A stretch of DNA of 32,000 nucleotides. Origin: Candidatus Baldrarchaeota archaeon. Lineage in GTDB: Archaea > Asgardarchaeota > Baldrarchaeia > Baldrarchaeales > DXJG01. Of the stretch, positions 1-32,000 are shown in pieces. Every line of letters begins with the position of its first letter. Positions within the stretch are counted from its first letter, which is position 1. The stretch covers positions 74,735 to 106,734 of the forward strand of contig DXJG01000002.1 in the NCBI GenBank assembly GCA_019056805.1. The letters are read 5' to 3'. Made by a program: the position numbers and the translations under genes. Under the pieces are notes generated by a model, which was not told the origin of the DNA, made no database searches, and saw only the letters and a list, made by a program, of their open reading frames with translations.

Positions 1-455
1 ATAGTCCCCGATGGAACTAGCGGGGCTTCTTCTCCCATGTGGAGAAACGCTGTGGAAACTCTCGCTTTATCATCAATTCTACAGAATCCTCTTTCGCCTT
101 CCAATCTGTTAACTTCACAGCGTCTTTCACAAAAACAACACTTCTGAAGAATACGGCAGGCAATTTCTACCTTCAAATCTAGATAAGAAACTTTAGGAGA
201 ATCTAAATCTTCAAGATTTACTTGATTACTATCAATTTTCTTAAGTAGAGATCTAAATCTTTTACTCGCTTTATTGTGCGCAAACCAAAGTCTTTCGATG
301 GGAGCATCTAAACTTACATCAACCGATACTTTTTTAGCGATTAAAAACTTAGCAGGCAAATTACCTTGCATAATAGCATAATATCGCCTAAGTCTTTCCT
401 TTACTTCAATATTACGCCAAACAGCAACAGCATCAGGCCTATAAAACATCCACAA
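1..455 (-). CDS. PflX-like radical SAM protein (COG1313-type), 5' part only; runs off the window edge
   Basis: Manual translation of the minus strand (absent from the ORF track): (M)WMFYRPDAVAVW...CCFCERRCEVNRLEGERGFCR...STAFLHMGEEAPLVPSGTI. The CERRCxVNR and HxGEExPLVPSGTI motifs are typical of PflX-like proteins. GGAGG lies upstream; the start is TTG 455 or ATG 449. Confidence 0.8.
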   Translation of the reverse strand, partial: MWMFYRPDAVAVWRNIEVKERLRRYYAIMQGNLPAKFLIAKKVSVDVSLDAPIERLWFAHNKASKRFRSLLKKIDSNQVNLEDLDSPKVSYLDLKVEIACRILQKCCFCERRCEVNRLEGERGFCRIDDKARVSTAFLHMGEEAPLVPSGT

Positions 456-588
456 ACCCAACAACCTCCAGATTCATCCAATACAAAATAAGATTAGCAC
501 ATTATATCTACATTTCTAATAGACTCTTATACCACAATAAAGAAGTTTTATCCTAACAAAAATGTAGGTCAAAAGAAGAAGTTAAAAT

Positions 589-2406
589 TTACATCACTGT
601 TACTGATTTTGCTAGGTTACGAGGTTTATCTGGATCCACTCCTCTTTTTACAGCTACATAATAGGAAAACAATTGAAGTGGGATTATATAAGTGATTGGT
701 GAAAATATAGGAAACGTTGACGGTATTTTGAAGGTAACATCCGCTAGTTGTGGGACTTTTTGATCTTTTTGATCTACTACTGCTATTATTTCTGCTCCCC
801 TGGCTTTCATTTCCATAATATTCCCTATTATATGTTTGTGTGTTTCATCTGGAGGCGCTATAAAGACGCACGGATATCCAGGTTCTATTAGTGCAATGGG
901 TCCGTGTTTAGATTCTCCTGCCGGATAACCTTCTGCATGAATATACGATATTTCTTTTAGTTTTAGAGCTCCTTCTAATGCCGTTGCTGTACTTATCCCT
1001 CTTCCCAAGAAGTAAAAGTTACTTTTTAGATAATACCTTTCTGCCATGGTTTTCGCTTTTTCTTCGTGCACCTCTATGATTTCTTTCACTTTTTGTGGTA
1101 TTTGATATAATTCTGAAAGTAATTGTTTCGTCTCTGTTTCTGCTAATGATCCATTTTGTTTTGCTAAATTTATTGTTATTAATGCTAAGGTTGCAAGTTG
1201 TGTTGTAAAGGTTTTTGTTGCTACCACGCCTATTTCTGGTCCCGCCTGCATGTAAATCGTGTGATGAGCAATTCTTGTTATAGAACTTCCCAAAACATTA
1301 GTTATTGCTAAGATCTTTGCACCATACTTTGCTGCATGTCTTACAGCATTTAATGTATCCGCTGTTTCTCCCGATTGAGTTATTGCTATAATTACAGCGT
1401 TTTCATCTAATGTTTCTCCTACAAGTTCTGGAAACTCAGAAGCAATTATTGCCTGTGAATATGTTTTTGCAAGGTTCGAAAACATGTACGCGCCAGTTAA
1501 CCCTGCATGATAAGAAGTACCAGCAGCCACAAAATATATTCGGTTCGCTTTCATTAAGTTTTCAACAAAAACATTTACGTATTCTGGACGCACTCTAAGT
1601 GTGTCTTTTATCGCTCTGGGCTGTTCATGTATCTCTTTTAGGATAAAGTGAGGAAATCCACCTTTTTGAGCCATTTCTGCAGTCCAGTTTATAACCTTAA
1701 CTTCCTTAGTTAAAATCTCTCCATTAAGATTTTGTACAGTCACACTATATGGAGTTAATACTGCTATTTCACCATCATTGAGAAAAATCACTCTATTTGT
1801 CATTGGCAAAAACGCTGGAATATCTGATGCGCAATAAACAGCTTTTTCACCAATTCCGATAACTAAAGGACTGTCCTTTCTAGCACAAACAATTTTATTT
1901 GGCTCGTCAGCATAAATGACAGCTATAGCGTATGAACCTTTTAACTGTTTAAGAGTTTCCCTTACAGCATCTGCTAAATTGTAACCCCTTTTTACATAGT
2001 TTTCAATTAAATGTGAAATAACTTCGCTATCTGTCTCTGATCGAAATACATGGCCCTCTTTTTCGAGTTGTCTCCTTAGTTCCAAAAAGTTTTCTATTAT
2101 TCCATTATGTACAACTGCTATTTTTTCTGTACAGTCGGTATGTGGATGGGCATTATGTTTTGATGGTGCCCCATGCGTCGCCCATCGAGTATGTCCTATA
2201 CCTACATGTCCTGGAAGCGAATCAAAATTTAATTTTTTATGAATTTCGTCGATTTTTCCCTTATCTTTCTTTGTGTGCAATGTGGAGTTGTATATAGTTG
2301 TTATCCCTACTGAATCATAGCCACGATACTCTAATCTCTTAAGACATTCCCTTAGTAAACTTGCAACCTTTTGATTGTTAGACGCGATGCCGATAATACC
2401 GCACAC
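589..2406 (-). CDS. glmS: Glutamine--fructose-6-phosphate aminotransferase (isomerizing)
   Basis: N-terminal MCGII catalytic Cys, LEYRGYDS, GHTRWATHG, SQ/TQSGET, and C-terminal DKPRNLAKSVTV. GTG start with GGAGG upstream. Confidence 0.98.
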   Translation of the reverse strand: MCGIIGIASNNQKVASLLRECLKRLEYRGYDSVGITTIYNSTLHTKKDKGKIDEIHKKLNFDSLPGHVGIGHTRWATHGAPSKHNAHPHTDCTEKIAVVHNGIIENFLELRRQLEKEGHVFRSETDSEVISHLIENYVKRGYNLADAVRETLKQLKGSYAIAVIYADEPNKIVCARKDSPLVIGIGEKAVYCASDIPAFLPMTNRVIFLNDGEIAVLTPYSVTVQNLNGEILTKEVKVINWTAEMAQKGGFPHFILKEIHEQPRAIKDTLRVRPEYVNVFVENLMKANRIYFVAAGTSYHAGLTGAYMFSNLAKTYSQAIIASEFPELVGETLDENAVIIAITQSGETADTLNAVRHAAKYGAKILAITNVLGSSITRIAHHTIYMQAGPEIGVVATKTFTTQLATLALITINLAKQNGSLAETETKQLLSELYQIPQKVKEIIEVHEEKAKTMAERYYLKSNFYFLGRGISTATALEGALKLKEISYIHAEGYPAGESKHGPIALIEPGYPCVFIAPPDETHKHIIGNIMEMKARGAEIIAVVDQKDQKVPQLADVTFKIPSTFPIFSPITYIIPLQLFSYYVAVKRGVDPDKPRNLAKSVTVM

Positions 2407-2567
2407 TAGCGAACCTCCAAAATCGGTGAGGAGGTATCTACTTCAGATAACTTATTAAGTATTATTAAGAAAATATTTAGAATTGTCTAGTCAACTTTTT
2501 TACATACAAATAGCCGCCCTCTGAAAGCAAGAGTAATTTTGGACAAAAAGAAAGGAGATCATACTTT

Positions 2568-2628
2568 TAACTTTAATATTAAGTTAGGAACAGTAACTAT
2601 TATAAAATCATTTGTAATATTATAAAAT
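2568..2628. promoter_or_regulatory. Promoter region with a near-palindrome and tandem TATA-like repeats upstream of the wHTH regulator
   Basis: TAACTT-TAATATT-AAGTTA at 2568-2586. TATTATAAAAT occurs twice, at 2598-2608 and 2618-2628. The sequence is AT-rich, so chance occurrence is possible. Confidence 0.35.
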
Positions 2629-2637
2629 ACATTTTAC

Positions 2638-3600
2638 ATGGAGGTAACTTGCTTGAATCCTTATGTACTGTTTAAGAGAGAAGACAAGTATGTTGTTGTT
2701 CCCGCTAAGCTACTTGACGAACCAAACAAGATATTGGCAGTTGCCAATCCACTAAGAATAAAAATTCTGAAAATACTTGCAGAACAACCCATGTATTCTC
2801 GTCAATTAGCCAATTTCCTAAAAGTTGACGAACAAACCATATATTATCATGTTAAGTTTTTAGAAAAAGCGGGTCTTATAAAACTTCAAAGAAGAGAGGA
2901 GAAAAAGGGAGCTGTAGCAAAATATTACACAGTGGAGTCGCCCAGTTTAGTATTTAACCTAACTGAACCAAAAGATGTTGAAGAGTTTATCTTGCCTAAA
3001 GTCCCGCTAAGTGAAAAGGCCAGAAATTTCTTAAATCCTCATTTAAAAAATGGAGATTTAGATACGCTTATTATAATTGGAAGCCCTGATTCACATGGCC
3101 CATATAGAAGCCAAGCAAGAGATGGGCACTACGCGGTAGATTTAGCCATTTTTCTTGGGTCAATTTCCCGTTGTGAACCAAATTTTATTACACGATTAGA
3201 CACTGAAATAAGGGAAAGTGATTTGAAAAGAAACTTAATATTAGTGGGCGGTCCAATTGTTAATACTGTGACATATAAGATTAATGAAAATCTTCCTATC
3301 TACTTTGATGTAAGTCATCAAAGTAGAATTGTTTCAAAAATATCTCATAAAGTATATTATGAAGATGAATGTGGTATTATTGTAAAGATATCCAATCCTT
3401 TTAATCCTGATAATACAGGCATTTTAGTTTTAGCAGGAAAACGTTATTGGGGTACACGAGCAGCAATAATAGCCGTTGTTAAACATCTTGATGAAGTTGC
3501 AGAGAATAATTTTTATAATTCTGATATTCCAGCAAGGGTAGTTAAAGGTATAGATGAAGACAGTGATGGAATAATCGATACTGTAGAGTTCCTAGAGTGA
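2638..3600 (+). CDS. ArsR-like winged-HTH regulator with a C-terminal S-layer-C-like alpha/beta domain
   Basis: LANPLRIKILKILAEQPMYSRQLA...IYYHVKFLEKAGLI wHTH, followed by NLILVGGPIVN and LVLAG...GTRAA motifs and a terminal DEDSDG loop. The real start may be TTG 2653, since GGAGGT lies at 2640-2645. Confidence 0.75.
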   Translation: MEVTCLNPYVLFKREDKYVVVPAKLLDEPNKILAVANPLRIKILKILAEQPMYSRQLANFLKVDEQTIYYHVKFLEKAGLIKLQRREEKKGAVAKYYTVESPSLVFNLTEPKDVEEFILPKVPLSEKARNFLNPHLKNGDLDTLIIIGSPDSHGPYRSQARDGHYAVDLAIFLGSISRCEPNFITRLDTEIRESDLKRNLILVGGPIVNTVTYKINENLPIYFDVSHQSRIVSKISHKVYYEDECGIIVKISNPFNPDNTGILVLAGKRYWGTRAAIIAVVKHLDEVAENNFYNSDIPARVVKGIDEDSDGIIDTVEFLE

Positions 3601-3635
3601 AACACAAATAGAAAATTAGTAAGAATATTACGCAG

Positions 3636-5567
3636 GTGAAAAGTTTGGAGGAAAAATATGACTACAAAAAACTAGGATTTAAAGCCGGTTTAGAGATTCA
3701 TGTTCAACTTGATACAAAGAAAAAACTCTTTTGCCGTTGCCCTGTAATTCTCCGTACGGACGAGCCAGATTTCTATGTCAAAAGATTTTTCAGACCAGTT
3801 ATGGGCGAGATGGGAGAATTCGATAAAGCTATGCTAAGAGAATTTGAAAAGGGACTAACAATAATCTACGAAGGGTACAATGACACTACATGTTCATACG
3901 AACTCGATGAAACACCACCGTTCCCTCTTAACGAAGAAGCCATAGAGATAGCACTCATGATATGCCTATTATTAAACTGCAATGTTGTAGACGAGCTACA
4001 TGTTTGTAGAAAAAATTACCTAGATGGTTCAGTTCCCTGCGGTTTTCAAAGAACAATCTACATTGGAGGAGGCGGATATCTCCCTATCAATGGAAAGAAG
4101 ATAAGTATCTTACATGTTTATCTCGAAGAAGAAGCAGCAAGAAAAGATGATAAAAAGAGTAAAGGGAAAACTGTTTACTACAAACTTGATCGACTTGGAA
4201 TACCACTCGTTGAAATAGTAACAGGTCCTGATATGCATACACCACAAGAAGTTGTAGAAACCGCAAAACGTTTAGGTACGCTTTTAAAAACAACCGGAAA
4301 AGTTAGAAGAGGACTTGGCACCATAAGACAAGATATAAACGTAAGTATCGAGGGAGGAGCAAGAGTAGAGCTAAAAGGTATACAACTTTTAGACATGATA
4401 CCTAAAGCTATCAACATGGAGATTAGAAGACAACTCGAACTTATAAAAATAAAAGAGAAACTCAAAGAAAGAAACATAAAACCAGAAGACATCAAAGAGA
4501 ACTTTATAGATGTAACACAAATATTTCAAGATACTAAATGCAAATTTTTAAAGAAAACCATAGAGAGAGGTGAAAAAGTTCTAGCCGTAAAACTTAAAGG
4601 ATTTGGTGGATTATTAGGCAAAGAAATACAACCAAACAGAAGATTCGGAACAGAACTCTCAGATCGAGTAAAAGCTTATACAACTCTAAAAGGCATAATA
4701 CATTCAGATGAGAACTTACCTGCATATGGATTTTCTGAAGAGGAAATTAAGAAACTTTTTGAACAAACAGAAAAAGGTGAAAATGATGCCATAGTTATAG
4801 TGGCTGGCGAAGAAAACGAAGCTAAACGAGCATTAAAATTGGTTATTGAACGTGCCCGAACAGCCTTAAAAGGAGTTCCGGAAGAGACCAGACAGGTAAA
4901 AGAGGACGGAACATCATCCCTCCTTAGAGAACTACATGGCCAAGCAAGATTATACCCGGACACAGATACACCACCTATTACAATTTCTAAAAACCGAATA
5001 GAAAAAATAAGAACAAATCTCCCAGAATATCCTTGGGATATGAAGAAGAGAATAATAAAAGAATATAATTTAAGTAATGAATTCGCAGAACTACTTATTT
5101 ATGAGGGACTAGCTAGCTTTTTCGAAGAAATTGTGAAGAAATACAATTTATCTCCAGTCTTAGTAGCGTCAACCTTATTTCAAACATTAAAAGCCTTGCA
5201 CAGAGACGGTATACCAGTAGAAAATCTTACACAAGAACATTTGAGAAAACTGTTTGAATCACTATCTCATGGAATGTTTGCTAAAGAAGCAATTCCTACC
5301 ATATTGACCCTATGGGCTAAAAAACCAAATCAAGAATTATCTAGTATCTTAAAGGAAGCAGGAGTTTTGGCTATTTCAGAAGAAGAACTTAAGGAAATCA
5401 TTCAAAAAATTATTCAAGAAAACATGAACTTAATTAGAGAACGTGGAACGGGAGCCTTTGGGCCTTTAATGGGTAAAGTTATGAGCAAAGTCCGGGGCAG
5501 GATAGATGGAGCAACAGTTAGTAGGATACTCCAACAAAAAATAAAAGAGGCGTTACATAGCGATTAA
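3636..5567 (+). CDS. gatE: Glu-tRNA(Gln) amidotransferase subunit E
   Basis: GLEIHVQLDT..KLFCRC, DGSVPCGFQRT, LDRLGIPLVEI, GLGTIRQDINVSI, GAD insertion, RLYPDTD and a C-terminal Yqey-like tail. Confidence 0.97.
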   Translation: MKSLEEKYDYKKLGFKAGLEIHVQLDTKKKLFCRCPVILRTDEPDFYVKRFFRPVMGEMGEFDKAMLREFEKGLTIIYEGYNDTTCSYELDETPPFPLNEEAIEIALMICLLLNCNVVDELHVCRKNYLDGSVPCGFQRTIYIGGGGYLPINGKKISILHVYLEEEAARKDDKKSKGKTVYYKLDRLGIPLVEIVTGPDMHTPQEVVETAKRLGTLLKTTGKVRRGLGTIRQDINVSIEGGARVELKGIQLLDMIPKAINMEIRRQLELIKIKEKLKERNIKPEDIKENFIDVTQIFQDTKCKFLKKTIERGEKVLAVKLKGFGGLLGKEIQPNRRFGTELSDRVKAYTTLKGIIHSDENLPAYGFSEEEIKKLFEQTEKGENDAIVIVAGEENEAKRALKLVIERARTALKGVPEETRQVKEDGTSSLLRELHGQARLYPDTDTPPITISKNRIEKIRTNLPEYPWDMKKRIIKEYNLSNEFAELLIYEGLASFFEEIVKKYNLSPVLVASTLFQTLKALHRDGIPVENLTQEHLRKLFESLSHGMFAKEAIPTILTLWAKKPNQELSSILKEAGVLAISEEELKEIIQKIIQENMNLIRERGTGAFGPLMGKVMSKVRGRIDGATVSRILQQKIKEALHSD

Positions 5568-5582
5568 AACATAATTTAATCC

Positions 5583-6962
5583 TTAAAGTTCTTTTATAAT
5601 TTTATCAATTTCCAGGATTCCACCTTGAAGAACGATATAACCATTATAGGGCTCTCTCTCAGTGATTTCACCAGCAATATTTGTTTGCATAAGTTTCTTT
5701 ACTTCATCCATGTTTTGTGTATGACCTAAAACCCACATTAACTTCACATATGCCACTTCTGGAAGCATGTTCATACCCGGAATTACACCAAAATTTAAGA
5801 GATCTCTTCCTGTTTCATAAACATTCATCCCAACAAAACCCCAAAGACATTGAGTAGTCATAACAACTGGGATATTTTCATCGATTGCTCTCTTTACAGC
5901 GTCAAAAAGATAAGTTGCAACATGGCCTAGTCCGGTTCCAGCAATTACAATTCCTTTATATCCAGCGTCGACAAAATGATGTATAACATCTGGCCGCATT
6001 CCCGGGTAAAAATAGATCAAAGCCACATGGTCTTCAAGTTTCACATCCACAGAAACGGAACCTTCTGTTCTTTTTCTGTAGTCATTTCTGAACATCGTAA
6101 TTTTTCCATTTTCAACTTTACCAAGTGGAATATCACCAATTGTTCTAAAAGCATCCCTGCGAGAGGAATGCATCTTTCTAACTCTGGTACCTCTGTGAAT
6201 TAATGAGTAATTATCACTCGTAGTTCCATGCATGCAAACGGTAACTTCAGCAACATCACCTTTTGATGCAAGAGTTACTGCATTAATTAAATTTACAGCA
6301 GCATCGCTGGACGGTCTGTCACTACTTCTTTGGGAACCCACTAACACGACAGGAACAGGCAGGTTTCTCAACATAAACGATAAAGCAGCTGCTGTGAAAC
6401 TCATAGTATCCGTCCCATGACCCAGAACAACTCCTTGCGAATTGTTTTCATTGATTTCTTTCTCGACCTCTTTTGCAATTTTAATCCAATGTTCAGGAGT
6501 CATATTTTCACTAAATAATTCAAATAAGAGTCTTGGATAAACAAAAGCTATATCCGCCAATTCAGGAACCATACTGTAAAGTTCTTCTGGAGTCAAGGCA
6601 GGAATTACAGCACCACTACGATAATCAAGTCTACTAGCGATCGTACCTCCACACCCTAACAAAGGTATTCTTGGTTTTCTTTCATCAGGTTTTACGGAGG
6701 GAGATGGAAGTTTATACTGTCCAGGCTCATAACCGATTTCTTTCATCTCAATAATGTCATCAACATTTAAACCAGTGTTATATCCCGTGGGAAGCTTAAT
6801 CGTGATATGTCTATCATCAGCGAGTTGATATCTGGGTAAAATTATTCCTCGAAAGCTTCCGGTTTTTGTGATAACCTCTACAACACTCCAAACTTTTACT
6901 CCAAATTTTTCTAGTATTTTTCTTGCTTTTCCTCTATAACCTTCATAAACATCTTCATTCAC
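5583..6962 (-). CDS. gatD: Glu-tRNA(Gln) amidotransferase subunit D
   Basis: N-terminal GatD domain (HITIKLPTGYNTG) plus an asparaginase fold: GGTIASRLDY, HGTDTM, GSQRSSDRPSSD, KMHSSRRDAF. Confidence 0.97.
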   Translation of the reverse strand: MNEDVYEGYRGKARKILEKFGVKVWSVVEVITKTGSFRGIILPRYQLADDRHITIKLPTGYNTGLNVDDIIEMKEIGYEPGQYKLPSPSVKPDERKPRIPLLGCGGTIASRLDYRSGAVIPALTPEELYSMVPELADIAFVYPRLLFELFSENMTPEHWIKIAKEVEKEINENNSQGVVLGHGTDTMSFTAAALSFMLRNLPVPVVLVGSQRSSDRPSSDAAVNLINAVTLASKGDVAEVTVCMHGTTSDNYSLIHRGTRVRKMHSSRRDAFRTIGDIPLGKVENGKITMFRNDYRKRTEGSVSVDVKLEDHVALIYFYPGMRPDVIHHFVDAGYKGIVIAGTGLGHVATYLFDAVKRAIDENIPVVMTTQCLWGFVGMNVYETGRDLLNFGVIPGMNMLPEVAYVKLMWVLGHTQNMDEVKKLMQTNIAGEITEREPYNGYIVLQGGILEIDKIIKEL

Positions 6963-6973
6963 TTACAAACACC

Positions 6974-8572
6974 TCAACTTATATGTTTAGAAACATATGG
7001 ACCGTCTTTTCGATAACCTAAGGAATAGTAGTATTCTCTTACTCCTATACCACTAGTTACTAAAATCTTTTTAGCATCAAATTCTTCTCTAGCTATTCTC
7101 TCAGCTTCCATCAACAACCTTCTACCATAACCTCTATGTTGCCATTCTTCTTCCTCAGGAACTTTTCCCAACTTAACAAGGGGGCCATAAACATGTAATT
7201 CCCTAACAATTGCTGAGGGCGTTTCATTAATTTCAGGCCTATGCGCTTTTTCAGAAGGTATTCGTAATCTAAGAAAACCTATCAAAATATCATTTTTAAC
7301 ATCTTCATAAGAAAGAAATAATTCTACACCTTCAGAAGCTTTGTACTTCAAGGTTTTCAGTCTAATATTCTCGATATTAGGTTCTAAACCTAATTTTAGC
7401 ATTACATGACCTACTTCCCGGCAACGAATGCAATAACATCTTTCTCCTAGCTTTCTAAGTTCCCTCCAAACAATTTCCCTTAAATTTCCTTTCTTAGGTC
7501 CAGCAGCAATAACTGTTGCTGGTATATCACGCATAACACGCTTAATACGCACATACCTAGGAATATACTTCCTTTTTACCTCAACTAATAACCTAATGAG
7601 CTCGTCGTCAGTTAAAGGGCTATATCTTCCCTTTTGCCACATATCATATAAGGTAGTTCCAGGAACAACTAAAGTAGGGTAAATCTTTAATTCATCAGGC
7701 TTAAATCTGGAATCAGAAAAAACACGTTTAAACATTCTAAGATCACGTTCAAAGTTTGAGCCCGGCAATCCAGGCATTAAATGATAGGTTACTTTAAGTC
7801 CTGCATCTTTTAATATTCTGGTAGCTTCAACAACATCTTCTACACTATGTCCCCTTTTAACTAAATCATAAATATAATTGTAAATAGTTTGTACACCAAG
7901 CTCTACCCTTGTAACTCCCATCTTTAACATACGATCCACATGTTGCACCTTACAAAAATCGGGTCTAGTTTCTACGGTAATACCAACATTTCTAATGTCA
8001 GTTTTTTCTGCTTTGTTCTGAGCTTCTTCTAAAGTCATAGAATTATCATTATTCATAGCATCTAAACATCGCCTAATAAACCACTCCTGATAACAGAGCG
8101 GATAAGCAGGAAAAGTACCACCCATAACAATTAATTCAACTTTATCGATGGGATGGCCAATAGTTTTTAACTGTTCTAAACGATTTTTAACCTGGGCATA
8201 AGGATCAAACATGTTGTGTAAAGCTCTCATAGTAGCAGGCTCACGACCAGTATAACTCTGAGGAACGTCCCCAAAAACAGAATCAGGACCACCAGGACAA
8301 TAAATACAACGACCATGAGGACATGGATAAGGTTTAGCCATAACAGCAACTATCGCAACACCAGAAATAGTACGGACAGGCTTTCTCTTCAAAATTTTCA
8401 GAAGTTTATCCCTCAAATCGGGAGAAACAGAACTTAAAATTTCAGAGTTACTAGGTATCCTATCTAGCCCGTACTTTTTACAAACTAAAGTCTTAATACG
8501 ATTAACATCTTCCTCTGTTAAAATTTCACGATTTAGGAGTTCTTCTATAATTTCCCTATAAATGACTTCCAA
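6974..8572 (-). CDS. elp3: Elp3 tRNA uridine(34) acetyltransferase (radical SAM + GNAT)
   Basis: RTISGVAIVAVM, CPHGRCIYCPGG, QSYTGREPA, ELGVQT, RELHVYG and QHRGYGRRL. Confidence 0.96.
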   Translation of the reverse strand: MEVIYREIIEELLNREILTEEDVNRIKTLVCKKYGLDRIPSNSEILSSVSPDLRDKLLKILKRKPVRTISGVAIVAVMAKPYPCPHGRCIYCPGGPDSVFGDVPQSYTGREPATMRALHNMFDPYAQVKNRLEQLKTIGHPIDKVELIVMGGTFPAYPLCYQEWFIRRCLDAMNNDNSMTLEEAQNKAEKTDIRNVGITVETRPDFCKVQHVDRMLKMGVTRVELGVQTIYNYIYDLVKRGHSVEDVVEATRILKDAGLKVTYHLMPGLPGSNFERDLRMFKRVFSDSRFKPDELKIYPTLVVPGTTLYDMWQKGRYSPLTDDELIRLLVEVKRKYIPRYVRIKRVMRDIPATVIAAGPKKGNLREIVWRELRKLGERCYCIRCREVGHVMLKLGLEPNIENIRLKTLKYKASEGVELFLSYEDVKNDILIGFLRLRIPSEKAHRPEINETPSAIVRELHVYGPLVKLGKVPEEEEWQHRGYGRRLLMEAERIAREEFDAKKILVTSGIGVREYYYSLGYRKDGPYVSKHIS

Positions 8573-8715
8573 ACATATCCCTCACAGTCAAAATTGCCCT
8601 GACTAACTAGTAAGAACAGTCATCAAATCTAACCTGTAATTTCCCTAAGGAAATAAAATCAAAACAAGATATGAGTATTTCTATAAACAATAAATCGCTA
8701 TTAAAATGAGAAATG

Positions 8716-8877
8716 TTATACGGGCTGTCCACTAGACTTCTTAAGGACCACATACTTAATGTAATTCTTTCTATTTCTCACACGTGGAACTAGACTTCTT
8801 CTAGGCTTACCTTCAACTTTTGGAGTCTGATTTCTAACTTTTCCAGCCTTACTTAATGAACCGTGTGAACCAGGCAT
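8716..8877 (-). CDS. rps30e: 30S ribosomal protein eS30 (S30e), 53 aa; missed by the ORF track
   Basis: Manual translation: [53 protein letters not shown]. HGSLxxAGKVRxQTPKV is the eS30 signature. A GGTGA RBS precedes the ATG. Confidence 0.96.
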
Positions 8878-9113
8878 AATTTATCACCGATTCTAACCTT
8901 TTAATTTTCCTTATTAAACTTTATGTTTGATACTTTCTATAAAAATAATATTTTCAATCGTCAACCAGCAAAATTCGTAATAAACTCGAATTTCATAGAC
9001 TTCAAACTCTCGATAGAAAATGAAATATAACCAGACAAAACATGTTAGAACACTTTTATAGCCACCTACTTCGTGGAAAAGCTTAAATTAAAGGTCTGAA
9101 CTGTATAATTAAT

Positions 9114-9163
9114 GAAACATGATTGATACGCTAATTTTCTGTTTAACGTATCAATCATGTTTC
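9114..9163. repeat. Perfect 17-bp inverted repeat with a 16-nt spacer, ending 22 nt upstream of the protease start
   Basis: GAAACATGATTGATACG (9114-9130) and CGTATCAATCATGTTTC (9147-9163) are exact reverse complements. Confidence 0.95.
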
Positions 9164-9185
9164 TAAACTTTTTGAGGCGTATAAA

Positions 9186-12100
9186 ATGAGAAAATGGCCA
9201 CTATTACTAATATTTATTATATTGTTGACATCTTTTACCCCCTTATCGATAAACGAAACCATCAGCAGTTACTCAGATTCATCAGAGAATATTTTCCATT
9301 TCAGCCGCAAAACATCCGCGGAACTTGAGAACATCCTTTACTCACCAAAAGTTTCCGATGACGAAAAAATCTCAGTAATACTAGTAGCGAAACGGAGTCT
9401 CAGTGCAAGCGAATACGATGAACTTGCAAATGTGTGTGAAATTTTAGCCAATACTAGCAGAGTTTTTGTAATAAGAACATTCAAAAACGACATTACACGT
9501 ATAGCATCTCTCCCATTTACACTTTACTTAGATTCAGGGCTTAAAACCGCCGAACCTCATCTAATGGATACTTCCATTACAACGCGCACAAACTACGCAT
9601 ATTATGTGAAAGATGTTTCTAACCAAAATGTAACTGGCAAAGGAATCAAAATAGGAATTATCGATACAGGAATAGACTGGAGACATCCATTCTTCTATTA
9701 TGATGATGGACTGACTTGGGAGGTTATAAACGAAACCTTTGCTATGCTACCAAACGGGACTCTATGTAATTATTCCTTTATAGACGTTGTAACTGTTCAG
9801 CCAGCTGCTCAGGGAGCTCCATCAGGAGATCTTGTAATACCAGTTCCCGATGGAGTGTTCAATATAGGCTATGAATACCTTTACCTAGATCTCGATAATG
9901 ACAGCAAACCCGATGTAGATCCCGACAATCCTCAGAGGATAGAATATGGAATCTTAATAGACTCTGATGGGAATGGTATCCCGACAGCAGGTGATTTTAT
10001 TAAAATGTTACGAACACCAAAAATCAAGAAGATCCTTGATCAAAGATCATATCCCTACACCGTATATATTAGTGGAGTAAACCTATCACAATTTGATCCT
10101 GTAGATTCTTCCGGAGGGGGGGGCATGGTGCTCACGTCGCAGGTATAATTCTAGGAGGTCATAGTTTAATGAAGATACATGGAGTAGCACCTGACGCGGA
10201 AATTTACGTTGTTGCTAACGGGGGATATTTCACATCTGAAAACGTTATCTACGGAATGACATGGCTTGCACAAGAGAACGTTAGCGTAATAAATATGAGT
10301 TTTGGCGGAACAATGGGATACTTAGATGGTTCAGATCCATGGGATATAGCAATAAATGATTTATTCAAACAGGGAATTATATCGATTGTATCCGCTGGGA
10401 ATGACGGTAATAAAAACCATCATATCGAAGTAGAAATACCAGCATTAAGTAACGTAAATTTAACGTTTAATGTTCATGACTTAAACATATATCTAAATAT
10501 TCTATGGAGAGAACCTTGGAGTAACCTAGAATTCTACATAATTTCACCATATGGAAATGAATACAATCTAGGATCTTTTACAAATCCCTTATTTGTAGAC
10601 ATTCCAGGAGTAAACATTTCTTGTACAAGCTCTATGTCACCCAGATACACCCGTCAATTCCTAATAAGCATATATAACCTTACACCTCTAGACGGAGCTA
10701 TATGGACACTAAAGATCCGCAATCCGACAAACAAGATGCAGAAAATAAATGGTTACCTCTTGTGGTCAACCTCTAACACATGGAATCCGCCATACCTAAG
10801 TAAAGAGCACACAATTACCTCTCCAGCTACGGCAGACTCAGCAATAGCGGTTGGAGCATTAACTAAAGATGGTTGGTTAACGTCTTACAGCAGTATAGGA
10901 CCAAGAATTGACGGAGTTAATAAGCCAGAAATTTGTGCACCAGGTGGACACTATGACCTAGGATATGATAACCCCTATATTCTCTCAGTTGACGGCGATG
11001 TGTCCAACGGTCAGCCTCCATATACCCATGGACATGGATATTATACGTATATGTGTGGAACAAGTATGGCAGCTCCCCACATCACGGGTTTTGTAGCACT
11101 TCTTCTACAGGATAACCCAAATCTATCACCAACGGAGATTAGAGAGTTACTATTTCTATCTACAGGATATACACATTTCCTACCTCACACTGTGTATCCC
11201 ATGCCTGATGATACCGTAGGCTACGGTGGATTCGGATACATGAATATTCCACAGCTACAAACTGACGGAATTAATGGACCAGGACCTGTTTATGTTACCT
11301 CATGGTACCCATCTGGTTTTTCCATCGCTTATAATAATTGGCTCTCTGGTAGTCGAGGTATCATTGTTGACGGTGACGACAATGACTGGTTAATATACTA
11401 TCCAGTAATAATACATAATGATTCAAGATGGTACGAAGAATATAGTTTCAAGTTATATTCATGGCATGAAAATGAGTCGCATATCTTCTTCTACATGAAA
11501 TTTAGAGTAAACTATGTTCCCGTTGGATATATGATTAATGTTTATATTGGCAGGGAAAGACCAGGCTTCATGGGTGTTGTGGATTATTATTTACCTGAAT
11601 GGAAACTTTCCTACAACACTTCCTCTGGAATATCTCAGTTAGAGTTGTGGAATAATCAAACAAATCAGTATGGGGTAATGCCAGCTGGCGGATTTTTCGG
11701 GGTAAGCACAGGATTTTCATCGATAGATGGTAACTGGCTTATAGAATTCTATGTTCGAAAAGATTATATTGAAATGCAAAGCTTAAGCGAAGCAATAATA
11801 TATTTTGCAGTATATGACATAAACTACGCGGCTCTCTTAAACAACAATGACCCTTACAATAGACCTGGAGCTTCATTCTATGCATCTATAGATCAAACAC
11901 CCGTAGCTAGTTATGTAAACACAACATATGTTAGTAATAGTCATGGAATGTATATAGATATAGTAACATCGCTTAATGACTACTGGGGCAATGTAAGCAG
12001 AGTTCTACTTATGAGCTACTCACCCAGCGGAACTTCTACAATCATATATATGGAATATAATTCTAACACTAATCTCTGGGAAGCTAGTTATAGCATCACC

Positions 12101-12823
12101 CCAGCAAATCAAAGCATAGGCGAGTTTAAGAACATATTGATAATTTACGACGAATTAGGAGCGAAAACAACAATAAATTCACCGCCAACAGTCATGTATA
12201 CGTTAATTGACAATGTTGCACCTCTAATATCACTTGAAATACCAATGTACGCTACTGGAACGATTCAAATCAACTGGACCGTAAATGAGGAAAATCTCAA
12301 GAATTTAACATTGTATATCGACTCTGACAAATACGATGTCCTCGGAACTAACATCTTCACTTGGGATACAACACAATACGACGATGGAAACCATATAATC
12401 AGATTATATGCTCAAGATGCTGGCGGACTTGAAAGCGAAGTTATAGGAAATGTTATTGTTGATAATACACCTCCAGCAATAATCATAATTTCTCCGATTA
12501 ACAACACAAGAATAAGTGAGGATTCAATAGAGGTAACTTGGCAAGCCTTTGACAATGTAAAAGTAGATCATTTCGATATCTACCTGGATGGAGTATTAAT
12601 AATGCAAAATGTTTCAGCAAGTCAAAGAAGCGCTACTATAACCGAATTATCACAAGGAACACACGTATTAAAGATAAAAGTGTACGACGAAGTTGGAAAT
12701 TACTCAGAAGCGACACTTATATTCACATACAAACCACCGACAATAATGTATATAGTAGCAGCAACCCTCATAATAGGATGCGCCGTTGCAGTAATTCTAA
12801 TCAAAAGAAGAAAAACCACTTAA
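9186..12823 (+). pseudogene. Secreted, C-terminally anchored S8 subtilisin-like protease, split by a 1-nt frameshift into ORFs 9186-10148 and 10169-12823 (pseudogene, phase-variable gene or sequencing error)
   Basis: ORF1 has a signal peptide and catalytic Asp (IGIIDTGID). The His motif HGAHVAGII begins at 10124 in the frame of ORF2, upstream of ORF2's ATG. ORF2 has the oxyanion Asn (SAGNDG), Ser (GTSMAAPH), Ig-like repeats and a TM helix with a KRRK tail. One extra G in the G8 run gives a single ORF of about 1212 aa. Confidence 0.88.
10116..10123 (+). repeat. G8 homopolymer at the protease frameshift
   Basis: TCCGGA-GGGGGGGG-CATGGT. It is the longest G or C run I found in the window. Confidence 0.95.
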
Positions 12824-12860
12824 ATACCTATCATTTTATTTTTATGATAAAACTAAAGTT

Positions 12861-13679
12861 CTAAATATTAAAGTTAATAGGTAGACCAGAGGATGATCTT
12901 TTAAAAACACCAAATTCATCTCTTATTCTTCTCAACATCTCACTGTTAAATACGGGGCCGTCCTTACAAACCAAATATTCACCAATACAACAACTACCAC
13001 AAAGTCCCATACCACATTTCATATATCTCTCCAAACAAGCCTGAACTTCAACCCCTCTTTCCTCAGCTTTATCAAAAATTTTCCTCATCATTACTTCGGG
13101 ACCACACATGTAAATGCAGTCAAATTTTCTTTCTTCTAATAACTTGACAGCAATATCAGAAGCTAAACCTTTTAGACCAGCGGAACCATCATCGGTAACA
13201 ATCATAAGAGAGTCGCGATTATTATTCAGGATGTTAGAGATTCTATCGACAAATAAAAGCATTTTCGAAGTTCTGGCAGCCAAAATAACGGTAATACTAT
13301 CAGAAACACGCGAAAGTTCAACTATTAAAGGATAAAGAGGTGCTATACCTATCCCTCCGCCGACAATAAGAACGTTTCCGTTAGAAAGAGAAAACCCATT
13401 TCCAAGTGGACCTCTAATTCCAATTCTATCACCAACAGTTAAACCATGTAATGCAGCAGTAGCGTCACCAACCTTTTTCACGGTAATTCCTAATTCATTT
13501 TCGCTAATAAAAGAAACACTCATAGGAATCTCATCAACATCAGGGATCCATATCATAAAAAACTGTCCAGCCTTAGGTTTTTTTAGGTCTTTTCGATCAA
13601 AAAATATACTCTTTACATCATAAGTCTCTTCTACAATTTTTTTAACTTCAACAACTTTTAGGCAATCCACTTCTATCAC
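12861..13679 (-). CDS. pyrK: Dihydroorotate dehydrogenase electron transfer subunit
   Basis: GQFFMIW, RGPLGNGF, GGGIGIAP, MCGPEVM and the 2Fe-2S motif MKCGMGLCGSC...VCKDGPVF. Directly abuts pyrD. Confidence 0.95.
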   Translation of the reverse strand: MIEVDCLKVVEVKKIVEETYDVKSIFFDRKDLKKPKAGQFFMIWIPDVDEIPMSVSFISENELGITVKKVGDATAALHGLTVGDRIGIRGPLGNGFSLSNGNVLIVGGGIGIAPLYPLIVELSRVSDSITVILAARTSKMLLFVDRISNILNNNRDSLMIVTDDGSAGLKGLASDIAVKLLEERKFDCIYMCGPEVMMRKIFDKAEERGVEVQACLERYMKCGMGLCGSCCIGEYLVCKDGPVFNSEMLRRIRDEFGVFKRSSSGLPINFNI

Positions 13680-14582
13680 CTAAACCTTATGAGCCAAACC
13701 TACGATGTCACTAATTCTCTTATACCCGCTTTTTTCTAAAAAATCTTCTAATCCTTTTGTGATTTCTCTAAAAATTGATAATCCTTTCGCTATACCACTA
13801 CCAATTTGTACAGCAGAAGCACCTGCCATAAAAAACTCAACAGCGTCTTGCCACTTACAAATCCCACCAACCCCCACAATGGGTACATTAACAGCCCTAT
13901 AAATCTCGTAAACACATCTAACGGCAATAGGTTTGATAGCAGGACCAGACAGACCCCCAAAAACATTATTCAAAACCGGTTTCCCAATTTCAATATTTAT
14001 ATACATCGCTTTAACCGTATTAATTGCTGTAATAGCATCGGCGCCTGCATCAACAGCAACCTTAGCAATTTCCGTAATATCAGTAACATTAGGCGTCAAT
14101 TTAACAAAAACAGGTATATTAACTGCACCCTTCACAGCCTTAACAATCTGATATGTCAATTCTGGACTTTGACCGATTAAGCCAGCCCTAGCATGAGGAC
14201 AGGAAACATTCAACTCTAAAGCATCGATACCAGCCTTTTCCAGTTTTAAAGCAACTTCAACAAACTCCTCAACCTGTTCTCCAACGACACTTCCAATAAC
14301 AGGCGCCCCTCCTTCCTTTGCAATTGCTACTTCTTTCACAAAATAATCTACACCAGGATTAGGCAGTCCCATAGCATTAATAAAACCACAATCAACTTTA
14401 ACAATCGTAGGATTAAGGTAACCAGATCTTGGATGAAGACTAATAGACTTGGTGACAACAGCTCCAGCTCCAGCCATAGCCACTTTCCTCAAAAGCTTCC
14501 CGCTAATCCCAAGAACTCCTGAAGCTAACATCGTAGGATTTCTAAGGTGAATTCCAGCAATATCAACTGAAAGACTAACCAT
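13680..14582 (-). CDS. pyrD: Dihydroorotate dehydrogenase family 1B, catalytic subunit
   Basis: NPTMLASG, NAMGLPNPG, ELNVSCPH, VKLTPN, GGLSGPAIKP. ATG 14582 is preferred over the ORF-track GTG at 14594. Confidence 0.96.
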   Translation of the reverse strand: MVSLSVDIAGIHLRNPTMLASGVLGISGKLLRKVAMAGAGAVVTKSISLHPRSGYLNPTIVKVDCGFINAMGLPNPGVDYFVKEVAIAKEGGAPVIGSVVGEQVEEFVEVALKLEKAGIDALELNVSCPHARAGLIGQSPELTYQIVKAVKGAVNIPVFVKLTPNVTDITEIAKVAVDAGADAITAINTVKAMYINIEIGKPVLNNVFGGLSGPAIKPIAVRCVYEIYRAVNVPIVGVGGICKWQDAVEFFMAGASAVQIGSGIAKGLSIFREITKGLEDFLEKSGYKRISDIVGLAHKV

Positions 14583-14684
14583 AACTAAATCCACCGTCTT
14601 TTCATTCTCTTCATATTATAACTTGAATATAAGTCAATAACTTTCCGTTTATTAAGTTAGGTTCATTGTAATTAGAAACCTATT

Positions 14685-14732
14685 CTACATGTATCACCTA
14701 ATAGAAGCTTACGTTCACCCACTACATGTATC
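14685..14732. promoter_or_regulatory. Duplicated CTACATGTATC motif (palindromic TACATGTA core) upstream of the pyrD promoter
   Basis: Identical 11-mers at 14685-14695 and 14722-14732, each followed by (A)CCTAA. A TATA-like TTATATAA lies at about 14615-14622. Confidence 0.4.
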
Positions 14733-15165
14733 CCTAAAATCAAAAATGCTACTGAGACATGGACTTACTAATATTTTGCGCATAAGAAAAGAGTGATGAT
14801 AGTATAATGGTTCTAAAATTAACATTATAAAAACTTGAGAGTAGAATGACGAAAACATACTAAATGAATCATTTGGTTCAATTCCCTTGTTGTTTTCCTT
14901 CATAAAATAAACAAAACAACTACTTTAGGTAGTAATTGGATCCCGCTATTCTTAAATAGTTGAATTTGAAATTTAAAGTTAGAAAGATTGAAAGTATTCT
15001 TCGCCCAAAGTAAGCGGAGAACATAATCATAATTTAATCTCTTGAATAAATGAAAACATAATAAGGACAAATGTTGTCGGTCCAGGTAATAAGCAATAAT
15101 TTATCAGTTCCAATATATAGATTAGAAAATACTGAGAGTAACCGATGATGCTGGGAGGGTGACAT

Positions 15166-16404
15166 TTGAAAAAAATACACATAATAGAAACCATATTGGG
15201 TATAATAGCAGCAGATGAGCAGGGAAATGTATTAGAAAAAGAACTATTCGAGAAAAACCCGGAAGAGATAGCAGAGAAAATATACAAATTGCAACGAGGA
15301 GAAGTAATACCTGAACTTCAACGCATTATTCAAAAAACAAAAGACGCTGAAGAAATAATAGTAGAAGACGACTCCCTCGTAAAATCGCTAAAAGATATAT
15401 GTTCAACAAAAATAACTGTTGAAAAACCAAGTACAATAGCTCAGCAAATAAGAGCACAAATTCCCGAATTAGCCCAACAATATGATTACATAAAAACACT
15501 TCAAGAATATATACAGCTAACTCGACAAATAGCTACCTATCTAACAAGGAGAAAAATCAGAACAGCAGCTGAAAAAAGAGATCAACTCATAGCACAAGCA
15601 ATAGAAACAATTGATGATATCGATAAAACTGTAAATCTTTTCGCTTCAAGAATACGTGAATGGTACGGATTACATTTCCCAGAACTAAACAAACTAGTAG
15701 AAGAACATAGAACTTACATGAGACTGGTATCTGAATTAGGGTTAAGAAAAAATTATACAAAAGAAAAACTACAAAAAATGGGATTTCCATCTGAAAGAAT
15801 TAAAGAACTCGAAGAAGCAGCAAAAACTTCCATGGGCGCAAACATAGCAGAAGAAGATATGCAACCCATACAAAAGTTTGCAGATATAACACTAACCCTG
15901 TACAGATTAAGGAAAGAATTAGAAGAGTACATTGATGAATCTATGAAAGAAACAGCACCAAACATAAGAGGACTAGTAGGATCGTTACTAGGAGCAAGAT
16001 TAATCAGCTTAGCAGGATCATTGGAAGAACTAGCCAGAATGCCAGCATCAACAATTCAAGTACTCGGCGCAGAAAAAGCCCTTTTCCGTGCACTACGAAC
16101 AGGTGCAAGACCACCAAAACACGGAGTTCTTTTCCAATTCCCCGCGATCCACGGTTCCCCTAGATGGCAACGAGGAAAAATAGCCCGTGCAGTTGCTGGA
16201 AAACTAGCAATCGCCGCAAGAATTGACGCTTTTTCCGGGGAATATATGGCAGACGAACTAAGAGCAGATCTCGAAAGACGTATTGAAGAAATAAAGAAGA
16301 AATATCCAAAGCCTCCGAAGAGAAAAAAGCCAGAAAAAGTTAAAAAAATAAAATTGCACAAAAAAGGAAAGAGAAAAAGAAGAAAAGAAAAGAGGGAAAA
16401 ATAA
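15166..16404 (+). CDS. nop5: C/D box methylation guide RNP subunit Nop5 (Nop56/58)
   Basis: REWYGLHFPEL, APN...LVG.LLGARLI..AGSL, PASTIQVLGAEKALF, PKHG, and a Lys-rich tail. Confidence 0.97.
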   Translation: MKKIHIIETILGIIAADEQGNVLEKELFEKNPEEIAEKIYKLQRGEVIPELQRIIQKTKDAEEIIVEDDSLVKSLKDICSTKITVEKPSTIAQQIRAQIPELAQQYDYIKTLQEYIQLTRQIATYLTRRKIRTAAEKRDQLIAQAIETIDDIDKTVNLFASRIREWYGLHFPELNKLVEEHRTYMRLVSELGLRKNYTKEKLQKMGFPSERIKELEEAAKTSMGANIAEEDMQPIQKFADITLTLYRLRKELEEYIDESMKETAPNIRGLVGSLLGARLISLAGSLEELARMPASTIQVLGAEKALFRALRTGARPPKHGVLFQFPAIHGSPRWQRGKIARAVAGKLAIAARIDAFSGEYMADELRADLERRIEEIKKKYPKPPKRKKPEKVKKIKLHKKGKRKRRKEKREK

Positions 16405-16405
16405 T

Positions 16406-17104
16406 ATGAGTGCAAAAGTTGAACTTCATGAAAAATTTGAAAATATTTACTGGGCAATTTTTGAAGACACGGGAGAAAAAAAGTTAGCAACAAAGAATTT
16501 AGCACCCGGTTATGCGGTTTATGGTGAACGTTTAATAAAATATAAAGGAGAAGAGTATCGTTTATGGGATCCATACAGATCAAAACTAGCAGCAGCAATA
16601 CTTAGAGGAATAAATTTTGTTCCAATAAAAACGGGAGATCGTATCTTATATCTAGGAGCCGCTACTGGATCAACTAGTTCTCATTGTAGCGACATTGTAG
16701 GACCTAACGGCATTGTTTATTGTGTAGAGTTCTCACCTCGAGTTTTAAGAGAACTAGTAGGTGTTACAGAACATCATAAAAATATGATACCCCTACTTGA
16801 AGATGCACGCTTCCCTTGGAAATACAGAATGTTAGTACCCCAGGTTGATGTTATTTATCAAGATGTCGCACAACCTGAACAAGCTAAGATATTAGCAGAC
16901 AATGCTGAATTCTTCCTAAAACCTAATGGTTGGGCCTTGTTAGCAATTAAGGCTCGAAGTGTTGATGTTACTGCAGAACCTTCCGAAGTCTATAAAAAGG
17001 AAATAGAAACATTAGAGAAAAGGAATTTTGAAATAAAAGATGTAGTACACTTAGAACCATTTGATAAGGCACATGCATTTCTTGTGATGCAATATAAACC
17101 ATAA
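16406..17104 (+). CDS. flpA: Fibrillarin-like rRNA/tRNA 2'-O-methyltransferase
   Basis: VYGE, YRLWDPYRSKLAAA, LYLGAATGST.SH, YCVEFSPR, DVAQPEQ. Confidence 0.97.
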   Translation: MSAKVELHEKFENIYWAIFEDTGEKKLATKNLAPGYAVYGERLIKYKGEEYRLWDPYRSKLAAAILRGINFVPIKTGDRILYLGAATGSTSSHCSDIVGPNGIVYCVEFSPRVLRELVGVTEHHKNMIPLLEDARFPWKYRMLVPQVDVIYQDVAQPEQAKILADNAEFFLKPNGWALLAIKARSVDVTAEPSEVYKKEIETLEKRNFEIKDVVHLEPFDKAHAFLVMQYKP

Positions 17105-17112
17105 GGAATTCT

Positions 17113-17144
17113 CACTTTTCATTTTTAATTCTTTTATTTTTATT
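17113..17144 (+). terminator. Probable oligo(T) terminator after nop5-flpA
   Basis: CACTTTTCATTTTTAATTCTTTTATTTTTATT directly after the flpA stop. Confidence 0.5.
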
Positions 17145-17230
17145 CAGCCCATAACATAACATCGTTCAGCGGACATGGAATTCGGTAAGCATATATAGTA
17201 GTTTAATTTGTCAAAAAGTAGGGTTGAAAT

Positions 17231-17710
17231 ATGAGCGAAGACAAATTTTTAAGAGTTATATGGAAGTATGAGATAGAAAGAATCAATGATCATTTGCCTA
17301 AGAAGACTAGATCCCTATCGAGTCTCTTAGAAGATGAAGATCCATATGTCATTTCTAGAGATGGTAGTAATTTTACCATAGATAAGGATGAGTTGAACTT
17401 TCTTGCTTCTTTTATACCCAAGGAGCTTCATGATTTTATTAGGCTTCCTATTGTTCTTATTCGTAGATTAGATCTGGGTAGAGGAGTTTTTACTATTAGT
17501 GGTGGAAAACTCGAGCGGTTCGTTATTCATAAACTTTTAAAGAATACAAACGCTTCATTTTCAGAATATAGAAACATAGAACTACCTCTATACATCTATT
17601 GGCCTCACGTTGTTGAATTAAGAAGAAGATTTAAAACCATTATTACAATCGGATTTGGAGTTTCTAAGAAAGATATGGATGACGCTAGAAGATTTCTTAG
17701 AGGTTATTGA
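17231..17710 (+). CDS. DUF61 family protein
   Basis: EI.RINDHLP......L..LL.E..P.V..RDG and ..RLPIVL pattern; located next to flpA. Confidence 0.8.
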   Translation: MSEDKFLRVIWKYEIERINDHLPKKTRSLSSLLEDEDPYVISRDGSNFTIDKDELNFLASFIPKELHDFIRLPIVLIRRLDLGRGVFTISGGKLERFVIHKLLKNTNASFSEYRNIELPLYIYWPHVVELRRRFKTIITIGFGVSKKDMDDARRFLRGY

Positions 17711-17783
17711 TGCTTTATTGATAGCGATTAGTTTTTAAGTCAGTTGTTTATCCTATTTTTTAGAAATCAAGAGGCAGTTATCC

Positions 17784-18749
17784 ATGCTCTCAGAGCGGTT
17801 AATGCTATTAGAACGTGTTAAGAAGGTATTTGAAGAAGCTGGTTTTGCTATTTCTATGTACTGCAAAATAAAATCCACATGTTTCGACCTTGTTGCTAGA
17901 AAAAACAGATGGCTTTTATTTGTTAAGGTGTTATATAATGTAGATAGCTTACAACAAGGCCATGCAAAAGAATTAAAAATCCTTTCTCTGATTTTCTCTG
18001 CATCTCCATTAGTTATCGGAGAGAAAAGCGGTCACACGGTATTAGAGGACGGAGTTGTTTACGAAAGATACGGCATACCCGTAATCAATATTAATTCACT
18101 TATTAATGCTCTAATCGAAGGCAGGTTTCCATTAATTCTTGCTAAAAGAGGAGGATTTTTTGTAAAAATAGATAATAAAACCTTGAGATCTAAAAGAATC
18201 AGAAAAAATCTTTCACTCGGCGTATTAGCTGAAATGATTGGGGTATCCAGAAAGACTATTTATGAATATGAAAGGGGTAGCATGGATGCTACAGTCGAAA
18301 CTGCGCATAAACTAGAAAATTTACTAAATGCGAAGTTAACACAACCAATAAACGTTTTTTCATGGAAAGTTGAGGATGTGGATCTTCTGGAAACTAAAGA
18401 TGCTGAAAACGAATTAAAAGAAATTGTATGTGAATTATTATCCGAACTAGGTTTTGGTGTTATCCCTACCTTTAGATCACCTTTTGATGCTGTTGCAAAA
18501 ACTCCTGAAGCTAGAATTATTTTACTAACTGGAGTGGGATATCCGGGTGAAAGAGGTATAAGAAAAAGAATAAAGATTGTTAAGAGCGTATCTCAGATAA
18601 TACGAAAGTACGCGGTCTTTGTTTTGGAGGGGAAACGTGTTTCTCCAAATATAGATGGAGTTCCTATATTAAAGACCAGTGAACTCAAAAGAATGGAAGA
18701 ACCAGAGGAATTACTCAGTACAATCATGAAAAGACAGGTAATTAATTAG
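17784..18749 (+). CDS. COG1395-type XRE-HTH protein with PD-(D/E)xK-like flanking domains
   Basis: CFDLVARK...LLFVKVLYNVDSL, VYERYGIP, and central HTH LSLGVLAEMIGVSRKTIYEYERG. Confidence 0.85.
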   Translation: MLSERLMLLERVKKVFEEAGFAISMYCKIKSTCFDLVARKNRWLLFVKVLYNVDSLQQGHAKELKILSLIFSASPLVIGEKSGHTVLEDGVVYERYGIPVININSLINALIEGRFPLILAKRGGFFVKIDNKTLRSKRIRKNLSLGVLAEMIGVSRKTIYEYERGSMDATVETAHKLENLLNAKLTQPINVFSWKVEDVDLLETKDAENELKEIVCELLSELGFGVIPTFRSPFDAVAKTPEARIILLTGVGYPGERGIRKRIKIVKSVSQIIRKYAVFVLEGKRVSPNIDGVPILKTSELKRMEEPEELLSTIMKRQVIN

Positions 18750-18764
18750 AATACTATCTAAATG

Positions 18765-19424
18765 TCATAACAGTTTTTTCTGTAAAACACATCTCTCATA
18801 GATCCTTTTGGCAGTTGACCAGGTTTTACGAACACAATCCGGCAGTCTACGGTGTTTTTTTACATAATTTTCCAAAAATTGGACAGTTTTTTTATCTGAA
18901 GGATATCCACTGCCAAAGTCTCCATATATCTTTTTTAACTGCATAATTACTTGATCTCTTCTAACTTTAGCTATAATAGATGCTGCAGATACAATAGGAT
19001 AAGTTTTATCTGCTTCATGCTCGGAAATAATAGTTATTTTTCTCATTGAGGCTGGTAAAAAAGATATAATAGTTTTAGAAAATCTCTCTGGCTTGACATC
19101 CGCAGCATCTACATAAACAACATCAGGATTCAATTCTACGATTATTTCTGACATATATTTTGCCTCTAATGTGTTTAGTGACATTCCTAATATTATTCTG
19201 TCGTCTATTTCTTTTGGACTAATCTCTATTATCTTAATTTTCTCTGCAACCTGCCTAATTTTCTCTGCAAGCCTTTTACGTATATTTGGTGACAGAAGTT
19301 TAGAGTCACGAACACCAATACTATTAAGATGACCTACACTTTCTTGTTTAATCAAAACACCCACAATAACCATCGGCCCTATTACTGGCCCCCTACCTGC
19401 TTCATCGAGACCTAATATATTCAA
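18765..19424 (-). CDS. rnhB: Ribonuclease HII
   Basis: GLDEAGRGPVIGP, VRDSKLL, YVDAAD, VSAASIIAKVRRD, GSGYPSD. Confidence 0.98.
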   Translation of the reverse strand: MNILGLDEAGRGPVIGPMVIVGVLIKQESVGHLNSIGVRDSKLLSPNIRKRLAEKIRQVAEKIKIIEISPKEIDDRIILGMSLNTLEAKYMSEIIVELNPDVVYVDAADVKPERFSKTIISFLPASMRKITIISEHEADKTYPIVSAASIIAKVRRDQVIMQLKKIYGDFGSGYPSDKKTVQFLENYVKKHRRLPDCVRKTWSTAKRIYERCVLQKKLL

Positions 19425-19538
19425 TCTAGTCTTCTCTCCTGCAATGGTCTTTGGAATCTCTTATTATTTGTCACAACTAAAAATTTGGGTAATGTTGATT
19501 AAATGTTATATGTTTGTGAGATCATGGAGGAATGATCA

Positions 19539-20804
19539 TTGTTTAAATGTACTGATAAATGTCCAGCTTATGGATGGTGTCATACAATCCGTGAAATGGT
19601 AGGAAAAAATTATATAAAAGCTGTAGAGATGTTCAAAGAAACCGAAAAACCACAATTTTTTAAACAAATTAGAGAAAAGAGGGTTAGATTTTCTTATCCA
19701 GCGATGAAACCTGTTAACATGCTTAACAGAGATATTTCAGTTGCAGCACTTCAATCATTCCAGAAAAACAACGATAAAAAACTGACAGTATGCGAACCAC
19801 TTTCAGGATGTGGAGTTCGCGGCATAAGATACGCTAAAGAGGTTAAAGGAATCGAAAAGGTCGTAGTTAACGATTGGAGCCCTTTAGCTTTCTCTTTAAT
19901 CAAGGAGAACATAAAAATTAATGATGTCGAAAATAAGGTGAGCGCGTATAATGAAGAGGCGTCGTCATTAATGTGCAAATTCTCTGCTCAAGGTATACGT
20001 TTTGATGTTGTTGATATAGATCCATATGGATCTCCAGTACCATTTTTAGATGCAGCACTTAAAGTTCTAAGAGCTAAGAACGGTTTTTTATGTATTACGG
20101 CAACAGATACAGCAACTCTTTGCGGAGTGTATCCTGAGGCATGTTACAGAAAATATCATAGTAAGCCTTTAAGAACGGAGTATAATCATGAACTTGCTGT
20201 GAGAATTCTTACAGGTTATGTTGCAATGGAAGCCGCTAGATATGACATAGGAGTTAAACCAGTTTTTTCGTATTTTAATGAACACCATTTAAGAATTTTT
20301 TTGGAAACTAACCAAGGTGCAAGACGCGCAAACGAAAGTATCAGAAAGTTGGGGTATATACTACATTGTTTTAACTGTAATCATAGAGAGGTTTTAAAAG
20401 AAATTATAGGATTCTTACCCAACGCATGTAAAGTTTGTGGATCCGATAAAATTGATTTAGGAGGACCTCTTTGGATAGATAAGATAGTAGAAAAAGACTT
20501 TTGCAGAAAAATTTTTACAATTCTCGAAGAAATGAATTTTTATACCAAAAAATACGCATTAAAATTTGTAGGTACAATTCTTGAAGAAGCTGATGCACCA
20601 ATTTTTTACCATAACATTCATAAGGTTTGTAAGGAGGCTAAGGTTCAAGTACCACCTAAGATAATTCTAATTGAAGAATTGAAAAAAAGAGGATTTAGAG
20701 TATATGAAACACACTTCAGTCCCTACGGAATAAAGACAGATGCACCACGCAAGGAACTGTTAGAGATCGTAAAACAGCTACAAGATGACCAACACTTAGT
20801 TTAA
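19539..20804 (+). CDS. trm1: tRNA (guanine26-N2)-dimethyltransferase with an atypical N-terminus
   Basis: LNRD, LSGCGVRGIRY, VVNDWS, FDVVDIDPYGSP.PFLDAA, TATD, CxxC..CxxC zinc finger, GPLW, THFSP.GIKTDAP. Confidence 0.92.
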   Translation: MFKCTDKCPAYGWCHTIREMVGKNYIKAVEMFKETEKPQFFKQIREKRVRFSYPAMKPVNMLNRDISVAALQSFQKNNDKKLTVCEPLSGCGVRGIRYAKEVKGIEKVVVNDWSPLAFSLIKENIKINDVENKVSAYNEEASSLMCKFSAQGIRFDVVDIDPYGSPVPFLDAALKVLRAKNGFLCITATDTATLCGVYPEACYRKYHSKPLRTEYNHELAVRILTGYVAMEAARYDIGVKPVFSYFNEHHLRIFLETNQGARRANESIRKLGYILHCFNCNHREVLKEIIGFLPNACKVCGSDKIDLGGPLWIDKIVEKDFCRKIFTILEEMNFYTKKYALKFVGTILEEADAPIFYHNIHKVCKEAKVQVPPKIILIEELKKRGFRVYETHFSPYGIKTDAPRKELLEIVKQLQDDQHLV

Positions 20805-20841
20805 ACACAGTTATTTACACCTTTGAATTTTTACTAGAGAG

Positions 20842-21453
20842 GTGAAACTGTTGGGAAAAGATTGGATAAGGAAAAGAAAAAAAGATTTCTACTATAGGAA
20901 AGCTAAAATTGAAGGTTTAAGATCTAGAGCTGCCTACAAACTTGCTCAACTCGATAGAAAATTCAAAATTTTTAAAGGAGTCAAAAAAGTCTTAGATTTG
21001 TGTTGCGCACCTGGTGGTTGGTTACAGTATTCCTTGAGCAGAGTAGGGGATGATGGATTAGTTATTGGAGTTGATTTATCCGAAATTTCTCCCCTTCCTA
21101 ATGTATATTTTATTCGAGAAGATATAACACGTGAAGAAACACTAGAAAAAATTGTAAAAATAGCTGGCGGTAAAATTGATCTTGTTTTAAGTGATTGTTC
21201 ACCGAATGTAAGTGGAATTTGGGAATTAGATCATGCCAGACAAATATTTCTTGCCGAGAAAGCTTTGAAAATTGCTGAGAAAATACTTAGGAGAGGCGGG
21301 AAATTTGTTGTTAAGGTCTTTCAAGGGGACCTCTTTAATGAATATTTAGACAAAGTAAAAACAGTTTTTAGAAATGTTAAAGTAACAAAACCTGAAGCTT
21401 CTCGAAAAGAAAGCGCAGAAATGTATATAATAGCTTTTGATTTTATTGGTTAA
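20842..21453 (+). CDS. rlmE: 23S rRNA (U2552-2'-O)-methyltransferase RlmE/RrmJ
   Basis: RSRAAYKL, VLDLCCAPGGW, VLSDCSPN, FVVKVFQG, KP.ASRKESAEMY. Confidence 0.96.
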   Translation: MKLLGKDWIRKRKKDFYYRKAKIEGLRSRAAYKLAQLDRKFKIFKGVKKVLDLCCAPGGWLQYSLSRVGDDGLVIGVDLSEISPLPNVYFIREDITREETLEKIVKIAGGKIDLVLSDCSPNVSGIWELDHARQIFLAEKALKIAEKILRRGGKFVVKVFQGDLFNEYLDKVKTVFRNVKVTKPEASRKESAEMYIIAFDFIG

Positions 21454-21808
21454 TTTCGTTCGAATTCTTCTTTATAAGTTTTAATATCCAATTAGTTAGT
21501 TCCTTACAATTTGCTGGGGTAATTGCGCTTCCAAGTTTACATTCTCTAATATTAGGGCATGTAAAACACGGACATCCATTCAACGTGGTCCATTGTACTT
21601 CTTTTGTTTCAGTTTTAATCGGAATTAGCTTGTATGTCCATCTTCCTTTATAAAGAACTTTCTCTCTCCTAATTTGCCCTTTCTTTTCCAATCTGGCCGC
21701 TATTCTGGACCCTTCTCTACTATTAGTTTTTAGTATTTTCCAAAGTTCACTTTGAAGAATACCCTTTTCTCCTGCACGTTTGATGAGTTCGTATGCTTCT
21801 TCTTCCAT
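21443..21808 (-). CDS. tfeB: Transcription factor E beta subunit (RPC34/hRPC39-like): wHTH plus Fe-S Cys cluster
   Basis: GILQSELWKIL...GSRIAARLEKKG.I.RE wHTH and CPCFTCPNIREC...PANC.EL..WI Cys cluster, immediately downstream of tfb, the known context of this family. ATG 21808 (2 nt after the tfb stop) is preferred. Confidence 0.85.
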   Translation of the reverse strand: MEEEAYELIKRAGEKGILQSELWKILKTNSREGSRIAARLEKKGQIRREKVLYKGRWTYKLIPIKTETKEVQWTTLNGCPCFTCPNIRECKLGSAITPANCKELTNWILKLIKKNSNEINQ

Positions 21809-21810
21809 GT

Positions 21811-22746
21811 TTATTCCCATTTAATGTTTGATGGTATTCTCAAATTTAATCTTTCAACGAGTTCCTTATATCGATTCCTAATGGTAACTTCCGTTACATG
21901 AGCAGTTTCCGCAACTTCTCTCTGGGTTCTCCTCTCATTCGCAAGTATGCTTGCAATATATATAGCTGCTGCAGCAATACTTTTAGGTCCCTTGCCCAGA
22001 GTTATACCTTTCATGTTAGCCTGTTTAATTATGTTAATTGCGATGTTCTGTACTCGGCTAGAAAGTTTAAGTTCGGAGGCAAGTTTAGGAATATAATCGA
22101 TTGGATTTATTGGAGGGAATATTATGCGGAGTTTTTTAGCCAAAAACCTATGATTCCTTCCTATGTCCTTCTTCTTTATTCTTGAGATTTCTGCTATTTC
22201 ATCCAACGTTACTGGAACTTTACATCGGCGGCATGCTGCGTAAATCGCAGCCGCAGCGATTTCCTCAATTGATCGTCCTTTGATTAGATTAAGCTCCATA
22301 GCCTTCCTATAGATAACAGCAGCCGACTCTCTAACATTTTTCGGCAAATCCAGATGCGAGGCTATCCTATTTAATTCCGATAAAGCAAAGATCAAATTTC
22401 TTTCAGTAACATTTGATGCTACTAAGCGTTTTTGAAGTTTACGTAGCCTGTAAATTTGTGCTCGTTTCATTAGAGGTATATTTCTTCCATGTATATCTCT
22501 ATCCTTCCAATCAATCATGGTTGTTAAGCCCTTGTCATGTACCGTATGTGTTACCGGAGCACCAACACGAACTCGTTTCTTTTCCTCTTCTTTATCAAAA
22601 ACACGCCACTCGGGACCGAGATTCTCGATTTTATCCTTAATTACAAGACCACAATTCGTACATATAAGTTCAGCTCTTTCATAATCCTTAATTAGCTCAA
22701 TTTCTCCACATTCAGGACATCTTATTTTTTTATCCTTTTCTACCAC
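21811..22746 (-). CDS. tfb: Transcription initiation factor IIB
   Basis: Zinc ribbon CPECG..CTNCG, GPEWR, HDKGLTT and two cyclin repeats ending [11 protein letters not shown]. Start placed at GTG 22746 after GGAGG. Confidence 0.97.
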
Positions 22747-23020
22747 GCATTTTCCTCCTAGAATGTGCTTTTCTTGGCTTTTTAAAAGATGGAAGTACAT
22801 AAAGAGGTTGTCCAACTAAGCTATCCAAGGATGAATTTTCATTAGGTTTAACAGCTATATAAGGCCTAGAAACCGGACCAAAAACATCTGAAATTTTCCC
22901 TATTTCCGTTAAATCTTTTGTAACAACAACATCACCAATCTTAGGAGCAAACTCTGACCTTAAAATAAGCTTCCTATGAGAAGATATGTGAGAAACTTTT
23001 CCTAATCTTTTCAAAAACAA
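22730..23020 (-). CDS. gar1: H/ACA RNP subunit Gar1/Naf1
   Basis: [31 protein letters not shown]. Confidence 0.9.
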
Positions 23021-23121
23021 TCCTCCTATCTACATCTTAATAAGTCGTATCTTATACCTAAAATTTTTCTTAAATTTTTATTAAAAATTTTGCTTTGAGA
23101 GAACATCTAAATTAAAAAGAA

Positions 23122-23424
23122 TCAATTACTGCTACTTCTGATTTCTTTTAATATTTTTCCAATTTTTTTAAGAATCGAAGTTTTCGTTTCTTCATTACTG
23201 ATCTCGACCAAAATTCTTCCTTTATAATTCCACCAATCTTTCGGATATTTTGCATTTGGCTCAATTATCGTTTTTAAACCAAGTTTTCGCGCAGCTTTTT
23301 CTATTTCCATGAGTGTAGGATTGTCAATACTGAACTTTAAGGGGACACGTCTACCTTGATTTCTAGATAATCGCTTATCAAAATAAGCTGTCCATAAGAT
23401 GACGTAATTTCCCCTTTTTCGCAT
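23122..23424 (-). CDS. srp19: Signal recognition particle 19 kDa protein
   Basis: ILWTAYFD..LSR..GRRVP, NPTL.EI..AA..LG, YPKDWW..GRILVE. Confidence 0.95.
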   Translation of the reverse strand: MRKRGNYVILWTAYFDKRLSRNQGRRVPLKFSIDNPTLMEIEKAARKLGLKTIIEPNAKYPKDWWNYKGRILVEISNEETKTSILKKIGKILKEIRSSSN

Positions 23425-23490
23425 ACTTATACCTCAGAATACCTATAAACATAAAACTTTAGTTATTTTTTAAATGAATGAAATATGTAC

Positions 23491-23883
23491 CTACTTTTCT
23501 TTTTCTTTAATTAATATAGCGTTCACAACTCCGTTTTGTCCAGGTCGACTTGTAACTTTTGCTATTCCTATTTCCGTCTTTATAATGGCTCCTCGGGTTA
23601 TTATTCTTCTACGAGAGTAATCTATGTTTGCTGGATTTTCTATTGCATCAAGAATTTTTACCTTCTTAGTTACTCCCGTGTCCGGGTCTGTGACATTAGC
23701 ATATTCAGTAGATAATAATTTTACTTTAATGTTTCCTCCCCGGGTCCGAACGATTTTCCTCTTTTCAGGACCTATAATAGTTTCAGCAGGGTCACGACCC
23801 ATTTCATACTTTCTCTTTTTCCTGAACTTCTTTCTTCTAGCTCCCGTAGGTAATCGCCGTGATTTTCCATGCCATATTCCCAA
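23491..23883 (-). CDS. rps8e: 30S ribosomal protein eS8 (S8e)
   Basis: [49 protein letters not shown]. Confidence 0.97.
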
Positions 23884-23977
23884 TTCTGATCACCCTTTAA
23901 CACTCAGCATTAAAGACCTTCAAGATCAAATTTATAAATTTATCTCAGCAATCCTATGCAGAAAGGAGGCGGTGTCA

Positions 23978-24997
23978 TTGGAAAGAACAATCGAATTATC
24001 ACATGGCGCTGGTGGAACATTGATGGAATCGTTAATAAAACAGTTGATTCTACCTAAATTTAAGAAAAAAACTGTTGGAGGTCTAGGTTTAGACGATATG
24101 GATGATGGAGCGTCGATTCCACTAGGTAGTTATGAAATAGTGGTTACAACTGACGGACACACGGTGGACCCTGTATTCTTTCCGGGAGGAGACATTGGCA
24201 GCTTAGCGATTTCTGGAACTATAAATGACCTAGCTGTAATGGGGGCTAAACCTCTAGCAATAACCACTGCACTAATAATAGAAGAAGGTTTTCTAGTCAC
24301 CGACCTTGAAAAGATAATAAATTCTATGGCAAAAACAGCTGAGGATGTTAATGTGGCTATAATTGCTGGTGACACTAAAGTAATGCCCAAAGGACATCTC
24401 GATAAAATAGTAATAGCTACATCAGGAATCGGATTAGTAAAAAAAGGTCAAGTTATAAGTGATGCTGGACTTAAACCTGGTGATAAAATTATTGTAACCG
24501 GCACCGTAGGAGACCATGGAATAGCACTACTAGCTGTGAGAGAAGGATTAAATTTTGAGACTAAACTTCAATCAGACGTAGCCCCAATATGGGAAACAAT
24601 AGATGCAGCACTTAATGTTGGAGGAATTACAGCAATGAAAGACCCAACAAGAGGAGGATTAGCATCAGCATTAAATGATCTAGCAGAGAAGTCAAAAGTT
24701 TCTATATGGATAAATGAAGATTCAATCCCTATTAGAGAGGAAGTTAGAGCAGCTGCTGAAATGTTAGGAATAGATCCTCTTGAAGTTACAAATGAAGGGA
24801 AAGCCATAATCGGGGTCAAACCAGAATATGCAGAGAAGGTTCTAGAAGCTATAAGAAAAACTAAGTATGGAAAGCATGCACAAATTATCGGGGAAGTCAA
24901 AGGAGAAAGACCAGGATATGTTTTCCTTAAAACCACAGTAGGTGGAATAAGAATACTTGAAAAACCCTATGGAGAACCTATACCACGTGTATGTTAA
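23978..24997 (+). CDS. hypE: Hydrogenase maturation carbamoyl dehydratase HypE
   Basis: LSHGAGG, TTDGHTVDPVFFPGGDIG.LA, GDTKV, MKDPTRGG, NEGK and C-terminal PRVC. The start is TTG 23978 after AGGAGG; the ORF-track extension to 23624 is antisense to rps8e. Confidence 0.96.
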   Translation: MERTIELSHGAGGTLMESLIKQLILPKFKKKTVGGLGLDDMDDGASIPLGSYEIVVTTDGHTVDPVFFPGGDIGSLAISGTINDLAVMGAKPLAITTALIIEEGFLVTDLEKIINSMAKTAEDVNVAIIAGDTKVMPKGHLDKIVIATSGIGLVKKGQVISDAGLKPGDKIIVTGTVGDHGIALLAVREGLNFETKLQSDVAPIWETIDAALNVGGITAMKDPTRGGLASALNDLAEKSKVSIWINEDSIPIREEVRAAAEMLGIDPLEVTNEGKAIIGVKPEYAEKVLEAIRKTKYGKHAQIIGEVKGERPGYVFLKTTVGGIRILEKPYGEPIPRVC

Positions 24998-25185
24998 ATT
25001 GTTATCAATAATTTACAAAATTTAATAATTCTTAGTTTTTGCTGTCAGCGAAGCAGCAATTTCAACAATATACATTTCTGCGGTTATATTCTTCTTGAAG
25101 TGATATGACAGTTTAAATAATACATAAATAGAAGCAAGAAGTTAAAAAGAGCAAGATAAGATTATAAACTAATTTTAGGTTACAT

Positions 25186-25572
25186 TTACGTTAATATATC
25201 TAAAATTTTCCTCAAATTCACCATTATTAGTCCAAGTTGAGCTCTTGCATCGGAACTGGCAAGAGCTATAAGTGACATTGTAGGTGACGAAGCGATTATA
25301 ATATATCCCTCATCTCCAACCAGATGAAGTTCTTTAATATTTCCTTTGCCCATTTCTTTACTTAGATTATTTATTTCGTTGATAATTTTTGCAAGTTTTG
25401 CTAATATGATATCACTTGGACTTTTAGAAATGGTTTCAGAGGCAAGTACAGTTCCATCTTTAGAAATAGCAACTAAACCTTCTATAGTTGTTATTTCATC
25501 CATTAATTTTAGAAACACTTTTCTAATTCTTTCTTCACTATGCATGCCTTCCACTTCCCGCAAATAAGCCAT
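25186..25572 (-). CDS. Roadblock/LC7 domain protein (RB1), divergent from the GTPase operon
   Basis: IEGLVAISKDG.VLAS, ELGKG-like EMGKGNIKELHLVGDEGYIII, and C-terminal AQLGLIMVNL helix. Confidence 0.85.
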   Translation of the reverse strand: MAYLREVEGMHSEERIRKVFLKLMDEITTIEGLVAISKDGTVLASETISKSPSDIILAKLAKIINEINNLSKEMGKGNIKELHLVGDEGYIIIASSPTMSLIALASSDARAQLGLIMVNLRKILDILT

Positions 25573-25727
25573 ATAGATTATTACTAAGTAGTTATATTTA
25601 AATTAACCTCTCAGACATATCTCTCTTAGATCTTGTGTTTTATCAGATAATTATGATTTTTACGCTAAAGGTTTAAAAGAAAGTTGACATGATATTTGTG
25701 TAGTTATAAGCGATTAAGGGAAGTAAT

Positions 25728-26012
25728 ATGATCAGTCAAAAATGGATTAAAGATACTATAGAAAGATTAACAAGTCATGAAGGAGTAAAAGGAGTTGTAA
25801 TTACAAGCGCCGAAGGAATACCTCTAAGTTCTACTTTAAGTTCTGATGAAACGGAGAAAATAGCAGCATTTGTTACATCAATCGTAGATAAAGCAAGGAA
25901 AATAATTAACGAGTTGGGAACCGGTAAACTAAATTTTCTAACGGTCGATGCATCAAAAAAGGAGTTACTTATAGCATCTGAGAAGGATTACATTCTAATA
26001 GTCTTAAGATAG
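25728..26012 (+). CDS. Short Roadblock/LC7 protein (RB2), DYNLRB-like, lacking the C-terminal helix
   Basis: RL.S..GV.G......EGIP..ST...KAR...L.FL......E...A..KDY.LIV pattern; 94 aa. Confidence 0.88.
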   Translation: MISQKWIKDTIERLTSHEGVKGVVITSAEGIPLSSTLSSDETEKIAAFVTSIVDKARKIINELGTGKLNFLTVDASKKELLIASEKDYILIVLR

Positions 26013-26044
26013 TATTTAAATTGTAGACCGTGAAGGTGTAAATT

Positions 26045-26509
26045 ATGATAGATGTTAAACTATTTGAAAAAATCCTCAACGATCTAATAAAAAGTGAAAG
26101 TGGAATACGAAAAGTAATCCTTGTAGACAGAACAGGATTAACCATTGCACACGCTTCGAAATTTTCCTATTACCCCGTAGATATCGATGGAATAGGAGCA
26201 ATAGCAAGTGCAGTCTTCGTTGCTAGTGAAGAACAAGGAAAAAACCTAGATATAGGCGAATTAATGTTAGTAACGTCTGAATTTGAACAAGGAAAAATAT
26301 TTGCTGCAAGCTGCGGAAAAGGTGTGCTCTGTGTTATAACAGACTCCGATGTAAATATTGGAATGGTGCGTTTACTAATGAAAAGAGCAGCTACAGAACT
26401 AGGAAAGGTTCTCGATGAATTCCTCGCAGAACAGCCTACATTACCAGCGGCTGAAGATGAAACACGTGACAAATTGAAGTCAGCATTGGACAAATTAGAA
26501 GAATTTTAA
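26045..26509 (+). CDS. Roadblock/LC7 protein (RB3) with a C-terminal extension
   Basis: GIRKVILVDRTGLTIA, IGAIASAVF.ASE..G..L..G, VNIGMVRLLMKRAA, then an extra acidic linker and helix (ETRDKLKSALDKLEEF). Confidence 0.85.
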   Translation: MIDVKLFEKILNDLIKSESGIRKVILVDRTGLTIAHASKFSYYPVDIDGIGAIASAVFVASEEQGKNLDIGELMLVTSEFEQGKIFAASCGKGVLCVITDSDVNIGMVRLLMKRAATELGKVLDEFLAEQPTLPAAEDETRDKLKSALDKLEEF

Positions 26510-26531
26510 TTAGACTTGGAGCGTTACAGCA

Positions 26532-27113
26532 GTGAAAAGAGATAGAGATGGACGAGTACATTTCAAAATTGTATTTTGGGGGCCTTCCCTATCTGGAAAA
26601 ACCACTACTCTTAGATGGATATACGATAATGTTTCAGGTTTATCTAAGGGTGGATTTACCTCCATCGAAGATCCTACCGGAAGGACGTTATATTTTGATT
26701 ATACCCCCCTTTCAGCTAGTGGAGATGTAATTTTTGACGTTTATACAGTTGCAGGCCAAAAAAGACATAAACACCAACGGAAAATCATTTTACAAGGGAT
26801 CGATGGTATAATTTTTGTAGCCGATTCTGATCCATCACAACTTGATGCAAATGAGGAAAGTATGGAAGAATTAAGAGAACTACTAAAAGACCGTCTTGGA
26901 ACAGAAATTCCATTAGTAATTATGATTAACAAAAGAGATCTTCCAAATGCTGCAGATAAAGATGAAGTCCTAGAAAAACTTCATGTCACGAGTATGGATG
27001 TACCTATTTACGAGACAATCGCAACAAAAGGAATAGGTGTAAAAAGAGCTTTCCAAGCGATTGCTAGGGAAGTTTTATTAAGAAGACTTTACAATTTAAA
27101 AACAACGACATGA
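26532..27113 (+). CDS. MglA-like (Arf-related) small GTPase
   Basis: G1 GPSLSGKTT, switch I GRTLYFD, G3 YTVAGQ, ILQGIDGIIFVADS, G4 NKRD, G5 TIAT. Follows the MglA pattern (DRTLFFD/TVPGQ) rather than Ras DxxGQ. Confidence 0.9.
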   Translation: MKRDRDGRVHFKIVFWGPSLSGKTTTLRWIYDNVSGLSKGGFTSIEDPTGRTLYFDYTPLSASGDVIFDVYTVAGQKRHKHQRKIILQGIDGIIFVADSDPSQLDANEESMEELRELLKDRLGTEIPLVIMINKRDLPNAADKDEVLEKLHVTSMDVPIYETIATKGIGVKRAFQAIAREVLLRRLYNLKTTT

Positions 27114-27181
27114 AGATATAATGGTATGTTACATAGGTTTTCATAATCTAGATAAAAATCATAAAACTGGGTGAAACAACA

Positions 27182-27553
27182 ATGTCTGAAGCAAGTAGTG
27201 AAACCTTGGAAGATATACTCAAGGACCTAGAAGCCACAGTACCCGATATCGAAGCCGCTGCAATTGTCAGTATAGAAGGATTACCGATTGCTTCAGCTTT
27301 ACCCGCTGATGTAGACGAGACACGAGTTGCTGCTATGACGGCGGCTATGTTATCTTTAGGAGAAAGGGCTGCATCGGAGTTGGGAAAAGGCGAGCTGGAA
27401 CAAATATTTGTCAAGGGTAAAGAAGGGTACATAGTTGCAATGAGTGCTGGGCCCAGTGCCGTATTAACAGTGACAGCGAGAAAACAAGCGAAGTTAGGTC
27501 TAATTTTCCATTACATGAAACAAACAGCGGAGAAAATAGCAAAAATGATTTAA
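27182..27553 (+). CDS. Roadblock/LC7 (MglB-like) protein (RB4)
   Basis: DIEAAAIVSIEGLPIASAL..VDETRVAAMTAAMLSLGERAASELGKGELEQIFVKG..GY...AKLGLIF. Confidence 0.92.
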   Translation: MSEASSETLEDILKDLEATVPDIEAAAIVSIEGLPIASALPADVDETRVAAMTAAMLSLGERAASELGKGELEQIFVKGKEGYIVAMSAGPSAVLTVTARKQAKLGLIFHYMKQTAEKIAKMI

Positions 27554-27587
27554 TAACAAATATAAACAATTTTTCTAGGGGAAGTTT

Positions 27588-28352
27588 ATGCGCGTCCTTG
27601 CACCGATTTACAAGCTTTATGAATGGTTATTATGGAAGCAAATAAAACAAGGAAAAAAACCTGAACATATTGGTGTAATACTAGATGGTAATAGACGGTA
27701 CGCTAAACAATTAAAACTAGAAACATGGAATGGTCATAAAATAGGGGCTGAAAAAGTAAAAGATTTTTTGGAGTGGTGTTGGGAAGCAGGTATAAGAGTT
27801 GTAACACTATATGTTTTTAGCACAGAAAATTTTAAGCGTAATAGAAAAGAAGTTGAAGAAATAATGAAACTAGCTAAACAAAAATTTGAAGAAGTCCTCA
27901 CGGATCCTCGTATCCATAAACATCAAGTGAGAATAAAAGCAATCGGTAGATTACATTTATTACCTAAGGATGTACGCGAAGTCGTAAAGAAAGCAGAAGA
28001 AGAAACTAAATCCTATAATAGGTATTTCTTAAATGTTGCAATAGGATACGGAGGACGAGCAGAAATTGTTGATGCATTCAGAAAAATTGCAAAAATGGTA
28101 GCAAAGGGAGAACTGAGCCCTGAATCCATAAATGAAAATCTTGTCGAAAAATACCTATATACGGCAGGATTACCCGATCCAGATCTTATTATTCGTACAT
28201 CCGGAGAGGAAAGACTTTCAGGTTTCCTTCTCTGGCAGTCTGCATATTCCGAATTTTACTTTTTGGATGTTTATTGGCCAGCAGTTAGAAAAATAGATTT
28301 GTGGAGAGCTATAAGAACTTACCAGCAACGCCAGCGACGTTTTGGAAAATAA
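27588..28352 (+). CDS. uppS: cis-prenyltransferase (polyprenyl diphosphate synthase)
   Basis: HIGVILDGNRRYA, FSTENFKR, IGYGGRAEI, PDLIIRTSGEERLSGFLLWQSAYSE, RRFG. Confidence 0.97.
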   Translation: MRVLAPIYKLYEWLLWKQIKQGKKPEHIGVILDGNRRYAKQLKLETWNGHKIGAEKVKDFLEWCWEAGIRVVTLYVFSTENFKRNRKEVEEIMKLAKQKFEEVLTDPRIHKHQVRIKAIGRLHLLPKDVREVVKKAEEETKSYNRYFLNVAIGYGGRAEIVDAFRKIAKMVAKGELSPESINENLVEKYLYTAGLPDPDLIIRTSGEERLSGFLLWQSAYSEFYFLDVYWPAVRKIDLWRAIRTYQQRQRRFGK

Positions 28353-28358
28353 GAAAAA

Positions 28359-28610
28359 TTAATGTTCTTCGGCTATATTTTTCTCATCTGTGATGTAAAC
28401 TCCCTTTTTAACTAGTACTATGTCTTCTATTGCTGAGAGCCAATGATACGGTATTACTATTCTCTGTTCTTCGCCAGAAGGTAACTTAACATCTACATCG
28501 ATTTTTGTAATTCTTTTCTTTTTTAAATCGATCACGACATCAGCAACGTTTCCAATATATTTACCCATGATACTATATACCTTTTTTCCCAAGAGAGAAG
28601 TAAGTTTCAC
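28359..28610 (-). CDS. Single PRC-barrel domain protein (CdpB-like)
   Basis: L.SLLGKKVY...GKYIG.V.DVVID......I..I...VIPY.W..AI.DIVLV. Confidence 0.82.
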   Translation of the reverse strand: MKLTSLLGKKVYSIMGKYIGNVADVVIDLKKKRITKIDVDVKLPSGEEQRIVIPYHWLSAIEDIVLVKKGVYITDEKNIAEEH

Positions 28611-28622
28611 CTATTTTTCCTC

Positions 28623-29339
28623 CTAGGAAGAAGATGATAATATTATACGGGCGTCAACGGTTTTTGCACCTTTGTCGTATGCAAATATGGGATTTAAATC
28701 TAATTGATCAATTTCTGGATGTTCTATAACTAGTTTTGAAACTTTTAAAATAATATCAACAAGTTTATCAATGTCTACAGGGGGTCTTCCTCTAATTCCA
28801 GTAAGAATTGGGTAACTTTTAATTTCTGTTATCATTTCTCTAGCATCATATTCTGTAAGAGGGGCAATTCGAAAGCTCACATCTTTAAATACTTCTACAA
28901 AAATACCACCCAATCCAAACATTATGGCAGGACCGAACTGCGGATCTTTAGTCATTCCCACAATGACTTCAGCAATAGGTTCGGGAGCATACTCTTGTAC
29001 TAGGACTCCTATAATCCTTGCATTTGCCTTATATTTCTTTACATTTTCTATAATTTCTTTATAGGCTTTTTTCACTTCCTCATCACTTTTAAGATTAACT
29101 TTTACTCCTCCTGCATCACTTTTATGGATTATATCTGGGGAAAGTATCTTTAGAACTACCGGGTAGCCTATTTTCTCCGCACATTCTACAGCTTCGTCTA
29201 TGTTTCTAGCAACTTCAAATTTAGTTACAGGGATTCCATATGCCCGTATAATGGTTTTTGCTTCATTTTCAAGTAAATATGTCCTATTTTCCATTCGCGC
29301 TTTTTCAATTATCTCTTTGACTTCGTTCACCTTATTCAC
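28623..29339 (-). CDS. acdB: Acetate--CoA ligase (ADP-forming) beta subunit (ATP-grasp)
   Basis: LLE.EAK, GYPVVLKILSPDIIHKSDAGGV, DPQFGPAIMFGLGGIFVEVFKDVSFR, DLNP, VDARI. Confidence 0.93.
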   Translation of the reverse strand: MNKVNEVKEIIEKARMENRTYLLENEAKTIIRAYGIPVTKFEVARNIDEAVECAEKIGYPVVLKILSPDIIHKSDAGGVKVNLKSDEEVKKAYKEIIENVKKYKANARIIGVLVQEYAPEPIAEVIVGMTKDPQFGPAIMFGLGGIFVEVFKDVSFRIAPLTEYDAREMITEIKSYPILTGIRGRPPVDIDKLVDIILKVSKLVIEHPEIDQLDLNPIFAYDKGAKTVDARIILSSSS

Positions 29340-29471
29340 CCCTTAAGATCGTTACAACTAAACCACATAGGTATTTATTTTTAGCTATGTAACCTAGATA
29401 TTATCAAATTAATGTTCATATCAAAAACAAGCTTTAATAAAACTATGTTGCTTCTATCTTTTAGTTAGTTT

Positions 29472-30263
29472 TTATCTAAAGGTCAAGTAATCCTCTCCAC
29501 CTGCATATATACGTTGCAACATTGCATATAAGTCATCTAAACCTTCATTCCTTGAAGCAGAGACCGGAATAAGATCTCCAGGTCTTCCCATTTCATTTAA
29601 AATACTGAAAATTTTCAAACTCATTTCCCTTCTTAAACCAGAAAATTTCTTGTCTATAGTTTCAGCCAATTTATAGAAATCTTCCGACCAACTAAGAATT
29701 TTTTGTCTTTCCTCCTCTTCTAACAAATCCACCTTTGATAAAACATAAACTTGAGGAATTTGAAAACGATACTCCACCGAAATCCCAAGTAAAAGAACAG
29801 ATACATATCCATAAGGATTTTTAGCAAGAATAGGATCTACTAAATACACAGAAGCGACACCTTCTCCACCAAGTGCAGAAACTATAAGAGGACCAGCACT
29901 TCTATATGCAAAAAGTTCCATTTGACCCGGTGTATCCACCAGAACATACTCAGGATTTAAATCTGCAATTTCTTCTTTTATTTTATCTATTTCTCCTGTC
30001 ATCATATCAACGCTAGCAATCAATGCTCCATTCGGTCCTAAATCATAATTAAGCATAACATCCTCCACTCTAATATAATCTCTAGCATCTACATCCGGCA
30101 CGTAAGGTAAATTTCGAACACCCGGATCTAAATTAACTGTTATAACATCTAATTCGTGGTCTTTTAACCATTCAGCAAAGCTTGCTGTTAACGTTGATTT
30201 ACCGCTTCCAGCAGTTCCAATAAAATACGTGAAAAACACATCCTTCACTCTCCATTTTGACAA
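29472..30263 (-). CDS. GPN-loop GTPase
   Basis: GTAGSGKST, NLDPG, LGPNGAL (GPN loop), DTPGQMELF, SKVD. Confidence 0.93.
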   Translation of the reverse strand: MSKWRVKDVFFTYFIGTAGSGKSTLTASFAEWLKDHELDVITVNLDPGVRNLPYVPDVDARDYIRVEDVMLNYDLGPNGALIASVDMMTGEIDKIKEEIADLNPEYVLVDTPGQMELFAYRSAGPLIVSALGGEGVASVYLVDPILAKNPYGYVSVLLLGISVEYRFQIPQVYVLSKVDLLEEEERQKILSWSEDFYKLAETIDKKFSGLRREMSLKIFSILNEMGRPGDLIPVSASRNEGLDDLYAMLQRIYAGGEDYLTFR

Positions 30264-30468
30264 TAATTCATGAGCAACACGGACTATTATTCTTTTCTCA
30301 CATGTTTAACGCTGCTTAAAATTTTAGTTAATAAGAAACTAGCGTTAATGTCTTCAGTAATAAGTCCTTGAGACTAAAGGTCAGTATCTTGAACAATTTT
30401 GATATAAATAGAAAATATTTGTAATTAAATTTGAACAGATTGGATATTAGATTTTGTTAGTATGTTAT

Positions 30469-32000
<1,532 letters not shown>

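Follow-up and report, generated by a model that had tools for sequence, protein, structure and literature searches.

A run of eight guanines breaks a predicted surface subtilase gene just before its catalytic histidine in a Baldrarchaeia-like Asgard archaeon: a probable young slippage frameshift

A run of eight guanines (G8) divides a gene for a predicted membrane-anchored subtilase into two reading frames immediately before the codon of the catalytic histidine. The gene lies in the window, by which we mean the whole stretch of 32,000 nucleotides that was analysed. The explanation that we favour, and consider somewhat probable, is that slippage shifted the frame very recently at a run of accidental origin, leaving the gene OFF in all of the sampled DNA and the lesion revertible in principle.

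Judged from its sequence, the gene most likely encodes a membrane-anchored cell-surface subtilase of the S8 family whose parts are distributed over two frames (Table 1). The ORF1 frame reads TCC GGA GGG GGG GGC ATG GTG CTC ACG TCG CAG GTA TAA across the run, giving a C-terminus of ...DSSGGGGMVLTSQV with the tail GGGGMVLTSQV and a stop eight codons past the run. The -1 frame opens right after the run with CAT GGT GCT CAC GTC GCA GGT, which encodes HGAHVAG and begins with the catalytic histidine. The original prediction had placed a frameshift by G8 just before this residue and had described a -1 frame that runs from HGAHVAGII into ORF2 free of stops, and both statements are borne out. The interval 10110-10148 named there comprises the run and the tail of ORF1. 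The gene is split between Asp and His, where it carries a long insert of about 150 aa, and the Peptidase_S8 profile (PF00082) is divided as well, with profile positions 1-23 in ORF1 (residues 151-173) and the rest in the -1 frame (Pfam, E 1.1e-48). The His codon lies outside the translated parts of both annotated ORFs, Asp being in ORF1 and His, Asn, and Ser in the -1 frame. Upstream of the start that gene callers assign to ORF2, the sequence GGAGGT, 9 nt 5' of the ATG, consists of conserved Gly-Gly codons.

The catalytic Asp, His, Asn, and Ser come together in one polypeptide only in a G9 or G6 read-through, and in the G8 state no annotated product would be expected to be an active protease. 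The computed read-through products are 1212 aa for G9 and 1211 aa for G6, in agreement with the restored protein of about 1212 aa with all four residues that had been foreseen. The junction is predicted to read ...SGGGGHGAHV..., within a peptide ...DSSGGG(G)HGAHVAGIILGGHSLMK across the run. No further stop was found in either half of the gene (1224 codons), as had also been claimed, and GGG, which had been called atypical in this DNA, proved to be the rarest Gly codon (10.5%).

Table 1. Features of the interrupted subtilase gene, in window coordinates; functional assignments are predictions.
Feature	Position	Strand	Remarks
G8 homopolymer, frameshift point	10116-10123	+	in the ORF1 frame GGG GGG GG/C
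ORF1, 320 aa	9186-10148	+	signal peptide, N-terminal/propeptide-like region, Asp box, large insert
ORF1 signal peptide (signal-peptide-like MRKWPLLLIFIILLTSFTPLS at start)	9186-9257	+	
Asp box IIDTGID in ORF1; D160	9663-9665	+	
-1 frame, 899 aa to stop	10124-12823	+	His, Asn, Ser, middle region, Big_7, anchor, basic tail
Catalytic His, first codon of -1 frame (HGAHVAG)	10124-10126	+	
ORF2 as placed by gene callers, 884 aa from ATG 10169	10169-12823	+	without signal peptide, Asp, or His
Oxyanion Asn (SAGNDG)	10400-10402	+	
Catalytic Ser (GTSMAAPH)	11063-11065	+	
Big_7 Ig-like domain(s)	12473-12673	+	Pfam
C-terminal hydrophobic membrane anchor, then basic tail KRRKTT	12743-12802 (anchor)	+	

The genes flanking the subtilase encode GatD/GatE, ELP3, Nop5, and fibrillarin, and the closest named records with an orthologue are Candidatus Baldrarchaeota archaeon Yap30.bin4.67 and a Guaymas metagenome-assembled genome (MAG) labelled Thermococci. 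Because the relatives are Baldrarchaeota-type Asgard MAGs and the neighbors include GatD/E, Nop5, and fibrillarin, the host is archaeal, and from these comparisons it appears to be a Baldrarchaeia-like member of the Asgard archaea. Its genome comprises 1.92 Mb in 18 contigs, is 91% complete, and has a GC content of 35.5%. The G8 allele occurs in SRR3723048, a metagenome of basalt-hosted crustal fluid from borehole U1362A on the flank of the Juan de Fuca Ridge (Jungbluth et al., PMC5385130).

The break is present with letter-perfect flanks in five places, which come from two or more studies of crustal fluids at Juan de Fuca. In addition to the MAG, G8 was found in a 7.2-kb Logan contig from SRR3723048, a 42-kb contig from JGI 3300004069, a 1.2-kb contig from JGI 3300037673, and a 1520-nt Logan contig of depth 11 from a separate 2020 study (a "marine metagenome" run whose contigs have Nextera adapter ends). 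The Logan contigs at depths 7 and 11, with Nextera (Illumina) adapters, show 0 differences from the window over 1.5-3.7 kb. Since Logan contigs are made of exact 31-mers from each run separately, with rare variants dropped, the reads themselves contain G8. The five assemblies and contigs all carry this one length and no other is on the protein record, contigs being unable to reveal minor alleles. The ORF1 protein cluster has two members, both G8, and neither a full-length (G6/G9) nor a G7/G10 allele of the sampled population was found in a collection of 15 billion proteins. A search of JGI metagenome contigs for the run flanks with any 5-11-base filling returned no match, a scan from which records of the genome itself were possibly left out. 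Two runs, X4 and X5, have no contig spanning 10072-10205; an assembly bubble at the run was considered there and rejected, as the contig ends lie 50-90 nt away from G8 (one of them at an adapter), a sign of patchy cover.

These data bear directly on the reading that G8 arose through an error of homopolymer sequencing or assembly and that G9 is the real length, which the original prediction had rated a serious possibility. The source is a MAG, homopolymers are classic error sites, and other runs that are one base short occur in the same genome; against this, the same G8 is reproduced by independent k-mer assemblies of different runs and studies and by two JGI assemblies. An error is thereby largely excluded, and we regard it as very unlikely.

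Comparison with relatives indicates how the run came about. The six orthologous loci are all single intact ORFs of 1212-1299 aa, and each reads [S/T]-G-[Q/W/Y]-G-H at this site in mixed codons, with no G run longer than 4. The same-genus orthologue is one intact ORF of 1230 aa, whose identity is 74% for the gene as a whole and 77% for the C-terminal 899 aa; it reads DSSGQGHGAHVAG, encoded by agc ggg cag gga cat. Four more full-length relatives came from a search of 5.8 billion proteins. The closest relative, from a hydrothermal-vent metagenome, has 90% amino acid identity over the whole gene and reads TCT GGA TGG GGA CAT; in this sister population all four alleles are intact at 1212 aa. The window differs from the sister by a T to G change at the variable middle residue (TGG to GGG), a synonymous A to G change (GGA to GGG), and two extra G's. 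The tract is absent from the six orthologues and the four sister alleles, and the check named in the original prediction, for a poly-G tract of variable length in orthologues, came out negative. The mixed codons in all orthologues and sister alleles indicate that the run is derived and private to the sampled population. A G run can readily start from the conserved G-x-G-H-G motif, and its place immediately before the catalytic His follows from growth out of two conserved Gly codons around a free position. A recombination junction was considered as the origin of the run and rejected: the divergent block ends at about codon 270-300, off the run, and divergence is similar on both sides.

Selection was examined on a read-through of the gene with two G's dropped, using the NG86 method and the same-genus orthologue as outgroup. 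The dN/dS of the window against the sister is 0.15, with 0.21 upstream of the run and 0.11 downstream. When changes were assigned to lineages, N/S over the whole gene was 28/68 on the window lineage and 25.5/67.5 on the sister lineage (Fisher p 0.87), and downstream of the break the counts were 9/45 and 14/43 (Fisher p 0.35). The region downstream of the break is the part that G8 leaves untranslated. The frame is broken relative to intact orthologues, as in a pseudogene; relaxed constraint and secondary lesions, which a pseudogene would also be expected to accumulate, were not found, N/S being equal to that of the sister over the whole gene and lower downstream of the break. With neither relaxed constraint nor a secondary stop, the gene has been under normal purifying selection for essentially the whole branch, and by a rough estimate the neutral share of the branch is at most a few per cent. 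The break must be very recent, unless the gene remains in use, through reversion or recoding; if it is a pseudogene, the data fit only a very young one.

The number of long G/C runs in the genome is ordinary, and it is the position of this one that stands out. There are five G/C runs of at least 8 (four of 8 and one of 11), with 3.1 (iid) to 4.7 (4th-order chain) expected by chance. Across 12 relatives, matches to the G8 pattern range from 0 to 11, compared with 8 in the host genome (overlapping matches on both strands), and there is no genome-wide excess of long repeats. The original description of G8 as rare at about one-third GC holds in so far as only five such runs occur in 1.92 Mb, but this is what chance predicts. 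Among the G/C runs of at least 6 in the genome, only the G8 run of the subtilase joins two long frames (324 and 901 codons) when one base is added. Homopolymers of any kind whose +/-1 change fuses long frames number 44 genome-wide (24 need +1 and 20 need -1), a scan that mostly joins adjacent genes and is not a measure of the error or pseudogene rate.

The repair background would favor slippage at such a run. NucS is present (NucS_C match of 106 bits), MutL (PF01119) was not found in the 91%-complete genome, and there is one weak MutS_V match. NucS is inactive on 1-2-nt indels, a property that has been linked to homopolymer phase variation in mycobacteria (PMC11551767), and repair of slippage loops is on this basis probably weak or absent in the host. 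With NucS leaving 1-2-nt loops uncorrected and no MutL found, G8 should, on mechanistic grounds, slip often, and ON revertants should arise.

Of the four S8 genes in the genome, two are intact, their open frames spanning 1261 and 2586 codons. In the second broken S8 gene, on contig C15, a signal-peptide ORF and the catalytic ORF, which is in the -1 frame, overlap at CTA AAA AAT; an orthologue search for this subtilase gave a partial match only, and the break, lying at a homopolymer, fits general slippage damage. On contig C3, a signal peptide is joined to a protein of about 1000 aa only via a -1 shift, also at CTA AAA AAT, and on contig C13 a 7TM gene is split at GAC CCC CCA. Contig C18 carries the G11 run near the 3' end of a gene for an Ig-like protein, where G12 would add 56 protein-like codons; no orthologue of this gene was found in the genus, and the similarity of its homologues stops about 85 nt before the run. 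All four cases would be corrected by one more base or a -1 slip, and most concern secreted or membrane proteins. Two other G8 runs lie near such genes, one 10 nt before the start of the signal-peptide ORF of the C15 subtilase and one 7 nt before a small membrane ORF. Possible explanations of this pattern are deletion-biased slippage combined with drift among clonal cells, a loss of functions in the envelope, a bias of readers toward spotting heptamers, or a more systematic cause.

In the sequence of events that we favor, two ordinary substitutions, TGG to GGG at the variable residue and the synonymous GGA to GGG, would have turned the G-x-G codons into a G run, which then would have changed length to G8, either from G6 by gaining two or from G9 by losing one. 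ORF1 would now stop past the Asp box with His, Asn, and Ser out of frame, knocking out the surface S8 subtilase. G8 (OFF) would be the sole allele assembled from a clonal population of a thermophilic Baldrarchaeia-like Asgard archaeon in Juan de Fuca crustal fluids, the break being too young for any sign of decay and presumably unrescued. In the presence of NucS and with no MutL found, the run would keep slipping and the lesion would be revertible in principle. Several observations sit less easily with a young pseudogene. Continued purifying selection would be seen just as well if the gene were still in use by way of reversion or recoding. Arriving at G8 required no fewer than three changes in a span of 7 nt (two substitutions and at least one indel), a hint that the length changed more than once. 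Four or more other secreted or membrane genes (with the C18 gene as a candidate) are broken at homopolymers, all in the -1 direction, a pattern that looks less random than plain decay. Finally, contigs hide minor alleles, so an ON subpopulation could go unseen.

A rival reading is a true phase-variable (contingency) locus, as originally predicted, in which slippage of poly-G would toggle the surface protease, selection would keep both the run and the gene, and the sample would happen to be mostly OFF. We consider this unlikely. What survives of the proposed ON/OFF switch is a real break, and one that G9 or G6 would repair to an intact subtilase. The locus also has a hypermutable repeat in the ORF of a product that its signal peptide and membrane anchor suggest is surface-exposed, in a low-GC genome with no loop-repairing mismatch repair found; both halves are under strong purifying selection, several steps were needed to form the run, and other long runs (two G8 and one G11) lie in or beside envelope genes. 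Bacteria without loop repair provide precedents in M. tuberculosis glpK and other homopolymer tracts (PMC10334774). Set against these features are the absence of the run from 6/6 orthologues and 4/4 sister alleles, a single length in every assembly with no ON allele found, the lack of a genome-wide excess of long G/C runs, and the origin of the run from conserved Gly codons via neutral-looking changes. The original prediction had itself stated what would mark a simple pseudogene, and half of that description is matched, namely fixed G8 in the assemblies and mixed codons in the orthologues; the evidence leans to that side, and nothing shows that the G8 lesion is an evolved or used switch. A broader version holds that in this NucS-only Asgard archaeon homopolymer slippage, in DNA or as ribosomal -1 slippage, is a general reversible on/off mechanism for envelope proteins, with at least five genes kept "-1" OFF or leaky, namely two of the four subtilases, the signal-peptide protein of about 1000 aa, the 7TM gene, and the Ig-like gene. 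We think this rather doubtful.

Rescue at the level of expression, which would leave the DNA in the G8 state and yield some full-length protease by a ribosomal -1 slip on G_GGG_GGC or by RNA polymerase adding a G, appears improbable. A heptamer of the type X_XXY_YYZ is present in the ORF1 frame (G_GGG_GGC at 10118-10124), as it would be in any phase of any run of 8, and the -1 product would be a normal subtilase; the direction of the break is one that slippage can correct, and constraint is intact. No stimulatory RNA structure was found downstream, the z-scores being -0.29 (10124-10200), +0.64 (10128-10250), and +0.22 (10090-10180), with +0.58 for the sister, so that the folds are no better than those of shuffled sequences or of the sister. 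The two-frame layout and the shift site are not conserved either, all orthologues being single ORFs, and efficient known -1 sites have A- or U-rich second codons. In favor of the idea, -1 frameshifting is established or probable both in archaea and in archaeal viruses (review PMC5009743). Transcriptional slippage has been characterized mainly on A/T runs (PMC1088944), and nothing speaks for it at G8. Removal of a tRNA-type (BHB) mini-intron from the mRNA would also restore the frame, and we judge this exceedingly unlikely. Relative to the orthologues there are exactly 2 extra nt, both in the G run, and for 70 nt or more to either side the sequences are otherwise colinear. The alignment contradicts such an intron because it contains no insert able to form a bulge-helix-bulge, and there is nothing to splice beyond two G's.

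Comparison with known systems places the locus near several of them without matching any fully. The fucA1 gene of Sulfolobus solfataricus reportedly uses A_AAA_AAT, with its product detected. Similar to fucA1 and other archaeal -1 candidates (PMC5009743), our locus has 0/-1 overlapping ORFs joined at a heptamer of the X_XXY_YYZ type; unlike fucA1, it has G_GGG_GGC, lacks a stimulator, is not conserved, and is known from DNA alone. The poly-G/C contingency loci of Campylobacter jejuni, Neisseria, and Haemophilus (PMC11868660; Neisseria survey PMC5084427) share with it a G8-class run within a gene for a surface protein, a low-GC genome, and ON/OFF states set by frameshift. In those bacteria, however, long G/C runs exceed chance and are kept across strains at varying lengths, whereas here the count is at chance level, the run belongs to one population, and no length variation was seen; moreover, those are host-associated bacteria and this is a free-living subsurface archaeon. 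The 7C tract of M. tuberculosis glpK, as described by Vargas et al. 2023 (PMC10334774), is likewise a short coding G/C run that changes length in a NucS background in a gene that is otherwise intact. For glpK, length variation and reversion are documented there in thousands of isolates and by experiment, whereas G8 has one length, the tract is private, and reversion would follow from the repair background. A further parallel is the 5' poly-A frameshift in inlA of Listeria monocytogenes (Orsi et al. 2010, PMC2831843), in which a surface protein is truncated by a 1-nt homopolymer change; some lineages carry this allele in fixed form, and it reverts at a rate that can be measured (PMC2831843). 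The inlA tract is poly-A at the 5' end of a bacterial gene, whereas the run described here is poly-G, about a quarter into the gene, at the active site, and in an archaeon. In its predicted architecture of signal peptide, Asp/His/Asn/Ser, Ig-like region, and C-terminal anchor, the gene resembles other archaeal and Asgard membrane-anchored S8 subtilases, including the intact 1261-codon paralogue (G000:C9:347660-348496), from which it differs by the split between Asp and His and the insert of about 150 aa there.

If the lesion is only a fresh pseudogene, as we favor, the finding is ordinary, namely the loss of an extracellular protease from one clonal population in crustal fluid, and it serves as a warning for annotation that ORF1 and ORF2 are a single gene. 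Mixed tract lengths in raw reads, if they were shown, would make the locus one of the few documented examples of slipped-strand phase variation among archaea, here in the Asgard group and outside a host-pathogen setting. The NucS-only repair together with the other one-base-short breaks in envelope genes makes this genome a concrete test case for archaeal contingency loci. Should envelope-wide slippage be true, it would represent the first repertoire of contingency genes or leaky frameshifts in archaea, in a free-living organism of the deep biosphere.

Besides the gene split at the G8 run in the window, a second S8 subtilase on contig C15 of the same genome (G000) is separated from its signal-peptide ORF, and therefore two of the four S8 genes of this genome are broken at homopolymers. 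The signal-peptide ORF on C15 encodes 63 residues beginning MFRRITITLLIVMLLFL, and a separate G8 run is located 10 nt upstream of its ATG. Comparable breaks were found in a surface protein gene on C3 and a membrane protein gene on C13. At all five homopolymer sites read (two subtilases, C3, C13 and a candidate G11 case), correction would require either the addition of one base or a -1 slip.

Homopolymer-associated features and the motif downstream of ORF1. G000 denotes the genome of the window; L038 and L039 are stretches of contigs C15 and C18.
Feature	Location	Strand	Details
GGAGGT motif and ATG	window 10154-10171		motif 9 nt before ATG 10169, ~20 nt past ORF1 stop
Second S8 subtilase	G000:C15:71976-73519 (L038 1977-3519)		split from signal-peptide ORF; -1 overlap at CTA AAA AAT (A6)
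Surface protein, ~1000 aa	G000:C3:~17600-20838		signal peptide ending CTA AAA AAT TGA; continues in -1 frame
Multi-pass membrane protein	G000:C13:~14691		split at GAC CCC CCA (C6 run)
G11 run	G000:C18:35894-35904 (L039 5895-5905)	minus	near 3' end of gene for 260-aa Ig-like (Big_13-type) protein
Additional G8/C8 run	G000:C18:43964-43971		
Additional G8/C8 run	G000:C9:559598-559605		

The G11 run is a candidate break of the Ig-like gene. In the current frame a stop lies about 20 codons past the run, and with G12 or G9 56 protein-like codons (GGYKLVATNPGQFYYNIEVVNDWP...) would become readable. Similarity to homologues ends about 85 nt before the run. One of the two additional G8/C8 runs precedes by 7 nt the GTG start codon of a 103-aa ORF whose N-terminus is hydrophobic, a position at which it might serve as a ribosome-binding site or spacer.

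The genome encodes NucS/EndoMS and one weak MutS_V-domain protein (G000:C9:111129-111464; G000:C17:17604-17975), whereas a search of the assembly, which is 91% complete, detected no MutL domain. Such a gene set would be expected to leave slippage loops of 1-2 nt uncorrected.

Re-initiation is conceivable in the window gene because GGAGGT and ATG 10169 closely follow the ORF1 stop, and could yield a cytoplasmic 884-aa fragment devoid of both signal peptide and catalytic activity. The GGAGGT simply represents conserved Gly-Gly codons, and the same motif is present in the sister allele.

Comparison of the gene (window 9186-12823) with this intact sister allele (L029 6001-9639) revealed mosaic divergence, set against an average of 8.5% over 15.6 kb. 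Nucleotide difference reaches ~22% in codons ~140-300, the Asp-His insert, where third positions differ by 32-42%, close to the divergence from the genus outgroup, and where multi-nucleotide replacements are concentrated (e.g. HVE to FAM at 185-187). The difference is ~8% in codons 330-900 and ~3% in codons 900-1211. Judging from this pattern, the exposed Asp-His insert seems to have undergone recombination or diversifying change, and the 3' end of the subtilase gene recent exchange.

Follow-up and report, generated by a model that had tools for sequence, protein, structure and literature searches.

The window analysed here is the whole 32,000-nt stretch of DNA from a Baldrarchaeia genome, and positions 25186-27553 of it carry one MglA-type GTPase gene together with four Roadblock genes. 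The reading that we favour, and hold to be rather probable, is that this locus is a copy of an ancestral and nearly Asgard-wide gene cluster, which would encode an MglA-type GTPase switch and four Roadblock subunits dedicated to it. MglA, MglB-like proteins and the structures of single Asgard Roadblocks are already known; what appears to be new is the four-Roadblock/MglA cluster as a conserved unit.

Up to now, Asgard Roadblocks have been studied singly and as homodimers by Tran et al. in 2024 (PMC10933270), who found the small GTPase genes of MK-D1 generally outside operons with Roadblock genes and did not describe the conserved cluster (PMC10933270). As far as the accessible part of Liu et al. 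(10.1101/2020.10.19.343400) goes, the Asgard core genes include three Roadblock/longin and two small-GTPase families, and the operon discussed in that part is a different one, of LAMTOR1-like, Rab-like and DENN genes. No paper describing the cluster was found in the literature, and the supplement or the Nature version of Liu et al. might mention it.

Results

Layout of the cluster

The first-pass annotation had described a divergent RB1 and co-oriented RB2, RB3, GTPase and RB4 genes separated by 32, 22 and 68 nt, and the coordinates of the open reading frames match this layout exactly:

25186..25572, minus strand: RB1, 128 aa, divergently transcribed, full-length Roadblock
25573..25727, no strand: divergent spacer between RB1 and RB2, 155 nt, AT-rich, sequence read directly
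25728..26012, plus strand: RB2, 94 aa, short Roadblock without C-terminal helix
26045..26509, plus strand: RB3, 154 aa, MglB-like Roadblock directly upstream of the GTPase gene
26459..26503, plus strand: detached C-terminal amphipathic helix of RB3, residues 139-153 in the AF2 model
26532..27113, plus strand: MglA-family small GTPase, 193 aa, single G domain
27182..27553, plus strand: RB4, 123 aa, full-length, CvnB/Thor-RB-like
27588..28352, plus strand: cis-prenyltransferase (UppS family), Pfam Prenyltransf 282 bits

The open reading frame of the GTPase begins with GTG, and this start agrees with the N-termini of its orthologues. With a gathering cut-off of 23 bits, the Pfam model Robl_LC7 recognizes all four Roadblock proteins (RB1 37.9, RB2 67.0, RB3 44.8 and RB4 72.4 bits), whose pairwise identity is only 19-30%; they are therefore old paralogues rather than recent duplicates, and the claim of four distinct paralogues stands. 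Because the orthologues of each gene, at 24-76% identity, keep their order in many Asgard genomes, the cluster is far beyond chance. In the spacer between RB1 and RB2, TATA-like TTTAAA(T/A) elements are oriented toward both genes, and we infer that they are putative promoters. The same genome holds at least seven small-GTPase-like and at least ten Roadblock-like genes.

The GTPase

Compared with proteins in the PDB, the GTPase scores 138.8 bits against Thermus MglA and 133.5 bits against Myxococcus MglA, and 45.7 bits against the best Arf. The P-loop GPSLSGKT (residues 17-24) and the G4 motif NKRD (133-136) are invariant in 13 orthologues. In the G3 motif YTVAGQ, which aligns with YTVPGQ of Thermus and Myxococcus MglA, Thr replaces Asp, the Gln is catalytic, and T72, G75 and Q76 are invariant in the orthologues. 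The switch-I segment GRTLYFDY with the Arg finger aligns with RTLFFDF of Myxococcus (R53), and R51 is kept in at least 90% of orthologues. Since the protein is far closer to Thermus MglA than to the best Arf and carries the Arg finger, TVAGQ and NKRD, we take it, judging from its sequence, for a true member of the MglA family, which bears out its initial designation as MglA-like. Domain and PDB comparisons of the 193 residues revealed no fused Roadblock or longin domain, so that the earlier statement that the single-G-domain protein is not a Rag also holds. Mean column identity in the orthologue alignment is 67%, and MglA-family matches at E<=1e-40 occur in 133 of 151 Asgard genomes.

RB3, an MglB-like Roadblock

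RB3 is the most conserved Roadblock subunit of the cluster, with orthologues 58-76% identical and a mean column identity of 65%, and its profile matches 130 of 151 Asgard genomes, or 70 of the 72 high-quality ones. Its best sequence match in the PDB is Thermus MglB, whose structure 3T1R is also its best Foldseek match (TM 0.70/0.80). The secondary structure of the AF2 model agrees with the Roadblock fold a-bb-a-bbb-a. Residues 8-151 match the NCBIfam model of Thermus MglB (NF052242) with 42.7 bits, compared with an equivalog cut-off of 200 bits, and the protein is MglB-like without being an equivalog of the Thermus protein. RB3 also matches the MAPKK1_Int/LAMTOR3 model (31.4 bits, cut-off 25), as do 18 of 18 orthologues.

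After a linker (residues 129-138) with pLDDT below 50 in the AF2 model comes a helix of residues 139-153, with L144, A147, L151 and E152 as invariant positions and L148 as a nearly invariant one; the linker itself varies in length and sequence. The bacterial counterpart of this helix binds MglA (PMC6785124, PMC13408092). The RB3 and mglA genes, 22 nt apart here, are adjacent on the same strand in most related loci. In a protein atlas, offered as a lead only, the clusters nearest to RB3 come from Thor and Promethearchaeota, and bacterial Roadblocks are next.

The short RB2 and the full-length RB4 and RB1

RB2 matches the PDB entry 7F8F over its full length (91 bits), the dynein light chain Roadblock proteins (DYNLRB1/2, fly robl) with 62-67 bits, and the LAMTOR5 model with 31.1 bits (cut-off 27), which 18 of 20 orthologues match as well. 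Since the Robl_LC7 scores of both RB2 and RB3 exceed their LAMTOR scores, the likeness to LAMTOR proteins is at the level of the superfamily. The protein in 7F8F is 100% identical to the product of the Odin LCB_4 gene at the RB2 position of the cluster, and RB2, with a mean column identity of 49% in its orthologue alignment, can be assigned by sequence as an orthologue of this homodimeric Odin-RBLC7 and as DYNLRB/LAMTOR5-like. The crystal structure has no C-terminal helix, and its authors proposed that a partner helix binds and that larger complexes are formed in this way (PMC10933270).

Orthologues of RB4 are 46-75% identical, with a mean column identity of 56%, and the RB4 profile matches 7F8M with 114 bits, 9JUE with 110 bits and CvnB5 with 68.6 bits. 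Two solved structures were considered as RB4 of the operon in their own lineages and rejected, namely 7F8M (Thor-RB) for Thor at 90 bits and 9JUE (MK-D1 Roadblock3) for Loki at 83 bits; both are about half identical and are paralogues. The AF2 model of RB1 (pLDDT 79.8) has the canonical a-bb-a-bbb-a fold, and Foldseek matches it best to the homodimeric MK-D1 Roadblock2/3 and to Thor-RB. RB1 is the fastest-evolving subunit of the cluster, and its orthologues at the divergent position are 24-35% identical across classes. The central helices of RB3 and RB4 are nearly invariant and rich in small residues. A predicted complex of MglA, two copies of RB3, RB4 and GTP, with RB4 taken as the partner, scored 0.51, compared with 0.52 for a control in which MglA was replaced, a result that speaks neither for nor against binding.

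Conservation across Asgard archaea

Counting the 86 related loci with sufficient flank, the order RB2-RB3-MglA-RB4 is found in 51, and 32 of these also have the divergent RB1. Among the loci keeping the order are some with the titles Baldr-, Jord-, Frey-, Atabey-, Thor-, Wukong- and Promethearchaeota, and the order also recurs in Loki-type genomes. Median gaps in the related loci are operon-like, 24 nt between RB2 and RB3 and 13 nt between MglA and RB4. The synteny check across Asgard classes suggested in the first-pass annotation is thus positive, with the order retained in many classes; the novelty once claimed for this specific four-paralogue module has to be given up, the module being ancestral and widespread in Asgard.

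A quick IQ-TREE analysis of 90 Roadblock sequences labelled by gene position gave four position-specific clades, with SH-aLRT values of 98 for RB3, 96 for RB2 and 98 for RB1; the RB4 sequences group together, and RB1 appears nested inside an RB4-like group at poorly resolved forks. All four families are essentially single-copy and highly conserved. At the level of sequence phylogeny, each Roadblock is thereby shown to represent an orthologous family of its own, older than the split of the Asgard classes.

Several lineages depart from the common arrangement. In Odin LCB_4, the Roadblock genes are tightly clustered as RB1<->RB2-RB3-RB4, with gaps of 29 and 70 nt, and mglA lies 140 kb off, so that the four Roadblock genes behave as a unit. 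Family f9 has a dispersed set, in which RB2 and RB1 are adjacent and RB3 (about 230 bits), RB4 and a diverged MglA are found elsewhere, the best MglA-like gene scoring 192 bits. Heimdall-type loci retain RB3-MglA-RB4 or RB2-MglA, and a search for RB1 in these loci did not find it. The Odin-labelled locus L003 retains only RB3-MglA, and in families f16, f19 and f22 an MglA-like gene is present and the RB3 profile has no match.

Neighbouring genes

The conserved neighbours comprise a cis-prenyltransferase, an ATP-grasp protein and lineage-specific genes. The cis-prenyltransferase gene begins 34 nt past RB4 on the same strand, and 82 of 132 related loci, which belong to several classes and are non-independent, have a homologue no more than 1.5 kb downstream in the same orientation. 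It is a conserved neighbour that is possibly co-transcribed with RB4. A Sec23/24-like gene was considered as a general part of the module and rejected, since it adjoins RB2 in Thor-type loci only (43 loci); a search with the Pfam model found no copy in this genome and none in most other families, and the copies of Loki-type genomes are located on contigs other than that of the cluster.

Discussion

Comparison with known systems

One of the closest known systems is the MglA-MglB polarity switch of Myxococcus xanthus and Thermus thermophilus, with which the Asgard cluster shares the catalytic signature of Arg finger, TxxGQ and NKxD. As in the bacterial mglB-mglA order, a Roadblock with a tethered C-terminal helix is encoded directly upstream of the GTPase. 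Bacteria too use more than one Roadblock paralogue (MglB and MglC), and the earlier statement that bacterial MglA is controlled by MglB alone needs correction, for Myxococcus additionally employs RomY, a co-GAP, and MglC, a second paralogue of the Roadblock family (PMC7949163, PMC9481161). However, the bacterial Mgl system has one or two Roadblocks and the Asgard cluster has four anciently diverged families, including the short DYNLRB-like RB2, a form unknown in the bacterial system. In addition, Ala in G3 of the Asgard MglA takes the place of the Pro of bacterial group 1, the beta2-beta3 hairpin of the Asgard protein is shorter by 4 residues, and none of the Mgl accessory proteins RomR, RomX and RomY is visible with the Asgard cluster. 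Asgard cells are non-motile and wall-less and lack gliding motility of the Myxococcus type.

Ragulator (LAMTOR1-5) with the Rag GTPases, and likewise yeast EGO, also combine several Roadblocks, full-length and short, with a small GTPase, and RB3 and RB2 exceed the Pfam cut-offs of LAMTOR3 and LAMTOR5, respectively. However, Rag proteins have a C-terminal Roadblock domain and form a heterodimeric pair, and the Asgard GTPase, a single gene of MglA type, has neither feature. In the gene neighbourhoods, which is where it was looked for, the conserved neighbours include no LAMTOR1-like wrapping subunit. In the actinobacterial conservon CvnA-D, an MglA-family GTPase (CvnD) likewise occurs together with a Roadblock (CvnB), but with one compared with four; the sensor kinase CvnA and the CvnC (DUF742) of the conservon are absent from the window and from related loci. 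RB2 resembles DYNLRB/LC7 in length (94 versus about 95 aa) and in its equally truncated fold. To our knowledge archaea have no dynein, and a partner helix of RB2, if any, would therefore come from another protein. The solved Asgard Roadblocks 7F8F, 7F8M, 7YH1, 9JQ8 and 9JUE are all homodimers when made alone; 7F8F corresponds to the RB2 position, 7F8M and 9JUE are closest to RB4, and 9JQ8 to RB1.

Proposed mechanism

In the mechanism that we propose, MglA would cycle between GTP and GDP by its own Arg finger and Gln, and a Roadblock dimer platform containing RB3 would dock on it and set the rate of hydrolysis. The tethered helix of RB3, as in bacterial MglB, might bind a second site of MglA and influence whether nucleotide is exchanged or retained. 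RB4, RB2 and RB1 would form additional Roadblock dimers, homo- or heteromeric, on the RB3 platform, in a stacking that may be likened to that of MglC on MglB or of LAMTOR4/5 on LAMTOR2/3, and the short RB2 dimer could have a groove free to receive a partner helix. Together, the subunits would assemble into a multi-subunit scaffold for positioning or gating the MglA switch. As the solved Asgard Roadblocks are homodimeric alone, heteromers are not required. The cellular output is probably spatial or membrane-proximal regulation, which we propose by analogy because of the biology of MglA and the conserved cis-prenyltransferase neighbour.

Alternative explanations

A rather unlikely alternative is a classical two-component MglB/MglA pair, in which MglA is regulated by an RB3 homodimer and nothing else, and RB1, RB2 and RB4 are independent homodimers serving other GTPases or partners, brought together by ancient tandem duplication and kept there by inherited order. 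The homodimeric state of the solved proteins, the RB2 orthologue included, agrees with it, and other clients do exist among the GTPase-like and Roadblock-like genes of the genome. It also agrees with the lineages that retain RB3-MglA alone, such as L003, or disperse the genes, and with a published AF3 model of Thor MglA with a dimer of the MglB homologue and no further subunit (PMC13408092). However, that four distinct families should keep order and strand at class-level divergence is unlikely by inheritance alone. In archaea, inherited gene order alone rarely outlasts divergence of this depth. Moreover, each Roadblock family is essentially single-copy and strongly conserved, and the Odin Roadblock genes stayed together after the departure of mglA, which argues for a joint function.

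We consider it improbable that the four Roadblocks act as a scaffold independent of the GTPase, either a proto-Ragulator or an adaptor like the dynein light chain, that mainly assembles other proteins, with MglA as one dispensable client. Such a scaffold would fit the Odin LCB_4 cluster without a GTPase gene, the resemblance of RB2 to DYNLRB and LAMTOR5 and the LAMTOR3 score of RB3, as well as family f9, where RB3 is well conserved and the MglA-like gene has diverged. However, the Odin genome still encodes the MglA orthologue elsewhere, RB3 and MglA are neighbours in most lineages and are conserved to an equal degree, RB3 retains the MglB-type C-terminal helix, and the LAMTOR1-like subunit mentioned above was not seen among the conserved neighbours.

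Eukaryotic Roadblocks do form heterodimers, namely LAMTOR2/3, LAMTOR4/5 and Ego2/Ego3. The strict heterodimers of the first-pass annotation, for example RB3/RB4 and RB1/RB2 with separate GAP, GEF and scaffold functions, could appeal to these precedents, to the RB3 and RB4 genes flanking the GTPase gene, to the nearly invariant central helices of both proteins, the surface that in MglB, from the biology of PDB 3T12, presumably carries MglA, and to the adjacency of RB2 and RB1 in family f9 and their common divergent spacer here, but they are very improbable, given that each solved Asgard Roadblock is a homodimer and that no RB1 was found in several of the lineages retaining the other Roadblocks.

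The ancestral switch with four dedicated subunits, which we prefer to these alternatives, can be extended by a bolder proposal that we ourselves find doubtful. According to it, the last Asgard common ancestor would have had a hetero-oligomeric platform, in which an MglB/LAMTOR2-3-like RB3/RB4 pair was stacked with the DYNLRB/LAMTOR5-like RB2 and with RB1 around MglA, and both Ragulator-type scaffolds and the Roadblock light chain of dynein would descend directly from it; the operon of Thorarchaeia would then have recruited the Sec23/24-like protein, with MglA rather than an Arf-like GTPase as its cognate switch.

Significance

Asgard genomes encode dozens of small GTPases and of Roadblock or longin proteins. 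Which regulator belongs to which GTPase has been hard to assign, the genes generally not being in operons (PMC10933270). The cluster is an exception, in which one GTPase and four specific Roadblocks stand together and are highly conserved across the phylum, a rare matched set of a GTPase and its regulators in those archaea that are most closely related to eukaryotes. With the cluster conserved and the structure of one subunit solved, a defined set of five proteins is at hand for reconstitution, which could reveal what role an MglA switch plays in cells without gliding motility of the Myxococcus type, and whether multi-Roadblock, Ragulator-like platforms predate eukaryotes.

Layout of the locus

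Four Roadblock genes (RB1 to RB4) and one gene for an MglA-family GTPase lie together in the window, with RB1 facing away from the others. The ORF list and domain matches give the following features.

The Roadblock/MglA locus and its neighbours
23624-24997, +, HypE/AIR-synthase-like gene (Pfam domains on translation from 23900)
25186-25572, -, RB1, 128 aa
25728-26012, +, RB2, 94 aa
26045-26509, +, RB3, 154 aa
26532-27113, +, GTPase, 193 aa
27182-27553, +, RB4, 123 aa
27588-28352, +, cis-prenyltransferase (UppS family, UppS/dolichol-pathway type), beginning 34 nt after RB4
29472-30263, -, GPN-loop GTPase (ATP_bind_1, 213 bits)
30469-31998, -, Cdc48-type AAA ATPase, truncated by the window end

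The first-pass annotation had placed RB1 divergently from a co-oriented RB2-RB3-GTPase-RB4 with gaps of 32, 22 and 68 nt, which is identical to the ORF list, and its claim of four distinct Roadblock paralogues holds as well, since all four exceed the Robl_LC7 gathering score of Pfam while their pairwise identity is only 19-30%. Between RB1 and RB2 lies an AT-rich spacer of 155 nt, read from the sequence, in which TATA-like elements point toward each gene as putative promoters. The HypE/AIR-synthase-like, GPN-loop and AAA genes are ordinary neighbours, and the long N-terminal extension of the first of these, as listed, is probably spurious.

The GTPase and the Roadblock subunit types

The GTPase consists of a single G domain. 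Among solved structures its scores are 138.8 bits for Thermus MglA and 133 bits for Myxococcus MglA, and no Arf exceeds 45.7 bits. Alignments to MglA and to orthologues show the P-loop, a switch I reading GRTLYFDY that includes the MglA arginine finger, the G3 motif YTVAGQ (Thr replacing Asp, catalytic Gln present) and the G4-type motif NKRD. By these scores and motifs it is an MglA and not a Rag; the first-pass annotation had likewise called it MglA-like and no Rag. Its beta2-beta3 hairpin is 4 residues shorter than that of bacterial MglA, and none of the NCBIfam MglA equivalogs matched it. Elsewhere in the genome is a second MglA-like GTPase of 36% identity (contig C17:199517-200044, -), near a weakly Roadblock-like 312-aa ORF (C17:200971-201909).

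RB3, whose gene adjoins mglA, is the MglB-like subunit. Its best sequence and fold match is Thermus MglB, and the NCBIfam model for Thermus MglB can be aligned as far as residue 151, at 42.7 bits, well under the 200-bit cut-off. Beyond the core come a variable low-confidence linker and then a conserved amphipathic helix, in which L144, A147, L151 and E152 are invariant among orthologues. The LAMTOR3 model is matched by 18/18 RB3 orthologues. RB2 is DYNLRB-like (62-67 bits), with LAMTOR5 matched by 18 of 20 orthologues, and RB1 is a full-length, fast-evolving Roadblock with 24-35% identity between classes. AF2 models of RB3 and RB1, made from orthologue alignments, have the Roadblock fold in its canonical form, their nearest structural neighbours being MglB, LAMTOR2 and solved Asgard Roadblocks. 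Nearest to RB4 are Thor-RB (7F8M), MK-D1 Roadblock3 (9JUE) and Streptomyces CvnB5. That 7F8M and 9JUE are the operon RB4s of Thor and Loki was ruled out, as those are different proteins.

Conservation across Asgard archaea

The closest named records to the locus are Baldrarchaeota MAGs at 91% identity. In the genome itself (1.92 Mb, 91% complete), where 10 matches are Roadblock-like and 7 small-GTPase-like, each RB profile has one clear best gene; one additional RB4-like paralogue lies elsewhere (contig C9:209993-210403, +, 145 bits to the RB4 profile). GTPase orthologues of 55-71% identity are named from nearly every Asgard class, with MglA-family matches (E<=1e-40) in 133 of 151 sampled genomes and 51 of 52 genera, and the RB3 profile is found in 130/151 genomes, including 70/72 of high quality.

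The synteny check proposed in the first-pass annotation, made with the five window proteins against 133 fetched loci, recovered RB2-RB3-MglA-RB4, in order and strand, in Baldr-, Jord-, Frey-, Atabey-, Thor-, Wukong- and Promethearchaeota-titled loci and further families, most with the divergent RB1 beside them. Among 86 loci with sufficient flank, a non-independent and Thor-heavy set, 51 keep the four-gene order, 32 of these with RB1, and a median of 24 nt separates RB2 from RB3 and of 13 nt MglA from RB4. The cluster also occurs in reduced form, as RB3-MglA-x-RB4 in Heimdall B3, as RB3-MglA on a contig labelled Odin, as RB2-MglA in some Heimdall-type families, and as the GTPase alone in others. 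One Loki-type locus (L001, Promethearchaeota) has a 111-aa ORF without Pfam match between RB1 and RB2, upstream of RB1 on its strand (2018-2350, -).

A quick-search tree of 90 Roadblocks, labelled by gene position alone, gave position-specific clades for RB3, RB2 and RB1 (SH-aLRT 98, 96 and 98); RB4 sequences grouped, with RB1 nested within RB4-like sequences at unresolved forks.

In the complete 1.4 Mb genome of Odin LCB_4 (G001; fetched locus L135) the Roadblock genes are arranged as follows.

The Roadblock cluster of Odin LCB_4
964368-964712 (L135:1984-2328), +, RB1
963879-964163 (L135:1501-1785), -, RB2
963341-963805 (L135:957-1430), -, RB3
962940-963308 (L135:559-927), -, RB4

The gaps are 29 and 70 nt, with no GTPase gene inside. 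The four Roadblocks thus behave as a unit, because they stay tight here though mglA is 140 kb off. The RB2 product is 100% identical to Odin-RBLC7 (7F8F), a homodimer without C-terminal helix for which partner-helix binding was proposed (PMC10933270). In another family (f9), RB2 and RB1 are adjacent (in member G146, C1:83082-83369, +, and C1:83608-83958, +), RB3, RB4 and a diverged MglA lie scattered, and the RB3 profile match ends at about position 133 of 155, short of the C-terminal helix.

Neighbouring genes

In 82 of 132 related loci, which come from several classes and are not independent, a cis-prenyltransferase homologue is encoded on the same strand no more than 1.5 kb downstream; an ATP-grasp gene recurs farther on. 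Loci with the cis-prenyltransferase after RB4 include L035, L048, L050, L051, L055, L060, L104, L112, L117, L119 and L129.

In 43 Thor-type loci a Sec23/24-like gene (Sec23_trunk 41 bits, Sec23_BS 39.8 bits, both above Pfam cut-offs) stands between RB1 and RB2 in RB2's orientation, as in Thor SMTZ1-45 (L104:590-2209, +), co-oriented with RB2-RB3-MglA-RB4. The position is lineage-specific; Loki-type genomes have the gene elsewhere, and a Pfam-model search of the Baldrarchaeota genome found none. Given this place in the Thor-type cluster, MglA is a candidate for the GTPase that partners the Thorarchaeial protein. Asgard Sec23-like proteins have been tested against Arf-like GTPases, gene context being left unconsidered (PMC11914678).

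Discussion

We establish here the gene set, the protein families and the conservation of the module. As for mechanism, MglA/MglB biology (PMC3199381, PMC6785124, PMC11016934, PMC13408092) leads us to infer that a Roadblock dimer platform would reposition MglA's own Arg and Gln for GTP hydrolysis. RB3 would be the source of this platform and its tethered helix a second contact, and RB1, RB2 and RB4 would most likely add dimers onto it, in the manner of MglC on MglB (PMC7949163, PMC9481161) and of LAMTOR4/5 on LAMTOR2/3. Heterodimers, and a splitting of GAP and GEF roles among the Roadblocks, as the first-pass annotation had proposed, are conceivable; the solved Asgard Roadblocks are all homodimers when produced alone.

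In MK-D1, small GTPase genes lie generally outside operons with Roadblock genes (Tran et al., PMC10933270), and the preprint by Liu et al. gives an Asgard core of three Roadblock/longin and two GTPase families and describes a different operon. Thor MglA was modelled with an MglB-homologue dimer in a 2026 Myxococcus study (PMC13408092). No paper describing the five-gene cluster was found in the part of the literature covered.

The Asgard MglA-plus-four-Roadblock module at this locus is real, ancient and conserved. It resembles Ragulator in composition but is not a member of it; it is a variant of the MglA/MglB kind, with four Roadblocks to one MglA. The cis-prenyltransferase may belong to the operon, which, if true, would hint at a tie of the switch to lipid-carrier/envelope biosynthesis.

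What the first reader, a model, noticed from the sequence alone, without database searches (positions are those of the whole stretch)
25728..26012. RB2 closely resembles eukaryotic dynein light chain Roadblock (DYNLRB)
Seen: 94 aa ending right after the last strand (KDYILIVLR), with no C-terminal helix. Compared by eye with human DYNLRB1 as I recall it (RLQSQKGVQG..EGIPIKST..KAR..LTFL..E..A.DKDYFLIV), roughly a third of positions match, including the EGIP-ST, KAR, L-FL and KDY-LIV blocks. This is a from-memory estimate. Inference: an archaeal relative of the dynein LC7 subfamily operating with a small GTPase, which hints at its pre-dynein role.
Basis: partly seen in the sequence, partly recalled or inferred. 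Interest (0 to 1): 0.65.

Follow-up and report, generated by a model that had tools for sequence, protein, structure and literature searches.

The report
Asgard relative of dynein roadblock
This 94-residue protein of an uncultured Baldrarchaeia (Asgard) archaeon belongs to the archaeal group closest to the eukaryotic dynein light chain Roadblock/LC7, but that group and a crystal structure of a relative are already published, so the finding is correct and not new.

Summary
Window 25728..26012 (+) encodes a 94-aa Roadblock/LC7 protein that ends right after its last strand, with no C-terminal helix. It is 33-36% identical to eukaryotic DYNLRB (PDB phmmer E 4.5e-16 to human DYNLRB1; profile-profile E 1.6e-30). 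A human-like DYNLRB1 finds RB2 as its best match in this genome.

In a 149-sequence tree, RB2 and its Asgard orthologues group with eukaryotic DYNLRB. They are separated from MglB-like, generic archaeal and bacterial Roadblocks (UFboot 100 / SH-aLRT 94).

It is not new. The best PDB match is 7F8F, "Roadblock from Odinarchaeota LCB_4" (about 51% identity, full length). This is very probably the Odin-RBLC7 protein of Tran et al. 2024, who solved it using a dynein Roadblock model. "RLC7" has been listed as an Asgard eukaryotic signature protein in earlier literature, including for Baldrarchaeota MAGs.

The orthologue occurs in 382 of 400 genomes of the phylum.

RB2 sits in an operon RB2-RB3-GTPase-RB4, with RB1 divergent. 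RB3 is MglB-like and keeps a C-terminal helix; the GTPase is MglA-like. The operon is conserved across many Asgard classes. A working link to this GTPase switch is therefore likely, but it rests on synteny alone.

The parts
25728..26012 (+). RB2: 94-aa short Roadblock (RBLC7 type, alpha-beta-beta-alpha-beta-beta-beta, no third helix). It is the orthologue of the 7F8F protein (Roadblock from Odinarchaeota LCB_4, very probably Odin-RBLC7) and lies in the clade that holds eukaryotic DYNLRB.
25573..25727 (.). 155-bp divergent intergenic region between RB1 and RB2. It holds an A/T-rich TATA-like TTTAAAA about 50 nt upstream of the RB2 ATG. The promoter assignment is read by eye and was not tested.
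   Evidence: sequence
25186..25572 (-). RB1: 128-aa Roadblock paralogue, divergently transcribed. It is syntenic in many Asgard classes but poorly conserved (25-36% identity outside the genus).
26045..26509 (+). RB3: 154-aa MglB-like Roadblock. It has the full fold with a third helix (105-128), a variable linker and a conserved C-terminal helix (137-153). It starts 32 nt after RB2.
26532..27113 (+). MglA-like small GTPase, 193 aa. It carries a threonine in the G3 motif (T-V-A-G-Q) and a switch-I arginine, as MglA does. It starts 22 nt after RB3.
27182..27553 (+). RB4: 123-aa generic Roadblock with a third helix. It has bacterial relatives that lie next to small GTPases. It starts 68 nt after the GTPase.

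Best explanation
RB2 is the Baldrarchaeia orthologue of the Asgard 'RBLC7/RLC7' short Roadblock protein. This is the prokaryotic lineage from which, or beside which, eukaryotic dynein light chain Roadblock (DYNLRB/LC7) arose.

Shown here:
- The sequence, the predicted fold and the lack of a third helix.
- Membership of the clade that holds DYNLRB.
- Near-universal presence in the phylum.
- Conserved placement directly upstream of an MglB-like Roadblock and an MglA-like GTPase.

Taken from the literature: the solved Odinarchaeota orthologue (PDB 7F8F, very probably the Odin-RBLC7 of Tran et al. 2024) forms a homodimer, and the missing third helix leaves a groove on the sheet that binds a partner's helix in dynein and in Ragulator.

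Inferred, not shown: the RB2 dimer is an accessory scaffold or regulatory subunit of the MglA/MglB-type GTPase switch encoded beside it. It would play a role comparable to MglC beside MglB in Myxococcus, or to LAMTOR4/5 beside LAMTOR2/3 in Ragulator. It would dock a helix or a Roadblock dimer of a partner, and so tune or localise GTP hydrolysis. There is no dynein in this organism, so RB2 is a homologue of LC7 and not a dynein subunit.
For: Identity and fold:
- Pfam Robl_LC7, 67 bits.
- PDB phmmer: 7f8f E 3.3e-25 over the full length, then 19 dynein Roadblock/LC7 sequences at E 8e-18 to 4e-7, ahead of any other Roadblock.
- AF2 model, pLDDT 94.8, ends after strand 5.
- Foldseek: rank 1 is 7f8f, 'Roadblock from Odinarchaeota LCB_4'; ranks 2-17 are dynein LC7 chains (TM 0.8-0.9). 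Thor and MK-D1 Roadblocks, LAMTOR2 and MglB come later.

Affinity to DYNLRB:
- A phmmer search of 1.84 billion representatives lists Asgard orthologues, then dozens of eukaryotic DYNLRB (sequences read).
- hhalign RBLC7 against DYNLRB: E 1.6e-30. Against the operon's own MglB-like RB3: E 1.5e-7.
- A human-like DYNLRB1 finds RB2 as its best match in this genome.
- Tree: LC7 clade 100/94, eukaryotes monophyletic 100/99.
- Residues V20, K55, F70, E79 and I91 are shared by both groups and rare in other Roadblocks.

Distribution:
- 382 of 400 genomes of the phylum match.
- 77 of the 80 best named loci carry Asgard or unassigned-archaeon labels. The other three are labelled Thermoproteota (L066), Thorarchaeota among Heimdall-type loci (L088) and Deferrimicrobium (L110). 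L066 and L110 show Asgard gene content.

Link to the GTPase switch:
- The GTPase matches Thermus MglA at E 1.4e-39; the next class, Arf, reaches only 5e-11.
- RB3 matches Thermus MglB at E 2.6e-9, including the tail, and the NCBIfam MglB model at 5.9e-11.
- Gene gaps are 32, 22 and 68 nt.
- The order RB2-RB3-GTPase-RB4 is kept in MAGs labelled Baldr, Jord/Frey, Hermod, Atabey, Borr, Hod, Wukong and Thor. A large Heimdall group keeps RB2-GTPase.
- The two families without a clear RBLC7 also lack the conserved RB3 type.

Literature: Tran et al. 2024 (PMC10933270) solved Odin-RBLC7 as a homodimer, by molecular replacement with dynein Roadblock 3L7H, and proposed helix binding.
Against: - No direct evidence that RB2 touches RB3, RB4, RB1 or the GTPase. 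Synteny is the only link.
- The operon is not obligatory. Odin genomes keep RB2-RB3-RB4, with the GTPase elsewhere. Hel genomes have RB2 with two RB4-like genes. Families f24 and f25 keep the GTPase without a clear RBLC7.
- Tran et al. state that MK-D1 GTPases are generally not in operons with Roadblocks.
- The tree is unrooted, built on 97 columns, and lacks LAMTOR2-5, MglC, bacterial MglB and non-Asgard archaeal Roadblocks. Whether DYNLRB branches inside or beside Asgard RBLC7 is unresolved (70/32 and 88/69 at the relevant nodes).
- The homodimer is taken from the orthologue's crystal structure and was not tested for this protein.
Confidence: 0.8

Rival explanations
1. RB2 itself is a direct GTPase platform. 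On this reading it is a second, short MglB-like GAP/GEF dimer that contacts the MglA-like GTPase, and not an accessory scaffold.
For: In a large group of Heimdall-labelled genomes the unit is just RB2 followed by the GTPase. The MglB-like gene is diverged (45-46% identity) and lies elsewhere. Roadblock dimers are general GTPase platforms (Levine 2013 and Koonin & Aravind 2000, as cited).
Against: RB2 gives no phmmer match to any MglB at E up to 10. In most classes a well-conserved MglB-like gene (57-77% identity) lies between RB2 and the GTPase. Neither known short-Roadblock pair (dynein LC7, LAMTOR4/5) contacts a GTPase directly.
Confidence: 0.15
2. RB2 is a general dimeric helix-binding hub that works on partners unrelated to the neighbouring GTPase. 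On this reading the shared operon reflects co-regulation or history only.
For: The operon is broken in Odin, Hel and probably Loki-type contigs. RB2 (42-57% identity between classes) is less conserved than RB3 or the GTPase.
Against: Adjacency to RB3 and/or the GTPase persists across lineages that differ in nearly all other flanking genes. That is hard to explain without a shared function.
Confidence: 0.15
3. RB2 is an ordinary prokaryotic Roadblock, and its likeness to DYNLRB is no greater than that of any other Roadblock.
For: Roadblock domains are common in prokaryotes (PMC12962969). The genome has 10 paralogues.
Against: - Median identity is 33% to DYNLRB against 18% to other Roadblocks.
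- The tree split has support 100/94.
- hhalign gives E 1.6e-30 to DYNLRB against 1.5e-7 to RB3.
- RB2 has no match in 72,556 plasmid records, where RB4 finds 38 bacterial records.
Confidence: 0.02
4. The gene reached Asgard archaea from a eukaryote, or the contig is contaminated with eukaryotic DNA.
For: None found.
Against: The flanking genes look archaeal on reading their translations (TFB-, S8e-, SRP19- and UppS-like, not run against any family library). Full-length orthologues occur in most genomes of the phylum, and their sub-clades largely follow the class labels. Eukaryotes form one clade with support 100/99 and are not interleaved with the archaea.
Confidence: 0.02

Closest known systems
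Odin-RBLC7 (OLS18093.1, Odinarchaeota LCB_4; Tran et al. 2024), very probably PDB 7F8F
   Same: Both are 94 aa and align end to end (E 3.3e-25; 48 of 94 identical by my count on the alignment). Both have the same fold without the third helix. Odin genomes have the same neighbours RB1 / RB3 / RB4.
   Different: The class differs (Baldrarchaeia, not Odinarchaeia). In this window the MglA-like GTPase lies inside the cluster, whereas in Odin genomes it lies elsewhere. The link between the accession OLS18093.1 and PDB 7F8F is my inference from the PDB title and the paper, because the paper's text does not print the PDB code.
Eukaryotic dynein light chain Roadblock: DYNLRB1/2, Drosophila Robl, Chlamydomonas LC7a/b
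   Same: Same length class and fold. Identity is 33-36% and best hits are reciprocal. Signature residues are shared and the two groups fall in one clade.
   Different: RB2 falls outside the monophyletic eukaryotic group. The organism shows no dynein heavy or intermediate chain, so RB2 cannot be a dynein subunit. Its partner is unknown.
LAMTOR5 (HBXIP) and LAMTOR4, the short Roadblocks of Ragulator
   Same: Both are short Roadblocks without the third helix that work next to full-length Roadblock dimers in a GTPase-regulating complex. RB2 scores 31 bits on Pfam LAMTOR5, above the cut-off of 27.
   Different: Robl_LC7 scores twice as high. Eukaryotic DYNLRB cross-hits LAMTOR5 to the same degree (13-35 bits), so the hit is not specific. 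No LAMTOR4/5 chain appears in the phmmer list or the Foldseek top 50. No LAMTOR1-like wrapping protein was looked for.
MglB and MglC of Myxococcus/Thermus (Roadblock regulators of MglA)
   Same: Both are Roadblock dimers encoded beside an MglA-type GTPase. MglC is a precedent for a second Roadblock dimer that binds MglB and not the GTPase.
   Different: RB2 lacks the third helix and the C-terminal helix of MglB and shows no significant sequence match to it. In this operon the MglB role is filled by RB3.

Membership tests
Roadblock/LC7 superfamily (Pfam PF03259) | Match to the family profile above the curated cut-off | tested here: met
   67 bits against 23, E 1.2e-18, covering residues 8-93
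Roadblock/LC7 superfamily (Pfam PF03259) | Alpha-beta-beta-alpha-beta-beta-beta core fold | tested here: met
   AF2 model with pLDDT 94.8. Foldseek probability is 1.00 to many solved Roadblocks.
Asgard RBLC7 / 'RLC7' orthologous group (Odin-RBLC7 type) | Short form that ends after strand 5, with no third helix | tested here: met
   94 aa; the last element is E88-93. Orthologues are mostly 94-116 aa and the 94 residues align end to end in most of them.
Asgard RBLC7 / 'RLC7' orthologous group (Odin-RBLC7 type) | Orthology to the solved Odin protein | tested here: met
   7f8f is the best PDB match by sequence (E 3.3e-25, residues 1-94 to 1-94) and by fold. Both fall in the same tree clade and share neighbouring genes.
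Asgard RBLC7 / 'RLC7' orthologous group (Odin-RBLC7 type) | Homodimer | not tested
   Known only from the crystal structure of the orthologue. No dimer prediction of RB2 alone was run.
Dynein light chain Roadblock (DYNLRB/LC7) of eukaryotes | Closest relatives are DYNLRB (best hit in both directions, shared clade) | tested here: met
   RB2 nevertheless lies outside the eukaryotic clade, which has support 100/99.
Dynein light chain Roadblock (DYNLRB/LC7) of eukaryotes | Subunit of a dynein motor, bound to the intermediate chain | tested here: inconclusive
   The genome (91% complete) has no Dynein_heavy match and no Dynein_IC2 match above cut-off. However, the heavy-chain control rang in no genome, so the search has no positive control. 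From general knowledge archaea have no dynein, so functional membership is not expected.
MglB (GAP of MglA) | Full Roadblock fold with a third helix and sequence likeness to MglB | tested here: not met
   No MglB appears among the phmmer hits at E up to 10. MglB ranks 44th or lower in Foldseek at 10-18% identity. There is no third helix. RB3 meets these features instead.
LAMTOR5 (Pfam PF16672) | Specific match to the family profile | tested here: inconclusive
   31.1 bits against a cut-off of 27, and all 33 orthologues hit it. Bona fide DYNLRB sequences hit it equally. No LAMTOR5 sequence was on hand for the tree.

The most novel reading that the evidence does not exclude
RBLC7 is a stoichiometric subunit of a multi-Roadblock Asgard GTPase switch made of RBLC7, an MglB-like Roadblock, an MglA-like GTPase, RB4 and perhaps RB1. 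That would be a Ragulator-like assembly around an MglA-type GTPase. On this reading, dynein LC7 (and perhaps LAMTOR5) descend from this GTPase-regulatory subunit, and the helix-binding groove first served that switch before dynein recruited it. The conserved operon found here would make this testable with recombinant proteins.
Probability: 0.3. Interest if true: 0.6.

Novelty: already known. Interest (0 to 1): 0.3.

Why it matters
Dynein is a eukaryotic invention, and what its light chains did before dynein existed is an open question. Asgard RBLC7 is the closest prokaryotic relative of LC7.

The family, its structure and a helix-binding proposal are already published, so this window adds no new kind of protein. 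What it offers is a concrete, conserved gene neighbourhood (RBLC7, an MglB-like Roadblock, an MglA-like GTPase and another Roadblock) that names candidate partners. Tran et al. wrote that genome layout rarely helps to match Asgard GTPases to their regulators. For this operon it does, and the partners can be tested with a few recombinant proteins.

Tried and rejected
- Complex prediction with two copies of RB2 plus the RB3 tail (residues 124-154), both given as alignments: verdict 'no answer' (score 0.02, mark 0.32). This is neither support nor evidence against.
- The look-up of sequencing runs on the operon: no RNA holder listed, only DNA metagenomes. Nothing can be said about expression, and read laying was not used.
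- The search for homologous proteins (word index) found only 2 proteins for RB2. The exhaustive phmmer search replaced it.
The Asgard-only alignment A2 worked.
- I tried to reach non-Asgard genomes through the oddly named loci L066 ('Thermoproteota') and L110 ('Deferrimicrobium'). Both genomes hold 16-18 Roadblock paralogues and the Asgard operon, so they are mislabelled and gave no outgroup. Four bacterial Roadblocks from plasmid records served as outgroup instead.
- RB2 against 72,556 plasmid records by tblastn: no match at E up to 0.01.
- Pfam Dynein_heavy and Dynein_IC2 in the window's own genome: nothing above cut-off. The heavy-chain control rang in no genome, so this carries little weight.
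- The look-up of encoding contigs for P0018, the Asgard subgroup nearest eukaryotes in the tree, gave one unnamed 3.6-kb contig with no GTPase beside it.
- Klinger et al. 2016 (PubMed id 26893300) is not held in the library. I did not find a copy of Zaremba-Niedzwiedzka et al. 2017 through the searches, so its 'RLC7' entry is cited only through later papers.
- I considered reading the Pfam LAMTOR5 hit as a Ragulator link. I rejected this because eukaryotic DYNLRB cross-hits the same model.

Full report
**1. The observation**

The ORF at 25728..26012 (+) starts with ATG and encodes 94 residues. It matches Pfam Robl_LC7 at 67 bits against a cut-off of 23.

An AlphaFold2 model built on 33 orthologues has mean pLDDT 94.8. 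Its elements are helix 4-15, strands 22-27 and 32-35, helix 39-63, and strands 70-75, 78-84 and 88-93. The chain stops one residue after the last strand, so the third helix of full-length Roadblocks is absent.

Identity figures:
- 35% to a human-like and 36% to a fly-like DYNLRB domain.
- 36% by tblastn.
- A median of 33% to 43 diverse eukaryotic sequences.

'Roughly a third' is therefore right. The match is far beyond chance: E 8e-18 to fly Robl and 4.5e-16 to human DYNLRB1 in a search of 177,635 PDB sequences.

**2. What it is**

The best PDB match is 7f8f, also 94 residues, aligned 1-94 to 1-94 at E 3.3e-25. I count 48 identical positions in that alignment. Foldseek names the entry 'Roadblock from Odinarchaeota LCB_4' and ranks it first. 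Sixteen dynein LC7/Roadblock chains follow (TM 0.8-0.9). Only then come the Thorarchaeota and MK-D1 Roadblocks, LAMTOR2 and MglB.

Tran et al. 2024 (PMC10933270) describe this protein as Odin-RBLC7. They solved it by molecular replacement with dynein Roadblock 3L7H. It is a homodimer that lacks the C-terminal helix. They proposed that it offers a binding site for a partner's helix, as DYNLRB does for the dynein intermediate chain and LAMTOR4/5 does for LAMTOR1.

The window belongs to a 1.92-Mb, 35% G+C genome. A same-genus relative is named Candidatus Baldrarchaeota. RB2 has a match at E 0.001 or better in 382 of 400 genomes of the phylum, in most of them a full-length orthologue. Of the 80 best named loci, 77 carry Asgard or unassigned-archaeon labels (Odin, Jord/Frey, Hermod, Atabey, Borr, Heimdall, Thor, Hod, Hel, Wukong and others). 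The other three carry odd labels and are covered under 'Limits' and in the passing notes.

**3. Affinity to dynein Roadblock**

Five tests agree.
- A phmmer search of 1.84 billion cluster representatives returned a handful of Asgard orthologues and then dozens of eukaryotic DYNLRB at 28-44% identity. No other kind of Roadblock appeared among the best 150.
- A human-like DYNLRB1 domain searched against the window's own genome finds RB2 first (E 2.2e-17). A second short paralogue comes next (4.7e-7). Nothing else is significant, although the genome has ten Roadblock paralogues.
- Profile-profile comparison gives E 1.6e-30 for Asgard RBLC7 against DYNLRB. It gives only E 1.5e-7 against the MglB-like Roadblock of the same operon.
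- I built a careful IQ-TREE (LG+C20 PMSF) of 149 sequences. They were 42 Asgard RBLC7, 43 eukaryotic DYNLRB, orthologues of RB1, RB3 and RB4, six further paralogues of this genome and four bacterial Roadblocks. RBLC7, DYNLRB and the second short paralogue fall on one side of a branch with UFboot 100 / SH-aLRT 94. Eukaryotes are monophyletic at 100/99.
- V20, K55, F70, E79 and I91 are shared by more than 70% of both groups and by 0-5% of the other Roadblocks.

Where eukaryotes attach within or beside the Asgard group is not resolved. Support at the relevant nodes is 70/32 and 88/69, and long branches are involved.

**4. Surroundings**

RB2 is followed at gaps of 32, 22 and 68 nt by RB3, a small GTPase and RB4. 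RB1 is transcribed divergently.

The GTPase is an MglA:
- It matches Thermus MglA at E 1.4e-39 and Myxococcus MglA at 6e-38. The next class, Arf, reaches only 5e-11.
- The alignment shows the MglA hallmarks: a threonine in place of the G3 aspartate, and the switch-I arginine.

RB3 is MglB-like:
- It matches full-length Thermus MglB at E 2.6e-9, aligned through the tail.
- It matches the NCBIfam MglB model at 5.9e-11, below that model's strict cut-off.
- Its AF2 model has the full fold with a third helix, a disordered linker and a terminal helix at 137-153. That terminal helix is conserved across classes behind a variable linker.
- In Myxococcus the MglB C-terminal helix binds MglA at a second site (Baranwal et al. 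2019, as cited). This is the more economical reading of the RB3 tail.

RB4 is a generic Roadblock. Its bacterial relatives lie next to 'ATP/GTP-binding protein' genes.

**5. Conservation of the operon**

The order RB1(-) | RB2-RB3-GTPase-RB4 is kept in genomes labelled Baldr, Jord/Frey, Hermod, Atabey, Borr, Hod, Wukong and Thor. Outside the genus, RB3 is 57-77% identical, the GTPase 53-72% and RB2 42-57%.

Variants:
- Odin and one Hod genome have RB2-RB3-RB4, with the GTPase elsewhere in the genome.
- A large Heimdall-labelled group has only RB2-GTPase, with a diverged RB3 elsewhere.
- Hel genomes have RB2 next to two RB4-like genes.

The two families of the phylum without a clear RBLC7 also have only very diverged RB3-like genes (24-33% identity), yet they keep the GTPase. 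This is weak evidence: there are only two groups, they are related, and I picked them by the absence of RB2.

**6. How it most likely works**

Shown:
- The fold and the missing third helix.
- The clade shared with DYNLRB.
- The conserved neighbourhood.

Taken from the literature: the homodimer and the helix-binding groove.

Inferred: RB2 is an accessory scaffold or regulator of the MglA/MglB-type switch. It would act like MglC beside MglB, or like LAMTOR4/5 beside LAMTOR2/3. I put this at about 0.6-0.7, given that the family assignment is about 0.95. A direct GTPase-platform role and a role unrelated to the GTPase remain open as rivals.

**7. Comparison with what is known, and novelty**

- 'RLC7 roadblock domain protein' is reported for all MAGs of a study that included Balderarchaeota (bioRxiv 10.1101/2021.04.02.438162).
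- Seitz et al. [quoted passage not shown]
- Liu et al. count three Roadblock/longin families and two GTPase families among Asgard core genes.
- A 2026 study finds only four Asgard Roadblock clusters enriched in eukaryotic structural hits (PMC12962969).
- Archaeal MglA-MglB pairs, including a Thorarchaeota pair, are discussed in PMC13408092.

The finding is therefore correct but already known.

The piece I did not find spelled out in the papers I read is the conserved placement of RBLC7 directly upstream of the MglB-like and MglA-like genes. Tran et al. say that MK-D1 GTPases are generally not in operons with Roadblocks. I could not read Klinger et al. 2016 or the supplements of Liu et al., so I do not claim priority.

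Earlier notes of this scan on the same window (e1-5395124, e1-5395126) describe the four-Roadblock cluster and the RB3 tail. My results agree with them.

**8. Limits**

- The tree has 97 columns and is unrooted. It lacks LAMTOR2-5, MglC, bacterial MglB and non-Asgard archaeal Roadblocks.
- For those families I rely on the PDB sequence and fold rankings.
- Class names come from the record titles of MAGs, and some are wrong.

Noticed in passing
outside the window: G000:C9 about 529,006-529,320 (L006:1459-1773, + strand): A second short Roadblock of 101-104 aa with no third helix. Its best PDB matches are again 7f8f (E 2.5e-9) and fly Robl (1.2e-8). It is the second-best hit of human-like DYNLRB1 in the genome. 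It stands alone between a peptidase-like gene and a transporter-like gene. In the tree it falls in the LC7 clade on a long branch.
   Followed up: partly
L073-L101 (Heimdall-labelled loci), L095/L097/L098 (Odin), L105/L108 (Hel): Variants of the operon. A large Heimdall group keeps only RB2-GTPase. Odin keeps RB2-RB3-RB4 without the GTPase. Hel has RB2 beside two RB4-like genes on the other strand. The missing genes exist elsewhere in the Heimdall and Odin genomes that were checked.
   Followed up: partly
window 26410-26509 and alignment A3: RB3 (MglB-like) ends in a short acidic amphipathic helix. The helix is conserved across Asgard classes behind a linker of variable length and sequence. 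RB3 as a whole (57-77% identity) is more conserved than RB2.
   Followed up: partly
L042, L066, L088, L110 (records named): Probable mislabelled MAGs.
- 'Candidatus Odinarchaeota AUK032' is 95% identical to the window's RB2 and shares its whole operon, so it is a Baldrarchaeia-type genome.
- 'Thermoproteota S9B3_HD70' and 'Candidatus Deferrimicrobium sp.' carry the Asgard gene cluster and 16-18 Roadblock paralogues.
- 'Thorarchaeota QM1B.68' has the Heimdall-type layout.
   Followed up: partly
P0002 (104 aa, on a 730-bp ENA contig): The first half carries a UppP-like Pfam hit (PF02673). The last 51 residues are 73% identical to the C-terminal half of RB2 (identical to that part of P0001, the same-genus orthologue). 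This looks like an assembly or gene-calling chimera.
   Followed up: no
H1, H2 (two 2.17-Mb Neisseria gonorrhoeae records filed among plasmids): The closest non-Asgard matches of RB4 (44-45% identity over 95% of its length) lie in stretches with no annotated gene in the incomplete PLSDB table for these records. This is an unexpected host for an archaeal-type Roadblock, and it may be contamination.
   Followed up: no
P0009 (297 aa) and P0008 (129 aa): Eukaryotic gene models with a duplicated or partly duplicated DYNLRB domain. They could be tandem gene copies merged by the gene caller.
   Followed up: no
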